Made by a program: the position numbers and the translations under genes
The notes under the pieces: model-generated
What the model saw: only the letters and a program-made list of their open reading frames with translations
The model's database searches: none
What the model was told of the DNA's origin: nothing
Source: Anaeromyxobacteraceae bacterium
Lineage (GTDB): Bacteria; Myxococcota; Myxococcia; Myxococcales; Anaeromyxobacteraceae
DNA: 64,000 nucleotides
Assembly: GCA_035656915.1 (NCBI GenBank)
Contig: DASRRJ010000018.1
Coordinates: forward strand, 49,816 to 113,815
Reading direction: 5' to 3'
Shown here: positions 1 through 64,000 of the stretch, in pieces
How the letters are laid out: the number at the start of each line of letters is the position of its first letter
Position numbering within the stretch: the first letter of the stretch is position 1

Positions 1-438
1 CGCACCGGCGACATCGCCCGGCGCGACGCCGACGGCTATCTCACCTACGTGGGCCGGGCCGACGACGTCTTCAAGAGCTCCGACTACCGCATCAGCCCCT
101 TCGAGCTGGAGAGCGCGCTCATCGAGCACGAGGCGGTGGTGGAGGCGGCGGTGGTGCCGAGCCCGGACCCGATGCGCGGCGCGGTCCCCAAGGCCTTCGT
201 GATCCTGCGCGCCGACCGGCTGCCGGATCGCGCGCTGGCGCTCGACCTCTTCCGCTTCCTGCGGAAGCGGCTCGCTCCCTTCAAGCGGGTGCGGCGCCTG
301 GAGTTCAGCGACCTGCCCAAGACCATCTCCGGCAAGATCCGACGGGTGGAGCTGCGCGAGCTCGAGCAGGCCCGCCGCGCCGCGGGTGAGCGGGGCCCCC
401 AGGAGTACTGGCAGGAGGAGTTCCCCGAGCTCGTGTGA
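1..438 (+). CDS. AMP-dependent synthetase/ligase (acyl-CoA synthetase family), C-terminal fragment; 5' end lies outside the window
   Basis: The reading frame is open from nt 1. The C-terminal region (...RTGDIARRDADGYLTYVGRADDVFKSSDYRISPFELESALIEHEAVVEAAVV...LPKTISGKIRRVEL) matches the conserved C-terminal domain of adenylate-forming enzymes, including the GKI/V-R lysine motif. GC3 is high. Confidence 0.8.
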   Translation, partial: RTGDIARRDADGYLTYVGRADDVFKSSDYRISPFELESALIEHEAVVEAAVVPSPDPMRGAVPKAFVILRADRLPDRALALDLFRFLRKRLAPFKRVRRLEFSDLPKTISGKIRRVELRELEQARRAAGERGPQEYWQEEFPELV

Positions 439-442
439 GCCC

Positions 443-1798
443 TCACCGGGCCCGGGCGAGCGCGGCGTTCACCGTCACCACGTCGACCAGGCCGAGGGCG
501 CCGTAGAGCGCCGGGATCACCGCCTCGGGCGGGTGGCGGCGACGCAGCTCGGCCACCTTGTCGGTGCCGGCCCGGTAGGCGGGCAGGTACATGCGGCCGA
601 GGAGCGGGTGGGGCGCCCAGCCGCCGGCGAGCTTCCTGGCGCGCTCCTCCGAGCAGAGGTACTCGCGCCGCAGCGTGCGGGCCACCTCGGGCGCGGGCGC
701 CCCGTCGTTCCAGGTCAGCCACGCGGCCTGGTTCTTGGCGTCGTCCTGGAGCAGCGAGAGCAGCACCCCGAGCTGCAGGTCGGGGTCGGGGAGGTCGGCC
801 ACCTCGGTCACCCCGTGCGCCAGCAGCAGCGCGTTGTTTGCGATCCCCTCCGAGAGCGCCGCGCCGCGGGTGTTCATGGTGAGGACGGTGGCCTCGAAGC
901 CGAGCGCGCCGGAGAGGTGGCCTGCCTGGAGCAGCGCGAAGGTGCTGACGTGCCCCGGCACCACCTCGTGCGAGACGAGGCTCGCGAGCTCGGGCACCGA
1001 GATCTCGAGGGCGGCGTTGACCTCGTAGGTGGCGTCGTAGAGCGGCCGGCCCGCGGGCGTGCGGGCCCGGCCGAGGTAGTTCATCGACCCGGAGAACCAG
1101 GCGTCGGCGATGGTGAGGAAGCGGACGTTCGCGAGCGGCACGGCGCGCAGCGCGGGCGGGAGGTGCGGGGTGACGTGCCGCGCCGTGCCGGCCTCCAGCT
1201 CGGCGATGAAGGCCTGGGCCAGCATGGGGATCGACTTCGCCGGCACCTTCCGCTCCGCGCGCCAGGCGTCGACGGCGGCGAGGAGTTCCTCCGGCGCGCG
1301 CGACGGGTGCCCGGCGCAGGCGAGGAGCTCCTTCACCCGCTCCAGCTTCTCGGCCGGCCGGGAAGGCTCGGGCGGCTTGCCGGTGGAGGCCTCCACGCAG
1401 CGCGCGAAGGGGACCGGGGGACCGCGCCCGAGCCGCTCCTGCGAGAGCTCCCACATGACCTGCAGCGAGGTGACGAGCCCCTCGAGGTAGGCGCCGCGGA
1501 GGCCGCCCAGGGCGCGGGCCGCCCCGGACACCGCCGCCACCGCGCCCGGCACGTCCACCGCCGAGAGGTAGGCGTCCACCGCGGCCAGGTCGGGCGCGGC
1601 GGCGGAGACCCCGCCGCCCTGGCGAAGCGCTGCCGCGGCCGGGTGCGTGTAGGCGGCCGGGAGCGGCTCGTCGGAGAACCAGGAGTCGGCGATGAAGCGG
1701 CCGGCGCCGGAAGGGTTCATGACGTCGCCGCCCCAGAGCGTGTCGAGGCCGAGGACGGCGGTGGCGAGGGCAGGGGCGAGCCGGGAGTCGGTGCTCAT
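443..1798 (-). CDS. DUF885-like protein (putative metallopeptidase-like, HEVVPGH motif)
   Basis: 451-aa ORF with high GC3. An HE..PGH motif (SHEVVPGHVSTF) resembles the conserved motif of the DUF885 family. No signal peptide is obvious. The family assignment is from memory. Confidence 0.5.
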   Translation of the reverse strand: MSTDSRLAPALATAVLGLDTLWGGDVMNPSGAGRFIADSWFSDEPLPAAYTHPAAAALRQGGGVSAAAPDLAAVDAYLSAVDVPGAVAAVSGAARALGGLRGAYLEGLVTSLQVMWELSQERLGRGPPVPFARCVEASTGKPPEPSRPAEKLERVKELLACAGHPSRAPEELLAAVDAWRAERKVPAKSIPMLAQAFIAELEAGTARHVTPHLPPALRAVPLANVRFLTIADAWFSGSMNYLGRARTPAGRPLYDATYEVNAALEISVPELASLVSHEVVPGHVSTFALLQAGHLSGALGFEATVLTMNTRGAALSEGIANNALLLAHGVTEVADLPDPDLQLGVLLSLLQDDAKNQAAWLTWNDGAPAPEVARTLRREYLCSEERARKLAGGWAPHPLLGRMYLPAYRAGTDKVAELRRRHPPEAVIPALYGALGLVDVVTVNAALARAR

Positions 1799-1894
1799 GC
1801 GAGCGGTATAGCGCGGCGCGAACGTCGAGTCCTGCGAGCGTGGATCGCGGGATCCGAGGAGGCTGATCGCGGCGCGTCCAGGCGAGGCGGTGCT

Positions 1895-2494
1895 TCACCC
1901 CTGCCGCAGCGCCGGGCTGGGCCGCTCGCGCAGCGCGAGGCCGAGCGCCACGCCGGCGGCGAGCCCGCCCAGGTGGGCGGCGTTGTCGATGTAGCCCGAC
2001 ATGAACCCGAGCCCGACGTTGAGGGCCACCACCCAGCCGACGTCCTGGAGGATGAGCCGCCGCGCCTGCGGCGTGAGCCGGCGCCGCGCGCGCACCGCGA
2101 AGCCGAGCAGCGCGCCGAAGAGCGCGAAGATTCCGGCCGAGGCGCCCACCGAGGGGTTGGGCACGAAGGCCACGCTCGCCGCCATGCCCACCGCGCCGCC
2201 CCCGAGGAAGACCAGCAGGAACCTGGGCCGGCCGTAGAGCCGCTCGATCGACGGCCCCACCGAGGCGAGCGCCATGGAGTTGAAGGCGAGGTGCGCCAGG
2301 CCGCCGTGCAGGAAGCTGGCGGTGACGAGCCGCCAGACCTCGCCCGCCAGCACCCGCTCGTTCACCTTGGCGAAGAGCGCGAAGAGCCGCTGCTCCGGGT
2401 CCAGGCTGGTCGCCAGGAAGGCGACGATGAAGAGGCCGATGAGCGCGTAGCTCGCCGGGCCGTCCTCGATCCGCTGGCGGAGCGTGGGCGGCAA
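1895..2494 (-). CDS. Rhomboid family intramembrane serine protease
   Basis: 199 aa, polytopic. It has a GASAG (GxSG) catalytic serine motif, a downstream AHLGG catalytic histidine and an N-x-x-A/L motif in TM2. All are typical of rhomboid proteases. Confidence 0.85.
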   Translation of the reverse strand: MPPTLRQRIEDGPASYALIGLFIVAFLATSLDPEQRLFALFAKVNERVLAGEVWRLVTASFLHGGLAHLAFNSMALASVGPSIERLYGRPRFLLVFLGGGAVGMAASVAFVPNPSVGASAGIFALFGALLGFAVRARRRLTPQARRLILQDVGWVVALNVGLGFMSGYIDNAAHLGGLAAGVALGLALRERPSPALRQG

Positions 2495-2498
2495 GGCG

Positions 2499-3164
2499 CT
2501 ACTTCGTGCCGGGCGCGGCCGGCGGCGGGAACGGCGCCACCGGTCCCCGCGGCGCGCCGGCGGCGTCGAGCCGCTGCAGCGCCTGGCGCGCCTGGAGGGC
2601 GATGGGGCTCGCGGGCTCGGTCTCCAGGATCTTGTTCCAGGCCTTCTTCGCCTTCTCGGGCTGCTTCAGATCGTCGGCGTAGACGATGCCGAGGTTGAAG
2701 AGGCTCTGCATGTGGCGCGGGTCGATCTTGTTCGCCTTCTCGAAGTTGGCGGCCGCCTTGTCGAAGGCCCCGAGCTCCCGGTACATCACGCCCTGGTCGG
2801 TGAGGACGTTCGGGTCGTCGCCCTGCAGCGCGAGCGCCTTGGCGTAGGCATCGATCGACTTCTGCCGCTGGTGCGTGTCGAAGTAGGCGTTGCCGAGCTC
2901 GACCCAGCCCTGGCGGTTCTTGGGATCCTGTGCCACGAGCGCCTGGGAGGCGGCGATCTGCTGCTCCATCGCGGCGGCCGGCGGCTGGGGCGCGCCCTGG
3001 AGGCCCGTGGTGGGGGCGATGGGCGCGGACGAGGGCTCGTTGATCTTCGAGACCACGATGTAGCCGACGAGCAGGGCGACGACGACGCCGACAGCGAAGC
3101 CGAGCACGGTGTTCCGATCCAAGGTGCTACCTCCTCTGGCGGGATCCTCCCGCGAGGGGCGCAT
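2499..3164 (-). CDS. TPR-repeat protein with N-terminal membrane anchor
   Basis: The long ORF 2499-3785 was trimmed to Met208 (ATG at 3164), which precedes a hydrophobic anchor (VLGFAVGVVVALLVGYIVV). It is followed by TPR-like repeats (GWVELGNAYFDTHQRQKSIDAYAKALALQGDDPNVLTDQGVMYRELGAFDKAAANFEKANKIDP...). The upstream part of the ORF is low-complexity junk. Confidence 0.7.
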   Translation of the reverse strand: MRPSREDPARGGSTLDRNTVLGFAVGVVVALLVGYIVVSKINEPSSAPIAPTTGLQGAPQPPAAAMEQQIAASQALVAQDPKNRQGWVELGNAYFDTHQRQKSIDAYAKALALQGDDPNVLTDQGVMYRELGAFDKAAANFEKANKIDPRHMQSLFNLGIVYADDLKQPEKAKKAWNKILETEPASPIALQARQALQRLDAAGAPRGPVAPFPPPAAPGTK

Positions 3165-3208
3165 TGTCGCACGACTCCGGGCGGCCGCCCATCCGTGAAG
3201 TGGCGCCG

Positions 3209-4198
3209 TCAGCGCGGGCGGACCTTCATCCCCTTGCACGGGTCCTCGCGCTCGGCGCCCGGGGTGAAGACCACGTAGTCGAAGGGGAGGGCGGCGGCGG
3301 TGTAGTCCTTGGCGTAGGCCTCGGGGGTGCAGCCGTCCTTGAGGACCTCCACCAGGGCCACCGACACCAGCTTCCGCGCCCGGGCCGCCGGCGGCAGGTA
3401 CCACGGGACCCCGCGGTCGGTCCGGACGTGGCCGGTCCCGGCGATGAGGATCACCGGGCGGCTCGCGCCGGCGGTCGACAGGCTCTCGGCCAGCTGGGCG
3501 TCGCGGGCGCGCTGTCCCAGCACCATCGGGTCGAGGAGCGGCTCGGGGAGCTTGCCGCAGTGCGACTCGGCCATCTCCTCGCGCATCTCCCGGAGCGCCT
3601 CCGGCTCCATGGGCGCCTCGACGGCGCGGCGCAGGTCGGGCGAGAGCGCGGCGGGCCCCTTCGTCACCACCTCCTGCACCTCCTTGCGGACCAGGTTGGC
3701 GGCGATGAGCGGCAGGTCCTCCTCCACCGCGGCGGCGAAGATGGGCCGGTAGAGGGCGAAGGCGGGCCAGCCGCTCTTGTCCCACTGCACCGCGGCCCCG
3801 ACGGCGTCGGCGCTGGCCGGCTTCTTCCGGGCCGCGGCGTCGAGGGCCGCCTGCTTGCCGGTGTCGAGCATCTCGAAGGCGATCGCCGGGTGGCGGCCGG
3901 AGGCGGCGGCGGCGCGCACCAGCCTGGCCTGCAGCAGGTGGTGGTCCGGGTTGTCATGGGTCTCGCCGAGCAGCGCGAAGTCGGCGCCAGCCACGGCCGC
4001 GTCGAGAGCGGCCTGGTCGACGAAGCGCGCCTGCTTCACGTCCCAGATCCTGCCCACCAGCGGGTGGTCGCGGTGCCGCTCGCTCTTCCAGTCGAGCGCG
4101 AGCGCGGGGGCGCCGGGGAGCGGCTTGCAGTGCTGCTGCGAGGCGCAGCCGGCGACGAGCGCGGCCGCGAGGGAGAGCGCGAGCGGGAGGGTTCTCAT
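3209..4198 (-). CDS. ChaN-family (haem-binding uptake, Tiki-like) lipoprotein
   Basis: The signal peptide has a lipobox (LVAGC). Conserved LLGETHDNPDHH and GTGH motifs are typical of the ChaN/Cofac_haem_bdg family. 329 aa. Confidence 0.6.
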   Translation of the reverse strand: MRTLPLALSLAAALVAGCASQQHCKPLPGAPALALDWKSERHRDHPLVGRIWDVKQARFVDQAALDAAVAGADFALLGETHDNPDHHLLQARLVRAAAASGRHPAIAFEMLDTGKQAALDAAARKKPASADAVGAAVQWDKSGWPAFALYRPIFAAAVEEDLPLIAANLVRKEVQEVVTKGPAALSPDLRRAVEAPMEPEALREMREEMAESHCGKLPEPLLDPMVLGQRARDAQLAESLSTAGASRPVILIAGTGHVRTDRGVPWYLPPAARARKLVSVALVEVLKDGCTPEAYAKDYTAAALPFDYVVFTPGAEREDPCKGMKVRPR

Positions 4199-4230
4199 CG
4201 CGCAGTGACATAGCCGCTCCGGGGCGGCGG

Positions 4231-4380
4231 GTCACCCCCTCCCTGGCCCTCCCCCTTCCAGGGAGAGGGGGAAGAGGCGGGCCGCGCGGCACCACCTCGC
4301 GGAGGCGCAGCGCTGCTCTCCCTCCCCGCCGCGCCGACGGGCCGCGGCGCCGCTCTCCCTCCCCGCCGCGCGGGGAGGGG
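4231..4380. repeat. GC-rich intergenic region with imperfect inverted repeat (CCCCTCCCTGG...CCAGGGAGAGGGG), 20-bp direct repeat (GCTCTCCCTCCCCGCCGCGC x2) and hairpin CCCTCCCCGCcgcgcGGGGAGGG
   Basis: Read in the sequence. It lies between the ChaN-like gene start and the small RG-rich gene end. Confidence 0.6.
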
Positions 4381-4421
4381 CGGCCATGAGGACCGCGCCG
4401 CGCCCCGGCGAAGCCGCTGCG

Positions 4422-4724
4422 CTACTGCGGCCGCTTCGGCCAGGGGGAGGCTTCGCCGCGCTCGTCCACGCGGACCCGCTCGTGGCCAGGGCCGCGCCAG
4501 ACGCTGCCGGCGATGACCCGGCGCGGCAGCCAGGGCCAGCTGGCGCGGGCGGCGTCGGAGGTGAAGACGGCCGGGGAGGGAGGGATCTCGGGCGTGCCGG
4601 TGAGCGGCTCGGACACGGGCGCGGGCGCGCGCGGTCCGCGGTTACGCCGGCGGCCGCGGCGCGAGCCGCCACCGCCGCCGCCGCGCGAGCCGGAAGAAGG
4701 GGAGATGAAGTGCAGGTCGTCCAA
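4422..4724 (-). CDS. Small Arg/Gly-rich hypothetical protein (100 aa), TTG start
   Basis: GC3 is about 88% in this frame, against mixed GC3 in the overlapping + ORF. A perfect AAGGAG Shine-Dalgarno sits 7 nt upstream of the TTG start. The ORF starts 17 nt downstream of the tgt-mnmC-like stop on the same strand. Confidence 0.5.
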   Translation of the reverse strand: MDDLHFISPSSGSRGGGGGGSRRGRRRNRGPRAPAPVSEPLTGTPEIPPSPAVFTSDAARASWPWLPRRVIAGSVWRGPGHERVRVDERGEASPWPKRPQ

Positions 4725-4743
4725 GATGCGTCTCCTTGCGAGG

Positions 4744-6741
4744 CTACTCCGCGCCCGCGGCGAGGGCCGTGGGCGCGGTGAACTGCGGGTGCGCGCGGAT
4801 GAGCTCCAGCGCGTCGGCGGAGGCGTCCGCCGGGAACGGGGAGGAGGAGCGGGCGAGCCGGGCCAGCCAGCGCGCGTCGAGCGGCCGCACCAGATCGTCG
4901 CGCGACGTCGCCGCGGCGGTGGTCTCGGCCTTGGGCCCCGAGGCGTCGCCCGCGCCCACGAAGAACCCGGCCAGGAGGAGCGCGCTCCGCACCGCGGTGG
5001 CGGTGCTGTAGGTGAAGAGGGTCGCGCCGGGCGCGCAGCGCAGGCGGACCGCGCGGAACGCGGCGGCTGTCCAGAGCGCCGGGTTCTGCTTGGGAGAGAA
5101 GGGATCCCAGAAGACGAGATCGGCCCGCGCCGGCTCGCGCGCCAGCGCCTCGAGGGCGTCGCCCTCTACCAGCCTCCAGCCGGCGGCCGCCTCCTGGTGG
5201 CGTCCGGTGGCGAGGATCGCCCGGGCCGCGGCGAGGTCCTCGCCGGAGAGGCCGAGCCGGGCGGCGCCCTCGTCGGAGGTCGCGAGCGAGAGCGCGCCAA
5301 GGTCGCGCTCGAAGCTCACCAGCTCCAGCCGGCGCGCGCCGGGCGGCGCCGCGCGGGCGGCGCGCAAGGCGGCGAGGGCGTTCGAGGCGGCCCCGAGCCC
5401 CACGTCGAAGAGCACCAGGGGAGCGCCGCGCTCCGTGAGGCGGGCCGCGAGGCGCGACTGGGCCACGTAGAGCTGCTCCGACTCGGCGGTGGGGCCGATG
5501 ACCGGGTGCATCACCTCGCCCACCACCCGGTCGCGAACCGCGGCCGCGCCCTCGCTCGTCTGCACGATCTCGAAGCGGTCCGGCGGCGGCGGCACCGGGA
5601 CTCCCGGCTGGCGCCCCTCGGGGTCGTGCTCGTGCCGGTCGATGGCCGCGAGCGTCTCCCGGGCGAAGCGCTCGTAGCGCCCCTCCTCGATGGCGGCGCG
5701 GATGCCGCGCATCAGCTCGAGGTAGTGGTGCAGGTTGTGGACGGCGAGCAGCCGCGGCCCGAGCGGCTCCTTGCACTTCATGAGGTGGTGCAGGTAGCCG
5801 CGCGGGTGGGCGCGGCAGGTGGGACAGGCGCAGACGGGGTCGAGCGGCTCCTGCGAGAGCCGGTGATCGCCGCGGGTGAGCCGCACCCGGCCGGTGGAGG
5901 TGAAGGCGGTGCCCTGCCACGCCATGACGGTGGGGATGACGCAGTCGAACATGTCCACGCCGTGCGCGACCATCTCCAGGATGTCGGGCGGGGTGCCCAC
6001 GCCCATCAGGTAGCGCGGCCGGTCCTCCGGGAGCAGCTCCGCCGCGCGGGCCACCACCTCCGAACGTTGGGCGCGGGTGTCGCCGACGGCGAGCCCCCCG
6101 ATGGCGAAGCCATCGAAGGGGTGCTGGGTGAGGAAGCGCGCCGACTCGGTCCGGAGCTCGGGCGAGAGGCCGCCCTGGACGATGGCGAAGAGGGCCTGCT
6201 CCGGGTCCTGCCGCGCGGCGAGGCTGCGCAGCGCCCAGCGGTGGGTGCGCTCCATCGCCTCGCGGATGGCGCTCGGCTCGGCGGTGGAGGGGAGGCAGAT
6301 GTCGAGCACCATCATCACGTCGGAGCCGAGCGCGGTCTGCACCTCGATCGACCGCTCCGGGGAGAGGTGGTGGTAGCGGCAGTCGACGTAGCTCTTGAAG
6401 CGCGCCCCCTCCTCGGTGATGGTCCGGTCCTTCGCGAGCGAGAAGATCTGGAAGCCGCCCGAGTCGGTGAGGATGGGCCGGTCCCAGCCCATGAAGCGGT
6501 GCAGGCCACCGAAGTGGCGCATCGCCTCTGGACCGGGCCGCAGCAGCAGGTGGTAGGTGTTGCCGAGGACGATCTCGGCGCCGAGGCCGCGCAGGTCCTC
6601 GGGCGTGAGGCCGGTGACGGTGGCGCGGGTCCCGACCGGCATGAAGGCCGGGGTCTCCACCCGCCCGTGGGGGGTGGTGAAGGCGCCGCGCCGCGCGCGG
6701 GTCCCCACGTCGCGGGGGCCTGGGTGGAAGCGGAAAGGCAT
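4744..6741 (-). CDS. tgt: Queuine tRNA-ribosyltransferase (Tgt) fused in-frame to an MnmC-like (DUF752) SAM methyltransferase domain
   Basis: The ORF was trimmed to Met140 (ATG at 6741; MPFRFHPGPRDVGTRARRGAFTTPHGRVETPAFMPVGT...). It has the Tgt motifs LTDSGGFQIF, AIVQGGL and the C-terminal Zn site CxCxxC...H. There is no stop before a roughly 280-aa C-terminal extension with DLVFWDPFSPKQNPALWT, which is typical of the MnmC N-terminal methyltransferase domain. 665 aa in total. Confidence 0.75.
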   Translation of the reverse strand: MPFRFHPGPRDVGTRARRGAFTTPHGRVETPAFMPVGTRATVTGLTPEDLRGLGAEIVLGNTYHLLLRPGPEAMRHFGGLHRFMGWDRPILTDSGGFQIFSLAKDRTITEEGARFKSYVDCRYHHLSPERSIEVQTALGSDVMMVLDICLPSTAEPSAIREAMERTHRWALRSLAARQDPEQALFAIVQGGLSPELRTESARFLTQHPFDGFAIGGLAVGDTRAQRSEVVARAAELLPEDRPRYLMGVGTPPDILEMVAHGVDMFDCVIPTVMAWQGTAFTSTGRVRLTRGDHRLSQEPLDPVCACPTCRAHPRGYLHHLMKCKEPLGPRLLAVHNLHHYLELMRGIRAAIEEGRYERFARETLAAIDRHEHDPEGRQPGVPVPPPPDRFEIVQTSEGAAAVRDRVVGEVMHPVIGPTAESEQLYVAQSRLAARLTERGAPLVLFDVGLGAASNALAALRAARAAPPGARRLELVSFERDLGALSLATSDEGAARLGLSGEDLAAARAILATGRHQEAAAGWRLVEGDALEALAREPARADLVFWDPFSPKQNPALWTAAAFRAVRLRCAPGATLFTYSTATAVRSALLLAGFFVGAGDASGPKAETTAAATSRDDLVRPLDARWLARLARSSSPFPADASADALELIRAHPQFTAPTALAAGAE

Positions 6742-6849
6742 CTGGTTCAGGGGAGCGGCGCGCCGAATAGAGCACGGTTCGCGCGCGCCGTCACGCCGCT
6801 GGGGCGGAAACTTCGACGCCGGCGGCTGGTTCGTGCTTTGCTTCGGGAC

Positions 6850-7227
6850 GTGAAGACCACTCGATTCGGCAAGGCGCTCTGGTTCCTGGCTGTGCTGCTC
6901 GTCGTCGCCGTCGCCGGCCTGGCCCTGTACACCTGGGGCACGCTGAGCTTCAGCTACTCCAGCGGCGATCGGGTCGGCTACGTGCAGAAATTCTCGAAGA
7001 AGGGCTGGATCTGCAAGACCTGGGAGGGCGAGCTGGCCATGGTCACCCTGCCCGGTGCCATCCCGGAGAAGTTCTACTTCAGCGTCCGCAAGGATGCGAC
7101 CGCGAATGAGATCAACCGGCTGCTCGGGCGGCGGGTCAAGCTCCAGTACTCGCAGCACCGCGGCGTGCCGACCACCTGCTTCGCCGAGACCGAGTACTTC
7201 GTGGACGACGTGAAGCCGGTCGACTGA
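6850..7227 (+). CDS. Small membrane-anchored hypothetical protein (GTG start)
   Basis: This is the tail of a long shadow ORF. An in-frame GTG precedes a TM helix (ALWFLAVLLVVAVAGLALY) and then a compact hydrophilic domain (YVQKFSKKGWICKTWEGELAMVTLPGAIPEKFYFSVRKD...). GC3 is high. Confidence 0.5.
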   Translation: MKTTRFGKALWFLAVLLVVAVAGLALYTWGTLSFSYSSGDRVGYVQKFSKKGWICKTWEGELAMVTLPGAIPEKFYFSVRKDATANEINRLLGRRVKLQYSQHRGVPTTCFAETEYFVDDVKPVD

Positions 7228-7323
7228 GAGAGGGAGCGGCTCGCGAGATCAACCCGCCGCTCCGCGGGGTTGTTCCGCGCCGAGCCGGGAGCCGCTCGGC
7301 GCCTCGGGCGGAGCGGCGAACGG

Positions 7324-7560
7324 CTAGCGGATGAACCGCGCCGGCCGGTGCCCCGCCGGCCGCGCCTGGACCAGCTGGCCCGCGCAGTCGGCCGACGCGA
7401 ACTCGACCGGGCCGGCCTGGACCGGTGGTGGCCGCCGCGAGGTCTCCGCCACGAAGCCGGCGCCGAGGGCGGCGCAGAAGGCGAGGACGGCGAGGCCGCG
7501 CAGGCCGGCGAGGCGGGACGGAGTGGGGAAGTGCACCGCGGGGGCGGGGGTGGTGGTCAT
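7324..7560 (-). CDS. Small membrane protein downstream of an ECF sigma factor (possible anti-sigma/regulator)
   Basis: 78 aa with one TM segment (LAGLRGLAVLAFCAALGAGFVA) and high GC3. It lies immediately downstream of the ECF sigma gene on the same strand. The overlapping + ORF is Arg-rich and low-complexity. Confidence 0.4.
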   Translation of the reverse strand: MTTTPAPAVHFPTPSRLAGLRGLAVLAFCAALGAGFVAETSRRPPPVQAGPVEFASADCAGQLVQARPAGHRPARFIR

Positions 7561-7632
7561 GTCGGAGTTCCTCCTGACGTCTGGACAGGAGGGCGGCGCG
7601 GATCCGACGGATGGGATCCGGTCACGGTCGGG

Positions 7633-8229
7633 TCAGTCGAGCAGCCCCTGCTCCCTCGCCAGTCTTGCCAGCCGTTCCTTCAGCCGCTCGAAGCGCTTGG
7701 AGACCGCGTCGGGGGTCGGCGCGCTCCCCTCGGCGGCGACGACGCCGGCGATCTCGGCCCAGGAGAGCTGCTGGTCGAGCCGCAGCGTGAGGAGCGACTG
7801 GTCCTCGGCGGAGAGGCTGGCGCGCAGGCTGGCGAGGGCGTCGCGCTGCCGCTCCACGCGGATCGCCGTGCCGGTGCGGACCTCCTCGGCGAGGGCCGAG
7901 GCCTCGCCGGTGGCGAAGGGGCGCGCCCGTCGGCGCCAGGCCTCGTCGCGCAGGTTGAGCGCGGCGTCCCAGGCGATGCGGTAGGCCCAGGTGCGAAGCC
8001 CGGCCTCGCCGCGGAAGCGGGGCAGCCCCTTCCACAGGTTCTCGGCGAACTGCGAGAAGGCGTCGCGCGCGTCGGCCTCCTCGCGCAGCACCGCGCGCAG
8101 ATAGCGCAGGATCTGGGGACCGAGCGCGCGGATGGCCGCGGTGGCCGCGCCCTCCCCGTCCCCGGCGCCGAGGAGCGCTCGCACCCGCGCCTCCAGCGTC
8201 TCCAGCTCGCCCGGCCCGGCGTCGCTCAC
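7633..8229 (-). CDS. ECF-type RNA polymerase sigma-70 factor
   Basis: Sigma-70 region 2 (ILRYLRAVLREEADARDAFSQFAENLWKGLPRFRGEAGLRTWAYRIAWDAALNLRDE) and region 4 (LSAEDQSLLTLRLDQQLSWAEIAGVV) are present. The start was set at a GTG (VSDAGPGELE...) that overlaps the upstream kinase stop as GTGA. The longer ORF start would overlap the kinase extensively. Confidence 0.75.
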   Translation of the reverse strand: MSDAGPGELETLEARVRALLGAGDGEGAATAAIRALGPQILRYLRAVLREEADARDAFSQFAENLWKGLPRFRGEAGLRTWAYRIAWDAALNLRDEAWRRRARPFATGEASALAEEVRTGTAIRVERQRDALASLRASLSAEDQSLLTLRLDQQLSWAEIAGVVAAEGSAPTPDAVSKRFERLKERLARLAREQGLLD

Positions 8230-11171
8230 CGCGCCGGCTCCTGCGGACCGAGCCGCCGCCGCAGCGCCTTCACCTCGGCCAGGTAGGGGGCGTCGGCATC
8301 GGCGCGCGCCCAGAGGCGGAGGAGGTGGTCCGCCGCCTCCCGGGCCCCGTGGCGCTCTCCCAGGCGCTCCCGGGCCAGCGCCTCCAGGTAGAAGCTCCGG
8401 GGGTACATCCAGCTGCGCGCCACGCCGCCCGGCACCCGCCGGAACCGCTCGAGCGCGGCGGCCGCCTCCGCGTCCCGTCCGCTCGCGAGGGCCCACTCGC
8501 CCAGGAGCCAGAGCGCCGGCCCGCGCACGTCGAGGCTGGGGCGCTCCGCGAGGGCCCGCACCGAGCCCAGCGCCGCGGCCCGCTCGCCGCGCCGCCACGC
8601 CGCCGCCGCGTCGAAGAGCTGCCGGCCCTCGCCGGGCGGGAGCTCCGCCGCCGCGGCCTTCGCCTCCTCGGCGGCGCCGCTGAGCTCGAGCGCCAGCGGC
8701 AGGCCGCCCCAGTGCGGCTTCGGCGCCTTCCAGAGCCGGAGCGCCTCGGCGCGAGCCGCGTCCTGCGAGCGGTCGCCGAGCAGAAAGGCCAGGCGCTGCG
8801 CGGAATGCTCGGGGGTCATGGGCAGCTCCCGCGGCAGGCCGTCGAGGGCGCGCTGCGCCTCGCGCAGCCGCCCCTGGTAGGAGAGCTGGTTCGCGAGCAG
8901 ATAGAGCCCCTTGATCCGCTCCAGCCCCTGGCCGCGCTCCGCCGACGGGCGGACCAGGGCCTCGGCCTCGGGGTAGCGCTCGGCGAGGGCCAGCGCGTCC
9001 GCCAGCGCGGCGCGGGAGTGATGGCCGCCGTCGAGCTCCAGCGCGCGGCGGTCGTCGGCGACGGCGTCCTCCATCCGACCCGCGGCCTCGGCCCCCTGCG
9101 CGCGGGCGCGCCAGGCGGCGGCGCTCGCGGGCGCCTGCTCCACCCAGCGCCGGCTGCGCGCCTCCAGCTCGGCGCCGCGGCCCATCGAGAAGAGGCTGTC
9201 CATCAGGTGGAGCAGCGCCGGTTCCCAGGTGGGGTCGAGCGCCAGGGCCCGCTCGAAGAGCGGCAGCGCCTCCTCGGTCCGGCCCTCGTGGAAATAGAGG
9301 TCGGCCGCCATGTAGAGGGCGTCCTTGTCCTGCGGGTAGGCGGCGACGGCCTGTGCGTAGAGCCCGTGCGCCTCCTCGTTGCGCCCGTCCATGTGCGCCT
9401 TCCAGGCGCGGATGAGGAGCCGCTCCTTCTCCGGCGCCCGCTGCGCGTCACGCAGCGCCTCCTCGATCTCCGCCTTGCGGGTGGCGGCGTCGAGCCCGGT
9501 GAACTCCCCCAGGTAGGCGATCTGGTAATGGGCGAGGCTGAAGGAGGGGTCGGCCGCGATGGCGCGCCGGAACCCGGCGAGCGCCTCCTCGTACCGGGTG
9601 GCGTCCATGGCCTGCTCGCCGTGGAAGTAGGCAGAGTAGGCCTCGAAGCTGCCGGTGGTGGCGGCGGCCACCTGCACCCGCGAGGCCTTCACCTCGGCCG
9701 GCGTCTCGCGCAAGAGCGTGCGGGTCCGCTCCGAGAGCCGGTCGATCATGCCGGGGACGCTCGCCTTGCCGCGCCCCTCCTCCTTGAGCGTGAAGAGGTA
9801 CTCGCTCGTGTCGGGGTCGAGCGCCTTGAGCTCGATGGCGTAGAGCTGGTCGAAGCGGTGGATGGTGGCGAGCACCAGGGCCCGCGCCCCGGCGCTGCGG
9901 GCCACCTCCCGGCCGAGCGGCTCGTCCACCCCGCCCGCGCTCTCCTTCCCGAGCTGGCGGAGGAGGTCGAGCATGCGCACGCGGGTGAGCACCGCGAGGC
10001 GGCGCGACTGCTCGAGGGAGGTGATGAGCATGCCGGAGAGGCCCGACAGCTCCGGGTCGCCGGTCTGGTTCACGAAGTCGGCGACCGCCACGGTGATCCG
10101 CTCGGACGGCACCGCCGCCAGCTCCCGAGGGGGGGCGACGCCGCGGCGATAGGCCAGCCCCAGCGCGAGGCCGGCGACGAGCAGGAGCGCCAGGGCCACG
10201 GGCCACCACCGGGCGAGCCTCCGGTGGGCTCGCACCGGGCCGCCGGGGGCGGGCGGGGTGCGCTCGAGCTCGCCGCGGAAGGCGGCCAGCGCCGCCGCCA
10301 CGTCGCCGGCGTCGCGGGGGCGGTGCACCGGGTCCTTCGAGAGCATGCGGGCGATGAGGGTGCCCACCGCGGGGACGCCGGGCACCTCGAGCGCCGGCGG
10401 CGCCCGCACCCTGCTGGCCGCCTTGCCGCGATCGCCCTCGGGGAAGGGGAGCCGCCCCGAGAGCAGCCGGTAGAGCATGACCCCCAGCGCGAAGACGTCG
10501 GTGCGCTCGTCCTCCGGTGCCCCGCGCCACTGCTCCGGGGCCATGTAGGCCGGGGTGCCGCCGTCCACCCGTCGCCGGCCGAAGGCGTGGGCGAGGCCGA
10601 AGTCGAGCACCTTCACCTGCCCGTCGGGGCAGAGGAAGACGTTGCCCGGCGTGAGGTCGCGGTGGACCACGCCCTGCCGGTGGGCGCAGGCGAGCCCCTC
10701 CGCGACCGCGTGGGCGATCCGCAGCGCCTCGGCGATCCCGAGCTCCCCCTGCCCGAGGCGCGCGGAGAGCGTCTGACCGCGCAGGAGCTCGAGCACCAGG
10801 TAGGGCCCGGCCTCGCAGCGCCCGACGTCGTAGAGGGTGACGATGTTGGGGTGGGAGAGGCGCGCCGCCGCCTCGGCCTCGCGCAGGAGCTGCTCGTCGA
10901 CCGTGCCGCGGTCGGTGCTCGCGCGCACCGCCTTGAAGGCGACCCCGCGGCCGAGCTCGGTGTCGCGCGCCTCCCAGACCTGGCCGAAGCCGCCACGGCC
11001 GAGCTCCGAGAGGAGCTCGAACCGGCCGACGATCGCCCCGGGCCGGAGCACCTCGTCCCAGGCCGAGCCGCGCGCTCCCTCGGGGAGGCGCGCCAGCTCG
11101 TCCAGGATGGATGACAGCCCTTCGGGCACGCGGGCCTCCGTCGGAAGCACCGCGTAGCCTAACCGGGGCAC
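8226..11171 (-). CDS. Ser/Thr protein kinase with TM segment and C-terminal TPR repeats
   Basis: The Hanks kinase motifs are present: GRGGFGQVW, AFK, HRDLTPGNV, DFGLA and APE. A single TM follows (WWPVALALLLVAGLALGLAY), then roughly 600 aa of TPR-like repeats. The exact start is uncertain (GTG at 11171 is followed by a rare TTA codon). Confidence 0.85.
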   Translation of the reverse strand: MPRLGYAVLPTEARVPEGLSSILDELARLPEGARGSAWDEVLRPGAIVGRFELLSELGRGGFGQVWEARDTELGRGVAFKAVRASTDRGTVDEQLLREAEAAARLSHPNIVTLYDVGRCEAGPYLVLELLRGQTLSARLGQGELGIAEALRIAHAVAEGLACAHRQGVVHRDLTPGNVFLCPDGQVKVLDFGLAHAFGRRRVDGGTPAYMAPEQWRGAPEDERTDVFALGVMLYRLLSGRLPFPEGDRGKAASRVRAPPALEVPGVPAVGTLIARMLSKDPVHRPRDAGDVAAALAAFRGELERTPPAPGGPVRAHRRLARWWPVALALLLVAGLALGLAYRRGVAPPRELAAVPSERITVAVADFVNQTGDPELSGLSGMLITSLEQSRRLAVLTRVRMLDLLRQLGKESAGGVDEPLGREVARSAGARALVLATIHRFDQLYAIELKALDPDTSEYLFTLKEEGRGKASVPGMIDRLSERTRTLLRETPAEVKASRVQVAAATTGSFEAYSAYFHGEQAMDATRYEEALAGFRRAIAADPSFSLAHYQIAYLGEFTGLDAATRKAEIEEALRDAQRAPEKERLLIRAWKAHMDGRNEEAHGLYAQAVAAYPQDKDALYMAADLYFHEGRTEEALPLFERALALDPTWEPALLHLMDSLFSMGRGAELEARSRRWVEQAPASAAAWRARAQGAEAAGRMEDAVADDRRALELDGGHHSRAALADALALAERYPEAEALVRPSAERGQGLERIKGLYLLANQLSYQGRLREAQRALDGLPRELPMTPEHSAQRLAFLLGDRSQDAARAEALRLWKAPKPHWGGLPLALELSGAAEEAKAAAAELPPGEGRQLFDAAAAWRRGERAAALGSVRALAERPSLDVRGPALWLLGEWALASGRDAEAAAALERFRRVPGGVARSWMYPRSFYLEALARERLGERHGAREAADHLLRLWARADADAPYLAEVKALRRRLGPQEPAR

Positions 11172-11199
11172 CAGCGCCCCGGCAGGCCATGTGGGGGCT

Positions 11200-14100
11200 C
11201 TAGAGGAGGCCCGGCTTCCCCTGCTTCCAGCGCTCGAGCTCGGTGGTGAGCAGGGCGACGTGCTCCTGCTCCTCCGCTGCGAGCTCCTTGTAGAGCTCGC
11301 GGGCGGCCGAGCCGGCCGGAGCCTTCTCGACGTTCTCGGTGAAGAACTTCACCGCGCGCTGCTCGAAGAGGATGGCGATCTGGAACAGGCTCGCCGGGTC
11401 CTCCGGGCGGTGGTCGAGGCCGGCGAAGATGGCCGCGGTGCCGATGCGGAAGCCCGCCGAGGGGGGCGGGACCTCCACGTGGTAGCGCCGCTGCAGCGTC
11501 GCCATGTGCTCGGTCTCCATCCCCGCGAACTTGCCGAACAGCTCGCGCAGCACCGGGTCGGACGCCTCCTTGGCCGCCTTCGTGTAGAAGGCCATGCCGC
11601 CGAGCTCGATCTCGAAGGCCACCCGCACGGCGTCGAGGGCGGCGCCCTCGACCTTGCGGTCGTCGAGCGGCGCGAGCTTGCCCTCGCCGCAGATCGGGCA
11701 GAGGCCGTACGGGAAGGCGAAGCCCTCGCTCACCTTGGCGCACTTCTCACAGCGCCAGGACACCTGCGCGGTGGCGCAGCAGATGTACTCCTCGTCGCCC
11801 TCGAGGGGGCGGTGGCACTTCGGACAGGTGCGCACGGGCTCCTCCAGCGCTCCGGCGAGCGCGGTCGCGCCGGCCGGCGCGGGCTTCACCTGGACGGGCG
11901 GCTGGAAGGCCGCCGCCTCCTCGGCGGTGACCGGCCAGCTCTTCTTGCCCTCCTTGAGCCAGGCGGCGATGGAGCGCGCGGCGCGGCGGCCGGCGCCCAT
12001 GGCCAGGATCACGGTGGCGCCGCCGGTCACGATGTCGCCGCCGGCGAAGACGCCGGGCAGGCTGGTGGCCTGGGTGGACTGCGGCTTGCCGTCGTCGGCG
12101 GCGATGTTGCCCCACTTGTTGAGCGCGAGGCCGGGGGTGGACTCGGTGACGATGGGGTTCGCCTTGGTGCCGAGGGCCGAGATGACCGTGTCGCACTCGA
12201 GCGTGTGGAACTCGCCCGTGCCGACCGGCTTGCGGCGCCCCTTCTCGTCGGGCTCGCCGAGCACCATGCGCTCCACCTTCATGCCGGTGACGTTGCCGTC
12301 GTCGTCGGCCAGGATGGCGATGGGGCCGTGGAGGAAGAAGAACTCGATCCCCTCCTCCTTGGCGTGCCGGATCTCCTCGATGCGGGCCGGGGCCTCGGCC
12401 TCGGAGCGGCGGTAGACGCAGCGCACCGTCGGGGCGCCGAGCCGCTTCGCCACGCGCAGGCAGTCCATGGCGGTGTTGCCGGCGCCGATCACCACCACGC
12501 TCTTGCCGAGGCGGATGGGGGTGTCGAGGTAGGGGAACTTGTCCCCGCCCATGAGGTTCACGCGGGTGAGGAACTCGTTGGCGCTGTAGACCTGGCCCGC
12601 GTTCTCGCCGGGGATGCCGAGGAAGGCCGGGGCTCCGGCGCCGACGCCGAGGAACACCGCGTCGTAGCCCTTCTCCTCGAGGAGCTGCGGGACGGTGAAG
12701 GTCTTGCCGATGACCTTGTTGGTCTCGATCTTCACGCCCGAGTCGCGCAGCTGCTTCACCTCGCGGGCGATGATGTCGCGCGGGAGGCGGAAGGACGGGA
12801 TGCCGTACTGGAGCACGCCGCCCACCACGTGGAGCGCCTCGTAGACCGTGACGTCACAGCCGAACTTCACGAGATCGGCGGCGGCGGCCAGGCCGGCCGG
12901 GCCGGAGCCGCAGATGGCGACCCTGCCGAGCCGGTCCTGCGCCCGGAACACCGGCGGGGAAGCCTTGGGCATGGCGGCGTTGTCGCCCACGAACCGCTCC
13001 AGGCGGCCGATGCCCACCGACTCCATCTTCTTGTTGATGATGCACTGCGACTCGCACTGCGTCTCCTGCGGGCAGACGCGGCCGCAGACCGACGGGAAGG
13101 CGTTCGACTCGCGGATCACCGCGGCGGCGCCGTCGATGTCGCGCACCAGCAGGTGGCGGATGAAGCGCGGGATGTCGATCGACACCGGGCAGCCGGCCAC
13201 GCAGGTGGGCTTCGCGCACTGGATGCAGCGCTCCGCCTCGCCGAGGGCGTCCTGGAGCGAGTAGCCCAGGTTCACCTCCTTGAAGTTGCGGGCGCGCTCG
13301 TAGGCGTCGCGCTCCGGCATGTGCGCCTGCTTGGGCGCGAGCTCCTTCAGCTTCTTGTAGTTGCGCTTCTCGTCCTCGAAGAGCTGCTTCTCGAGGTTGC
13401 AGACGTGCGCGTAGTCCTGGTTGGCGGCCGCCTCCTGCTCCTTGAAGCGGCGCTGGCGGGCGATGAGCTCCTTGAAGTCCACCTTGTGGCCGTCGAAGTC
13501 AGGGCCCTCGACGCAGGCGAACTTGACCTTGCCGTCCACGGTGACGCGGCAGGAGCCGCACATGCCGGTGCCGTCCACCATGATGGCGTTGAGGCTCACC
13601 ATGGTCTTCACGCCGAAGGGGCGGGTGGTCTCGACGCAGGCGTTCATCATCGGCAGCGGGCCGATGGCGACGACCAGGTCGGGCTTGTCCTTCTCGCAGA
13701 TCTCCTTGAGCGCCTGGGTGACGAAGCCGGGCTTGCCGTAGCTGCCGTCGTCGGTGCAGACCACCAGGTCGTCGCAGTGCTTCTTGAACTTGTCCTCCCA
13801 GAACACCAGGTCCTTGTTGCGGAACCCGATGACGCCGGTGGTGCGGCAGCCGGCCTCCTTGAAGGCGCGCAGCTGCGGGTAGACCGGGGCGACGCCGAGG
13901 CCGCCGCCGACGAGCACCACGTGGCCGAGCTTGCCGACGTGCTGGGGCAGCCCGAGCGGACCCACGAAGTCGGCGAACTCGTCGCCTTCCGCGTAGTTGG
14001 TCATCATCTCGCGGGTCGTCTTGCCGAGCGCCTGGATCACCATGGTGATGGTGCCCTTCTCCCGGTCGAAGTCGGCGACGGTGAGCGGGATGCGCTCGGA

Positions 14101-14223
14101 GCCGTCGTGCAGACGCAGCATCACGAAGTGCCCGGGCTGGGCGGCGCGGGCGACGTCGGGGGCGTCGACTTCCCAGAGGAAGGTGGTGTCGGAGAAGGCT
14201 TGGCGGCGGACGATCCTGGTCAT
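11200..14223 (-). CDS. Multidomain oxidoreductase: NfnA/SudB-like FNR module + NfnB/GltD-like FAD/NAD(P) + 2x[4Fe-4S] module + Zn-ribbon + rubrerythrin/ferritin-like diiron domain
   Basis: The ORF was trimmed to Met30 (ATG at 14223, GAGGA about 10 nt upstream; MTRIVRRQAFSDTTFLWEVDAPDVA matches the sulfide dehydrogenase/NfnA N-terminus). The FAD/[2Fe-2S] part ends with CGSCRV...C. Ferredoxin-type CxxCxxC...CP motifs follow, then Rossmann GSGPAGLAAA and GAGNTAMD motifs typical of GltD. The C-terminus has CPKCH...CEKC and CPICGEG zinc ribbons. Paired E..EH motifs (FAGMETEHMA, ELAAEEQEHVALL) are diagnostic of a rubrerythrin-like four-helix diiron domain. Confidence 0.75.
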   Translation of the reverse strand: MTRIVRRQAFSDTTFLWEVDAPDVARAAQPGHFVMLRLHDGSERIPLTVADFDREKGTITMVIQALGKTTREMMTNYAEGDEFADFVGPLGLPQHVGKLGHVVLVGGGLGVAPVYPQLRAFKEAGCRTTGVIGFRNKDLVFWEDKFKKHCDDLVVCTDDGSYGKPGFVTQALKEICEKDKPDLVVAIGPLPMMNACVETTRPFGVKTMVSLNAIMVDGTGMCGSCRVTVDGKVKFACVEGPDFDGHKVDFKELIARQRRFKEQEAAANQDYAHVCNLEKQLFEDEKRNYKKLKELAPKQAHMPERDAYERARNFKEVNLGYSLQDALGEAERCIQCAKPTCVAGCPVSIDIPRFIRHLLVRDIDGAAAVIRESNAFPSVCGRVCPQETQCESQCIINKKMESVGIGRLERFVGDNAAMPKASPPVFRAQDRLGRVAICGSGPAGLAAAADLVKFGCDVTVYEALHVVGGVLQYGIPSFRLPRDIIAREVKQLRDSGVKIETNKVIGKTFTVPQLLEEKGYDAVFLGVGAGAPAFLGIPGENAGQVYSANEFLTRVNLMGGDKFPYLDTPIRLGKSVVVIGAGNTAMDCLRVAKRLGAPTVRCVYRRSEAEAPARIEEIRHAKEEGIEFFFLHGPIAILADDDGNVTGMKVERMVLGEPDEKGRRKPVGTGEFHTLECDTVISALGTKANPIVTESTPGLALNKWGNIAADDGKPQSTQATSLPGVFAGGDIVTGGATVILAMGAGRRAARSIAAWLKEGKKSWPVTAEEAAAFQPPVQVKPAPAGATALAGALEEPVRTCPKCHRPLEGDEEYICCATAQVSWRCEKCAKVSEGFAFPYGLCPICGEGKLAPLDDRKVEGAALDAVRVAFEIELGGMAFYTKAAKEASDPVLRELFGKFAGMETEHMATLQRRYHVEVPPPSAGFRIGTAAIFAGLDHRPEDPASLFQIAILFEQRAVKFFTENVEKAPAGSAARELYKELAAEEQEHVALLTTELERWKQGKPGLL

Positions 14224-14375
14224 TGTTCTAGGGTCCTCGCAGTAGCCCCGAAACGGTCCAATTCCCGCTCGGGGTGAACCTTCGTACGCGAACACGCCGG
14301 CTGTGGTCAAATGGGCGTAAACTGGACGGGAAAGGTCCGGTTAGAGACCCGCGATTTCACTCCGAGCGGGAGCGG

Positions 14376-15461
14376 TCACCAGCGCTCGTCAGCCCCTTTT
14401 GGGGCTAGCGGCCAGGGAGGCGCGGAACGGCCGTTTATCGTCGTCCCTCCGTGGAAGAAGGGGGCGCCGTTGGCGATGAAGTCGGCCGGGAAGTCGAGCC
14501 GGGGGGCGGTGAGGGCGTCGAGGCGGGCCACCTGTCCGGGGGTGAGCCGGACGTCGGCGGCGCCGAGGTTGTCGTCGAGCTGGGCCAGGGTGCGGGCGCC
14601 GATGATGGTGGAGGTGACCCCCGGGCGGCCCTGTACCCAGGCGATGGCCACGCGCGACACGGTGGTGCCGAGCTCGGCGGCGATCTCCCCGAGCGCGTCG
14701 AGCAGGTCGTAGGTCTTCTCGCCGAGGTTGCGGGTGGCCCAGTCGCCCCGGCCGGCCTGCTGCCGCCCGTGCTCCTCGCGCCGGTACTTGCCGGAGAGCG
14801 CGCCGCTCTTGAGCGGCGACCAGGGGGTGACCCCCATCCCGAGCTCGCGCGCCATCGGCACCAGCTCGCCCTCGACGGTGCGCTCCAGCAGCGAGTACTC
14901 GACCTGGATGGCGACCAGCGGGGACCAGCCGTGAAAGCGCGCCAGCAGCTGCGCCTCGGCGCACTTCCAGGCGGGCGTGTCGGAGAAGCCGACGTAGCGG
15001 ACCTTGCCCGCGCACACCAGGTCGTCGAGCGCGCGCATCGTCTCGTCGATGGGCGTGGTGGCGTCCCACGAGTGCATCCAGTAGAGGTCGACGTAGCCGG
15101 TCTGCAGCCGGCGCAGGGACTGCTCGCAGGCGGCGACGAGCGACTTCCGGCTGGCGCCGCCGCCGTTGGGATCGCCGGGGTAGAGGTTGGAGAAGAACTT
15201 GGTGGCGAGCACCACCCGGTCGCGCTTCTCGGGGTACCGCCCGAGGTGGTCGCCGATGATCTTCTCGGAGTGGCCCTTGGTGTAGGCGTTGGCGGTGTCG
15301 ATGAAGTTGCCGCCGCGCTCCAGGAAGCGGTCGAGGATGGCCTCGGAGTCGGCCACGCTCGAGCCCCAGCCCCAGTCCTCGCCGAAGGTCATGGCGCCGA
15401 GGCAGAGCGGGGAGACGCGCAGGCCGGAGCGGCCCAGGGTGACGTAGTGGTCGAGGGGCAT
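14376..15461 (-). CDS. Aldo/keto reductase family oxidoreductase
   Basis: 361 aa. The N-terminal LGRSGLRVSPLCLGAMTFG, IDTANAY...GHSE, GKVRYVGFS and the substrate loop are typical of AKR (Tas/YghZ-like). Confidence 0.9.
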   Translation of the reverse strand: MPLDHYVTLGRSGLRVSPLCLGAMTFGEDWGWGSSVADSEAILDRFLERGGNFIDTANAYTKGHSEKIIGDHLGRYPEKRDRVVLATKFFSNLYPGDPNGGGASRKSLVAACEQSLRRLQTGYVDLYWMHSWDATTPIDETMRALDDLVCAGKVRYVGFSDTPAWKCAEAQLLARFHGWSPLVAIQVEYSLLERTVEGELVPMARELGMGVTPWSPLKSGALSGKYRREEHGRQQAGRGDWATRNLGEKTYDLLDALGEIAAELGTTVSRVAIAWVQGRPGVTSTIIGARTLAQLDDNLGAADVRLTPGQVARLDALTAPRLDFPADFIANGAPFFHGGTTINGRSAPPWPLAPKGADERW

Positions 15462-15517
15462 CCGCGTTGCCTAACCGCGGCCGGCCGCGCGGCGCTTCCC
15501 TGTCGGGGGCGGCGCGC

Positions 15518-16135
15518 CTATCCCCGCATCCAGGCCTTGAGCGCGGGGACGGTCTTCTTCGCCCAGCCGCGTCCAGCGCGCACCTCGAGGAAGTCCCCCG
15601 CGAGCGCGTCCACGACGGCGGAGAGCTGCTCGACGAGGTGGAGCCGCTCCTGCAGGCGGTCGTCCTCCTCCTCGGTGAGGAGCTCGGGGAGCTTCGCGCT
15701 CCGCACGTCGAGGAACTCGGCGTCGAGCGTCGCCTCGTACGCCCGCTCGCCGTGCGAGAAGCGCAGCCGGGCCTGGTGCACCAGCAGCCCCTCGTCGAGC
15801 GCGTGCTTCACCTGGGCCGAGTAGGGGGCCTGCGCGCCGCGGGCGGCGACCTCGACCACGTCGCCCTGCACGCCGCGCAGGAGGAGCTTCGAGATGAAGA
15901 GCACCGTCACGCCGGTCCCCTCGAGCTCGACCAGCGGCTCGCCGGCCTCGGAGCGCCAGAGCAGCCAGGTGAGGAACTCGCGACCGAGCCAGGCGCGGTT
16001 GCGAATGAGCTGCTCGCGCGCCTTGCCGCGCTCCACCTCGGCCTCGTCCCGCTCCTCGCGGTCGGTGGCCTGGCCGTCCACGCCGACGTCGCCGCGCAGG
16101 AAGGCGGCCTCCTCCCTCGCCTCACGCCTCGCCAC
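15518..16135 (-). CDS. Hypothetical protein (possible C-terminal part of an RdgC-like protein; GTG start)
   Basis: 205 aa, acidic, with high GC3. It overlaps the upstream ORF by 14 nt in a different frame. The RdgC-like assignment is a weak similarity impression. Confidence 0.4.
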   Translation of the reverse strand: MARREAREEAAFLRGDVGVDGQATDREERDEAEVERGKAREQLIRNRAWLGREFLTWLLWRSEAGEPLVELEGTGVTVLFISKLLLRGVQGDVVEVAARGAQAPYSAQVKHALDEGLLVHQARLRFSHGERAYEATLDAEFLDVRSAKLPELLTEEEDDRLQERLHLVEQLSAVVDALAGDFLEVRAGRGWAKKTVPALKAWMRG

Positions 16136-16766
16136 GGTCCACCTCCGCTCCCGAGAGCTCCACGCCGAGCAGCGCGCCGGTGGGCGCGAGCGACTTCCCT
16201 TCGAGGCCGGCCGCGCCGGCGAGCCCGGCCAGGTTCCGCGGGGAGAGCGAGGCCTCGAAGGCCGACTCGATCGCCTCGGAGATCTCGTCCACCACGCCGC
16301 GCGAGGCGGCCCACACCTGCACCGCGCCGGTCTTCCAGCTCAGGCTCACGTCGTGCACCTTGCTCGTCGGCGGCGTGCGCTGGCGCAGCATGCCGCGGAT
16401 GGCGTCCTTGGCGTGGGCCTTCTCCCCCCGGGTCGCCTTGCGCCCGTGCTCCTGCTCGAACTTCGCGAGCCAGCGCCCGAGCTCCGCCTTGAGCTGGGGG
16501 GCGGGGATCTTGATCTGGTCCACGCGCCAGCCGAAGAGCGCGTACTCGCCCTCGAGGCCGGCGCCGGCGGCGAAGGTGGTCGAGTCGTGGTCCTCCAGCT
16601 CGACGAAGCCGGCGGAGCGGTCCTCGGCACCTGCGGCCGGATCGAGCGGCTGGAACGCGCCCTGCTTGAGGGCGCGGGAGAGCCAGCGGCGGGTGTCGGT
16701 GGAGGCCGTCTTGGGCAGCTCGGCCTGGAAGCGGGCGAAGGTGACGGTGCCTGCGAGGAGGGGCAT
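16122..16766 (-). CDS. Hypothetical protein (possible N-terminal part of an RdgC-like protein)
   Basis: The ORF was trimmed to Met100 (MPLLAGTVTFARFQAELPK...). The upstream 99 codons are Arg-rich junk. 214 aa. The gene ends by overlapping the next ORF. Confidence 0.4.
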   Translation of the reverse strand: MPLLAGTVTFARFQAELPKTASTDTRRWLSRALKQGAFQPLDPAAGAEDRSAGFVELEDHDSTTFAAGAGLEGEYALFGWRVDQIKIPAPQLKAELGRWLAKFEQEHGRKATRGEKAHAKDAIRGMLRQRTPPTSKVHDVSLSWKTGAVQVWAASRGVVDEISEAIESAFEASLSPRNLAGLAGAAGLEGKSLAPTGALLGVELSGAEVDRGEA

Positions 16767-17365
16767 GGGGGCGGGCAAGATGGGGGAGAGCGGGGCCCGC
16801 GTCAAGCGGGAGCGCGGCGAGGCTCGAGGGCGCCCGAGCGCGGGCCGGTGGGGTGGCCGTGGGGCCGTCCCGCCGATGCGATCGTCGCCGCGCGCCGGCG
16901 GGAGCCCACCGCTGCGGTGCTCGCTCCAGCGGCTCCGCCGGGCGCCGATCATCCGGCGGGTCCGGGGGCGCAGAGCGCTCGACCCCGCTGCGGAGCCGAT
17001 CCTGTGACGGTGCGCGGCTCTGATCCTGGCATGGATGGGCGGACCGGGTTGCCGTCGTGTCACGCGGTCCGATGCCGGACGGCGGCCCGCTTGCGCTGCG
17101 CTCCTCGGGAGGGCTCTCGCCGGCGATTGGGGAGCGGCGTGGAGCCGGCGCGCGCGGATCGGGGCCGCAAGCGTCGCAGCTGGAGCGCGCCGAGGGGCTT
17201 CGCGACGCGAGTCAGCAGCAGCGTCGGCTGTTCGTCGGCGCTCTCCGCGGCCAGCCGTTCACCCGCAGGGGCGCGTTTGCCCACGGGGAGGAATCGGCCG
17301 GAAGAGCGAGCACGGCGCCTTGGCGATCGGCGATTTCGGCTGCCGGAGCGACCCGTCGTCGCCTT

Positions 17366-18688
17366 CTAGTGGCGCCGGCGGCGGCGCCGTCGGTGCGACG
17401 GCGGAGCGCCCTCCGCCCCGGGCTCCTTCGGCTGAGCCGTGCTGGGTCGCCGCTCGCCGGGGGCGAGAGGGTGCGCGGACGCGGGCGCGGCCGGGAGGCG
17501 CGTGACGTAGGTGACGACCGGGCCGGTCGGCTCGCGGCGGGGGGGATGGCGCGGGGCGGTCGCGCCTCCCCGGCCGTTACCACGCGATGGGGCTGCTGGA
17601 GGTGGCGGGCGGCGCGAGGGCTGCGAAGCGGGCGCGCCGCCCCGGACCTGTTCGGGCGGCCGGGAGGGCGTGGCCGCTGGGGGCGGCGTGTGGTGCGGCG
17701 GCGGGTGCGGCTTGGTGGCCCCTCCCCGGCCCTCCCCACGCGGTGGGGAGGGAGTGACGGCGCGCTGCTGGCCACGCTGCCCGTGCTTTTCGCCGCGCGC
17801 GCGCTGCTCGCCCCTCGGCTCCTGGCGCTGACCGCGCTGTTCGCGCTGCTCGCCCCTCGGCTCCTGCCGCTGACCGCGTTGTTCGCGTTGCTCGCCCCTC
17901 GGCTCCTGCCGCTGACCGCGCCCGCCCCGATGCTGCGGCTCCGGCGCCGGCCTTCCGCTGGGCACGAAGTCGGGGGTGAGCTCGCGGCGCACGTAGGCGC
18001 GCCAGATCTCGCGGGCGTCGCCGTTGGCGGCCTGCACGGCCGGGTCGAGCGGCGCGAAGAAGCGGCGGAGGGTCTCGAGGTCGCGCTCGAAGAAGCGTTC
18101 GGCCTGGCTGTTGTGCGCCGCGCCCACCACCTGCGGGAAGTCGATGATGGTCGGGCCGTTCCAGGCCATCAGCACGTTGTAGGGCGAGAGGTCGCCGTGG
18201 ATGAGGTCGCAGGCGAGCATCCGCACCACCTGCTGGCGCAGGTCGGCGTAGTGCTCGGCGGCGCGCTCGCGCGGGAGGACGGCGTCCACGAGCCGGGGCG
18301 CGGCGTGCCCGTCGGCGTCCACCACCGCCTCCATGAGCAGCACCCCTTCGTAGAACATCACCGGCCGCGGCACGCGCACCCCGGCGGCGTGGAGTGAGTA
18401 GAGCGCCTCCGATTCCTTGGCCTTCCAGGCCTCCTCGGCGGCGCGCTGGCCGAAGCGGCTGCCGCGGACCATGGCCCGCTGGGTGCGGCTGTCGCGCACC
18501 TGCCGCCCCTCCTTGTAGGCCGCGTTGTTGTGGAAGCTTCGCGCGTGGAGGTCCTTGTAGACCTTGGCGGCCACCACCTCGCCGGCGTGCTGCACCAGCC
18601 AGATGTCGGCTTCCTTGCCGCTCTTGAGGCGCGCGACGACCGCTTCGATGACGCCGTCGGCGAGGAGTTGCTGGAGAGGATCGGACAT
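17366..18688 (-). CDS. RIO-type atypical Ser protein kinase with long low-complexity Arg/Pro/Gly/Gln C-terminal tail
   Basis: The ORF was trimmed to Met21 (ATG at 18688). It has a GKEADIWLV nucleotide-binding region, LIHGDLSPYNVLM (catalytic loop) and IIDFPQ (metal-binding DFxQ), which are hallmarks of RIO kinases. The C-terminal 190 aa contain (QEPRGEQREQRGQR)x3, encoded by a 42-bp tandem repeat. Confidence 0.75.
   Translation of the reverse strand: MSDPLQQLLADGVIEAVVARLKSGKEADIWLVQHAGEVVAAKVYKDLHARSFHNNAAYKEGRQVRDSRTQRAMVRGSRFGQRAAEEAWKAKESEALYSLHAAGVRVPRPVMFYEGVLLMEAVVDADGHAAPRLVDAVLPRERAAEHYADLRQQVVRMLACDLIHGDLSPYNVLMAWNGPTIIDFPQVVGAAHNSQAERFFERDLETLRRFFAPLDPAVQAANGDAREIWRAYVRRELTPDFVPSGRPAPEPQHRGGRGQRQEPRGEQREQRGQRQEPRGEQREQRGQRQEPRGEQRARGEKHGQRGQQRAVTPSPPRGEGRGGATKPHPPPHHTPPPAATPSRPPEQVRGGAPASQPSRRPPPPAAPSRGNGRGGATAPRHPPRREPTGPVVTYVTRLPAAPASAHPLAPGERRPSTAQPKEPGAEGAPPSHRRRRRRRH
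17803..17923. repeat. 42-bp tandem repeat, about 2.8 copies (gctgctcgcccctcggctcctg[g/c]cgctgaccgcg[c/t]tgttcgc), inside the RIO kinase 3' region
   Basis: Read directly in the sequence. Copy 2 differs from copy 1 at 2 positions and copy 3 is truncated. On the minus strand it encodes the 14-aa repeat QEPRGEQREQRGQR. Confidence 0.85.
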
Positions 18689-18841
18689 GGTCTTGGCCCG
18701 CGCGGGGGCGGGAGGCGAAGGACTAGAGGACCGCTCGGGCCGGGTCAAGGGCGCTGCGGCGCCCCTTCGCGAGCGCTCCCCGTCAGGCGGGTGGCCGATC
18801 GCGTGGCCGGGTGGGAGCTTTGGCTACAGGGAGGTGGAAAA

Positions 18842-19117
18842 ATGAAGCCGGCGGCCCTGGCCTCGCTGTTCGTCGCCTTCAACGCCGTCGACGCGGCCAC
18901 CACCGCCTGGCTGGTCGGCCACGGGGCCGTCGAGGCGAACCCGCTGATGGGCGCGGTCCTCTCGCTGGGGGTCGTCTCCTTCTTCTGCGTGAAGCTCGGA
19001 GTTGCCGTGCTGGTGGCGGCGCTCACCGCCCGCTTCGCGATCCGGGCGCTCCGCGCGCTCTGCGTGGCCTTCGCCGGGATCGTCGCCTGGCAGGCGGCGC
19101 TCTGCCTCACCCTCTAG
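18842..19117 (+). CDS. Small membrane protein, DUF5658-like
   Basis: The ATG at 18842 has a strong SD (GGGAGGTGG) 5 nt upstream. It is 91 aa with two to three TM helices. An NAVDAATTAWLVGHGAVEANPLM motif resembles the DUF5658 family signature. The upstream part of the enclosing ORF is junk. Confidence 0.65.
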   Translation: MKPAALASLFVAFNAVDAATTAWLVGHGAVEANPLMGAVLSLGVVSFFCVKLGVAVLVAALTARFAIRALRALCVAFAGIVAWQAALCLTL

Positions 19118-19127
19118 CCCCCGCCGG

Positions 19128-19790
19128 TCACGGGAGCAGCTCCAGCACCCAGGTGCGCAGCAGCGCGGTCGCCTCGATGTCGGTCGACGAGGGCACCTCG
19201 TACTCGGCGACGTCGCGGGTGCCTTCGCGCGGCGAGTAGGTCCGCCCCGGGTCGCCGGCCAGCACCGCGACGCCCTGCCGCACCAGCCCGCGGAACCAGG
19301 CCAGGCTGCGCTCGGCCAGGTCGCGTTCGTAGAACACGTCGCCGGCGACCACCAGGTCGAAGCCCTCGAGCGGAGCGCCGAGCAGGTCTTCGCCGCTGAC
19401 CTCCACCGCGAGCCCGTTCAGATCGGCGTTCAGCGGGATCACCGCCGCGCAGAACGGGTCTATGTCGACCGACACCACCCGCGCCGCGCCGGCCCGGGCG
19501 GCGGCGAAACCCACCAGGCCGCTGCCGGCCGCGAAGTCGAGGACGCGCCGCCCGCGCACCAGCTCCGGGCGATCGAGGATCCGGCGCGCCAGCGCCTGTC
19601 CACCCGCCCAGGGGAAGGCCCAGAAGGGCGTGTCGTCCCAGCCCTTCAGCTCGGCTGCGGTGGCGTGCCAGAGCGGCGTGATGTCGGAGGCGGTGTAGAG
19701 CGCCAGCTCGGGACAGAGCGGCACCTTGGTCGGCGCGGTCCGCGCGCGGACGAAGGCCTCGAGGTCGGCGCGGGAGGGGTGGGCGATCAC
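19128..19790 (-). CDS. Class I SAM-dependent methyltransferase (Methyltransf_16/protein-lysine MTase-like)
   Basis: 220 aa with a SAM-binding motif I (VLDFAAGSGLVGFAAARAGA), ARVVSVDIDP (motif II) and VVAGDVFYE (post II). Confidence 0.75.
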   Translation of the reverse strand: MIAHPSRADLEAFVRARTAPTKVPLCPELALYTASDITPLWHATAAELKGWDDTPFWAFPWAGGQALARRILDRPELVRGRRVLDFAAGSGLVGFAAARAGAARVVSVDIDPFCAAVIPLNADLNGLAVEVSGEDLLGAPLEGFDLVVAGDVFYERDLAERSLAWFRGLVRQGVAVLAGDPGRTYSPREGTRDVAEYEVPSSTDIEATALLRTWVLELLP

Positions 19791-19930
19791 GGCACATGAG
19801 GCGCCCGAAGCCGGGAAGTGTCAACCAGCCGCCGGGCCGCGGGGCGCACCTACATCGGGCGACCTCGCCTCCTCGCCCGGCGAGCCGCCGGGATGTGGAC
19901 AATCGATCTCTCCGCTGCGAGCATGCGACC

Positions 19931-20434
19931 GTGGGCTCGCTCTCTCCCAGCCACCAGTCCTTCGAGGACCGGAACCGGGCCGTGCTCGAGGACCCGCGCG
20001 CGCTGCGCGACGCCGACCTGCTCCTGTGGAAGGAGGGGCGAGACGCCCTGGCGCGCCGGGCCTTGCAGCGGCAGGGCGGCTCGACGCGCCGCCGCTCGCC
20101 CCGGGCCGAGGCGATCCTCCCCGGCTTCCTGGCCGGGCATGGCGGGGTGTTCACCGTCGACCTCGGCTTCGAGGGGATCTCCCTGCGTGTCTCCGGCGAG
20201 CACCGGCCGGGCCGCTCCGAGGTTGCCTCGGTGCGGCTCCGGGTCGGCGAGCACTCCGTCTACCTGAGCGGGCGGGTGGCCTGGCTGCAGGACGATCGGC
20301 TCGGCATCCACGTCGAGCAGGTCCACCCGGCGGACGAGCAGCTCCTGCACGCGGCGGTCTGCCGGCAGCTGCTCGAGATCCTGCGCGCCGAAGCTCCCAC
20401 CGGACCGCTGCTGGGGAGGCGAGCCGGCGACTAG
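19931..20434 (+). CDS. PilZ-domain (c-di-GMP-binding) protein, paralog 1 (GTG start)
   Basis: RRRSPR...(RxxxR) and DLGFEGISL (D/NxSxxG) PilZ motifs are present. It aligns along its whole length with the downstream paralog. The start was chosen by that alignment (VGSLSPSHQSFEDRNRAVLEDP vs MPLLPLRDQFEVKNRLLLDG). Confidence 0.7.
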   Translation: MGSLSPSHQSFEDRNRAVLEDPRALRDADLLLWKEGRDALARRALQRQGGSTRRRSPRAEAILPGFLAGHGGVFTVDLGFEGISLRVSGEHRPGRSEVASVRLRVGEHSVYLSGRVAWLQDDRLGIHVEQVHPADEQLLHAAVCRQLLEILRAEAPTGPLLGRRAGD

Positions 20435-20465
20435 ACAGCGCCGACACTTCGCCTCACAAAGAACC

Positions 20466-20942
20466 GTGCCGCTACTTCCGCTCCGCGATCAGTTCGAGGT
20501 CAAGAACCGCCTGCTCCTCGACGGCGTGCGCCAGCTCACCGCCGAGGAGCTCGCGATCTGGTCGCACGGCCGGGACTTCCTGGTGGGTCGCGTGCTGGCC
20601 CGCGAGGCCGCGGCCACGCCGGCAGCGGGCTCCACGCGCCGGCGCCACCCGCGGACCCACGTACGCGTCGCGGCGCACCTCGCCGGTCACGGCGGCGGCT
20701 TCACCGACGACCTCGGCTTCGGCGGCCTCGGGCTGCGCACCCACCGGGTCTCTCCGCTCCGCCGCGGGGACGAGGCCTCGGTGAAGCTCAAGTGGGCGGA
20801 GCGCTCCATCTTCCTGCAGGGGCAGGTGGCCTGGACCGAGGGCACGCGGCTTGGCCTCTCCATCACCCGCATCCACCCCCAGGACGAGCAGCTGCTGCAG
20901 GCCCTGGTGTGCGAGCGGCTCGGCGACGTCTGGGAAGGCTGA
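20466..20942 (+). CDS. PilZ-domain (c-di-GMP-binding) protein, paralog 2 (GTG start)
   Basis: RRRHPRTHVR (RxxxR) and DLGFGGLGLRT (DxSxGG-like) motifs are present. 158 aa. The shared C-terminal region (IHPxDEQLLxAxVCxxL) matches the upstream paralog. Confidence 0.7.
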   Translation: MPLLPLRDQFEVKNRLLLDGVRQLTAEELAIWSHGRDFLVGRVLAREAAATPAAGSTRRRHPRTHVRVAAHLAGHGGGFTDDLGFGGLGLRTHRVSPLRRGDEASVKLKWAERSIFLQGQVAWTEGTRLGLSITRIHPQDEQLLQALVCERLGDVWEG

Positions 20943-20946
20943 AGCC

Positions 20947-22005
20947 CTAGTCCGCCAGCCGGCGCCGCCGGACGGCGTCCGCGAGCAGGTCGAGCACCCG
21001 GACGCTGTCCTCCCAGCCCAGGCAACCGTCGGTGATGCTCTGGCCGTAGGTGAGCGGCTTCCCGGGCGAGAGGTCCTGCCGCCCGGCCACGAGGTGGCTC
21101 TCGATCATCACCCCGAAGATGCGCGCGTCGCCGCCGGCGATCTGCCGGGCCACGTCCTCGCAGACCGGCACCTGGTTCTCCGGCTTCTTCTGGCTGTTGG
21201 CATGGCTGGCGTCGATCATGAGCCGCTGCGCCAGCCCGGCCTTGGCGACCTCCTGGCAGGCCGCCTCGACGCTGGCGGCGTCGTAGTTGGGCAGCTTCCC
21301 GCCGCGGAGGATGACGTGGCAGTCCTCGTTGCCGCCGGTCGAGACGATGGCCGAGTGGCCGCCCTTGGTGACCGAGAGGAAGTGGTGCGGCTGCTGCGCC
21401 GCCCGGATGGCGTCGACCGCGTTGCGGACGTTGCCGTCGGTGCCGTTCTTGAACCCCACCGGGCAAGAGAGGCCGGAGGCGAGCTCGCGGTGCACCTGGC
21501 TCTCGGTGGTGCGCGCCCCGATGGCGCCCCACGACACCAGGTCGGCGATGTACTGCGGCGTGATCATGTCGAGGTACTCGCAGCCGGCCGGCACTCCCAG
21601 CTCGTCGATCTCGAGGATGAGCTGGCGGGCGATCCGCAGCCCCTCGTTGATGTCGAAGCTCCGGTCGAGCCGGGGGTCGTTGATGAGCCCCTTCCAGCCC
21701 ACGGTGGTCCGCGGCTTCTCGAAGTAGACCCGCATCACGATCTCGAGGTCCTCGGAGAGCCGCGCCCGCTCCGGCGCCAGCCTGGCCGCGTACTCCTTGG
21801 CGGCGGCGACGTCGTGGATGGAGCACGGGCCGATCACCACCACCAATCGGTCGTCCATCCCGTGCAGGACGCGGTGCACCGCCTCGCGGGCGGAGTGGAC
21901 CACGGCGCTCGCCCGCTCGGTGCAGGGGAGCTCGCGGATGAGGTGCGACGGCGGGGACAGCTCCCGGATGGCCTTGATTCGGAGGTCGTCGGTGCGGAAG
22001 GGCAT
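20947..22005 (-). CDS. aroG: 3-deoxy-7-phosphoheptulonate (DAHP) synthase, class I (AroG/AroF-type)
   Basis: The ORF was trimmed to Met81 (ATG at 22005; MPFRTDDLRIKAIRELSPP...). The KPRTTVGWKGLINDP, GARTTESQ and IDASHANS motifs are diagnostic. 352 aa. Confidence 0.9.
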   Translation of the reverse strand: MPFRTDDLRIKAIRELSPPSHLIRELPCTERASAVVHSAREAVHRVLHGMDDRLVVVIGPCSIHDVAAAKEYAARLAPERARLSEDLEIVMRVYFEKPRTTVGWKGLINDPRLDRSFDINEGLRIARQLILEIDELGVPAGCEYLDMITPQYIADLVSWGAIGARTTESQVHRELASGLSCPVGFKNGTDGNVRNAVDAIRAAQQPHHFLSVTKGGHSAIVSTGGNEDCHVILRGGKLPNYDAASVEAACQEVAKAGLAQRLMIDASHANSQKKPENQVPVCEDVARQIAGGDARIFGVMIESHLVAGRQDLSPGKPLTYGQSITDGCLGWEDSVRVLDLLADAVRRRRLAD

Positions 22006-22180
22006 GACGAGCGAGTGTACCAGACGGGCGGCGCCGGCCGGGGCGGTGCCTGCTGCGCGAGCACCTCGCTGCCCGGCTGCGGGCAGCGCGCCGCCGACGG
22101 GTGCGCGGGCGTGGAGTTCCGGGCGCGCGCGGCGATCGGCACGCCGGATGCTCTGGAGCTCTGGAGAACGGAGGCGCCCC

Positions 22181-22801
22181 TTGCTCGACACCACCCTCTG
22201 GAGGACCATCCCCGCCGCCAACCGGCCGAACCCGCCGCCGGCCACTGCGCAGCTCGCCCCAGGCGAGGGGAGCGCCCGGCTGCTGCGGCTCTCCGGCCAG
22301 CTGGCGCTCGGCTGGATGGGCCGCCTCGTGGCGGCGCTCGCGGCCCGTCGCGTGGGGGTGATCTCGGCGCACGCCCGGCAGGCCGCGCCGCGGCTGTGGG
22401 ACGCCGATTTCGAGCTCGAGCCGCTCGACCCCGCGGTCGACCTCGCCGCCCTCGACTACCTCGCCTTCGCCGCCCTGCAGCCGGCGCGGCCGCCCTGCGC
22501 CGTGCCGCGGCTCCGCTCCTATCGCCTCGAGCGAACCGACGAGGCGGTGCGGGTGGAGCTCACTGCCGCCGACCAGCTCGGCTTCCTCGATGGCATCCTG
22601 CGGGCCTTCGCCGCCTGCGGCCTCTTCCCGCGGGAGATGCTGGTCGAGACGCGCGGCGCAGAGGCGCTCGATTCGTTCGACCTCTGCGGCATCGGCGGGA
22701 GGGCGCCCCCCCAGGCGATCTGCGAGGCGCTCGACGCCCGGCTGGCGAGGCTGATCGGCTCTCCTGCCGCGCTCACCGCGCGCCCGAAGACCTCACGGTG
22801 A
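22181..22801 (+). CDS. Hypothetical protein (ACT-domain-like?); TTG start after GGAGAACGGAGG
   Basis: High GC3 begins at the TTG at 22181, which is preceded by an SD-like GGAGAACGGAGG. The protein has repeats of L..L.G.LA..GL-type motifs (RAFAACGLFPREM...) reminiscent of ACT/regulatory domains. It is divergent from aroG and converges with usp by 29 nt. Confidence 0.4.
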   Translation: MLDTTLWRTIPAANRPNPPPATAQLAPGEGSARLLRLSGQLALGWMGRLVAALAARRVGVISAHARQAAPRLWDADFELEPLDPAVDLAALDYLAFAALQPARPPCAVPRLRSYRLERTDEAVRVELTAADQLGFLDGILRAFAACGLFPREMLVETRGAEALDSFDLCGIGGRAPPQAICEALDARLARLIGSPAALTARPKTSR

Positions 22802-23228
22802 GCACCGGGCAGCCCGCCCGCCGGACCACCCGCTCCGCCGTGGAGCCGAGCAGCGCGTGCGCAAAGCCGGTGCGGCCGTGGGTCCCGACCACCACCAGGT
22901 CGCACCCGCGCTCGCGGGCCAGCTCGACGATCTCGAAGGCCGGCTCCCCGATGCCCTTCTCGATCGTGACCCGCGGGGCGCCCATGCCCTCCGCCAGGCG
23001 CTTCCACTCCTCGAGGTGGGTCTCGGCCTGATCCGCCAGGTCCTGCAGCATCCTGGGGCTCGCCACCACCGAGCCTTCGGGGAGCGTGTAGCCAGGCAGC
23101 TGGTAGGCGTGGAACAGCAGCAGCTCGCCGTCGAACTGCCTCGCGATCTCGGCCGCCGCCTTCATGGCGCCGCGCGCCGGGTCGGAGAAGTCGACGGGGC
23201 AGAGCACCTTCTTCCAGGGAAAGGTCAT
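22773..23228 (-). CDS. Universal stress protein (UspA family)
   Basis: 151 aa. It has MTFPWKKVLCPVDFSD..., LLLFHAY and the ATP-binding motif LVVVGTHGRTGFAHALLGSTAERVVRRAGCPVLTV. Confidence 0.9.
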   Translation of the reverse strand: MTFPWKKVLCPVDFSDPARGAMKAAAEIARQFDGELLLFHAYQLPGYTLPEGSVVASPRMLQDLADQAETHLEEWKRLAEGMGAPRVTIEKGIGEPAFEIVELARERGCDLVVVGTHGRTGFAHALLGSTAERVVRRAGCPVLTVRSSGAR

Positions 23229-23315
23229 GCGACCTCCTGTGAAAGAGCATAGCTCTTCGGGCAGGCGCGGGGGCTCCCAGGAGGGCCCGCTCGCGGGGAT
23301 CCCTCTCGCGCAGGC

Positions 23316-24944
23316 TCAGTGGCGGACGCCGGTCGCCTCCGGCGTCTCGCCGCCGCCGTCCGGGGTCGGCACCGGCCGGGGCTCGTCGAGCGGCAGCTCC
23401 ACCGAGAAGCTGGTGCCCTCGCCCGGGTGCACCTCGACGGCGAGCCTGCCCCCCAGCGCCTCGGCCACGTGACGCGCGATCCAGGGCCCGAGGCCGAGCC
23501 CGCCCCAGGTCCGCTCCGCCACCCCGCGGTCGAAGGGCTGATAGATGGCGGCCACCACCGCCGGCTCGAGCCCGCCGCCGCGGTCGCGGACCGCGAGCCG
23601 CACCGCCGGTCCGGCCCGCTCCACCGACACCGTGACCGGCCGCCCGCGCCCGGCGCGGAGCGCGTGCCGCACCAGGCTGGCGACGACCTGGTCGAGCCGC
23701 GATGGATCCCAGCGACCCACCAGCGAGGTCGCGGCTTCGAGGTGGAGGGAGCAGCCGGCCGCGGCCGCCTCCAGCCGGAGCCGCCGCACCACCTCCCTCG
23801 CCACCGCGCAGAGATCCACCTCGCGCGGCGAGAGCGACACCCGGCCGGTGGAGAGCCGCGCCGCCTCGAGGAGCTGGTCCACCAGCCCCTCCAGCCGGTC
23901 GAGCGCGCGCAGCGAGGCGTCGATGCGATCGCGGCGCGCCTCGCCGTCGCTCCCGCTCGGATCCCGCTCCATCATCTGCAGGCGCAGGTGAAGGGCGGCG
24001 AGCGGGGTCTTGAGCTCGTGCGACATCATGGAGAGGAAGCGGTCCTCCTTCCGCAGCGCCTCCTCGCCCAGCCGCGCCTCGGCGCGGGCCTCCCGCTCCC
24101 GTGCCAGCGTGAGGAAGCGCTCGCGCTCGGCGGCTCGCCGCCTCACCTCCGACGCCTCGACGGCTCTCATCGCGAGGAGCACCTGCACCGCCAGGAGCCC
24201 GGTGGAGAGCACCACCAGGAGCGCCGCCGACTCGACCGGCGAGATGAGGCGGTGATGCTCGAGCAGGGTGGCGAGGGCCCCGAGCCCGAGGGGCAGGAGC
24301 AGGGCGGGCAGGAGCAGCCGCCGGGTGAGGATCCCGAGCGGGCCCCGGTCGGTCAGCAGCCGGACCGCGCGGTGGTGCGGCGTCGCGAAGAGCACCCCGA
24401 GGGCGAGCGCAGCGAAGGAGAGCGCGGTCCAGGGCGACACGCCCCGCAGCACGGAGAGGCCGTAGAGCGGCCGGACCGCGTAGAGGAGCCCCACCAGCGC
24501 CACCAGCGCCAGCCCCAGCACCGTGTGGCCAAAGGCGACGGCGGCCCGCTGCGAGCGGGGCAGCGAGAGCAGCGCGCCGGCGAGGAGCGCCATGCTGGCG
24601 CCGGTCTGGGGAGCGGGCCGACCCAGCCCCGGACCGAAGCGGACGAGCCAGAAGCGCGGCACGAGGTGCTGGTCGAGCGCGGCGCCGGCTCCGAGGGCGT
24701 ACTCCCCGAGCACGAACGCCCCGCAGAGCAGGAGCAGGATCGCGCAGAGCCTCCCCGCGCGCCGGGCGCGGCGGGTGGCGGCGGAGAAGAGGCCGACGGC
24801 GCCGAGCGCGAGGCCGGCGCAGGTGAGCGGGACCATGGGCGGCAGCGACCCGCTCGAGTGCGCGAGCGCGGCGTTTCCGGTGAACCAGCCGGCGAGGGTG
24901 GTGAGCGAGAGCAGCAGCACCAGCCCCGCCGCCGCGAGCGGCAC
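23316..24944 (-). CDS. Sensor histidine kinase with polytopic N-terminal membrane domain
   Basis: The H-box MSHELKTPLAAL and the HATPase N, G1 and G2 boxes (GGLGLGPWIARHVAEALGG) are present. There are about eight TM helices. The ORF N-terminus (about 280 codons) is antisense to the ABC ATPase gene and was rejected. The start at the GTG at 24944 is approximate. Confidence 0.7.
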   Translation of the reverse strand: MPLAAAGLVLLLSLTTLAGWFTGNAALAHSSGSLPPMVPLTCAGLALGAVGLFSAATRRARRAGRLCAILLLLCGAFVLGEYALGAGAALDQHLVPRFWLVRFGPGLGRPAPQTGASMALLAGALLSLPRSQRAAVAFGHTVLGLALVALVGLLYAVRPLYGLSVLRGVSPWTALSFAALALGVLFATPHHRAVRLLTDRGPLGILTRRLLLPALLLPLGLGALATLLEHHRLISPVESAALLVVLSTGLLAVQVLLAMRAVEASEVRRRAAERERFLTLAREREARAEARLGEEALRKEDRFLSMMSHELKTPLAALHLRLQMMERDPSGSDGEARRDRIDASLRALDRLEGLVDQLLEAARLSTGRVSLSPREVDLCAVAREVVRRLRLEAAAAGCSLHLEAATSLVGRWDPSRLDQVVASLVRHALRAGRGRPVTVSVERAGPAVRLAVRDRGGGLEPAVVAAIYQPFDRGVAERTWGGLGLGPWIARHVAEALGGRLAVEVHPGEGTSFSVELPLDEPRPVPTPDGGGETPEATGVRH

Positions 24945-25140
24945 GTCAGCGGGCCAGTCCCTCCGCGGCTTTCGTCCCTCGGCCACGGGGCGAGAGAATG
25001 CCACCCTGCGCGGCCGGCGCGGCGTAGAAGGCGGCCCGCTCCCCAAGTGTCCGGCCACCCCGCCGGGGCCGCGCCTGCGCGCGGTCGCGCTCCCGCGGGG
25101 AGTTTGACAGCGCCCGGGGCCTGCCGGGAGAGTGGCGTCG

Positions 25141-25842
25141 ATGAGCCCGCCCGCACCGGTCGTCCTCCGCGCCGAGCACCTCGGCCGCGTCGCCGACGGC
25201 AGGGCGCTGGTGGACGACGTGTCGTTCGAGGTGCGCCAGGGGGATGTGCTGGCGGTGGTCGGCCCGAGCGGCGCCGGGAAGTCCTCCCTCCTGCGGCTGC
25301 TCAACCGCCTCGACGAGCCGACCGCCGGCGCCGTGTACCTCGACGGCCAGGACGCCCGCGCGCTTCCTCCTCGCGAGCTGCGGCGGCGGGTGGGCATGGT
25401 GATGCAGACCCCCGCGCTCTTCCCCGGCACGGTCGCGGAGAACCTGAGCTTCGGGCCGCGGCAGCGCGGGGCCGCGCTCGGAGACGGGGCGCTGGCGGCG
25501 CTCCTGCGCCAGGTGGGGCTCGGCGGCTTCGCCGAGCGCGGCGTGGACCGGCTCTCCGGAGGGGAGGCGCGGCGCGTCGCCATCGCCCGGGCGGTGGCCA
25601 ACGAGCCCTCCGTGCTCCTCATGGACGAGCCGACCTCGGCCCTCGACGACGTCTCCAAGCGCGAGATCGAGGCGCTGGTGGCCGAGGTGGTGCGGGCGCG
25701 TGGGCTCACCTGCGTGGTCATCACCCACGACCTCGCCCAGGCGGCGCGCGTCGCCGGGCGGGTGCTGGTGATGGAGGCGGGCCGGGTGCGCCGCATCGGG
25801 CCGGTGGAGGAGGTGCTGCGTGCTGAAGGAACTGGTTCCTGA
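25141..25842 (+). CDS. ABC transporter ATP-binding protein (FetA/YbbL-like)
   Basis: Walker A (GPSGAGKSSLL), ABC signature (LSGGEARRVAIARA), Walker B (LLMDEPTSALD) and H-loop motifs are present. The ATG at 25141 has GGAGAG 8 nt upstream. Confidence 0.9.
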   Translation: MSPPAPVVLRAEHLGRVADGRALVDDVSFEVRQGDVLAVVGPSGAGKSSLLRLLNRLDEPTAGAVYLDGQDARALPPRELRRRVGMVMQTPALFPGTVAENLSFGPRQRGAALGDGALAALLRQVGLGGFAERGVDRLSGGEARRVAIARAVANEPSVLLMDEPTSALDDVSKREIEALVAEVVRARGLTCVVITHDLAQAARVAGRVLVMEAGRVRRIGPVEEVLRAEGTGS

Positions 25843-26614
25843 CCCGCTGCTCCTGACGCTCGCCCAGGCGGCGGTGGCCGGAGCGGCGGCGCTGGCGGTG
25901 GCGCTGCTCGCCCGGGCGCGGCGCATCCACGTCGAGAAGGAGCTGGCGATCGCGCTGGTGCGCGGCCTGGCGCAGATCTCCGCCGTGGGATCGGTGCTGC
26001 TCCTCATGCTGAAGGGGCCGGGCTGGCTCGGGGCGCTGGCCCTCGCCGGGATGATGGTCGCCGCGGCGGCCACCTCGGCGCGGCGCGCGCGGCGGGTGCC
26101 CGGCGCCTTCAAGGTGTCGCTGCAGGCCATCGCCGCCGGCTCGGGCTCGGTGATCGCGCTCATGGCGCTCGCGGGGGTGATCGACACCGGCGTGGCGGTG
26201 CTGGTGCCGGTGGGGAGCATGCTCGTCGCCAACGCCATGAACGCCAACGGGCTCGCGCTCGATCGCTTCCGCTCCGACGTGGTGGCGCACCTGCGCGAGG
26301 TGGAGTCGGCGCTGGCGCTCGGCGCGTCGCCGGAGGTGAGCGTGGCTCCCTGGGCGCAGTCGTCCTTCCGCGCCAGCCTCATCCCGGCCATCGACAACCT
26401 GCGCTCGCTCGGGATCGTCTGGATCCCGGGGCTCATGACCGGGATGGTGCTCTCCGGCACGCCCCCGCTGCGCGCGGCGATCTACCAGTTCGTCACCATC
26501 GCCATGATCTTCGCGTCCTCGGGGGTGACCTGCCTCGTCGGCACCACCCTCATCCGCGCCCAGGCCTTCTCGCCGGCGGAGCAGCTGCTGCTCCGGCCGG
26601 GCGAGGGCCGCTGA
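25820..26614 (+). CDS. ABC transporter permease, FetB/YbbM (UPF0014) family (putative iron export)
   Basis: 264 aa with 7-8 TM helices. Its start overlaps the ATPase gene by 23 nt. The topology and length fit FetB-type permeases paired with FetA ATPases. Confidence 0.75.
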   Translation: MLKELVPDPLLLTLAQAAVAGAAALAVALLARARRIHVEKELAIALVRGLAQISAVGSVLLLMLKGPGWLGALALAGMMVAAAATSARRARRVPGAFKVSLQAIAAGSGSVIALMALAGVIDTGVAVLVPVGSMLVANAMNANGLALDRFRSDVVAHLREVESALALGASPEVSVAPWAQSSFRASLIPAIDNLRSLGIVWIPGLMTGMVLSGTPPLRAAIYQFVTIAMIFASSGVTCLVGTTLIRAQAFSPAEQLLLRPGEGR

Positions 26615-26617
26615 CGG

Positions 26618-27025
26618 TCAGCCGCGCCGCCCCCAGCGCCCGCGCAGCACCACCTGGTACTCGCGCACGTCCACGCCCTTCAGCGCCTCGACCTTGCGCA
26701 CGTCGAGCGCGTCCCAGGGCACGTCGTGGATGGCGCCGCTCGCCTCGTCCACGAAGTGGTGGTGCGGCCGCACGTTGGGATCGAAGACCACCTTGCCCTC
26801 GGCGATGACGAGCTGCTTCAGCAGCCCTCGCCGCACCAGCAGGTTGAGCGTGTTGTAGACCGTCGCGCGCGAGATGCGCGGGTTGCGCGCGGCGACCACC
26901 TCGAAGACCCGGTCGGCCGACGGGTGGGCGACGGTGTCGAGGACGTACTCCGCCACCGCCCGCCGCTGCGCCGACGGCTGGATGCCGTGGCGCGACAGGA
27001 GCTGGGCGGCGAGGGCGTGATCCAT
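26618..27025 (-). CDS. Fur-family transcriptional regulator (PerR/Fur-like)
   Basis: 135 aa. It has a winged-helix region (RATVYNTLNLLVRRGLLKQL) and a regulatory HHHF..E metal site. It is divergent from a rubrerythrin operon. Confidence 0.85.
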   Translation of the reverse strand: MDHALAAQLLSRHGIQPSAQRRAVAEYVLDTVAHPSADRVFEVVAARNPRISRATVYNTLNLLVRRGLLKQLVIAEGKVVFDPNVRPHHHFVDEASGAIHDVPWDALDVRKVEALKGVDVREYQVVLRGRWGRRG

Positions 27026-27131
27026 GGCTCTTCACCTAGGGACGATTCACGTCGATTTCAACGCGAGCGCCGGCCGGCGGCGATTCCGGCCTCCGACCCA
27101 AGCGGGCCTTTCGCGGGGTGGCGGAGACGAA

Positions 27132-27146
27132 TTAGACGCTGTCTAA
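27132..27146. promoter_or_regulatory. Perfect 6-3-6 palindrome TTAGACgctGTCTAA in the Fur-family/rubrerythrin divergent intergenic region; candidate operator
   Basis: Read directly in the sequence. It lies 36 nt upstream of the rubrerythrin ATG, in the only AT-richer stretch of the 156-bp intergenic region. Confidence 0.45.
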
Positions 27147-27181
27147 ACCGTAACATCCCCCACGAACCAAGGAGCGCGAAG

Positions 27182-27601
<420 letters not shown>

Positions 27602-27624
27602 CCGGGCCCCGGCGAGAGGTTCAC

Positions 27625-28992
27625 ATGAGCGGAGAGAGCGTGGAGCGGATCTCGTACCGGCCTACCGGGTGGCTCTCCTACGATCCGTCGGAGGAGAAGT
27701 ACTGGAGCGCCGAGGGGCTCCGGGCCGAGACGGTCCGGGCCTTCGAGATCTGTCACGGCTGCCGCATGTGCTTCAAGTACTGCGACAGCTTCCCCACGCT
27801 CTTCTCCCTCATCGACGAGCAGCACGGCGGAGACGTGCGCCGGCTCACCAACGGCGAGGTGGACCGGGTGATGGACGCCTGCTTCCAGTGCAAGCTCTGC
27901 GAGGTGCAGTGCCCGTACACCCCGCGGGACGGCCACGAGTTCCAGCTCGACTTCCCCAAGCTCGTGCACCGCCACGACGCGGTGAAGCTGCGGCGGCGCG
28001 GCCGGCCGACGCTGCGGGACCGCGTGCTGGGCGACCCGGACGGCGCCGGGCGGCTCGCGCGCGCCTCGCTCGGCCTCGCCAACGCGGCGAACCGCTCGCG
28101 GCCGCTGCGCGTGCTGATGGAGAAGACGGTCGGCATCCACCGCGACAAGCTCCTGCCCGACTTCGCCGCCCAGCCCTTCGACGACTGGGCCGAGGAGAAC
28201 GGGTGGGTGAAGGGCGAGCCCGGCGGCGAGGCGGTGCTCTTCCAGACCTGCTTCGTGCAGCACAACGAGCCGCAGCTCGGGAAGGACGCGCTGGAGGTGC
28301 TCGCCGCCTGCGGCGTCGACGCGCGGGTGGTGAAGGGGCTCGCCTGCTGCGGGATGCCGGCCTGGGAGCACGGCGACCTCGAGGCGCTCCGCCGCCAGGC
28401 GCGGCGGGACCTCGATCTCCTGCTCCCGTTCGTGAAGGCGGGGGCAAAGGTGCTGGTGGTGAACCCCACCTGCTCGATGATGATGCGCAAGGAGTGGCCG
28501 CACCTGCTCGAGGGCGCGGACCGGGCCCGGGCCGCCGAGCTCGCCGCGGCGGTGCGCGACCCCTCCGAGTTCCTCTGGACCTTGCGCGACGAGCCCCGCT
28601 TCGTGAAGAGCTTCCAGAGCGTGCCGCCGGGCGGCAAGGTGGCCTACCACGCCCCCTGCCACCTGCGCGCGCAGGGAGTCGGGTTCAAGGGGCGCGACCT
28701 GCTCCGGCGCATCCCCGGGGTCACCGTGGCCGCCACGGTGATGGAGTGCTGCGGCCACGACGGCACCTACGCCATGACCGTGGAGGGCTTCGGCCCGTCG
28801 CAGCGGGTGGGGAAGAAGGCCTTCGACGGCATGCGCGGAGCGGACGCCCGGGTCTGGGCCACCGACTGCCCGCTGGCGGCGCTCCAGTTCGCGCAGCACG
28901 CCGGCCGGCGGCCGCTGCACCCGCTCGCGATCCTGGCGCGCGCCACCCGCAAGAACGGCTTCGCCGACCTCGAGGAGGAGCGCCAGACATGA
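27625..28992 (+). CDS. (Fe-S)-binding oxidoreductase, GlpC/HdrD-like (2x[4Fe-4S] ferredoxin motif + two CCG cysteine-rich domains)
   Basis: It has [15 protein letters not shown] and [12 protein letters not shown] clusters. CCG-type motifs (CCGMP..., CCGHDG) typical of heterodisulfide-reductase-like proteins are also present. Confidence 0.8.
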
Positions 28993-29540
28993 AGATCGCG
29001 CGCGCCGAGATCCTGCGGCTGGAGGAGTACGACGCCCTGCGCCCGGTGGTGCGGGCCGCGGTGCTGGAGCTGAAGCGGCCGCGGCGCGTCCACGCCGGCC
29101 CGCTCACCTTCCTCTTCGAGAACGCCGACACGGTGCGCTACCAGGTGCAGGAGATGGTGCGGGCCGAGCGCCTCTACCGCGACGCCGAGATCCAGCACGA
29201 GGTGGACACCTACAACGAGCTGCTCGGCGGCCCCGGCGAGCTCGGCTGCACGCTGCTCATCGAGCTCACCGATCCGGGCGAGCGCGACCAGAAGCTGCGG
29301 GCCTGGCGCGGGCTGCCCGAGCACCTCTACGCGAGGCTCCCCGGCGGCCGCCGCGTGCGTCCCACCTTCGACCGCCGGCAGGTGGGGGACGACCGGCTCT
29401 CGTCGGTGCAGTACCTCCGCTTCGCGCTCGGCGCCGAGGCGCCGGTGGCGCTCGGGTGCGACCTGCCCGGCCTCCCGCTGGAGGTGGCGCTCACCGAGGC
29501 CCAGCGGACCGCGCTGCGGCAGGATCTGGCGGCCTCCTGA
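28989..29540 (+). CDS. DUF3501-family protein
   Basis: The ATG overlaps the upstream stop as ATGA. 183 aa. [20 protein letters not shown]... and the overall pattern resemble DUF3501, which commonly sits next to Hdr-like Fe-S proteins. The assignment is from memory. Confidence 0.55.
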
Positions 29541-29549
29541 GCGTCCGCC

Positions 29550-30770
29550 TCAGCGCCAGCGCACCGTCCACATGTAGCGCGCGTAGGTGCCAGGCGGCTC
29601 GAGCCGGCCGTCGAAGATGGGCGAGAACCAGAGGAAGAGGGCGGCGCAGCCGGCCGCGAGCGCCGCCGCCGCGGGCCGCGCGGCGCGCTCCGGCAGGAGG
29701 CGCAGGAGCGCCCAGACCACCGCCGGCCCGAGCCAGAGCGAGGCGGGGTAGAAGTAATAGAAGATCTGCGCCCGCGGCAGCGCCGCCCAGAAGAGGAGCG
29801 GCGCCCAGTAGAGGAGGGCGAGGTGCCGGTCGGCGCGGGCGGCGCGCCGCCGCAGCGCGGCGAGCCCGAGCCAGAGGGTGGCCGGCAGGGCGCAGGCGAA
29901 GAGCAGCGGATTCCCGCCGGCCCAGACGTAGCGCTCGCCCGCCGCGGAGCGCTCGAAGTGGTACCAGGCCGGGCGCAGCAGGGTGGGCCACTCCCAGAAG
30001 CGCGAGTGGTACGGGTGGGTGGCGAGGTCCACCCGGCCGAAGCCGGAGAGCATGCGGAGCTGGTAGGCCGGGATGCCGGCGAGCGGGGTGGCGTCCCTCG
30101 CGAGCAGCGACAGCGGCAGGAACGGGACGACGTAGGCCAGGACGGCGAGGGCCACGCCGGCGAGGCGACGCCGAGGCGGCGCGTCCGACCAGAGCACGGC
30201 CAGGACGCAGAACGGGGCCGCCGACCACTTGCAGGCCATGGCGAGGCCGAGCGCGGCCCAGCCGAGCCACGGCCCCCACCCGGCCCCACCGCGCCGCACC
30301 CGGCGCAGCCCCGCCAGCGCGAAGCCGGCCGAGAAGGGCTCGAGCATGGCGGTGCGGCTCTGCACGAACCAGAGGAAGTCGACCGCGGTGAGCCAGACCG
30401 CCGCCTCCGCGGCCCAGCCGGGGAAGCCGAGGTCCCGCAGGAGCGCCCCCACCGAGAGGAGCGCCCAGAGCCCGAAGGCGGCGGTCACCAGCCGGTAGGC
30501 GGCCGGCTCCGAGGCGAGGTGGAGCCCCTCGGAGAGGACGCGCCCGCCGAGCCCCAGCAGCCACTTCGCGAACGGCGGGTGCTCCCAGTTGAGGTCGCCC
30601 GCGAGGTGGGCCAGCGCCTTCGCCGCTGGGACGTAATGGTTCTCGTCGAAGACCAGTCCGGGCGGGTCGGCGGCGTGGGCGGCGAAGAGCGCGCCGAAGG
30701 CGCCGACTACCGCGAGGGGTCCGGCTGCGCGGGCGAGCGTCGCCGGGACGGGCAGCGGGGGGCCGGCCAT
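29550..30770 (-). CDS. Polytopic membrane glycosyltransferase, GT39/PMT (dolichyl-phosphate-mannose protein mannosyltransferase)-like or ArnT-like
   Basis: The ORF was trimmed to Met23 (ATG at 30770). It has about 11 TM helices. An N-terminal DE motif in loop 1 (VFDENHYV) is typical of GT-C PMT-type enzymes. Confidence 0.6.
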   Translation of the reverse strand: MAGPPLPVPATLARAAGPLAVVGAFGALFAAHAADPPGLVFDENHYVPAAKALAHLAGDLNWEHPPFAKWLLGLGGRVLSEGLHLASEPAAYRLVTAAFGLWALLSVGALLRDLGFPGWAAEAAVWLTAVDFLWFVQSRTAMLEPFSAGFALAGLRRVRRGGAGWGPWLGWAALGLAMACKWSAAPFCVLAVLWSDAPPRRRLAGVALAVLAYVVPFLPLSLLARDATPLAGIPAYQLRMLSGFGRVDLATHPYHSRFWEWPTLLRPAWYHFERSAAGERYVWAGGNPLLFACALPATLWLGLAALRRRAARADRHLALLYWAPLLFWAALPRAQIFYYFYPASLWLGPAVVWALLRLLPERAARPAAAALAAGCAALFLWFSPIFDGRLEPPGTYARYMWTVRWR

Positions 30771-30828
30771 GCCGGGGAGTGTAGGCCGGCGGCCGGAGCG
30801 GCGCCCGGCCGTTAGACTCGGAGGCACC

Positions 30829-31929
30829 ATGCCCACCTTCCGCTACGCGAACCCGGACGTGATCCACTGGGGGCCGGGCTGTGTCCGCGAGCAGCTGGGA
30901 GAGGAGCTCCGGCGCGTGGGGGCGAGCCGCGTCCTCCTCGTCACCACGCGGAGCGCGGTCGAGGACCCGCGCCTCGCGCCCGCGGTCGAGGCGGCGATCG
31001 GGGCGCGGCTGGCCGGACGAGCCGTGATCGGGCAGCACGCGCCGGCGCGGGCGGTGGTGGAGGCGGTGGAGGCGGCCCGCGCCGCCCGGGCCGACGCGCT
31101 CGTCTCGCTCGGCGGCGGCTCGCCCATCGACGCCGCCAAGGCGGTGGCCTTCTCGCTCGCGAGCGGGCTCGACCTGGGGGCGCCCGACGCGCCGGCCCGC
31201 GCGCGCGGCGCGGCGCTCTCCGGGGCGCTGCCGCACGTCGCCATCCCCACCACGCTCTCGGTGGCCGAGCTGAACGCCGGCGCGGGCTTCAGCGCCGTGG
31301 GGACGCGCGAGAAGGTGGGGGTCTCCGCACCGCAGCTGCTCCCGGTGGCGGTGCTCTACGACGCCGAGCTGGCGGTGCGCACGCCGCTCCCGCTCTGGCT
31401 CTCGACCGGCCTGCGCGCCGTGGACCACGCCGCCGAGACGCTTTTGTCCGAGGGCGAGCACCCGCTGCCCGACGCCGCCGCGCTCGAGGGGCTGCGACGC
31501 CTCGCGGCCGCGCTCCCGGCGGCGCGCGAGCGCCCCGGCGACGAGGCCGCCCGCACCGAGGGTCAGCTCGGCGCCTGGCTCACCTACCTCCTCCCGGGCC
31601 CGGCTGCGCGCGGCCTCTCCCACCTGCTCGGGAAGCGGCTCGGGTCGCGCCACGGGATCGCCCACGGGGTGACCTCCTGCCTGCTCCTGCCGCACGTGCT
31701 CCGCTACCTCGCCCCGCGCGCCCCCGAGGTGATGGACCAGATCGCGGCGGCGCTCGGCGCGCTCGACGCGCCCGGCGGCGTGGCCGCGCTCGTCGCCCGG
31801 CTCGACCTGCCGCAGCACCTGTCCGCCTGGAACCTGTCCGACGACGACCTGGTCGAGGCGGCGCGGCCGCTCGCGAGCCCGGAGCGCCCGCTGGAGGATC
31901 TGGTGGGGATCCTGCGGGCGGCGCGGTAG
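30829..31929 (+). CDS. Iron-containing alcohol dehydrogenase family protein (maleylacetate reductase-like)
   Basis: GGAGG sits 7 nt upstream of the ATG at 30829. GGGSPIDAAKAVA, and HGIAHG... in the metal site, are Fe-ADH family motifs. Confidence 0.8.
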   Translation: MPTFRYANPDVIHWGPGCVREQLGEELRRVGASRVLLVTTRSAVEDPRLAPAVEAAIGARLAGRAVIGQHAPARAVVEAVEAARAARADALVSLGGGSPIDAAKAVAFSLASGLDLGAPDAPARARGAALSGALPHVAIPTTLSVAELNAGAGFSAVGTREKVGVSAPQLLPVAVLYDAELAVRTPLPLWLSTGLRAVDHAAETLLSEGEHPLPDAAALEGLRRLAAALPAARERPGDEAARTEGQLGAWLTYLLPGPAARGLSHLLGKRLGSRHGIAHGVTSCLLLPHVLRYLAPRAPEVMDQIAAALGALDAPGGVAALVARLDLPQHLSAWNLSDDDLVEAARPLASPERPLEDLVGILRAAR

Positions 31930-31951
31930 CGGCCAAAAACGTACCGGCCGC

Positions 31952-32887
31952 TCAAGCCGCGGTCGTCGCCTCCGCGAGCGACCGCCGCTCGGCGCGGAGC
32001 GCCTCGAGCGCCTCCTCCTCGCCGCAGGCTGCGAAGCGCACCGCGTCGCCGATCCTCGCCTGGGCCAGCAGGCGGAGGTCGGGGCCGATCACGGTGGCGA
32101 TCTTGGCGTAGCCGCCGGTGGTCTGCGCGTCGGCCATCATCACGATGGGCCGCCCGCTCCCGGGCACCTGGACCGCGCCGGGGCAGAGCGCGTCGGAGAC
32201 GATGTCCGGACCGCGGAGGTGGCGGATGGGCGGCCCCTCCAGCTGGTAGCCCATGCGGTCGTTCCGGTTGCCGACCTCATAGGCGGCGCCGAAGAAGGTG
32301 GCGAGCCCCTCGGAATGGAAGAGGTCGTCCTGCGGGCCAGGCAGCACGCGCAGCGTCACCGCGCCGCCGCAGGGCAGGACGAGGCCCGGGGCGAGCGCGC
32401 GAGGGCGCCGCCGCGCCCAGGGGGTCGGGCCGACCGGCAGGAGGTCGCCCGCGCGGAGCGCGCGCCCGCCGAAGCCGCCGAGCGCGCCGCGGACGTAGGT
32501 GGAGCGGCTCCCGAGCAGCGGCGCGACGTCGATGCCGCCGGCCGGCGAGAGGTAGGTCCGGCAGCCGTCGCGGGCGGCGCCGAAGGCGAGCAGGTCGCCC
32601 GCGAGCACCGGGAAGCCGGAGGCGGGAGCGACCGGCGTGCCGTTGAGCCGGGGCTGCATGTCGGCGCCGCAGACGCCCACGTAGCCGGGCCGCTCGAAGC
32701 GGAAGGTGCCGCCGAGCAGCGTCATCTCCAGCGCCGCCGCGCCGGGCGGGTTGCCGGCGAGCGCGTTCGCGAGCGCGAAGGCGAGCCGGTCCATGGCGCC
32801 CGCCACCGGGAGGCCGGAGGCGCGGTGACCCGGGCGCCCGGCGTCCTGGACCGTGGTGAGCAGGCCCGGCTTCAGCACGGCGATCAC
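31952..32887 (-). CDS. pxpC: 5-oxoprolinase subunit C (PxpC; allophanate hydrolase subunit 2 family)
   Basis: The ORF was trimmed to a GTG start that overlaps the pxpB stop (GTGA). It has the cyclophilin-like AHS2 domain (KPGLLTTVQDAGRPGHRASGLPVAGAMD). Confidence 0.8.
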   Translation of the reverse strand: MIAVLKPGLLTTVQDAGRPGHRASGLPVAGAMDRLAFALANALAGNPPGAAALEMTLLGGTFRFERPGYVGVCGADMQPRLNGTPVAPASGFPVLAGDLLAFGAARDGCRTYLSPAGGIDVAPLLGSRSTYVRGALGGFGGRALRAGDLLPVGPTPWARRRPRALAPGLVLPCGGAVTLRVLPGPQDDLFHSEGLATFFGAAYEVGNRNDRMGYQLEGPPIRHLRGPDIVSDALCPGAVQVPGSGRPIVMMADAQTTGGYAKIATVIGPDLRLLAQARIGDAVRFAACGEEEALEALRAERRSLAEATTAA

Positions 32888-33639
32888 GGCGGCGCCCCCA
32901 CGGCGTCCGGCTCGAGCTCCAGCGCCTGGTCGCCGGCCTCCGCCCGGGCCGCGAGCTTCCGGTACTCGCGCTCGGAGCACGGGCGGAAGCGCACTCGATC
33001 TCCGGCTGCCAGGAGGAACGGCGAGGGGGCGGCCGGGTCGAAGAGGCGCAGCGGCGTCCGGCCGATGAGCCGCCATCCGCCCGGGCTCTCGACGGAGTAG
33101 ATGCCGGTCTGGGCGCCGGCGATCCCGACCGAGCCGGCCGGAATCCGCGCGCGCGGCGAGTCGAGGCGCGGCGCGGCGATCCGCTCCGACATGCCGCCGA
33201 GGTAGGGAAAGCCGGGCGTGAACCCCAGCATGAACACCCGGTAGAGCGCGCCGGCGTGGAGCGCGATCACCTCCTCCTCGGAGATCCCGGCGTGCCGGGC
33301 GACGAACGCGAGGTCGGGACCGAGCTCGCCGCCGTAGGCCACCGGGACGCGGACCACCCGCCCGCCTCCAGGCGCCGCGCCGGCCCGCTCGAGCCCGGCG
33401 AGGAGCGCCTCGACGCTCGCCACCAGCCGCGCCCGCGGGAGCCGCAGCGGATCGAAGAGCAGGAGCAGGGAGCGGTAGGTCGGGACCAGCTCCTCGACGA
33501 GGTCCCCGAGCTCGCGGCGGACCGCGGCGGCGAGCAGGTGGACGCGCGCGTTCACCTGCTCGTCGATGCCGCTCCCGAGCTCCACCGCCAGCCCGCCCTC
33601 GCCGACGGTGAGGAACCTCGCCGGCGCCGGGCTCACCCG
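32884..33639 (-). CDS. pxpB: 5-oxoprolinase subunit B (PxpB; allophanate hydrolase subunit 1 family)
   Basis: The ORF was trimmed to a GTG start (VSPAPARFLTVGEGGLAVELG...). The AHS1 domain motifs RVVRVPVAYGGELGPDL and GFTPGFPYLGG are present. Confidence 0.8.
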   Translation of the reverse strand, partial: RVSPAPARFLTVGEGGLAVELGSGIDEQVNARVHLLAAAVRRELGDLVEELVPTYRSLLLLFDPLRLPRARLVASVEALLAGLERAGAAPGGGRVVRVPVAYGGELGPDLAFVARHAGISEEEVIALHAGALYRVFMLGFTPGFPYLGGMSERIAAPRLDSPRARIPAGSVGIAGAQTGIYSVESPGGWRLIGRTPLRLFDPAAPSPFLLAAGDRVRFRPCSEREYRKLAARAEAGDQALELEPDAVGAPP

Positions 33640-34412
33640 GCCGCTCCGGCCGCGGGGAAGGGCCGGACCGCGATGCCCTCGGCCGCGAGCCGCGCCCGGA
33701 TGGCGCGGATCGCCTCGACGGCGCCGGGCGTGTCGCCGTGCACGCAGACGGTGCCGGGCGACAGGGCCACCTCGCCGCCGTCGAGGGCGGCCACCGTCCC
33801 TTGCCGCACCATGCGCACCACCCGCTCCGCCATCTCCGACGGGTCCTCGAGCACCGCGCCCGGCTGCCCCCGCGGCACCAGGGTGCCGGCGCGGGTGTAG
33901 GCGCGGTCGGCGAAGGCCTCCTCCACGAACGGCTGGCCGGCGCGCCGGGCCGCCTCCACCTGCTCGGAGCGGCTGAGGCAGACGAGCACCAGCCCGGGGT
34001 CGACCGCCCGCACCGCCGCGGCGACGGCGTCGGCGACGCGCGCATCCACCGCCGCCAGGTTGTAGAGCGCGCCGTGCGGCTTCACGTGGCGCAGCGGCAC
34101 GCCCTCGGCGCGACAGAAGGCCCAGAGCGCGCCCACCTGGTAGGTGACGTCGTCGCGGATCTCCTCGGCGGACGCCGACAGCGCGCGCCGCCCGAAGCCC
34201 ACCAGGTCCGGGAAGGAGGGGTGCGCGCCCACGGCGACCCCGTGCCGCTTCGCCAGCCGGACCGTGCGCCGCATGGTGCCGGGGTCGGAGGCGTGGAAGC
34301 CGCACGCCACGTTGGCCGAGGTCACGAGGGGCATGGCCGCCTCGTCGCACCCGAGCGTCCAGGCGCCGAAGCTCTCCCCCATGTCGCAGTTCAGGTCGAC
34401 TTCCATCGGCAT
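33633..34412 (-). CDS. pxpA: 5-oxoprolinase subunit A (PxpA; LamB/YcsF family)
   Basis: MEVDLNCDMGESFG..., VACGFHASDP and HVKPHGALYN are diagnostic LamB/YcsF motifs. 259 aa. Confidence 0.9.
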   Translation of the reverse strand: MPMEVDLNCDMGESFGAWTLGCDEAAMPLVTSANVACGFHASDPGTMRRTVRLAKRHGVAVGAHPSFPDLVGFGRRALSASAEEIRDDVTYQVGALWAFCRAEGVPLRHVKPHGALYNLAAVDARVADAVAAAVRAVDPGLVLVCLSRSEQVEAARRAGQPFVEEAFADRAYTRAGTLVPRGQPGAVLEDPSEMAERVVRMVRQGTVAALDGGEVALSPGTVCVHGDTPGAVEAIRAIRARLAAEGIAVRPFPAAGAAG

Positions 34413-34416
34413 GAGA

Positions 34417-35682
34417 TCAGGCGAGCTCCCGCCCGCGCGTCTCCGGCAGCAGGTAGATCGAGGCGGCGCCGCCGGCGAAGGCCACCGCCAGGAAGGTGAG
34501 CGCGCCGCCGAGCCCGTAGGTCGTCGAGAGCGCGCCGACCACCGTGGGCGCGAGCGCGCTCAGCATGCGGCCGGCGTTGTAGCAGAAGCCCACCGCCGAG
34601 CCGCGCGCCTGGGTGGGGAAGAGCTCGGAGATGAACGCGCCGAAGGCGCTGAAGTAGCCGGAGCCGAAGAAGCCGACCAGCGGGCCGAGCAGCATGAGCG
34701 TGGTGACGTCGCGCGTGCTGCCGAAGAGCCAGACCAGCCCGGCCGAGGCGAGGAGGAAGACGGCGAAGGTGGGGCGGCGGCCGAAGCGGTCGGCGATGAA
34801 GCCGAAGCTCACGTAGCCGAGGAAGGCCCCGATCATCATGGGGATGATCCAGATGGGCGCCTTGGCGATGCCGAGCCCCGCGCCGCCCTTGGCGACCGGC
34901 ATGGCGAGGAACCCCGGCATCCAGGTGAAGAGCCCCCAGTAGGCGAACATCACGAACGCGCTGGTGAGGGTGCTGAGGAGGGTGAAGCGCAGGAGCGGCG
35001 GCCTGAAGATCTGGAAGAAGCCGAAGTCGGCCTTCTGCTCCGACGCCGCGGGCGCGCGCTTCGCGGCGAGCCAGATGGCCGGCTCCTCCACGCGGGTTCG
35101 GATCCAGAGCGTGAAGAGCGCGGGCAGGATGCCGACGAAGAACATGGCCCGCCAGCCGAACGCCGGGAGGATCGTCGCTCCGGCCGCCGCCGCCAGGATG
35201 TAGCCGATGGCCCAGCCGCTCTGCATGATGCCCACCGCCTTGCCGCGGTGCTGCGGCGGCCAGGTCTCGGACACCAGCAGAGCGCCGGAGGCCCACTCGC
35301 CGCCCATGCCCAGGCCGAGCACGGTGCGGGCCAGGGCGAGCTGGGTCAGGTTCTGCGCCAGTCCGGCGAGTCCCGAGCAGACGGAGAAGAGGAGCACCGT
35401 GATCATGAGCGCCTTCTTGCGCCCGATCCGGTCGGCCACCGCGCCGAAGAGGATCCCGCCGAACGAGGAGGCGAAGAGCGTCACCGAGACCATGAAGCCG
35501 GCCGTGGCGGGGGAGTTGCCCCACTCCTTCATGATGGTGGTGAGGCAGAACGAGTAGAGCATCACGTCGAAGGCATCGAGCGCCCAGCCCATCTGGCCAG
35601 CGACGAGGGCGTACCACTGCTTGCGGCTGATCTCCCTGTACCAGGGCGTGCCCGCGGGCGGGGCCAGCACCACTTCGCTCAT
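34417..35682 (-). CDS. MFS transporter (co-operonic with pxpABC)
   Basis: The ORF was trimmed to Met37 (ATG at 35682, CAGGAGA upstream). It has 12 TM helices. An MFS motif A (GAVADRIGRKKAL) is present. It stops 4 nt before the pxpA start. Confidence 0.8.
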   Translation of the reverse strand: MSEVVLAPPAGTPWYREISRKQWYALVAGQMGWALDAFDVMLYSFCLTTIMKEWGNSPATAGFMVSVTLFASSFGGILFGAVADRIGRKKALMITVLLFSVCSGLAGLAQNLTQLALARTVLGLGMGGEWASGALLVSETWPPQHRGKAVGIMQSGWAIGYILAAAAGATILPAFGWRAMFFVGILPALFTLWIRTRVEEPAIWLAAKRAPAASEQKADFGFFQIFRPPLLRFTLLSTLTSAFVMFAYWGLFTWMPGFLAMPVAKGGAGLGIAKAPIWIIPMMIGAFLGYVSFGFIADRFGRRPTFAVFLLASAGLVWLFGSTRDVTTLMLLGPLVGFFGSGYFSAFGAFISELFPTQARGSAVGFCYNAGRMLSALAPTVVGALSTTYGLGGALTFLAVAFAGGAASIYLLPETRGRELA

Positions 35683-35837
35683 CGGCGGTCTCCTGAGGCG
35701 GCGGTCGGGATCGAGTGCGGGGGCTGCGCGGCGTCTTCGCGGGGCGCTCGGGTGGGGTGGCCCCGAATCGGGCGCTACACCATCCGTCACCTTTGCAGGT
35801 TAGATGGAACCTTCCAAGCCCCCCTCTTTGGAGCCCT

Positions 35838-36887
35838 ATGCTCGAGCGCAGCGACGACGGAAGGCCTTTCCGGATCCCACGCTGGAAGCTCACGCCGTGC
35901 TGCGCCCTGGGCGCTCACGCCGCCGCGGGCCCTCGCGCCGCCGTCGCACCGGCGAGCGGCAGCCCGGCCGCCGATCCGCCCGCGGCTCCCGCTGGCAGGC
36001 AGTACCCGCCGCCGCCGCCGGCGGTGAGCCCGGTCGAGGGGCTCATCGACCTGCACGTCCACAGCGCCCCCGACGTCTTCGGCCGGGCCCTCGACGACGA
36101 GGACGCCGCCCGCACCTTCCGCGACCGCGGGCTGGAGGCCTTCGCCATCAAGGGCCACACCACGGTCACCGCCGACCGCGCCTGGCTGGCGCGCCGCCAC
36201 GTGCAGGGGATCGGGGTCTACGGCGGCGTGGTCCTGAACGGCGCCGCGGGCGGCCTCAACCCCGAGGCGGTGGAGTGGATGGCCCGAGTCCAGGGCTCGT
36301 ACGGGCGGCTGGTCTGGTTCCCGACCTTCGACGCCGACCACCACGTGCGGCACTTCCGCAACGGGCCGTCGGGCATTGGCGTCCTCGACGCGGAGGGGCG
36401 GGTGCTCCCGGCGGCGCGGCGCGTGCTCGAGGCCTGCGCCCGCCAGACGCTGGTGGTCTGCACCGGGCACCTGTCGGCGGCCGAGTCGCTCGCCGTGGTG
36501 CGTGCGGCGCGGGAGGTGGGCTGCGAGCGCATCAGCGTCACCCACGCGATGATGGAGGTGCCCGGCTTCACCCTGGAGCAGCTGCGAGAGGCGGCGGGGC
36601 TCGGCGCGAAGCTGGAGCTGGCCGCGCTCGGCCTACTCATGGGCCCCGACGCCCACCTCGCCTGGATGCGCGAGTGGCGGCGCGTCACCCACGCCGACAT
36701 GGCGGCGGCGATCCGCGCCATCGGCGCGCGGCACTTCCACCTCTCCACCGACCTCGGGCAGACGGGCAACCCCGTCCCCGCCGACGGCTACGCGCTGCTC
36801 GTCGAGGGGCTCCTGGCCGAGGGGATCACGCGCGACGAGATCCGGGTGATGGGGCGCGAGGTGCCGGGGGCGCTCCTGCTCGGCTGA
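35838..36887 (+). CDS. Metal-dependent TIM-barrel hydrolase-like protein (amidohydrolase-related), N-terminal signal-like region
   Basis: The ORF was trimmed to Met42. It has IDLHVHSAPD (HxH), ...CTGHLS, ISVTHAMME and HLSTDLGQ histidine motifs that suggest an amidohydrolase-like metal site. The family is not pinned down. Confidence 0.5.
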   Translation: MLERSDDGRPFRIPRWKLTPCCALGAHAAAGPRAAVAPASGSPAADPPAAPAGRQYPPPPPAVSPVEGLIDLHVHSAPDVFGRALDDEDAARTFRDRGLEAFAIKGHTTVTADRAWLARRHVQGIGVYGGVVLNGAAGGLNPEAVEWMARVQGSYGRLVWFPTFDADHHVRHFRNGPSGIGVLDAEGRVLPAARRVLEACARQTLVVCTGHLSAAESLAVVRAAREVGCERISVTHAMMEVPGFTLEQLREAAGLGAKLELAALGLLMGPDAHLAWMREWRRVTHADMAAAIRAIGARHFHLSTDLGQTGNPVPADGYALLVEGLLAEGITRDEIRVMGREVPGALLLG

Positions 36888-37079
36888 CGGGCTGATCGCC
36901 GGCTGGCCGCCGTGGCTGGCCCGCCTTCGCCGGCCGCCCGCGTGGCCGCTTGCGCGCTGGTGATCGAGGGGACGCTCCGCCTCCCCGGCTCCCCGCTGGG
37001 TTGCGGCGCTCCGGTGGGGTTTCCATCCTCCTTGCAAGCGGGCCGTGGGGAAACCGGTCCGGGCGGGGGACGGGGGCCG

Positions 37080-37406
37080 ATGCTCGAAGCGAGGTTCGAG
37101 GAGAGGAGGGGTGCACTTCTGGTGACCCCGCTGGCGGCGTTGGACGCCGAGGCCGCGCCGGAGCTGCGGCGGGTCGTCGGGGAACGCGCCAGCGGGAGGT
37201 CGCTGGTCGTCGTCTCCCTGGCACAGGTCCGGGAGGTGGACTCCTCCGGGCTGGCGGGGCTCCTGGCGGTGCTGAAGCGGATGGCGCCCGGCGGCGAGCT
37301 GCGGCTCGCGGCCGTCCCACCTCGCACGCGCGACATCCTGATGGCGACCCATCTCGACGAGGTGTTTCCGCAATTCGAGGATGCGGCCGCCGCCCTGCGG
37401 CGATGA
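37080..37406 (+). CDS. STAS-domain anti-sigma-factor antagonist (SpoIIAA/RsbV-like)
   Basis: 108 aa. VVVSLAQVREVDSSGLAGLLAVLKR carries the conserved phosphorylatable Ser in a DSSG context. Its stop overlaps the GT2 start as ATGA. Confidence 0.8.
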   Translation: MLEARFEERRGALLVTPLAALDAEAAPELRRVVGERASGRSLVVVSLAQVREVDSSGLAGLLAVLKRMAPGGELRLAAVPPRTRDILMATHLDEVFPQFEDAAAALRR

Positions 37407-39250
37407 TCCCGACCGCTCCAGAGACCCGCGAGCGGTGGTACTTCTCGCGCTACGAGGACCGGCTCCCCGCGGAGCCGCTCCGGGTCAGCCCGGCGCGCGA
37501 CTTCGCTTTCCAGGCCCTGGCGGTGCTCGCGACGGCCCTCGGGGTGCACTACCTCGTCTGGCGCTGGGGGTGGTCGCTGAACCCGGACGCCCTGGCCTTC
37601 TCCGTGGCGGTCGCCGTCGCCGAGACGCTGGCCTTCCTGGGCGCGACCCTGTTCTTCCTGTCGGTGTGGAGGATCCAGGATCCGGTGGTCCGGCCGCCGC
37701 CCCGCACGGCGAACGAGATCCGCGAGACGCCGCTCCCGATCGACCGACCCATCCGCGTGGACGTGCTCATCGCCACCTTCAACGAGCCGGTGGAGCTGGT
37801 GCGACTGTCGGTGCAGGACGCCAAGCGGCTCGGCTACCCCCACCCGCTCACGCTCCGGATCCACGTCCTCGACGACGGGCGGCGCCCGGCGATGGCCCGC
37901 ATGGCGCGGGAGGAGGGGGTCGGCTACCTGACGCGCTCCGGAAACCAGGGGTTCAAGGCGGGGAACCTGCGGAACGGCCTCGAGCAGACCGACGGTGACC
38001 TGGTCGTGATCTGCGACGCGGACACCCGCCCGCTGCCCGGCCTGCTCGCCGACACGCTCGGCCACTTCCGCGACCCGAGCGTCGCCTGGGTGCAGACGCC
38101 GCAGTGGTTCTACGACGTCGATCCGGGCACCCCGCTGCCGGAGTGGCTGGCGCGCGCGGCGCGGCTGGGGCGGCCGGGGAGGCTGATCGGGCGGATGCTC
38201 GAGGCGGTGATCGGGCCGGTGGCGGTGGGCGCCGATCCGCTCGCCGCCGATCCGGCCGCCTTCTACGAGATCGTCCAGCGGGGCCGGAACTGGTGCAACG
38301 CCTCCTTCTGCTGCGGTGCCGGGAGCATCCACCGGCGCGAGGCGGTGATGGAGGCCGCGCTCAAGGACTTCGGGCGCCGGGTCACCGAGTCGGTGCGCCC
38401 CTGGACGGCGAAGGTGCGCGACCCGGAGCTCCGCGAGGCGCTGAGGACGGCCTTGGTCGCCCAGGCAGCGCGCCACGCGGAGCTCACCCCCTACCGCTTC
38501 CACGTCTCCGAGGACATCTACACGAGCATCGCGCTCCACGCCGATCCCGAGCGCCGCTGGCGCTCCGTCTACCACCCGCGGGCGCTCACCCGCATGCTCT
38601 CGCCCCAGGATCTCCCTGCCTGGACGGTGCAGCGCTTCAAGTACGCCGCCGGGACGCTCGACATCGGCTGGCGCGACAACCCGCTGCGGCTCCCGGGGCT
38701 GACTCCCTGGCAGAAGCTCATGTACGGGGCCACCATCTACGCCTACCTGGCGCCGCTCTGGACCATCCCGCTGCTGTTCTCGCCGCTCGCCTACTTCTTC
38801 ATCGGGGTGACGCCGGTGCGCGCCTTCGACGCCGCCTTCTTCGGAAACCTCATCCCCTTCCTGCTGGCGAGCCGGCTCGCGTTCGCCGTCCGCGCCTGGG
38901 GCGTGCCCACCTGGCGCGCCGAGCAGTTCCACCTCGCCTCGTGCTGGCTGAACCTGCGGGCGCTGGGGCACGTGCTGGCCGGCCGCCCGCTGCGCTTCGA
39001 GGTCACGCCCAAATCGGGCGCGCGCCGGCGCTCGCTCTCGCTCGTGGCGCCGCACCTGGCGTTCATGGCCGCGGCGGTGGTCGGGATCGCCTACCGCGGC
39101 GCGCGGCTGGCCGCGGACTCGGGCCCGCCCCACGCGACCGCCTTCGCCTCCAACGTCTTCTGGGCCGCGCACACCAGCCTGTGCTTCCTGCCCTTCATCC
39201 TCGCCGCGCTGGCGGTCTCGCTCCGGCGCGAGGGGGGAGGAGCGCGATGA
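37403..39250 (+). CDS. Family-2 processive glycosyltransferase, cellulose-synthase (BcsA/CrdS)-like, membrane-embedded
   Basis: 615 aa. Two N-terminal TM helices are followed by GT-A motifs (DVLIATFNEP, HVLDDG, ICDADT = D, D, D) and a Q(R)xRW-like QRFKYAAG. There are 6 C-terminal TM helices. No PilZ domain is present. Confidence 0.8.
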   Translation: MIPTAPETRERWYFSRYEDRLPAEPLRVSPARDFAFQALAVLATALGVHYLVWRWGWSLNPDALAFSVAVAVAETLAFLGATLFFLSVWRIQDPVVRPPPRTANEIRETPLPIDRPIRVDVLIATFNEPVELVRLSVQDAKRLGYPHPLTLRIHVLDDGRRPAMARMAREEGVGYLTRSGNQGFKAGNLRNGLEQTDGDLVVICDADTRPLPGLLADTLGHFRDPSVAWVQTPQWFYDVDPGTPLPEWLARAARLGRPGRLIGRMLEAVIGPVAVGADPLAADPAAFYEIVQRGRNWCNASFCCGAGSIHRREAVMEAALKDFGRRVTESVRPWTAKVRDPELREALRTALVAQAARHAELTPYRFHVSEDIYTSIALHADPERRWRSVYHPRALTRMLSPQDLPAWTVQRFKYAAGTLDIGWRDNPLRLPGLTPWQKLMYGATIYAYLAPLWTIPLLFSPLAYFFIGVTPVRAFDAAFFGNLIPFLLASRLAFAVRAWGVPTWRAEQFHLASCWLNLRALGHVLAGRPLRFEVTPKSGARRRSLSLVAPHLAFMAAAVVGIAYRGARLAADSGPPHATAFASNVFWAAHTSLCFLPFILAALAVSLRREGGGAR

Positions 39251-40590
39251 GCTTCCTGCGCGGGCTGCTGACGGCGCGCTCCCACCTCGCCTTCCTGGTG
39301 GGGCTGACCGCCGCCGTGGCGGTGGTCCGGATCACCTCGCGGCTGGGCCGCGCCGGGGAGGCGACGACGCTCCGCGAGCTGGTGGCGCCGCTCCCGCGGT
39401 CGCTGCCGCTGCGGGCTCCGGGGCGCGTCGGCGCCCGCGAGCGATCGCTGGCGCGGGCCGCCTTCGCCTACCTGGAGCGCAACACCGATGAGGCCACCGG
39501 GCTGGCGCGCTCGGTGGCCGGGTATCCCTCCACCACCATGTGGGAGGTGGGCTCGCAGCTCATGGCACTGCTCGCCGCGGAGGATCTCGACCTGGTCTCG
39601 CGCGACGGGGCGCGGCGCCGCGCCGCCCGGGTGGTCTCCGCGCTCGCCTCGCTGCCGCTCTGCGACGGGAGGCTGCCGAACAAGGCCTACGACACGCGGA
39701 CCCTCGCGATGGTGGATTACGGCAACCGGCCCGCCCCCGAGGGGATCGGCTGGTCCGCGCTCGATCTGGGCCGCGTCCTCTCCGCGCTCGGCCTGGTGAT
39801 GCGCCGCTACCCTGAGCTCGCGCCTCAGATCGAGCGGGCGACCGCGAGCTGGGACCTGCAGGCGCTGAGCGACGGTGACGTGCTCCGGGGCGCCACGCGC
39901 CGGCCCACCGGCGAGCTGGAGCGCCATCAGGAGGGGCGGCTGGGGTACGAGCAGTACGCCGCGCGGGCGCTCCTGCCCTGGGGGGTCGCCGCCTCGAGCG
40001 CGCTCGACTACCGCTCCCACCTCGCCGCGGCCGAGATCTACCGAATGGCCGTGCCGGTGGACGACCGCCGGCCGGAGGATCACGGCGGGACGCACGCCGC
40101 GGTCCTCTCCGAGCCGTGGATCCTCGCCGGGATCGAGCAGGGGTTCGACGCGGTCAGCGAGGCGCTGGCGCGGCGGGTGCTCGAGGTGCAGGCGCGCCGG
40201 GCCGACGGGACCGGGCGGATCACCGCCTTCTCGGAGGACGCCATCGACCGGCCGCCCGGCTTCGCCTACTCGGCGATCCTGAACGGCGGTCGCTCCTGGA
40301 CCGCCTTCGCGGCCGACGGCTCCCCCGCGCCCGCCACCTTTTCGACCAAGGCCGCGCTCGGCTGGGCCGCGCTCTTCGGCGGCCCCTACTCCGACCGGCT
40401 GCGGGAGGCCGCGCTGGCGCTGGTGGCGCCGGGCGCCGGCGCCTGGGCCGGGCGCTACGACGCCGGCGGCGAGGTGAACCGGGTGCTCTCGCTCAACACC
40501 AACGCGGTGATCCTGGAGGCGCTCTCGTACCAGCTGCGAGGTCCGTTCTCGCGTCGCCCGGTCCGGCTGCCGCGGCAGGTGGCGCGATGA
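39247..40590 (+). CDS. Conserved large-domain protein (DUF3131-like by recollection), paralog A, N-terminal TM anchor
   Basis: Its start overlaps the GT2 stop as ATGA. 447 aa. It shares the motifs GYPSTT/SVW(E/D)(V/L)GS, LPNKAYDT, G(I/W)SALDLGR, EGRLGYEQYAA and NTNAVILE with the downstream paralog. The DUF3131 label is from memory. Confidence 0.6.
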   Translation: MSFLRGLLTARSHLAFLVGLTAAVAVVRITSRLGRAGEATTLRELVAPLPRSLPLRAPGRVGARERSLARAAFAYLERNTDEATGLARSVAGYPSTTMWEVGSQLMALLAAEDLDLVSRDGARRRAARVVSALASLPLCDGRLPNKAYDTRTLAMVDYGNRPAPEGIGWSALDLGRVLSALGLVMRRYPELAPQIERATASWDLQALSDGDVLRGATRRPTGELERHQEGRLGYEQYAARALLPWGVAASSALDYRSHLAAAEIYRMAVPVDDRRPEDHGGTHAAVLSEPWILAGIEQGFDAVSEALARRVLEVQARRADGTGRITAFSEDAIDRPPGFAYSAILNGGRSWTAFAADGSPAPATFSTKAALGWAALFGGPYSDRLREAALALVAPGAGAWAGRYDAGGEVNRVLSLNTNAVILEALSYQLRGPFSRRPVRLPRQVAR

Positions 40591-42569
40591 GGGCGCTGGG
40601 CCTGTCCGCGCTCCTCCTGGCCGCGCGGGTGGCCGGCGCCCAGCAGCAGTGCCCCGCGCCGGCCCCCCCGCCCTCGCCCGAGGCGGCCTCCGTCGCGCGG
40701 GTGGCCTGGACCTACTTCGAGCGCAACTATCGCCCGGAGACCGGCATGGTGGACTCGGTCGAGGGCTACCCGAGCACCTCGGTGTGGGACCTCGGCTCCT
40801 CGATCCTGGCAACGGTCGCGGCGCGCCGGCTCGGCGTGCTCTCCGAGCCGGACTTCGACCGGCGCGTGCGAGCGCTGCTGGGGACGCTCTCGCGGCTGCC
40901 GCTCTTCGAGGGCGAGCTCCCGAACAAGGCCTACGACACCACCACCGGAGGGATGACCGACTACGCGAACAGGCCCTCGCCCGGCGGGATCGGCGTGTCG
41001 GCGCTCGACCTCGGGCGGCTCGCGGCCGCGCTGCGCGCGCTCGCCTGCGCGGAGCCGGCGCTCCGGCCGGAGGTGGAGCGGGTGCTGGCGCGCTGGCGCT
41101 GGTGCCGGCTGCTCGGCGACGGAGAGCTGCACGGGATGCTGCGGGGCGGCGCGGGCGCCGTGCAGGTGGTGCAGGAGGGACGGCTCGGCTACGAGCAGTA
41201 CGCGGCCGAGGGGCTGGCCGGGCTCGGGCTCGACGTCGCTCGCGCGCGCCGCTACGACCGCCACTCCGCCGAGGAGGTGATCCTGGGCGTGCCGGTGCGG
41301 CGCGACGCGCGCGACGCCCGCCGCTTCGGTGCGGTGGACGCGCTCGTGACCGACCCCTGGGTCCTCTCCGCGCTCGAGTACGGCCCCGACGCGGCCCGCG
41401 CGCCGCTGCTGCGGCGGCTCTTCGAGGTCCAGAAGCGGCGCTGGCAGCGCACCGGCGTGGTCACCGCCGCGAGCGAGGACCACGTCGACCGGGCGCCCTG
41501 GTTCGTCTACGACGCCGTCTGGGCGGACGGCGGCGCCTGGAAGGCGGTGACGCCGGAGGGGCGCGAGGTCCCCGAGCTGCGCGGGCTCTCGGTGAAGGCC
41601 GCCTTCGCCCTGGCGGCGCTCTTCCCGATCGACCCCTATGCGCAGGTCCTGCTGCAGGCGGCCGGCCGCGCCTACGATCCGGGGCGGGGGTTCTTCGCGG
41701 GGGTCTACGAGCGCGGCGGCCTGAACCGCTCGGTGAACGCCAACACCAACGCGGTCATCCTGGAGGTGCTGCTCTTCCAGCGCTCCGGCCCCTTGCTGGG
41801 CTGTGGGAGCTGCGCGCAGGAGCCGGCCGGGGCGGCGCTGCGCCTTCCGGCGGGCGCGCGGAGCTGCCCAGCGGTCGCCCGGACGAGCGCGCCGGGCGGC
41901 GGCGCCGGGCTAGAGAGCGCAGCCGGGCTCGGGCCCAAGCCGCCGCTCCTCGCGCCGGTGAGCACCGGCACCCGCTTCCTGCGCCTCGACGGCACCTTCT
42001 TCCTGGGCTACCGCGGCCTCGACGGTCCGACCGCCGGCGGGGTCGCGACCGCCTGGCTCGGCCGCGCCATCTTCCTGCGGCTCGGAGGCGAGGGCACCCC
42101 CAACTCCACCTACGGCCACTCCCGGTTCCTGTGGGGCTTCGGCTACGACGACTGGCGGGACAACACCTTCTTCCTCCACGTGGACAACTGGGGGCCCATC
42201 CGGCTCGAGGACAGCCTCTCGCGCTCGGCCGAGGTGAACGCGGGCTACCGCCTCCCGACCCTCTGCGCGAAGAGCTGGCTCTGCGCCTCCCCGGTCGCGC
42301 AGGTCACCACGCCGTTCGTGGGCGGGCCGTACCTGAGCGCTCGCGTGAACGTCACCTTCTGGAAGGACTGGTTCCTGATGGGCGGGCTCGGCTGGACCGT
42401 GCCCGGCGTGCTGCCCGGTCCGCTCGGCACGCCGAGCTGGCGGGTCATGTACGGGCTCGGCCGCTGGAGCTGGAAGCCCGGGAGCGTCTACGTCACCTAT
42501 TACGACTGGGGGCCCGATTCGCACAGCGGCAACGGGATCCTCGCCATCGGCATCAACTGGGCGTTCTAG
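40587..42569 (+). CDS. Conserved large-domain protein (DUF3131-like), paralog B, fused to a C-terminal putative outer-membrane beta-barrel domain
   Basis: ATGA overlap again. A signal peptide is present (MRALGLSALLLAARVAGAQQ). The region 30-430 is paralogous to the preceding gene. The C-terminal roughly 200 aa are rich in alternating aromatic/Gly beta-strand patterns and end in ...GINWAF, a terminal Phe typical of OM beta-barrels. Confidence 0.6.
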   Translation: MRALGLSALLLAARVAGAQQQCPAPAPPPSPEAASVARVAWTYFERNYRPETGMVDSVEGYPSTSVWDLGSSILATVAARRLGVLSEPDFDRRVRALLGTLSRLPLFEGELPNKAYDTTTGGMTDYANRPSPGGIGVSALDLGRLAAALRALACAEPALRPEVERVLARWRWCRLLGDGELHGMLRGGAGAVQVVQEGRLGYEQYAAEGLAGLGLDVARARRYDRHSAEEVILGVPVRRDARDARRFGAVDALVTDPWVLSALEYGPDAARAPLLRRLFEVQKRRWQRTGVVTAASEDHVDRAPWFVYDAVWADGGAWKAVTPEGREVPELRGLSVKAAFALAALFPIDPYAQVLLQAAGRAYDPGRGFFAGVYERGGLNRSVNANTNAVILEVLLFQRSGPLLGCGSCAQEPAGAALRLPAGARSCPAVARTSAPGGGAGLESAAGLGPKPPLLAPVSTGTRFLRLDGTFFLGYRGLDGPTAGGVATAWLGRAIFLRLGGEGTPNSTYGHSRFLWGFGYDDWRDNTFFLHVDNWGPIRLEDSLSRSAEVNAGYRLPTLCAKSWLCASPVAQVTTPFVGGPYLSARVNVTFWKDWFLMGGLGWTVPGVLPGPLGTPSWRVMYGLGRWSWKPGSVYVTYYDWGPDSHSGNGILAIGINWAF

Positions 42570-42594
42570 AGGTCGAGAGGGGAGGGGCGCGAGA

Positions 42595-43497
42595 ATGAGA
42601 GGGCGTGGCGGGTTCCTGCTGGCGGCGTCGGCGGCGCTGGCGATGGGCTGCGGCCTCATGCCGCCGGAGAAGCCCGGGACGACCCAGCAGTCGACGCCGA
42701 CGCCTCCGCCGGTGCCCGGGCCCACCCAGACGCCGTCGCCCGCTCCGTCCTCGGGGCTGCCGTCCCCGCTGCCCGGCTACCACCTGCTCTGGCACGACGA
42801 GTTCGACGGCGCGGGCCTCGACCCGACGAAGTGGACCGCCTCGACCGGCCCTCGACGCGACGCGACGCTCACCACCGACGCGATCTCGGTCCACGACGGG
42901 CTGCTCACCGTCACCACCTACACCGACGGCGGGAAGCACTACACCGGCTTCCTCACCACCGGCAGCGCCTTCCAGCCGACCTTCGGGTACTTCGAGGCGC
43001 GGATCCGCTTCAACGACGCGCCCGGGGAGTGGTGCGCCTTCTGGCTCCTCTCGCCGACGAACGGGGTCCCGCTCGGAGATCCGGCCACGGCGGGCGCCGA
43101 GGTGGACATCGTCGAGCACCGTGTCACCGACCCGAAGGGCTGGGACGCGCTGCGCGACCTCGTCAAGGAGGAGGTGCACTGGGACGGGTACGGCGCCGAC
43201 CGGAAGGACTCGCCGGAGCACACCGTCCCGCTCGCCGGCGGCGGTCCCGTGCAAGGCGCCTGGCACACCTACTCGGTGCTCTGGACGGACGCGGGCTACT
43301 GGTTCTACGCGGACGGATCGCTGCTCTGGAACTACGACCAGGGGCTCTCGAAGCGGGGCGAGCAGGTGCTGCTCACCTGCGAGGTCGAGGACGGCACCTG
43401 GGCGGGCTACGTCCCGGCCGGCGGCTACGGCTCGCTGGCCAGCAGCGCCACCCACATGGACGTGGACTGGGTGCGGGTCTGGGCGCCGGGGCCGTAG
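42595..43497 (+). CDS. Glycoside hydrolase family 16 lipoprotein (endo-beta-1,3/1,3-1,4-glucanase-like)
   Basis: GGGGAGGGG SD. The signal peptide has a lipobox (LAMGCG) and a Pro/Thr-rich linker. The catalytic GH16 motif EVDIVEH (ExDxxE) and a jelly-roll-type sequence are present. Confidence 0.8.
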   Translation: MRGRGGFLLAASAALAMGCGLMPPEKPGTTQQSTPTPPPVPGPTQTPSPAPSSGLPSPLPGYHLLWHDEFDGAGLDPTKWTASTGPRRDATLTTDAISVHDGLLTVTTYTDGGKHYTGFLTTGSAFQPTFGYFEARIRFNDAPGEWCAFWLLSPTNGVPLGDPATAGAEVDIVEHRVTDPKGWDALRDLVKEEVHWDGYGADRKDSPEHTVPLAGGGPVQGAWHTYSVLWTDAGYWFYADGSLLWNYDQGLSKRGEQVLLTCEVEDGTWAGYVPAGGYGSLASSATHMDVDWVRVWAPGP

Positions 43498-46360
43498 TCC
43501 TCGGAGCCGGCCGCCTACTCCTCCGGCGCGCCAGCGCCGCGGCCGCGAGGAGCCCTGCCAGCGAGAGCGCGTCCCCTCCACCGCTCGAGGCGCAGCCCCC
43601 CCGACCGCCGGCAGCGGCGGAGGCCGGCGTGGGCGATCCTCCAGCCGTCGAGGGCGCGGTGGCCCCCCGGATGACGCCCGAGAGCATGAAGTCGCGCGAC
43701 GAGCTCCCCACGAACACCGGGGTCTCGCACGCCGGCGATGTCCAGGCGTGCGCCGCCGGGTCCCAGCGCTCGAACGCCTCCGGCGCCAGCGCGACGGTCA
43801 CGCGCCGGCTGGCGCCCGGATCGAGCGCCACCTTGGAGAACCCCGCCAGCCGGTGCGGCACCGGGTCGGCCTCCCCGGGGCAGGGTCCCACGTAGACCTG
43901 CGCCACCTCGGCGCCAGCGCGGCCGCCGGTGTTGGCGAGCGTGAACGAGACCTGGGCCGTGCGGCGGCCGGCGGCGTCCACCGTCGCCGGCGCGACCTCG
44001 AGGCCGGAGTAGCCGAAGGTGGTGTAGGAGAGGCCGTAGCCGAAGGGGAAGAGCGGCGCGATCCCCTTCGCGTCGTACCAGCGGTATCCCATGAGCAGCC
44101 CCTCCGACCAGGCGATCACCGGGCCGATCTGGTCCTGGGTGGGCGCGGGCTGCGCGCCGACCGGCGTCTGGTCGAGCGAGCGCGGGAAGGTGAGCGGGAG
44201 CTTGCCCGAGGGGTTCACGTCGCCGAAGAGCACCCGGGCGACGACGTCCCCCTGCCGCTGCCCCGGGTACCAGGCCTGCACCACCGCCGAGACGGCGGGG
44301 AGCCAGGGCATGCTGGTGCCCTGACCGGTGGTGAGCACCACGACCGTGCGCGGGTTGGCCGCCGCCACCGCGGCGATGAGCGCGTCCTGCTCGGACGGGA
44401 GCGAGAGGTCCAGCCGGTCGCGCTCCTCGGTCCCGTAATCCCGCGCGACCACCACCGCCACGTCAGAGGCGGCCGCCAGCGCCACCGCCTCGCGCGTGGT
44501 GGAGAGCACCGTGCCGGCCGGCATCTGCCACCCCAGCTTCAGATCCCCGCCGCGATCGGTCGCCACCCCGATGCTGGGGGCGTCGGCGACGTAGTCCACC
44601 CGAAGGTCGTGCTTCGTGCCGGCGGCGAGCTGCACGGTGGCGGACCTGGAGTCGAGCTCGTGCGAGCCGGAGTGGTCGATGACGAGCGCGCCGTCGAGCC
44701 ACACCCAGCCCTGGCCGCGGTCGGTGAGCGTGAAGGTGTAGGTGCCGGTCGCCGGCGCGGTGAGGGTGCCGTTCCAGCGGGCCGAGATCTTCTGCAGGGC
44801 GAAGCTCTCCGGGAGCTGCGGCTCGGAGGAGGCGTCGACGCTCGGGTAGTCGAAGAAGCCGAGCGAGACCGCCGCCTCGTGGTCCACCCGGATCACCTCC
44901 GCCGGGCCGGCGAAGCTCGGGTTGAGCCAGTACTGCGCCCGCAGGCCGCGGGTCCCGTCGTCGAACCCCTCCGGCGTGAGCACCGAGGAGGGGATGGCCG
45001 GCGGTCCCGGCAGGAGGTGCGCCGGCGAGACCGGGTCGCCACCGGGCGCGAACCTCACGTCCACCCCGGGTCCGGCGCGCTGGCGCAGGCCGTCGAGCGG
45101 AGTCACCGAGGAGGTCGGCTCCACCCGCGCCGCGCCGCCGCCCTGGGCCGCGGCGGTGTCGGCGTCGGCGCCGATGACCGCGATCGAGCGCAGCGCGCCG
45201 GCGGAGAGCGGGAGGAGCCCGTCGCGGTTCTGGAGCAGCACCACCCCCTGCTCGGCGATTTGCTCCGAGCGGTCGGAGTCGTCCGCCTCGGCGAGCGGCC
45301 CCGGTTGCACCGGCTGGTCCATGAGGCCGAGGCGGAACATGGAGCGCAGGATCCGGCGCGCCTTGTCGTCCACCACGTCGCGCGCCACCTCCCCGCGCTG
45401 GACCGCGCCGAGGAGCGAGTGGCCGAAATACTTCTCGAAGGCCAGCTCCTGGTCGAGGCCGGCCGTGGCCGCCAGCACCGTGCCGTGGATCGAGGCCCAG
45501 TCGCTGAGGACGTAGCCCTGGAAGCCCAGCTCGCCCTTGAGGACGTCGGTGAGGAGGTGGCGGTCCTCGCAGGCGAACGCGCCGTTCACGCGGTTGAAGC
45601 CGCACATCACGCTCCCCACCTGGGCGTCGGCGACCGCCGCCTGGTAGGGCCGGAGGTAGAGCTCTCGCAGGGCGCGCTCGTCCAGCTCGGCGTCCACCGT
45701 GAAGCGGTCGGTCTCCTGGCCGTAGGCGACGTAGTGCTTGGCGTCGGCGATCACCGGGTGCTTCTGGATGGCCTGGATGAACGGGGCGGCGAGGCGCGCC
45801 GCCAGGAGCGGGTCCTCGCCGAAGCCCTCGAAGGTGCGGCCGGCGAGCGGGTCGCGCGCGAGGTCCAGGGTGGGCCCGAGCAGCACGTTGTGCCCGGTGA
45901 GGAAGGCCTCGGCACCGAGCACGTCCCCCTGCTCGGAGGCCGCGGTGGGGTCGAAGCTCGCGGCGAGCGCGATGGGCGCGGGGAGCTGGGTGGCCCGACC
46001 GCCGTTCACCCGCTGGTAGGGGATGCGGATGCCCGCCGGGCCGTCGGTCATGGTCAGGGCCGGGATGCCGAGCCGGGCGATGGGGGCGTTGTAGTAGCCG
46101 TAGAGCAGGCAGCGCTCGCCCGTCGCGAGATCGATCTCCTCCTCGAGCGCCATGGCCCCGAGCAGCGCCTCGGCGCGCGCATCCGGCGGCTGGCTGGAGT
46201 CGGTCCAGGGCCGGCTCGCGGGCGGCCCCTGCTCCGAGCCGAGCGTCGGGCCAGGGCAGTACGGCGGTGGCGCGGCGCCGGCGTGGAGCGCGACCGAGGC
46301 GATCACTGCCGCGAGCAGCGCGAGCGCCCCTCGGTCTGCCTGAAACCCGGCGTGGAGCAT
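43373..46360 (-). CDS. Glycoside hydrolase family 3 beta-glucosidase with inserted PA14 domain and MYXO-CTERM-like C-terminal sorting region
   Basis: The ORF was trimmed to Met91 (signal peptide MLHAGFQADRGALALLAAVIASVALHA). The GH3 nucleophile motif GFQGYVLSDWASIHG is present. The PA14 region reads YWLNPSFAGPAEV...TGTYTFTLTDRGQGWVWLDGALVIDHSG. The C-terminal ...GGCASSGGGDALSLAGLLAAAALARRRSRRP resembles MYXO-CTERM. The ORF runs roughly 43 aa beyond it and overlaps the GH16 3' end by 125 nt. Confidence 0.8.
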   Translation of the reverse strand: MLHAGFQADRGALALLAAVIASVALHAGAAPPPYCPGPTLGSEQGPPASRPWTDSSQPPDARAEALLGAMALEEEIDLATGERCLLYGYYNAPIARLGIPALTMTDGPAGIRIPYQRVNGGRATQLPAPIALAASFDPTAASEQGDVLGAEAFLTGHNVLLGPTLDLARDPLAGRTFEGFGEDPLLAARLAAPFIQAIQKHPVIADAKHYVAYGQETDRFTVDAELDERALRELYLRPYQAAVADAQVGSVMCGFNRVNGAFACEDRHLLTDVLKGELGFQGYVLSDWASIHGTVLAATAGLDQELAFEKYFGHSLLGAVQRGEVARDVVDDKARRILRSMFRLGLMDQPVQPGPLAEADDSDRSEQIAEQGVVLLQNRDGLLPLSAGALRSIAVIGADADTAAAQGGGAARVEPTSSVTPLDGLRQRAGPGVDVRFAPGGDPVSPAHLLPGPPAIPSSVLTPEGFDDGTRGLRAQYWLNPSFAGPAEVIRVDHEAAVSLGFFDYPSVDASSEPQLPESFALQKISARWNGTLTAPATGTYTFTLTDRGQGWVWLDGALVIDHSGSHELDSRSATVQLAAGTKHDLRVDYVADAPSIGVATDRGGDLKLGWQMPAGTVLSTTREAVALAAASDVAVVVARDYGTEERDRLDLSLPSEQDALIAAVAAANPRTVVVLTTGQGTSMPWLPAVSAVVQAWYPGQRQGDVVARVLFGDVNPSGKLPLTFPRSLDQTPVGAQPAPTQDQIGPVIAWSEGLLMGYRWYDAKGIAPLFPFGYGLSYTTFGYSGLEVAPATVDAAGRRTAQVSFTLANTGGRAGAEVAQVYVGPCPGEADPVPHRLAGFSKVALDPGASRRVTVALAPEAFERWDPAAHAWTSPACETPVFVGSSSRDFMLSGVIRGATAPSTAGGSPTPASAAAGGRGGCASSGGGDALSLAGLLAAAALARRRSRRPAPRTTAPAPRPAPSPRPCGWRCWPASRSRRPGRSPPRCRPRPRR

Positions 46361-46584
46361 CCGATGGCCGTGCGCCGTGCGGCGACCCCCCTGCGAGCAA
46401 GGGTAGGGCGAGAGGGACGGCAGGCAACGAGCGGGCGGCCGCCGCTCGAGCCCGCGCCCGATGGCCGCGCCGCGACCACGCGCAGGCTCGCGCGCACGAG
46501 AGAGCCCGTCCGGGCGTGGTGCTCGCTCGGCCCGGTGGCTTAAATGGCGGAGATCTTGGAGCGCGGCTGGATCTGGAGGCAAGC

Positions 46585-47604
46585 ATGGCCGACACCATGA
46601 AGGCGTACGAGGTTCCGAAGCCCGGCTCACCCTTCACCCTGGTCGAGCGGCCGGTGCCTCGACCGGCCCCGGCCCAGGTGCGCATCGCCGTCGAGGCCTG
46701 CGGCATCTGCCACTCGGACGCGTACGTGAAGGGTGGGCAGTTCCCCGGGCTGACCCTCCCGCGCGTGCCGGGGCACGAGGTGGTCGGCCGCGTCGACGCG
46801 GTGGGGGACGGCGTGACCACCTGGCGGGTCGGGCAGCGCGTCGGGGTGGGCTGGCACGGCGGCCACTGCTTCGTCTGCGAGGCTTGTCGCGCCGGCGACT
46901 TCATCGAGTGCGCGCGCGGCCTCATCTGCGGCTTCAGCTACGACGGCGGCTACGCCGAGTACCTGATCGCTCCCCAGGAGGCGCTCGCCGCGGTCCCCGA
47001 CGCGCTCGACGCGGTGGCCGCCGCGCCGCTGCTCTGTGCCGGGGTCACCACCTTCAACGCGCTGCGCAACAGCGGCGCGCGCGGCGGCGAGCTGGTGGCG
47101 GTCCAGGGCATCGGAGGGCTCGGGCACCTCGGCATCCAGTACGCCCGCAAGCTCGGCTTCCACACCGTGGCGATCTCGCGCGGCGCCGACAAGCGCGCCC
47201 TGGCCCTCGAGCTCGGCGCGCACGAGTACGTCGACCAGGAGGCCGGCGACGCAGCGGCGGCGCTGCAGAAGCTCGGCGGAGCCCGCGCGATCCTCGCCAC
47301 CGCGCCCAACTCGCAGCTGATGTCGAAGCTGGTGGACGGGCTCGGCCGCAACGGCACGCTGCTCGTTGTGGGGGCGTCGCCGGATCCGATCCAGGTCTCG
47401 CCCTTCCAGCTCATCGGCCCGCGCCGGCGGCTGCAGGGGTGGCCGAGCGGCACGGCCAAGGACTCCGAGGAGGCGCTCGCCTTCAGCGCGCTCAACGGGG
47501 TGGCGTCGCGGAACGAGGTCTTCCCCCTGGAGCGCTGCAACGAGGCCTTCGAGCGGATGACGAGCAACAAGGCGCGCTTCCGGGTGGTGCTGAAGGTGCG
47601 CTGA
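46585..47604 (+). CDS. Zinc-dependent alcohol dehydrogenase (MDR superfamily)
   Basis: GGAGG SD. It has the catalytic Zn (GICHSD...GHE) and structural Zn (C..C..C...C: CFVCEACRAGDFIEC) motifs and a Rossmann GIGGLGH motif. Confidence 0.9.
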   Translation: MADTMKAYEVPKPGSPFTLVERPVPRPAPAQVRIAVEACGICHSDAYVKGGQFPGLTLPRVPGHEVVGRVDAVGDGVTTWRVGQRVGVGWHGGHCFVCEACRAGDFIECARGLICGFSYDGGYAEYLIAPQEALAAVPDALDAVAAAPLLCAGVTTFNALRNSGARGGELVAVQGIGGLGHLGIQYARKLGFHTVAISRGADKRALALELGAHEYVDQEAGDAAAALQKLGGARAILATAPNSQLMSKLVDGLGRNGTLLVVGASPDPIQVSPFQLIGPRRRLQGWPSGTAKDSEEALAFSALNGVASRNEVFPLERCNEAFERMTSNKARFRVVLKVR

Positions 47605-47616
47605 ACGGCGGGTGGC

Positions 47617-47874
47617 TCAGCCGCCGCTCAGCGCCTGCACGAGCTGCACCTCGTCGCCGAAGCGCAGCGGCCGGGAGAGGTCGAAGACCTGCTCGCCGTT
47701 GACGAAGCAGCGGATGTGCGGCCGCAGCCGCTCCTGCTCGTCGATCACGCGGAAGCGGAAGCCGGGGTAATGACGCTCGAGGTCGAGGAACGCCGCGGCC
47801 AGCGTCTCGCCGCGGGCCTCCACCTCCCGCGCCCCGGTGTAGGAGCGCAGCGGGCTCGGGATCAGCACCTTCAT
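47617..47874 (-). CDS. MoaD/ThiS-family ubiquitin-like sulfur-carrier protein (C-terminal GG)
   Basis: 85 aa ending ...LVQALSGG. It has a beta-grasp-like pattern. Its start overlaps the upstream stop as ATGA. Confidence 0.7.
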   Translation of the reverse strand: MKVLIPSPLRSYTGAREVEARGETLAAAFLDLERHYPGFRFRVIDEQERLRPHIRCFVNGEQVFDLSRPLRFGDEVQLVQALSGG

Positions 47875-49082
47875 GCGATACCGTCCAGCTCGGCCGCCTC
47901 CACGGCGTAGATCTCGGGGAGGTGGCGCGCCAGACAGGTCCAGCGCGCGCCCTCGTCGCGGCTCCCCCAGAGCTCTCCGCTCGTCGTCCCGAGGTAGAGG
48001 CCGACCGGGTCGCGCAGATCGCCCGCCATCGCCTGGCGCTTCACCGTCCACCACGCCTGCTCCTGCGGCAGCCCGGCGTCGAGCCGCCGCCAGGTCCTGC
48101 CGCCGTTCCGGGTGACGTAGGCGGCGGCCTTGCCCCCGGGGCTGGTGCGCGGCCAGACGCTGGTGCCGTCCATCGGGAACACCCAGGCGGTGTCGGGATC
48201 GCGCGGGTGGACCACCAGGGGGAAGCCGATGTCGCCGACCCTCTTCGGCAGGCTCCTGCCCACCCGGATCCACTCGCTCGACGGGCGGTCGAGGCGGTAG
48301 GTGCCGCAGTGGTTCTGCTGATAGAGCCGGTCGGGGTTGGCGGGGCAGAGGCGGATGCAGTGCGGGTCGTGGAACGCCGGGTTGGAGACGTCGAACCCCT
48401 CCACCACCTCCAGCCCCGCGAGGAGCGGCGCCCAGGTCTCGCCGCGATCGAGCGACTCGTGCACGCCGCCGCTCGACATGCCGACGTAGAGGTGGGCCGG
48501 GTCGCGCGGGTCGACCAGGATCGAGTGCAGCTTCGGGCCGTCGGGCGTCCCGTCCTGCGGGCCTCCCATCCAGGCCCGGTAGCGGGGGTGGTCGTTCAGC
48601 CCGGAGACCGGCTCCCAGCTGGCGCCGCCGTCGCTCGAGCGGAAGAGCCCGTGCGGCGAGGTGCCGGCGTACCAGACCCGTGGCTCGGTCGCGTGGCCGG
48701 GCGTGAGCCAGAAGGTGTGGTCGACGACGCGGCCCTTCTCGCCCTCAGGCGCCCTGGGGAAGGCGGGAGGCCGCAGGGCCTCCTTCCAGGTCCGCCCGAG
48801 GTCGGTGGAGCGGAAGATCGTGGGGCCGAGGTGCCCGGTCTTCGCCGACGCCAGCAAGGTCCGCCCGTCGCGCGGGTCGAGGACCAGGTGGTTGATGACC
48901 TGGCCCAGGAAGTGGGGCCCGTCGACCTGCCAGCGGCGCCGGGCCGCGTCGCCGCGGTAGACCCAGGCGCCCTTGCGCGTGGCGACGAGCAGGAGCAGAG
49001 GCGGCGTGGGCCGCCGCCGCCTCGAGCGCGGGGGCGTGGCGGGTCGCGGCCTCCGTGCCGTCGTCTTTCGGGTGGTCGCCAT
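47871..49082 (-). CDS. BNR/Asp-box repeat (sialidase-like beta-propeller) protein
   Basis: Five SxDxGxTW BNR repeats are present: STDLGRTW, SDGGASW, SLDRGETW, TRNGGRTW and SRDEGARW. The N-terminus is Arg-rich (possible Tat-like) and the exact start is uncertain. Confidence 0.75.
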   Translation of the reverse strand: MATTRKTTARRPRPATPPRSRRRRPTPPLLLLVATRKGAWVYRGDAARRRWQVDGPHFLGQVINHLVLDPRDGRTLLASAKTGHLGPTIFRSTDLGRTWKEALRPPAFPRAPEGEKGRVVDHTFWLTPGHATEPRVWYAGTSPHGLFRSSDGGASWEPVSGLNDHPRYRAWMGGPQDGTPDGPKLHSILVDPRDPAHLYVGMSSGGVHESLDRGETWAPLLAGLEVVEGFDVSNPAFHDPHCIRLCPANPDRLYQQNHCGTYRLDRPSSEWIRVGRSLPKRVGDIGFPLVVHPRDPDTAWVFPMDGTSVWPRTSPGGKAAAYVTRNGGRTWRRLDAGLPQEQAWWTVKRQAMAGDLRDPVGLYLGTTSGELWGSRDEGARWTCLARHLPEIYAVEAAELDGIA

Positions 49083-49198
49083 GGGCGCTCCTCCCAGTCC
49101 GGGCCTGCTCCGGATGCGTAGGCCGGATCTCTTAAGCCGCCCGGCGCGGCGAGCAACGTGGACGCGCGTGCGCAGGCCGGGCGCGGTAGAACGCTCGG

Positions 49199-49858
49199 AT
49201 GCTCCTCGAACACCGGATGCTCCCGCCCCGGACGCCGTCGGACCGGCCGCCGCTGCTGGTGCTCCTGCACGGGATCGGGGCCGACGAGGGCGATCTGCTC
49301 CCGCTGGCGCTGTCGCTCGACCCGCGCTTCCTGGTGATCTCCGCGCGCGCGCCCCACGAGGCCGAGCCGATGGGCTACCGCTGGTACGCCATCGACTGGA
49401 CGGCCACGCCGCCGCGCGGCGATCCAGGCGAGCTCGCCGCCAGCCGCGAGCTCCTGGCCAGGTTCATCGCCGAGGCGCCGGCGGCCTACGGCACCGACCC
49501 GTCCCGCACCTTCCTCCTCGGCTTCAGCCAGGGGGCCATCATGGCGCTGGCGCTGCTCCTCGCCATGCCGGACCTGGTGCGCGGCGTGGTGGCGCACTCC
49601 GGGCGGCTGGCGCGGCTGCCCGGGCCCGACCCCACGCCCGAGGCGCTCTCCGGCGCGGAGGTGCTCCTCCTCCACGGCGCCGAGGACGAGGTGGTCCCCG
49701 CGGCGATGGGGCGCAAGGCGTTCGAGGTGCTGCGGAGCCTCCTCGGCACGCGGGTGGCGTACCGCGAGCTCGAGGGGCTCGCCCACGGGATCTCGGAGGA
49801 GAGCCTCGGCGAGGCGGCGCGCTGGCTCGCTGCCCGGCTCGACGGCGTCGATCGGTGA
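49199..49858 (+). CDS. Alpha/beta hydrolase, phospholipase/carboxylesterase family
   Basis: LVLLHGIGADEGDL, the nucleophile elbow GFSQGA and an AHG catalytic His are present. 219 aa. Confidence 0.8.
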   Translation: MLLEHRMLPPRTPSDRPPLLVLLHGIGADEGDLLPLALSLDPRFLVISARAPHEAEPMGYRWYAIDWTATPPRGDPGELAASRELLARFIAEAPAAYGTDPSRTFLLGFSQGAIMALALLLAMPDLVRGVVAHSGRLARLPGPDPTPEALSGAEVLLLHGAEDEVVPAAMGRKAFEVLRSLLGTRVAYRELEGLAHGISEESLGEAARWLAARLDGVDR

Positions 49859-49927
49859 GTAGGCGGCCCCGCCGCATCGAGGCCGCCGCCGCTGGCCTTC
49901 CGCGCCCGACTGCGATTAGCTGCCGGG

Positions 49928-50395
49928 ATGGCGCGCGTCGAGATCGAGCTCCCCGACCAGTTCCAGTTCCGCACCGAGATCCCGATCCGGATCGGCGACA
50001 TCAACTACGGCGGGCACCTCGGGAACGACGCGGTCCTCTCCATCGCCCAGGAGGCGCGGGTGCGCTTCCTGCGCTCCCACGGCTGGACGGAGCTCGACGT
50101 CCAGGGCGTCGGCCTGGCCATGGTGGACGCCGCGGTGGTCTACCGCGCCGAGGGGCTGTACGGCATGGTGCTCGGCGTCGAGCTCGCTCCGGCCGACGTC
50201 CGCACCCGCGGCTTCGACCTGCTCTACCGGCTCTCCGACCTCGCCGGCGGCGGGGAGATCGCGCGCGTGAAGACCGGGCTGGTCTTCTTCGACTACGCGG
50301 CGCGGCGGATCGTGAGGATGCCCGAGGCCTTCCGGCAGGTGGTCGCGCCGGCGTCGGGATCAGACGGCGCCCCTGGCGCACCGCGCGGGCTATGA
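49928..50395 (+). CDS. Acyl-CoA thioesterase, hotdog fold (YbgC/4HBT-like)
   Basis: 155 aa. The pattern around NYGGHLGNDAVLSIAQEARVRFL is typical of 4HBT hotdog thioesterases. Confidence 0.7.
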   Translation: MARVEIELPDQFQFRTEIPIRIGDINYGGHLGNDAVLSIAQEARVRFLRSHGWTELDVQGVGLAMVDAAVVYRAEGLYGMVLGVELAPADVRTRGFDLLYRLSDLAGGGEIARVKTGLVFFDYAARRIVRMPEAFRQVVAPASGSDGAPGAPRGL

Positions 50396-50448
50396 TGGCT
50401 CCCCTCGTGCGCCGCCCTATCTGAGCGGCGCGCCCCTCTGGAGGCCGC

Positions 50449-51312
50449 ATGCGACGTGTCGCCGGGCTCTTCGCCTTCTTCCTCGCCGGCTCGCTCGCCG
50501 GGTGCTCGAACCCCGGCACCCCCGCCGGTTACGTGGGATATCTGACCCGGGGGGCCGTCGTCGGGAAGACCAGCTACGTCGGCCTGCAGACCGGCCCCAC
50601 CAGCTTCGGCCTCGGTTGGATGATGAACGTGATGAACGTCTCGGTGACCCCCTTCAGCTACGCGGAGGACTTCACCGGGGACAACGCCGTGCTGGCGCAG
50701 GACAAGCTCATGATCGGGTTCCGCGCCCACACCATCTTCCGGGTGCGCTCCGACAAGGTGAAGGAGTTCGTGGAGCAGTACACCACCATCGAGCAGGGCA
50801 GGGATCAGGTGCAGGTGGCCTTCGGGAACTTCCTCAGGGAGCCGCTCCGGACCGAGATCCGGGCGGCGGTGGCCCACTACGACGCCTTCTCGCTCAACGC
50901 CAGCATCGGCAAGATCAACCAGGAGCTGACGGCCTGGGCCCAGGAGAAGACCAGGGGCACGCCCTTCGAGGTGCTGAACGTGGTGGTGGGCAACATCCAG
51001 TTCCCCGCCGCGGTGTCGCAGGCGGTGGGGGCCAAGCTGGCGGCCTCACAGGACCTCGAGACCCGCGCCACGCAGGTGGAGATCGCGAAGAAGGACGCCG
51101 AGAAGCGCATAGTGGAGGCCGAGGGCATCGCCAAGGCCACGCAGATCATCCAGCAGCGCCTCACGCCGCTCTACGTCCAGCACGAGGCCATCGAGGCGCA
51201 GAAGGCGATGGTCGGGAGCCAGAACCACACCACCATCTACATCCCGGTGGGGCCGATGGGGGTGCCCATCGTCAGCACGCGGCAGCACGGGGACGCCGAG
51301 GGCGTGAAGTAG
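50449..51312 (+). CDS. SPFH/band-7 (prohibitin/HflK-like) domain lipoprotein
   Basis: The signal peptide has a lipobox (LAGCS). The band-7 core and a coiled-coil Ala/Gln/Glu-rich C-terminus (AQEKTRG...QVEIAKKDAEKRIVEAEG) are present. Confidence 0.75.
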   Translation: MRRVAGLFAFFLAGSLAGCSNPGTPAGYVGYLTRGAVVGKTSYVGLQTGPTSFGLGWMMNVMNVSVTPFSYAEDFTGDNAVLAQDKLMIGFRAHTIFRVRSDKVKEFVEQYTTIEQGRDQVQVAFGNFLREPLRTEIRAAVAHYDAFSLNASIGKINQELTAWAQEKTRGTPFEVLNVVVGNIQFPAAVSQAVGAKLAASQDLETRATQVEIAKKDAEKRIVEAEGIAKATQIIQQRLTPLYVQHEAIEAQKAMVGSQNHTTIYIPVGPMGVPIVSTRQHGDAEGVK

Positions 51313-51357
51313 CGCGCCGGCGCCTGCGAGCCGCCTCTCGCGCGAACACTGCCCCCG

Positions 51358-51966
51358 ATGCCGTCCTCCGAACGACACCTCTTCCTCGTCCGCCACGGCG
51401 AGACGGACTGGAACGCCGCTGGCCGCTGGCAGGGCCACACGGACGTGCCGCTCAACGCGACCGGCCGGGCGCAGGCCCAGGCCGTCGCGGCGCGGCTGCG
51501 CGGCGAGGGTGTCCGCGCGATCGCGACGAGCGATCTCTGCCGGGCGCGCGGCACGGCGGAGATCGTGGGCGAGGCGCTCGGGCTGGAGGTGGCGGTGGTG
51601 GATGAGGGCTTGCGCGAGCGCGCCTACGGCGAGTGGGAGGGCCTCACCCGCTGCGAGTGCGAGGTGCGGTATCCGGGGCAGTGGGCGCTCCACCTCTCCG
51701 ATCCGCGGGTGGCGCCGCCCGGCGGCGAGTCCATGGACGCGCTGCTCGCGCGAGTCGTCCCGGCGATCCACCGGGCCGCCGAGCGCCTCGAGGCGCCGGC
51801 GTTGCTCGTGACGCACGGCGGCGTGATGCGGGCGTTCCTCGCCGCCACGCTCGACGCGGCGCCCCTCTCGCCGCCGCGCGTCGTCCCGAATTGCGGCGTG
51901 TGGCGGGTGCGCCTGGTGGCCGGCCGCGTGGCCGGGGCGGCGGCGTTGGACGGCCACGGGCGCTGA
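51358..51966 (+). CDS. Histidine phosphatase family protein (phosphoglycerate mutase-like)
   Basis: LVRHGETDWN (RHG catalytic His), a second His in LLVTHGGVMRA and the overall length of 202 aa fit this family. Confidence 0.85.
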   Translation: MPSSERHLFLVRHGETDWNAAGRWQGHTDVPLNATGRAQAQAVAARLRGEGVRAIATSDLCRARGTAEIVGEALGLEVAVVDEGLRERAYGEWEGLTRCECEVRYPGQWALHLSDPRVAPPGGESMDALLARVVPAIHRAAERLEAPALLVTHGGVMRAFLAATLDAAPLSPPRVVPNCGVWRVRLVAGRVAGAAALDGHGR

Positions 51967-52078
51967 TTCGCTCGCGAAAACGCCGTGATCGACGGTCGTC
52001 GTTCCGTTGGTGGGCGGTTGTCCCACCCCCGGATACAGGGTACAGCGTCACCCACTCCGAACGTGCTACCGCTGTTCG

Positions 52079-52432
52079 ATGCCCCTCAAGATCGCCCTGC
52101 TGATCGCGCTCGCCCTCTCGGCCTGTAACCCCAACAACTGCGATCCGGGCTGCACCGGAAGCAACGGGAGCTGCGAGAGCTGCCCTTCTCCCTACTCCTG
52201 CAACAGCGGCGGGATCTGCAGCAGCGTCGTCAACGGCGTCGCCTGCTGCACCGGAGGCAGCGGCGGCGGCGGTGGTGGTGGCGGCGGGAGCTGCAACGCC
52301 GGGTACTGCGTCTCGAACGGCGCCTGCTGCCCGGCGGGCTCGCCGTACTACTGCCGAGGCTCCTGCTACGTCACGTACAACGACCTGCTCCATGCCGGCT
52401 GCACCACCGCGGTGCAGGGGACCTGTTACTGA
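52079..52432 (+). CDS. Small secreted Cys-rich lipoprotein (22 Cys in 117 aa) with poly-Gly linker
   Basis: The ORF was trimmed to Met25 (MPLKIALLIALALSAC, lipobox LSAC). GC3 is very high. Cys spacing is repeated (C..C...C, CC, C....CC). The central linker is G12S. No SD is obvious. Confidence 0.55.
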   Translation: MPLKIALLIALALSACNPNNCDPGCTGSNGSCESCPSPYSCNSGGICSSVVNGVACCTGGSGGGGGGGGGSCNAGYCVSNGACCPAGSPYYCRGSCYVTYNDLLHAGCTTAVQGTCY

Positions 52433-52553
52433 GCGCGCCGTAGCAGATGGCGGGGGCGCAGGTGACGCCCGCTCGCGCGGTCGCCCGCGGGGCAGGGGGG
52501 CGAAGGTGCGATTCGGGCCCGCACCCCCGGGCCGCGGAGAAGGTGAGTAACGT

Positions 52554-54263
52554 GTGAGCGTGCGCTACCACGCGCTCGCCACGGACTACGACGGCACGCT
52601 GGCGACTGCCGCGCGGGTCGGCGCGGAGACCGTCGCAGCCCTGACCCGGCTGCGCGCCTCCGGTCGCCGCCTCGTGCTCGTGACCGGCCGCATCTTCTCC
52701 GACCTGGCGCAGGTCTTTCCCGAGCACGCGCTGTTCGACGTCGTCGTCGCCGAGAACGGCGGGGTCTCCTGCCGGCCTGGCGCGGCCGAGCGCCTCCTGG
52801 CCGAGGCGCCTTCGCCTGCGCTGGCGAAGGCCCTGCGGGCGCGCGGCGTCCCGTTCGATCAGGGGCGGGTCGTCATCGCCACCCGCGAGCCGCACGACGT
52901 GACGGTGCTGGAGGTCATCCGGGAGCTCGGCCTCGAGCTCGACGTGATCTTCAACAAGGGCGCGGTGATGGTGCTGCCCTCCGGCGTGAACAAGCGCACC
53001 GGGCTCGAGGCCGCCCTGGCGGAGCTTGGGCTCACGGCGCACGAGGTGGTGGCCCTCGGGGACGCCGAGAACGACCACACACTCCTGGCGGGCGCGGAGC
53101 TGGGCGTGGCGGTGGAGAACGCGCTGCCCGCGCTGAAGGAGCGCGCCGACCTGGTCACCCGCGGCGCCAGCGGCGCGGGCGTCGAGGAGGTGATCGCAGG
53201 GTTGTTGGCCGACGACCTCGCCGGCCTGGATCCGCCCCGCCACCGCGTGGCCCTGGGCGAAGGCGCCGCGGGCGCGCTCTCCGTCTCGCCCGCCGGCACG
53301 AGGCTGCTGGTCGCCGGCACCTCCGGCAGCGGCAAGAGCACGTTCGCGAGCGGCGTGCTGGAGAAGCTCGTGGAGAAGGGGTACCAGGTCTGCCTGGTGG
53401 ACCCGGAGGGCGACTTCGAGGGCTTCCAGGGCCTGACGCCGCTCGGCTCCGCGGAGCGGACCCCCTCGGTCGAGGAGGTGGTGGCGCTGCTCGCGGAGCC
53501 GGGCATCAGCCCGGCGGTGAGCCTGCTGGGGCTGCCGCTGCGCGACCGCCCGCGCTTCCTGACCGAGCTCTGGCCCAAGCTGCAGCAGCTCCGCGCCAGG
53601 TCCGGGCGCCCGCACTGGCTGGTGGTGGACGAGGCGCACCACATGTTCCCGCGCGCGTTCGACTCGAGCGCCGCGCTGCCCCGCGACCCGGGCGGCCTGC
53701 TGCTCGTCACAGTCCACCCCGACCGGCTCGAGCCCGAGGTGCTGCGGACGGTGAACGCCGCGGTGGCGGTGGGGGAGGGCGCGGCGGCGACGCTCTCCGC
53801 CTTCTTTCGCTCTGCCGGGCTGCCCGGAGGCGGCCCCGCGGAGACGCAAGCGCCCGAGCAGGCGCTCCTGTGGACCGCCCGTTCCGGCGAGACCGTCGCC
53901 TTCCGCCCTGCCCAGCCTCGCGCGGCGCACCAGCGCCACCGGCGGAAGTACGCCTCCGGCGACGTGCACGAGAAGGCGTTCCGGTTCCGGGGGCCAGACG
54001 GCCGCCTCGACCTGCGGGCGCAGAACCTCGAGCTCTTTCTCCAGCTCGCAGACGGGGTGGACGACGAGACCTGGCGCTTCCACCTCGAGAACGGGGACTA
54101 CTCGCGCTGGTTCCGTGAGGCCATCAAGGACGAGGAGCTGGCGCGCGACGCCGCGGAGGTGGAGCGCTCGGCCGGCGGCGACCCACGGGACACCCGCAAG
54201 CGCCTGCGCGAGGCGGTGGAGCGGCGCTACGTCGTGGAGGACGCGGGGGCGGTCGCGCGCTGA
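52554..54263 (+). CDS. Fusion protein: HAD-IIB (Cof/SPP-like) phosphatase domain + HerA/DUF87-like P-loop ATPase domain
   Basis: The GTG start has GGAGAAGGTGAG upstream. The HAD motifs are I LATDYDGTLA, II LVLVTGR and IV GDAENDHTLL. After about 270 aa come Walker A (VAGTSGSGKST), a VDPEGDFEGF box and Walker B (HWLVVDEAHHMF), reminiscent of HerA/FtsK/DUF87 ATPases. Confidence 0.7.
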   Translation: MSVRYHALATDYDGTLATAARVGAETVAALTRLRASGRRLVLVTGRIFSDLAQVFPEHALFDVVVAENGGVSCRPGAAERLLAEAPSPALAKALRARGVPFDQGRVVIATREPHDVTVLEVIRELGLELDVIFNKGAVMVLPSGVNKRTGLEAALAELGLTAHEVVALGDAENDHTLLAGAELGVAVENALPALKERADLVTRGASGAGVEEVIAGLLADDLAGLDPPRHRVALGEGAAGALSVSPAGTRLLVAGTSGSGKSTFASGVLEKLVEKGYQVCLVDPEGDFEGFQGLTPLGSAERTPSVEEVVALLAEPGISPAVSLLGLPLRDRPRFLTELWPKLQQLRARSGRPHWLVVDEAHHMFPRAFDSSAALPRDPGGLLLVTVHPDRLEPEVLRTVNAAVAVGEGAAATLSAFFRSAGLPGGGPAETQAPEQALLWTARSGETVAFRPAQPRAAHQRHRRKYASGDVHEKAFRFRGPDGRLDLRAQNLELFLQLADGVDDETWRFHLENGDYSRWFREAIKDEELARDAAEVERSAGGDPRDTRKRLREAVERRYVVEDAGAVAR

Positions 54264-54332
54264 AGGCCGCCGAGCGCCGCTGCCCTCGAGCCGGGCGGGA
54301 GCCGGGGGAAGATCTCCCGGCTCCCGACTTCC

Positions 54333-54614
54333 TCAGCTGGCGTGCGGCTGCCGGGTCTCGCGGGACGAGACCTCCCGCAGCGTCCTCCCCGCCGCCGCCT
54401 CCTCCTCCAGATCGGCGACGTCGGAGAGGCTGATCACGCCGGCCAGCTTGCCGTCCTGGTCGCAGACCATGATGCGGGACTTGCGGTGGTCCCGCATCAA
54501 CCGCTCCGCGTCCTCGATCGAGTCGCCGGCGCCAGCACGCGGATCGCCAGGTCGCGATCGTTCAAGGTGCCCACCGGCTTGCCGGGGGAGGACATGGAGC
54601 ACGCGTTCACTCAC
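54333..54614 (-). pseudogene. CBS-domain protein remnant (single C-terminal CBS motif; likely truncated)
   Basis: Only one CBS motif is present (MRDHRKSRIMVCDQDGKLAGVISLSDV), preceded by a non-protein-like N-terminus. It is squeezed between the anti-sigma gene end and the HAD-ATPase gene. Confidence 0.35.
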
Positions 54615-54656
54615 GCGATGGAGATGCAGGGAACGAGGGGCGCGAGGGACGCGGGT

Positions 54657-55757
54657 TCAGGGGGACGACGCCCGGCAGGTCACCGCGGGAGCGCCGCTCT
54701 CGACGCCCGACACGCTGCAGGCGAGTGAGCCCACGGCTCGCTGGAACGTGAAGCGCAGCACGCCGTCGCTCCACCGGAGGTCGCGGAGGTCATCGCCCGC
54801 GGAGGCCTCGACGAGCGCGTCGCCGCCCCGCAGCTCGTCGGCGCGCCAGGACGCGACCACTCCCGGATCGTCGCCCGCGCGCAGCTTCTCGATGACCAGG
54901 ACGAGGCCCGAGTCGGCTCGTTCCTTTCGCGCCCGGTAGAGGAACCCGGCGGCGGTGAAGGAGGCGGTCTCCGGGAGGTTCGCGCCCGCGCGGGGGCCGC
55001 TGCGCGAGGTCGTGTCCTCGGCGCTCGCCCTCGCCTTGGCGGCGCCACGCACGCGGGTCGGGGCGGCATTGCTGCGCTGAGCGTCAACCAGCGGCATCGC
55101 TGGGAGGGCCGCGGCGGCGGAGGGTCCGGCGGATGCTTCGCGCCTGGCCTCCGGGGCTGCGGCCGACGAGGAGGGCGCCGCCATCGCCGTGGGAGGTTCG
55201 GCGGCCGCGGTCGCGCGCGGAGGCTCGACCGCGGGCGCGAGCGGGCGTGGCGGTCTTGCTCGCGGGGCCGGCGCTGCGGGCGCGGTCTGGAGGGCCGGCG
55301 GCGCCTCCGGCAGGTCCGGAGACGACGCTGGAGCGGGCGCCGCCGACTCAGAGCGCGGCTCCAGGGCGGGCGCGGCCGCGCGCGAAACCGCTGCGCTCTC
55401 CTCATCGCTGGCGCGGTGAGCCCCCGGTCGCGTGAGCTGGAGCGTCACGCCGAAGGCGACCAGGGCCACGGCCGCCGCGGCTCCAAACGAGAGCGTCGCC
55501 GGGCGTGCAAACCAGCGCCGCTCCGGGCGCGCCCGCACCGCGCGACGCGCCGCTTCCACGAGCTGGTCGCGGTTGCTCCGGGGCGGAGCGCTCTCGCGGA
55601 GCGCGGAGGCGAGCGCGCGGGTGGAGGTGAGGCGCTGCAGCTGCGGGCCGCAGGTGGCGCACTCCCCGGCGTGGCGCGCGACCTCGGCCGCGGTCGCCGG
55701 CTCGAGCTCGCGGTAGGCCAGGTCCAGCAGCAGTTCTTGCGCCTGCTCGTGCGTCAT
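54657..55757 (-). CDS. Zinc-finger (ZAS, HxxxCxxC) anti-sigma factor with TM helix, Pro/Ala-rich linker and C-terminal periplasmic domain
   Basis: The ORF was trimmed to an ATG (MTHEQAQELLLDLAYRELEPATAAEVARHAGECATCGP) that overlaps the sigma stop as ATGA. It has one TM segment (LSFGAAAAVALVAFGVTLQL). The enclosing 1182-aa ORF N-terminus is antisense junk. Confidence 0.75.
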   Translation of the reverse strand: MTHEQAQELLLDLAYRELEPATAAEVARHAGECATCGPQLQRLTSTRALASALRESAPPRSNRDQLVEAARRAVRARPERRWFARPATLSFGAAAAVALVAFGVTLQLTRPGAHRASDEESAAVSRAAAPALEPRSESAAPAPASSPDLPEAPPALQTAPAAPAPRARPPRPLAPAVEPPRATAAAEPPTAMAAPSSSAAAPEARREASAGPSAAAALPAMPLVDAQRSNAAPTRVRGAAKARASAEDTTSRSGPRAGANLPETASFTAAGFLYRARKERADSGLVLVIEKLRAGDDPGVVASWRADELRGGDALVEASAGDDLRDLRWSDGVLRFTFQRAVGSLACSVSGVESGAPAVTCRASSP

Positions 55758-56350
55758 GGCCTCGCGCTCCTGTCGGTCGCCCGGTGGGCGCCGGCCTCCG
55801 GAACCTCTCCCGCGGCGTCGAGCGCCCTGCGCAGGGCCTCGAGCGCGTACCGCATCCGGCTCTTCACCGTCGGCAGGAGCGCGGCGGTGACCTCCGCCAC
55901 CTCCGCGAACGATAGCCCCTCGTACTCGCGCAGGAGGAATACCTCCCGCTGATCCTCGGGCAGCGCCGCGATGGCGCGCTCGAGCGCCGCGCGAAGGAGG
56001 ACGTCGCCCTCCGGTGCGCCCGCGGCCGGCTCCTTGCCGTCCCGACCCGCCGTGCGCTCCAGCGGCTCGTGATCCCGGTGCGCCGTGCGCCGGGCCGCGT
56101 CGGTCGCCAGGTTGCGGGCCACCGCGTACAGCCAGGTCTTGAAGCTCCCGCTCGCCTTCCAGCGCGGAGCCGCGCCGATGAAGCGCATCCAGCAGTCCTG
56201 CGCGAGGTCGTCGGCCCGGGCGGCGTCGCCGACGAACCGGCGGAGGAACCGGAAGACGCCCTGGCGGTGGCGGTCGAGGAGCGCCTCGAACGCCGCCACG
56301 TCGCCTCGCTGGTAGCGAGTCACGAGCGCCTCGTCGGTGTCGTCGACCAC
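55754..56350 (-). CDS. ECF-type RNA polymerase sigma factor (start uncertain)
   Basis: Region 2 (LVTRYQRGDVAAFEALLDRHRQGVFRFLRRFVGD...DLAQDCWMRF) and region 4 (LPEDQREVFLLREYEGLSFAEVAEVT) are present. I placed the start at an internal GTG; the longer ORF start at 56554 would overlap the divergent gene. Confidence 0.7.
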   Translation of the reverse strand: MVDDTDEALVTRYQRGDVAAFEALLDRHRQGVFRFLRRFVGDAARADDLAQDCWMRFIGAAPRWKASGSFKTWLYAVARNLATDAARRTAHRDHEPLERTAGRDGKEPAAGAPEGDVLLRAALERAIAALPEDQREVFLLREYEGLSFAEVAEVTAALLPTVKSRMRYALEALRRALDAAGEVPEAGAHRATDRSARP

Positions 56351-56507
56351 GCCTCTCCCCGGCTCTCCGCGCCGTTCCTTCCAGGGTGAACGCAACGAGC
56401 TCGGAAATGGATCTGGCACATCCGAGCCGGGGCCGCCAGGACGGCCTGCGCCAGGCGCGTAGATCCTTCTCAGGCCTGGTGCGTTCCACCGGGCAGGAGG
56501 ATTCACC

Positions 56508-57323
56508 ATGCGCCTCACGGCCGTCGCCGCCTGCCTCGCCGTCTTCGTCGCCACTGCGCCGCTTCACGCTTTCGCGAGGGACCTCGCTCCCGGTCGCTGG
56601 GGGAGCTACTCCGTCGAGCTGCTGGACGAGGCGGGGCGGGTGCTGCCCACCTACGACCACGGGGGGCGCACCTACGTCCTCGGCGCGCTCGGCGGGCGCT
56701 ACATGATCCGGGTGGCGAACGGCTCGCCGCGGCGGCTGGAGGTGGTGGTCTCGGTGGACGGCCGCGACGTCCTCGACGGCCGCCCGGCGGAGTGGGGCAA
56801 GCGCGGCTACCTGGTCGAGCCGCACGGCGCCGTCACCATCGACGGCTACCGCCTGACGCAGGAGGCGGTGGCCGCCTTCCGGTTCTCGAGCGTGCCGCGG
56901 TCGTACGCCGCGCTCGAGGGGAACGCGCGCGACGTCGGCGTCATCGGCGTGGCGGTCTTCCCCGAGCGGGAGGTGGCGCTCGCGCCGCGGCCGGACGCGC
57001 GCGCGCTCCGCTCCGAGGCGGCGCCCGCCGCGCCGGGGATGGCCGGCGCCAAGGCGATGCGCCGCAATGGGCTCGGCACCGAGTTCGGGGAGGAGCGCGC
57101 CTCGCACGTGGAGCAGGTCCCCTTCGAGCGCGCCCGCGCGCGGCCCGACGTGGTCCTCTCGCTGCGCTACGACGACCGGGAAGGGCTGCTGGCGGCCGGC
57201 GTCCCCCTCGAGCCGCGCCGCTGCGGAGAGCAGGCGCTGCGCCACGACGCCGACCCGTTCCGCCGCGATGTCGGCTACGCCGCGCCGCCGCCCGGCTGGC
57301 GCGGGGCGAGCGCGCGGGATTGA
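56508..57323 (+). CDS. Secreted hypothetical protein (signal peptide), divergent from the ECF sigma/anti-sigma pair
   Basis: AGGAGG sits 6 nt upstream. The signal peptide is MRLTAVAACLAVFVATAPLHAFA. GC3 is high. 271 aa. Confidence 0.6.
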   Translation: MRLTAVAACLAVFVATAPLHAFARDLAPGRWGSYSVELLDEAGRVLPTYDHGGRTYVLGALGGRYMIRVANGSPRRLEVVVSVDGRDVLDGRPAEWGKRGYLVEPHGAVTIDGYRLTQEAVAAFRFSSVPRSYAALEGNARDVGVIGVAVFPEREVALAPRPDARALRSEAAPAAPGMAGAKAMRRNGLGTEFGEERASHVEQVPFERARARPDVVLSLRYDDREGLLAAGVPLEPRRCGEQALRHDADPFRRDVGYAAPPPGWRGASARD

Positions 57324-57377
57324 GCGCTGCGGCCCCGGTGCGCCTCCTCTGGTAGCCTGCCATCGGGAGGTCGGGCG

Positions 57378-58061
57378 ATGGACGAAAGGACGCGGCAGCT
57401 CCTCGAGCGCATCCGGAGCTTCGCGATGCCGCAGGGGCCGGTGGAGTGCCGAGGGACCTGGCTTCGACAGGTGGGCGAGATGCGGTTCGCGCCCGACCGC
57501 TCCTGGTTTCCGTTCGAGGCGGAGCAGTGGTTCGAGGGAGACGGCATCGACTTCCGCTGGAAGGCCCGCGCGCGGCTGGCGGCGCTCGTGCGCGCCAGCG
57601 TGGTCGACGCGTTCGAGGCCGGCCGCGGCGCGCTCACCGCACGGCTGTTCGGTGTCATCCCGGTCGCCAGGGCCCGGGGTCCCGCGACGGACCAGGGTGA
57701 GGCGCTCCGCGGCCTCGCGGAGCTTCCCTGGCGGCCATTCGCGTTTCGCGAAGGGCCGGGCATCGCCTTTGAGGCGACCGGCTCGGACAGGCTGCGCGCC
57801 ACCTTCGACGACGGCAGGACCCGCGCGACCGTCGAGTACGAGGTCGACGCCGAGGGCCGGGTGCTCGGGGCCGCGGCCTCGAGCCGGCCGCGCGTCGTCG
57901 GCAAGTCGACCGTGGAGACGCCCTGGGCGGGAGTCTTCCGGGAGTACCGTACGTTCGATCGCCTCCGGGTGCCGACCGAGGCGGAGGTGTCCTGGCAGCT
58001 GCCCGAGGGTGCCTTCACGTACTGGCGAGGGCGGGTCGTGGAGTTGAGGATCTTGCCGTAG
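57378..58061 (+). CDS. Hypothetical protein
   Basis: GGGAGG SD. 227 aa with high GC3. No family is recognised. Confidence 0.55.
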   Translation: MDERTRQLLERIRSFAMPQGPVECRGTWLRQVGEMRFAPDRSWFPFEAEQWFEGDGIDFRWKARARLAALVRASVVDAFEAGRGALTARLFGVIPVARARGPATDQGEALRGLAELPWRPFAFREGPGIAFEATGSDRLRATFDDGRTRATVEYEVDAEGRVLGAAASSRPRVVGKSTVETPWAGVFREYRTFDRLRVPTEAEVSWQLPEGAFTYWRGRVVELRILP

Positions 58062-58169
58062 CGAAACGCCGGCGCGCCCTTGCACGGCGGAGACGTTCGC
58101 GCGAAGTAGGAGAGCGCGGCGCGCCGTGCCGTGCCGTGTCGACGAAGGGTCCGCCCAGGAGCAACGAGG

Positions 58170-59195
58170 ATGAGAGTCGTCCATTCCGCACTGCACGCTC
58201 GCCACGACGGGGGCAAGGAACTCTACCGCGGTGAGCTGGTGCCGTGCTTCGAGTCGCCGGCGCGGGCCGACCTCATCCTCCGGGCGGTGCAGCGCGCCGG
58301 CTTCGAGGTGAGCGAGCCTCGCGCCCTCTCCGCGGAGGCGCTCCTAGGGGTCCACGACGCGGGGTTCGTCGAGTTCCTGCGGACCGCTCACCGCGAGTGG
58401 CGGGCCACCGGCAGGGGCGGGTTCATGCTGCCGAGCGCGTTCCCCGCGCGCGGCCTGCGCCGCGATCACGCCCCCTCGGGCATCCACGGGCGGATGGGCT
58501 ACTACTGCTTCGACCCCGGGACGCCGATCGTGGAGGGCACCTGGGACGCCGCGCTCGCGTCGGCCGGGTGCGCGCTCACCGCCGCCGCGCTGGTCGCCGA
58601 GGGCGCCACCAGCGCCTACGCCCTGTGCCGGCCCCCCGGGCACCACGCCGGCCGCGCCGTCTACGGCGGCTACTGCTTCCTCAACAACGCCGCGCTGGCG
58701 GCGCAGCGCCTCCGCGACCTGGGCCTCGGCCGGGTGGCGGTGCTCGACGTGGACGCGCACCACGGCAACGGGACCCAGCAGATCTTCTGGGAGCGCGCCG
58801 ACGTGCTCTACGTCTCGATCCACGGCACCCCCGAGACCGAGTACCCGTACTTCCTCGGCTACGCCGACGAGCGCGGGGCCGGGGCAGGGGAGGGCTTCAC
58901 CCGCAACTTCCCCCTGCCGCGGGAGGCGGCCTGGGCGGAGTACGGCCCCACGCTCGACGCGGCGCTCGACGTCGTGGCCCGGTTCACGCCGGCCGCCCTG
59001 GTGGTCTCGCTCGGCGTGGACACCTTCGCCGGTGATCCGATCAGCCCCATCGCGCTCGAGCGCGAGCACTTTCCGCTCATCGGCCAGCGGCTCGCCACGC
59101 TCCGCGTGCCGACGGTGATCGTCCAGGAGGGCGGTTACGCCCTGGAGGACATCGGGGCGAACGTCGTGGGGGTGCTGAGCGGCTTCGAGGGGTGA
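58170..59195 (+). CDS. Histone deacetylase-family protein (acetoin utilization AcuC / acetylpolyamine amidohydrolase-like)
   Basis: The ORF was trimmed to Met14 (GAGG SD). HDAC motifs are present: PPGHHA, DVDAHHGNGTQ and a Gly-rich loop. Confidence 0.85.
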   Translation: MRVVHSALHARHDGGKELYRGELVPCFESPARADLILRAVQRAGFEVSEPRALSAEALLGVHDAGFVEFLRTAHREWRATGRGGFMLPSAFPARGLRRDHAPSGIHGRMGYYCFDPGTPIVEGTWDAALASAGCALTAAALVAEGATSAYALCRPPGHHAGRAVYGGYCFLNNAALAAQRLRDLGLGRVAVLDVDAHHGNGTQQIFWERADVLYVSIHGTPETEYPYFLGYADERGAGAGEGFTRNFPLPREAAWAEYGPTLDAALDVVARFTPAALVVSLGVDTFAGDPISPIALEREHFPLIGQRLATLRVPTVIVQEGGYALEDIGANVVGVLSGFEG

Positions 59196-59251
59196 GGTGA
59201 CGGGGCTCCCCACGAAGGCCCGGTCCTGACGGGCGCGCGCGGCGCTGCTGT

Positions 59252-59989
59252 CTAGCGAGGCGCGCCGCTGCCGCTCATGGCCATGCCGATGACCAGCTGG
59301 ACGAGCACGGGCCTCCCGGGACCGACGTCTGGCGAGACGCGCAGCACGTAGCCCGGGAGCGCGACCCCGCTCCCGCGCAGCGGCGTGTAGACCGCGATCT
59401 CCGGGAAGACTCGCAAGCTTGGCGTGACCTCCATCGAGACCCCGAGCGTGCCGCCAGCGAAGAGCGCGTCGGGGGCATACCCCGAGTTCTTGCCCATCCC
59501 GCTGCCCCACTCTCTCGCGAGCGTGGGGCCGATGACCACCGCATGCTGACCAAAAGCGCCAAAGCGGGCGTCGCCGAGCAGGGTGAGCTTCGCAAGCGCC
59601 ATCTCCCACGCTTCATCATCGCCATTCGAGCCGACGGCGCCCTGGAGGGCTGGAGCGAGCGCGACGTCGAAGCGGTTGCCGCGAAAGACTTGAACGGTCC
59701 CATTGACCTCGATACTCGAGAGCGTGGTCTTCACGCCGAGGTCCAACCATTCGGTGAGCCCATAGCGCACTTGCGCCTCGAGCCCAGGGGAGAGGCGCGC
59801 CTGCTCGGTGGTGTCGGTCGGCGAGGGGCGCGCTCCGTTCAGGAACGCCGTGGCTCCCGAGACCGGTCGAGCCGTGATCCCGGCCGCCGCGACATCCACG
59901 CGGAAGACGCCGGGGTCGACCGTCCGCGCCTCCTTCAAGCTCGAATACGAAGCACACCCGGAAACGAGGGCGATGAAGACGGTTGGCAT
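59252..59989 (-). CDS. Lipoprotein, hypothetical
   Basis: The ORF was trimmed to Met66 (MPTVFIALVSGCAS, lipobox VSGC). It is 245 aa with a beta-rich pattern. The upstream 65 codons are junk. Confidence 0.55.
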   Translation of the reverse strand: MPTVFIALVSGCASYSSLKEARTVDPGVFRVDVAAAGITARPVSGATAFLNGARPSPTDTTEQARLSPGLEAQVRYGLTEWLDLGVKTTLSSIEVNGTVQVFRGNRFDVALAPALQGAVGSNGDDEAWEMALAKLTLLGDARFGAFGQHAVVIGPTLAREWGSGMGKNSGYAPDALFAGGTLGVSMEVTPSLRVFPEIAVYTPLRGSGVALPGYVLRVSPDVGPGRPVLVQLVIGMAMSGSGAPR

Positions 59990-60306
59990 GAGCCGGCGCG
60001 ACGTCGCCTGGAGCACGTGGGTCCACCTCCGTGCACCCAGAGTGTCACGCCGAGACCACGCTGACAAAGCGAACTCGTCATTGCCTGCTGCGCCGAGTCC
60101 AGGCACTCGACGAACGGCGCCAACTACCCGAACGATTCGGTGTTCGAGTTGCTGATTCCCGGCGAGCGGGTCGCGATCCGCCACGTCTCCGGTCCGCGCC
60201 TCACGCTCACCGTCACGCTCGCGGCGGAGGGCGCGGCGACCGTGCGGCGCTTCGCCGTCCCCCGCGAACGAGGAGAACCTCGACCGGCTCGAGGTGGAGC
60301 TGGACG

Positions 60307-61317
60307 TCAGGGTAGCGCGACGGCGCCCTTCGTCCGTTCGTGGGCGAGCCGTTCACCCCGCGCTGCCGCCACGCCCAGGCCCCACGTCACCGCGAGCGTG
60401 AGGAGGCACGCGATCCCGAGCGCGACGTAGCGGTGCACCATCGCGTGCATGGCCCAGCCGTAGACCTGGGTCAGCTTCGACGGATCGGAGAGCCCGACGC
60501 CCTCGATCTCTCCGAACGGGACCGCGTCGAGGTCCGTGAGGGCCGCCCACCAGGTGGCGAAGGTGTCCACGAAGGCGGACGCGCCGATGACCAGGAACCC
60601 CCAGCGCAGCTGTCCCCGGTAGACCTGCGTGTCGCGCCCGCAGAAGAAGGAACTCATGAGGAGGGTGCCGAGCACGAGGGCTCCCCCGTCGCCTCCGAAG
60701 ACGATCAGCGCCTGCGCGGTCCGCGGGCTCGCGAGGAGGGTGCCCGCGAGCTGGAGCGACAGCACGACGGCGCCTGCCCAGGTCCAGGCCGCCCGGCGGG
60801 CGCGCCGCCCCGCCACGATGAGCCACGCGCCGGCGGCGGCCACGAGCAGCACGATCGGCCACCCGCGCGCCTCGGCCGTGTACGTGACCCAGAGTCCCGG
60901 GAAGGCGGCGAAGCCGCAGAGCCAGGAGGTCACGGCGTGCCCGGACTCGTGCACCATCATCGACAGGAACGTCCGCTGCAAGAAGTGCCCGAGCGGCCAG
61001 TGGTGGAAGAGCGCGGCGAGCGCCAGCGCCGCGGGGACGGCGCCGAGCCGGAGTCGCCACTCGAGCCGGAGCTCGTCGGCGCGCCCGTCGAACGCGGGGC
61101 CAGCCTCGGGGGGCTCCCAGCCTGCCGGCGCGGCGAGGTCGTCCCCAGGCGTTGTGGCCAGGGGTGGCGCGGCGACGTCGTCCATCGGGGCGGCTGGCGG
61201 CCCTGGCGCGACCGCCCCTGCCCGGAGCGCCTCCGCCTTGGCGTAGACGGCGCCACAGGAGGCGCACTTCGGCCCTGGGCCGCGGGGGGCATCGCACCAG
61301 GCGCAGGTCGCGAGCAT
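60307..61317 (-). CDS. Membrane zinc-metalloprotease-like protein (HExxH) with N-terminal zinc-ribbon
   Basis: An N-terminal CxxC...CxxC (CAWCDA...CASCG) is followed by a Pro-rich linker. A polytopic membrane domain carries MVHESGHAV (HExxH) at a TM boundary, suggesting an M50/M48-like peptidase. Confidence 0.55.
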   Translation of the reverse strand: MLATCAWCDAPRGPGPKCASCGAVYAKAEALRAGAVAPGPPAAPMDDVAAPPLATTPGDDLAAPAGWEPPEAGPAFDGRADELRLEWRLRLGAVPAALALAALFHHWPLGHFLQRTFLSMMVHESGHAVTSWLCGFAAFPGLWVTYTAEARGWPIVLLVAAAGAWLIVAGRRARRAAWTWAGAVVLSLQLAGTLLASPRTAQALIVFGGDGGALVLGTLLMSSFFCGRDTQVYRGQLRWGFLVIGASAFVDTFATWWAALTDLDAVPFGEIEGVGLSDPSKLTQVYGWAMHAMVHRYVALGIACLLTLAVTWGLGVAAARGERLAHERTKGAVALP

Positions 61318-61470
61318 CGGGGTCAGTATCTCACGCCATCGTCCGCGCGCGGCCGCCGTAGGTCGCGACGGCGAAGGAGGTCTGCGTGCAGCACCCCAGG
61401 ATCCTCGGCCTGGCCGTGACCTGACTTACGTTACGAGCCGTTTAGCGTCGGGAGGGCAGGTCAAGAAGGC

Positions 61471-61773
61471 TCACCGGGCGCGCCGCACGCGTTGCAGCCC
61501 CACCGTGAGCGCGGCCGCGATGCCGATGGCCGCGGCGAGATGGAGGAGGAGCGACGGGTCACGTCCGAGGACGGCCCGCAGCACGTCGCGGGACGCGAAC
61601 AGCCACGCGAGCGGGACCGCGGCCAGCGCGTCGTCCTGCCATGGCGCGGTCTCGGGCGACCGCAGGGCGCGATCGCGCCGATGCAGGGCCCTCAGGGTGA
61701 AGAACCCGACCGCCCAGAAGAGCAGGGGCACCCCGATGGCCCAAACGGCACGCCACGCGAGCGATTCACTCAT
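61471..61773 (-). CDS. Small membrane protein, hypothetical
   Basis: 100 aa with 3 TM segments and high GC3 from codon 5 onward. Confidence 0.45.
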   Translation of the reverse strand: MSESLAWRAVWAIGVPLLFWAVGFFTLRALHRRDRALRSPETAPWQDDALAAVPLAWLFASRDVLRAVLGRDPSLLLHLAAAIGIAAALTVGLQRVRRAR

Positions 61774-61961
61774 CGGCAGTGCCCTCCGTCGAGGCCGCCC
61801 CGGCCTCCTGCATTCCGGCCGAGCATGCTCCGACGTATAGCACGGCGTAGCGGACCCTCGGCCGCCGGCGCGGCGCGGTCGGTCCGCTTTGGAGTAGAGC
61901 AGCCCAGCGGAGTTGTGCCGCCACCTCTTCGAAGGAATACATCCTTCGCCGGAGGGCAGTC

Positions 61962-62429
61962 ATGAACGAGGCGAACACGATTGCTGCTGGTACCGCTGTT
62001 CACATCCACCAGGACGAGGGCGAGGCATTCCGGCTGGGACCCCTGGAAATCCTCGTGAAGGAGAACGGCGCGGGGACGCGGATGAATCTGGCGGTGGCCG
62101 AATTTCGCGGGAGCTCGTTCCGAATCCCGCCGCACGTCCACACCGAGCACGACGAAACGATCTACGTCCTGGAGGGTGGGATGGGGGTGAATCTCGGAGA
62201 CCAGACGTTCACTGCCACCGCGGGCAGCTCGTTCACGATCCCCGTCAATGTTCCGCATGCGATCTGGAACGAGAGTGGAGCCCGGGCGCGCTTCCTCAAC
62301 ATCATCGTCGCCGCGCGCTACCTCGACTACTTCCGTGAGATGGCTGCGGCAGCGACTACGGGTCTGCCGCCGCCGGGCGTGATCGCGCGGGTCATGGGGC
62401 ACTACGGGCTCCGGCCTGTGACGCAGTAG
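61962..62429 (+). CDS. Cupin-domain protein
   Basis: GGAGGG SD. Cupin motifs are G(X)5HxH(X)3,4E(X)6G (PPHVHTEHDETIYVLEGGMG) and a second His at P..VPHAI. Confidence 0.8.
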   Translation: MNEANTIAAGTAVHIHQDEGEAFRLGPLEILVKENGAGTRMNLAVAEFRGSSFRIPPHVHTEHDETIYVLEGGMGVNLGDQTFTATAGSSFTIPVNVPHAIWNESGARARFLNIIVAARYLDYFREMAAAATTGLPPPGVIARVMGHYGLRPVTQ

Positions 62430-62820
62430 CCGATTTCCGATCCCCTGCGCACGCGGCATGGCGACGGCGGACGCCAGCAGGCCCGCTCGCGCAGACCCGC
62501 GGAGCCGCCATACTTCGCGAGCTGCTCCTCGTGAATGAGGAGCACCTCTTCGACGTCGAGAAAGGCGGGTCGGTCACTTCGCGAGCTTCCGGAGGGTGGC
62601 GTCGTGCGTCGCCATCGCGCGCTGCACGGCGGCCTTCACCCTGGCTCGCTTGGCGCCGCGGATGGGCTCGATGATGAGCCGGGACCCATCCGTGCGCATC
62701 TCGAGCTCGGTCTCGCGGTCGATGGTCCAGGAGCTCGAGGATGGGCTTCTCTCGGGACGCTGCCGTCAGCGGCCTGGCGGGGGTGCGCTGTCCCGCACGT
62801 GCCTGGGCTCTCCGGTCGGG

Positions 62821-62849
62821 TTGACGCATCGCTATGACATAGCTATGCT
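62821..62849 (+). promoter_or_regulatory. Sigma70-like promoter (TTGACG-17 nt-TATGCT) overlapping a perfect palindrome GCTATGaCATAGC upstream of brnT
   Basis: Read in the sequence. The -35 box is at 62821-62826, the palindrome at 62831-62843 and the -10 box at 62844-62849. It lies in a locally lower-GC region, 62 nt upstream of the brnT ATG. Confidence 0.45.
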
Positions 62850-62910
62850 CTGGTCAGTGAAGCTGGTCACCGAACCAGACGTCGCCCCTTGGCTGGGCAA
62901 GCATCCCGCC

Positions 62911-63180
62911 ATGGATTGGGACGCCGGGAACAGCACGAAGAGCCAGGCGAAGCATGGGTTCAGCACTGGCGACGTGGAGTCCCTGCTCGATGCGCCGGTG
63001 CTCTTCGCCGGTCGCATCGTCGAGCCGGCGCATGAGGAGGCACGTTACCTGCTCCTCGGCGTGACCGCCAGCGGTCGCCGTGCGGCCCTGATCTTCGCGC
63101 GCCGCGGCGACACGCTTCGGCCGATCAGCTGCCGCGCGATGCGGAAGAAGGAGAAGGAGGCGTACGATGCAGCGACGTAA
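62911..63180 (+). CDS. brnT: BrnT-family toxin (DUF497 ribonuclease toxin)
   Basis: MDWDAGNSTKSQAKHGFSTGDVESLL...ARYLLLGVTASGRRAALIFARRGDTLRPISCRAMRKKEKEAY matches the BrnT pattern (WD..K...N..KHG.SF.E...; RIISAR...E...Y). An in-frame alternative ATG at 62845 lies inside the promoter, so it is less likely. Confidence 0.7.
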   Translation: MDWDAGNSTKSQAKHGFSTGDVESLLDAPVLFAGRIVEPAHEEARYLLLGVTASGRRAALIFARRGDTLRPISCRAMRKKEKEAYDAAT

Positions 63181-63436
63181 GACCACGGGCGCGCGGAAGA
63201 TGAAGAACGCGGCCACTCACCGCGACGCCACACTGCGCGAGTTCGAGAAGCAGGACCTCGGCGATGACATCGCGGCGGCGGGGACGGCCGTCGTGGTCCG
63301 TCCGCAGCGACCGACGTCCATCCTGCTCAGCGACGAGCTCAAGGCTGCGCTTCGGAAGCGCGGTCAGGAACTCGGTGTCGGGTACCAGACCGCCGCCAAG
63401 ATGATCCTCGCCAAGTACGTCAACGCGAAATTGTAG
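63167..63436 (+). CDS. brnA: BrnA-family antitoxin (CopG/RHH-like)
   Basis: GGAGAAGGAGG SD. Its start overlaps the brnT 3' end by 14 nt. The C-terminal RHH-like region is SILLSDELKAALRKRGQELGVGYQTAAKMILAKYV. The toxin-first order is typical of BrnTA. Confidence 0.7.
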   Translation: MQRRKTTGARKMKNAATHRDATLREFEKQDLGDDIAAAGTAVVVRPQRPTSILLSDELKAALRKRGQELGVGYQTAAKMILAKYVNAKL

Positions 63437-63619
63437 CAGGCTAGAGTCACTTGGAGGCGAGCGCGGCGCCGAGCGTCGGGGTTCGCTCGCCACGGCAGCA
63501 GCGGTCGAGGCTGGCCTTGGTGACGCCGAGGGCCTTAGCAACCTGCGTCGAGAGCCTTCATCGCCGGGGATCGTCCGAAAGGCGGGACCGTTCACAAGCT
63601 GAACGAGACTGCCGGTGCT

Positions 63620-63655
63620 CAGGGACCTCGTCAGGGACCTGCTCCGGTCCCTGAC
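63620..63655. repeat. Direct repeat CAGGGACCT x2 and a perfect 10-bp inverted repeat GTCAGGGACC-tgctcc-GGTCCCTGAC (hairpin)
   Basis: Read in the sequence, in the 500-bp non-coding stretch downstream of brnA. No T-tract follows, so it is not a canonical intrinsic terminator. Confidence 0.6.
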
Positions 63656-63945
63656 GAAATCCCGAGTCGAATCATCACGGTAAATGGTGGAGGCGCCGGG
63701 AATCGAAATTTACTGTACGTGAACGGCTAACCTCGCGATGGTGCACGCCTTTCGTCGGGAAAGCCTTCTCGCTCAGTGAGTATCGGTTGTCGGCGTCGTC
63801 CACGGCAGGCAACGCCAGTCGACGTGGATCGGCCTCGGTCTTGGAGACATTCTGGAGACCATGCGTGATCGGTTAGCACGCCCATCCGCGCTTCAAGGTC
63901 GCTCTGCCGACGTTGGGATCCAGCGCTTCTCGTGAGAGGAGACGA

Positions 63946-64000
63946 TGCCATTTCCGGAGCTGCGCCGCATCGGGGACCTCGCCCAGGAGCGCGGCGACAA
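63946..64000 (+). CDS. Start of an unknown protein-coding gene (MPFPELRRIGDLAQERGD...), truncated by the window end
   Basis: The ATG is preceded by GAGAGGAGA. Only 18 codons are visible. Confidence 0.3.

Follow-up and report, generated by a model that had tools for sequence, protein, structure and literature searches.

The right end of the window (the whole stretch of DNA analysed, 64,000 nucleotides of an Anaeromyxobacteraceae contig) is a low-GC patchwork made up of one intact BrnT/BrnA cassette, three decayed neighbours and an orphan 23-base tmRNA 3′ end (Table 1). These last ∼2.2 kb are likely to be an accretion zone beside an ssrA integration site, with the scar at 63685–63707, a mosaic of acquired pieces to the left of it, and a brnTA operon that is still live. 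The locus as a whole is an ordinary instance of known biology and its importance beyond annotation is small. It may serve as a clean example of a tmRNA-gene integration hotspot viewed from the flank side, where an orphan repeat and a probable terminator stand beside a collection of dead toxin-antitoxin genes among which one pair survives.

Table 1. Features assigned at the right end of the window, from left to right
Feature	Coordinates	Strand	Basis
Cupin-domain gene, a single-gene patch in the left part of the low-GC zone	61962..62429	+	Pfam Cupin_2, E 6e-16; GC 0.645, GC3 0.81
Doc (death-on-curing) toxin pseudogene	62445..62577	-	Frameshift-corrected peptide search
MazE/AbrB-type antitoxin pseudogene	62574..62751	-	Homologue search, tblastn
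brnTA promoter: -35 TTGACG (62821-62826), 17-nt spacer, -10 TATGCT (62844-62849)	62821..62849	+	Conservation across five independent loci
Putative BrnA/BrnTA operator, two 8-bp boxes	62828..62846	.	Conservation, position
brnT, 107 aa, ribonuclease toxin family	62857..63180	+	PF04365, AlphaFold2, Foldseek
brnA-like antitoxin gene, 89 aa	63167..63436	+	Weak PF14384 match, weak ribbon-helix-helix (RHH) match, position after brnT
XRE-family helix-turn-helix remnant, convergent with brnA	63447..63561	-	Pfam HTH_31, E 3.2e-5; HTH_3, E 5.8e-4
Stem-loop, 18 bp	63622..63663	-	RNA folding
Orphan ssrA 3′ end (T-loop, 3′ T-stem, acceptor strand, ACCA)	63685..63707	-	Exact 23-mer
Island-side DNA beyond the repeat, GC 0.60, the lowest in the window	63708..64000	+	Composition

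Composition and assembly context of the right end

Over its last 2.2 kb the window has a GC content of 0.66, compared with a mean of 0.741 for the whole; over windows of 0.5–2.2 kb at the right end this corresponds to z values of -3.3 to -3.9, the minimum of the whole window. An earlier note on this DNA had described such a fall and placed its onset at ∼62.4 kb. The fall is real, but it starts at the cupin gene, at ∼61.95 kb; the GC content of 62430–62820 is 0.708. The GC3 values of cupin, brnT and brnA (0.81–0.86) also lie below those of most genes in the window (0.92–0.98) and, since these three genes are intact, the compositional deviation is not just pseudogene drift.

The window has identical public contigs in two independent assemblies, which break off at 63672 and at 63986, and a look-up of proteins identical to the cupin protein or to BrnA returned just these same two contigs. 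No exact match to the terminal 59 nt was found when genome and metagenome contigs were scanned, nor any to the repeat-flank junction. When GTDB genomes were searched with the histone deacetylase gene as an anchor, 80 loci were obtained, none with any other flanking gene in common with the window; this includes the closest (an Anaeromyxobacteraceae MAG, 83%). This end of the contig probably marks the junction with an island, a flag that would be useful for binning and for locating the adjacent contig.

The BrnT toxin and its start codon

The toxin gene was well supported, as the earlier note had claimed. Its product matched PF04365 over profile positions 1–77 of 77 (E 1.8e-14, 54.3 bits, the cutoff being 34.5 bits), and this family (DUF497) was present in all 120 BrnT homologues among the matches listed. 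The AlphaFold2 model (pLDDT 91.9) has the fold of BrnT, which is a four-stranded antiparallel sheet on short helices with a RelE-like topology. The top Foldseek match was 7vd7_A (E 1e-5, TM 0.66/0.74, probability 1.00), followed by B. abortus BrnT, 3u97 (E 1.4e-4, TMt 0.72, probability 1.00); the match after these had an E of 0.02. Searched against PDB sequences, BrnT gave a barely detectable hit (E 0.36), and NCBIfam yielded no match for either BrnT or BrnA. Judged by profile and predicted fold, the product is a true BrnT. Residues W-D, H33, E61 and R63 are invariant in the family alignment, and K32, G34, E99 and E101 nearly so; in B. abortus BrnT, the residues involved in catalysis or toxicity are Asp6, Glu7, Lys9, Arg41 and Glu78. 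A 99%-identical BrnT (P0001) occurs in an NCBI Anaeromyxobacteraceae MAG, while no relatives were found in the viral contigs searched.

Gene callers set the start of BrnT inconsistently, giving proteins of 111, 107 or 89 aa. The GTG at 62857 and the 20 N-terminal amino acids are conserved, with synonymous changes, and this N-terminal extension forms a strand and a helix in the model; GTG 62857 is thus read from the alignment as the conserved start, which corrects the annotation where callers disagree. Two other candidates were rejected: the ATG at 62911, which is ACG in locus L003, and the ATG at 62845, inside the -10 element, which is out of frame in locus L106.

The BrnA-like antitoxin

The layout is that of a type II operon, with small, adjacent, co-oriented and overlapping genes under one promoter. 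The brnT stop codon (63178–63180) lies beyond the brnA ATG (63167), giving a 14-nt overlap, and brnA is preceded by a strong Shine–Dalgarno sequence (GGAGAAGGAGG, 63150–63160). Every homologous locus that was inspected had both genes; BrnA homologues, 77–97% identical, are always encoded downstream of brnT. The toxin-first order, the overlap and the ribosome-binding site described in the earlier note therefore stood, while the identity of BrnA came down to a sub-threshold Pfam match: 16.1 bits against PF14384 (DUF4415; E 0.015), for which the cutoff is 26.1 bits, so the protein was filed as BrnA-like and not as a confirmed member of the family. Among 35 homologues, 30 gave a similarly weak PF14384 match (best E 0.003) and 29 a weak RHH match; for BrnA itself, the Pfam FitA-like RHH profile gave an E of 0.041. 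The AlphaFold2 model, with a mean pLDDT of only 59, contains a strand (residues 52–54) and two helices (56–69 and 73–88). Foldseek returned nothing at E <1 with this low-confidence model, and the RHH chains of CopG, Arc, FitA and CopA(SO) could be placed on the C-terminus at 2–2.5 Å in alignments that were not significant; a search of PDB sequences with BrnA gave nothing meaningful. BrnA may be described as a divergent RHH, BrnA-like antitoxin that scores below the Pfam threshold.

The brnTA promoter and a putative operator

The sigma-70-like promoter of the earlier claim was confirmed. It is the sole such site in 61700–64000, a region for which shuffled sequences give 0.2 sites, and it is conserved in five independent loci. 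The same note had pointed to a perfect palindrome in the promoter spacer. This palindrome, GCTATGaCATAGC, lies exactly at 62831–62843; it is the inverted repeat formed by two boxes of the ATAGCTAT type (ATCGCTAT at 62828–62835 and ATAGCTAT at 62839–62846, 11 bp apart), and the boxes overlap the -10 element. On its own, however, the palindrome is not above chance, because perfect palindromes whose arms are 6 bp long occur often in this DNA (the window has 234; in 61800–64000 there are 5, where 3.9 are expected). Its support comes from conservation across loci. The CTAT-N3-ATAG core (CTAT at 62832–62835, ATAG at 62839–62842) is kept in 4 of 5 DNA lineages, it appears in translation, as '..SYDIAM..', in the miscalled N-termini of 8 further homologues, and conservation of the inverted repeat exceeds that required for the -35 and -10 elements. 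From conservation and position, it is a putative operator. A second operator-like palindrome, within brnA (63261–63273), was rejected as it is not conserved in loci L003 or L004.

The brnT GTG starts 6–7 nt past the -10 element, a spacing that is also conserved. With a GTG only 7 nt after the -10, the brnT mRNA is probably leaderless. An operator and a probably leaderless toxin mRNA are thereby proposed for a myxobacterial BrnTA subfamily that is large and uncharacterised, and the operator is put in testable form, as two ATAGCTAT boxes 11 bp apart that overlap the -10.

brnTA as a cassette

The brnTA cassette (∼625 bp) occurs in at least five unrelated genomic contexts. Homology runs from ∼8 nt before the -35 to the brnA stop codon and extends no more than 15 nt past it; the -35, the inverted repeat, the -10 and the GTG spacing are common to five contexts. 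This conserved architecture fits an operator together with a leaderless toxin mRNA.

The cassette would act as a type II toxin-antitoxin system. Transcription from the sigma-70-type promoter would begin 6–7 nt past the -10, producing a leaderless mRNA that starts at the brnT GTG, and BrnT would be a RelE-like ribonuclease that arrests translation. The antitoxin would be produced in excess over the toxin, as expected from the 14-nt overlap, the strong Shine–Dalgarno sequence and the ATG. BrnA would bind and neutralise BrnT, and its putative RHH domain, alone or in the complex, would bind both ATAGCTAT-type boxes and repress the operon. Published BrnTA systems form a 2:2 complex and show RNase activity, and their promoter is bound by BrnA and by BrnTA (PMC5086665, PMC10714953).

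It is unlikely that brnTA is decaying or non-toxic and that the upstream repeat is a mere promoter to which no repressor binds. Such a reading would suit the pseudogenes around the operon, the sub-threshold Pfam score of BrnA and the BrnT-like system of A. citrulli, whose antitoxin did not bind its own promoter (PMC10714953). However, both reading frames are intact, with 73–97% identity to hundreds of homologues, variation that is synonymous and core residues that do not vary; confidence in the BrnT model is very high, and the inverted repeat is kept beyond the requirements of the -35 and -10. A live, autoregulated operon remains the preferred reading. A more ambitious proposal can be given little credence: that brnTA is a discrete mobile cassette with sharp ends, spreading among unrelated Anaeromyxobacteraceae chromosomal sites and leaving behind no recombinase, repeats or target duplications that could be recognised, and that its leaderless GTG toxin message and the 20-aa extension of BrnT amount to a hitherto undescribed means of adjusting the toxin:antitoxin ratio or of sensing ribosome state.

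Decayed and presumably acquired genes around brnTA

The cupin protein is 85% identical to an A. oryzae protein; DNA homology is limited to 61948–62431 and the flanks are unrelated. The A. oryzae and A. terrae loci that carry cupin homologues have nothing but the gene itself in common with the window.

Between the cupin gene and the brnTA promoter lie the remains of a Doc toxin gene and of its presumptive antitoxin gene. The Doc remnant retains ∼46 N-terminal codons interrupted by two frameshifts and is cut off against the cupin gene. The best match of the corrected peptide (E 3e-5, 54% identity) was to annotated Doc toxins on plasmids, and 21 of 25 among the matches listed carried a Doc or Fic family annotation. 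Against the Pfam Fic/DOC profile its E was 0.04, and an intact domain with the catalytic motif is missing; judged from its sequence, it is a fragment that would be unable to function. In the antitoxin remnant the C-terminal 50 codons are intact; tblastn showed a frameshift near 62724 and the loss of the segment VGNSLGIVI from the N-terminus. Homologues at E ≤ 1e-3 numbered 68 (best 84% identity, E 1.2e-17), and intact 75-aa homologues match PF04014 (MazE_antitoxin). Searches of PDB sequences with the two remnants gave nothing meaningful.

Downstream of brnA, the XRE remnant carries a frameshift and has no usable start; it matched the NCBIfam HigA model with an E of 0.067, and tblastn against plasmids gave weak matches only. 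The stretch that contains it (63437–63945) had been put forward as structured and non-coding, with a 10-bp hairpin and direct repeats. Those elements are there, and the stretch contains no intact ORF with a family match. The 10-bp perfect core (63630–63639 and 63646–63655) extends to 18 bp, and the direct repeats TCAGGGACCT at 63619 and 63631 belong to the hairpin stem. In RNA from the minus strand the stem is uninterrupted, by virtue of G-U pairs, where the plus strand has A-C mismatches; the 111-nt hairpin stretch folds at -51.7 kcal/mol (z = -4.8). A structured RNA element spanning 63437–63945 was nevertheless rejected, because the stretch also holds the XRE remnant and the attachment-site repeat; its fold z values, -4.1 and -2.1, seem to come mostly from the one hairpin. 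An Rfam search of the window returned no family. Read along the minus strand, the hairpin follows the ssrA fragment by 21 nt; it has no U-tract and is probably the former ssrA terminator.

The orphan ssrA 3′ end

Integration specific to ssrA has reportedly been described by Williams as 'traffic at the tmRNA gene'. The 23-mer TTCGATTCCCGGCGCCTCCACCA occurs once in the window, with 0 occurrences expected, and shuffled sequences contained none even with up to 3 mismatches. In viral contigs, it forms the last 23 nt of ARAGORN standard tmRNA genes in 8 of 16 loci, and is also found inside three further tmRNA calls of the permuted type; loci L086 and L090 have the 23-mer without the preceding T-stem of tmRNA genes, and no tmRNA was called in them. 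In the window, the 23-mer is preceded by gtaaat and not by the T-stem GGACCCGGG; ARAGORN and Rfam detected no tmRNA across the window, which has no tRNA gene either. An origin as a tRNA (Tyr/Ser) fragment was rejected: the tRNAs of 84 loci did not match the 23-mer, and a tmRNA, with its G3-U70 pair, was indicated instead. Being identical to a tmRNA 3′ end and devoid of the gene body, the segment is interpreted as an attachment-site direct repeat. Since this 3′ end is widespread, the 23-mer is taken to equal that of the host's own ssrA. The suggestion of a horizontally acquired islet or an integration scar is supported, with direct evidence from an exact orphan tmRNA 3′ end that the earlier note had missed, in low-GC DNA with no synteny.

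It is very improbable that the 23 nt are a chance match or the leftover of an unrelated rearrangement, in which case the low GC content would reflect relaxed intergenic or pseudogene DNA. The match is admittedly just 23 nt long, generic T-loop…CCA patterns are not rare, and the window has neither a recombinase gene nor ssrA. Yet it is exact to real tmRNA gene ends, with 0 expected from shuffles, and begins at the T-loop, the canonical crossover region for ssrA integration (PMC3146451); in addition, a strand-matched hairpin stands at terminator distance, the intact cupin, brnT and brnA genes are low in GC3 as well, and two assemblies break here.

Under the preferred explanation, an element would have been inserted at the ssrA 3′ end by a site-specific recombinase. 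The ssrA gene itself, on the minus strand, and an integrase gene would both lie past position 64000. The insertion would have left behind the displaced 23-nt 3′ end, still followed by the terminator hairpin, and the element would start at 63708 and run rightward out of the window; this topology is proposed because elements integrate at the ssrA 3′ end (PMC3146451). Within the presumed element, a new ORF starts at 63946 (MPFPELRRIGDLAQERGD…), behind GAGAGGAGACG. The mosaic to the left would have been acquired independently, in cassette-sized pieces: the XRE remnant, brnT-brnA, the MazE-type antitoxin with Doc, and the cupin gene.

The left mosaic might have another origin, which we regard as possible if rather doubtful: the TA cassette, the remnants and the cupin gene would be the decayed cargo of an older ssrA island, accreted in tandem leftward and with its distal repeat eroded, and not a native flank that gained pieces singly. 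In its favour, the low GC and GC3 continue unbroken between ∼61.95 kb and the repeat, and islands typically carry TA modules and XRE regulators. Homologues of each of the cupin, antitoxin and BrnTA pieces are found in unrelated contexts, and tandem ssrA islands and 'fixed' former islands have been documented (PMC3146451). However, a search of the window for a second, degenerate ssrA repeat, allowing up to 6 mismatches in 23, found none that would mark where an older island ended on the left; 61.8–63.7 kb yielded no remnant of an integrase or transposase, and the separate homology boundaries of each piece are fitted equally well by piecemeal gain.

Comparison with known systems

The operon resembles BrnT/BrnA (PDB 3U97; Salmonella homologue 7VD7) in its toxin-first, overlapping arrangement, in the PF04365 family and fold of the toxin, and possibly in a C-terminal RHH-like domain of the antitoxin. 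Its promoter inverted repeat fits the published autoregulation by BrnA/BrnTA (PMC5086665, PMC10714953). It departs from these systems in a fold-alignment identity to the solved toxins of just ∼25%, in the 20-aa extension of BrnT, the probably leaderless GTG mRNA and a BrnA that falls under the Pfam threshold.

The minus-strand pair at 62445–62751 is like Phd/Doc-type modules with an AbrB/MazE-fold antitoxin: the antitoxin comes first and the toxin second, with a GTGA stop/start overlap, and the Doc remnant keeps the Doc N-terminal motif EEVLxIHxxxLxxYGGxxGLR. The pairing of an AbrB/MazE antitoxin with Doc is also annotated on Deinococcus plasmids. Unlike in working modules of this type, both genes here are dead.

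The integration site has a parallel in the ssrA-GIs of Dehalococcoides (McMurdie et al. 2011, PMC3146451). While the present window shows the distal repeat only, with ssrA, the integrase and the island itself expected outside it, both cases have an orphan ssrA 3′ repeat of ∼20–23 nt that starts in the T-loop, adjoining low-GC, non-syntenic DNA, and foreign genes piled up downstream of ssrA.

Composition of the low-GC right end

The right end of the window (~61.95–64 kb) holds a typical type II toxin–antitoxin (TA) cassette that has survived amid a mosaic of decayed pieces by an attachment-site repeat of ssrA, the tmRNA gene, and as such is ordinary biology (see the table). The GC drop claimed for it is real, as is each of the other features listed in the earlier note. 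The last 2.2 kb have a GC of 0.66 against a window mean of 0.741 (~74%; z about –3.3 to –3.9), and this is the window's GC minimum rather than a fluctuation within its variance; the onset, however, lies at the cupin gene (GC 0.645, GC3 0.81) and not at 62.4 kb. GC3 is 0.81–0.86 for cupin, brnT and brnA, against 0.92–0.98 for most window genes. The other low-GC spot, at 13–14 kb, lies within a 1036-aa gene with a GC3 of 0.97 and reflects amino-acid composition, not foreign origin. Since a hypothetical 245-aa gene without a Pfam match also has reduced GC (0.686) and GC3 (0.84), atypical composition may begin in patches ~2.5 kb to the left of the flagged region.

Features of the right end and its surroundings
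Feature	Position	Strand	Remarks
Histone-deacetylase-family gene	58170–59195		
Hypothetical gene	59252–59989	–	245 aa
Cupin gene	61962–62429	+	
Doc toxin remnant	next to MazE-type remnant	–	~46 codons left, two frameshifts
MazE/AbrB-type antitoxin remnant	62574–62751	–	C-terminal two-thirds left
Promoter	62821–62849		TTGACG-17-TATGCT
Promoter palindrome	62831–62843		GCTATGaCATAGC
brnT	62857–63180	+	107 aa from GTG
brnA	63167–63436	+	89 aa
brnA-internal palindrome	63261–63273		GCGATGACATCGC; codons G-D-D-I-A
XRE-type helix-turn-helix remnant	63447–63561	–	HTH_31, E 3e-5
18-bp hairpin	63622–63663	–	z = –4.8 as minus-strand RNA
ssrA 3′-end repeat	63685–63707	–	TTCGATTCCCGGCGCCTCCACCA
ORF MPFPELRRIGDLAQERGD...	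63946–64000		runs off the window

The BrnT and BrnA-like proteins

The toxin of the proposed brnTA module covers the full PF04365 profile (54 bits). Its AlphaFold2 model, built from a 35-sequence alignment (pLDDT 91.9), gave only two significant fold matches, Salmonella toxin 7vd7_A and B. abortus BrnT (3u97). The antitoxin scores 16 bits against PF14384, below the 26 required, and an equally weak match is seen in 30 of 35 homologues. A C-terminal strand-helix-helix is visible in its low-confidence model, for which the fold search returned no significant match; ribbon-helix-helix repressors align with the C-terminus below significance. On profile and model, the protein is best filed as BrnA-like. 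The 14-nt overlap of the two genes and the Shine-Dalgarno sequence GGAGAAGGAGG were both correctly described. Close homologues of each protein number in the hundreds (70–97% identity), and the best-matching BrnT and cupin homologues bear the names Anaeromyxobacteraceae or Anaeromyxobacter.

A conserved promoter, candidate operator and GTG start

The predicted sigma70-like promoter is present, and is the sole such site in 2.3 kb (0.2 expected). The palindrome in its spacer is there too, but is not significant by itself because this DNA is rich in perfect palindromes with 6-bp arms (234 in the window; locally, 5 observed against 3.9 expected). Among the loci compared, the cassette keeps the –35 box, an inverted repeat with a CTAT-N3-ATAG core, best read as a pair of ATAGCTAT-type boxes spaced 11 bp apart, the –10 box (TATGCT or TATGTT) and a GTG 6–7 nt past it. 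In eight further homologues with over-extended N-termini the operator-candidate DNA is translated as "LT.SYDIAML". The second perfect palindrome, inside brnA, is 85% identical to that of the promoter; it is non-palindromic in L003 or L004 (GACGACATCGC), two fetched brnTA loci, and probably coincidental.

Start calls for BrnT conflict (62845, 62857 or 62911, giving 111, 107 or 89 aa; L001, L004, L104, L109), the 111-aa call beginning with an ATG that lies within the –10 box, and some metagenomic calls extend further upstream, reading the operator candidate as 'SYDIAM'. Sequence comparison identifies GTG 62857 as the conserved start, since the 20 residues following it are conserved, with synonymous changes, while ATG 62911 is ACG in L003 and the ATG at 62845 is out of frame in L106; both ATGs were rejected. 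The brnT message is thus probably leaderless. With the toxin read from a weak leaderless GTG and the antitoxin from an ATG behind a strong Shine-Dalgarno sequence, the balance would be expected to tip towards excess antitoxin.

The cassette recurs in unrelated neighbourhoods

Loci fetched for several homologues place brnTA in unrelated neighbourhoods: next to a PIN/VapC pair (L003), in an AbiE/TIR/Replic_Relax region near tRNA-Pro (L004), beside imuB-dnaE2 (L103), and between an amine oxidase and a TPR protein (L109–L116). L004 (1–13000; Anaeromyxobacter sp. MAG DASVZX010000144.1) holds AbiEi/AbiEii, a CAP12-PCTIR TIR protein, an HTH_17 gene, a Replic_Relax protein and the tRNA, which together resemble a defence or mobile island; in L103 (210–6267; ENA ERZ25039527 contig_13312) the ImuB-like (IMS) and DnaE2-type polymerase pair directly alongside is a damage-inducible mutagenesis cassette. 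DNA homology to the window runs from ~8 nt before the –35 box to the brnA stop codon. The cassettes of L106 and L107 encode the same BrnA protein and have identical upstream sequences, yet the DNA that follows differs wholly from 15 nt past the brnA stop, which marks the edge of the cassette as a recombination junction.

A patchwork of decayed genes

The MazE/AbrB-type remnant upstream has 68 homologues (best 84% identity, E 1e-17); intact ones are 75 aa long and match PF04014, whereas in the window copy the N-terminal segment is missing and the frame shifts near 62724. Its closest relative, L119 (935–1285; NCBI JBFONC010065979.1; 88% nucleotide identity over 62567–62751), precedes an HTH_31/Peptidase_M78 (ImmA/IrrE-like) gene rather than Doc, and its ORF as called has an aberrantly long N-terminus. 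In the window the Doc start overlaps the antitoxin stop (GTGA). The frameshift-corrected Doc peptide matches plasmid-borne genes annotated as death-on-curing (E 3e-5); of the 25 matches listed, nearly all carry a Doc or Fic family annotation. The remnant ends within ~15 nt of the cupin gene, itself a single-gene patch whose A. oryzae homology covers only 61948–62431.

No sufficiently close genome for synteny was found. The nearest relative among species-representative genomes shares only the histone deacetylase gene with the window, and named Anaeromyxobacter species only the cupin gene. The histone deacetylase has an 83% identical counterpart in an Anaeromyxobacteraceae MAG and counterparts of 75–79% identity in Archangium, Cystobacter and Myxococcus, and no neighbour in any of these loci is common with the window. 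In the genomes searched, the TA pair is met in other settings, as is each of its neighbours, which gives no support to conservation of the pair at this locus across the genus.

An ssrA repeat at the edge of the window

The DNA downstream of brnA had been described as structured and non-coding. The hairpin is real, forming a continuous stem in minus-strand RNA only (its G-U pairs correspond to A-C mismatches in the plus strand), but the stretch also contains the XRE-type remnant and the ssrA repeat. A tRNA 3′ end was dropped as the source of the repeat, the exact 23-mer matching tmRNA gene ends. A scan of viral contigs found it in 16 loci: in 8 it forms the last 23 nt of standard ARAGORN tmRNA genes, and in 3 more it lies inside permuted-type calls. 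In tmRNA genes the 23-mer follows the T-stem GGACCCGGG; in L086 and L090 this stem is missing, and these bare copies resemble attachment-site duplicates. It is missing before the window copy too, where gtaaat stands instead. Shuffled sequence gave no match even at 3 mismatches, and no tmRNA, tRNA or any other Rfam family was found in the whole 64 kb. An ssrA 3′ end without a gene body supports the islet or integration-scar reading of the earlier note.

Islands and prophages commonly integrate into the ssrA 3′ end. From the topology of such insertions (PMC3146451), the inserted element would lie to the right of 63707, where GC is 0.60, and the intact ssrA further right still. Beyond the repeat, the first island gene would be the terminal ORF, which follows a strong Shine-Dalgarno sequence (GAGAGGAGACG) and is too short to identify. 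The DNA to the left has one of two origins: the native sequence downstream of ssrA, whose former terminator would then be the hairpin, or an island that accreted earlier; no second degenerate repeat was found to mark a left end for the latter. Two independent assemblies, each 100% identical to the window over the fetched overlap, have their ends no more than 330 nt apart, shortly beyond the TA module (JGI 3300035523 Ga0376481_000077, 280 kb, at 63986; Logan SRR11794808_42804, at 63672). That both end around the repeat points to population heterogeneity immediately to the right, or to an element there that is variable or repeated.

Comparison with known BrnTA systems

Described BrnTA systems form a 2:2 complex with RNase activity, and their promoter is bound by BrnA and by BrnTA (PMC5086665, PMC10714953). 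What is modestly new is that the putative two-box operator is conserved, that brnT probably starts at a leaderless GTG, that BrnT of this subfamily carries 20 additional N-terminal residues and that the cassette is tightly bounded.
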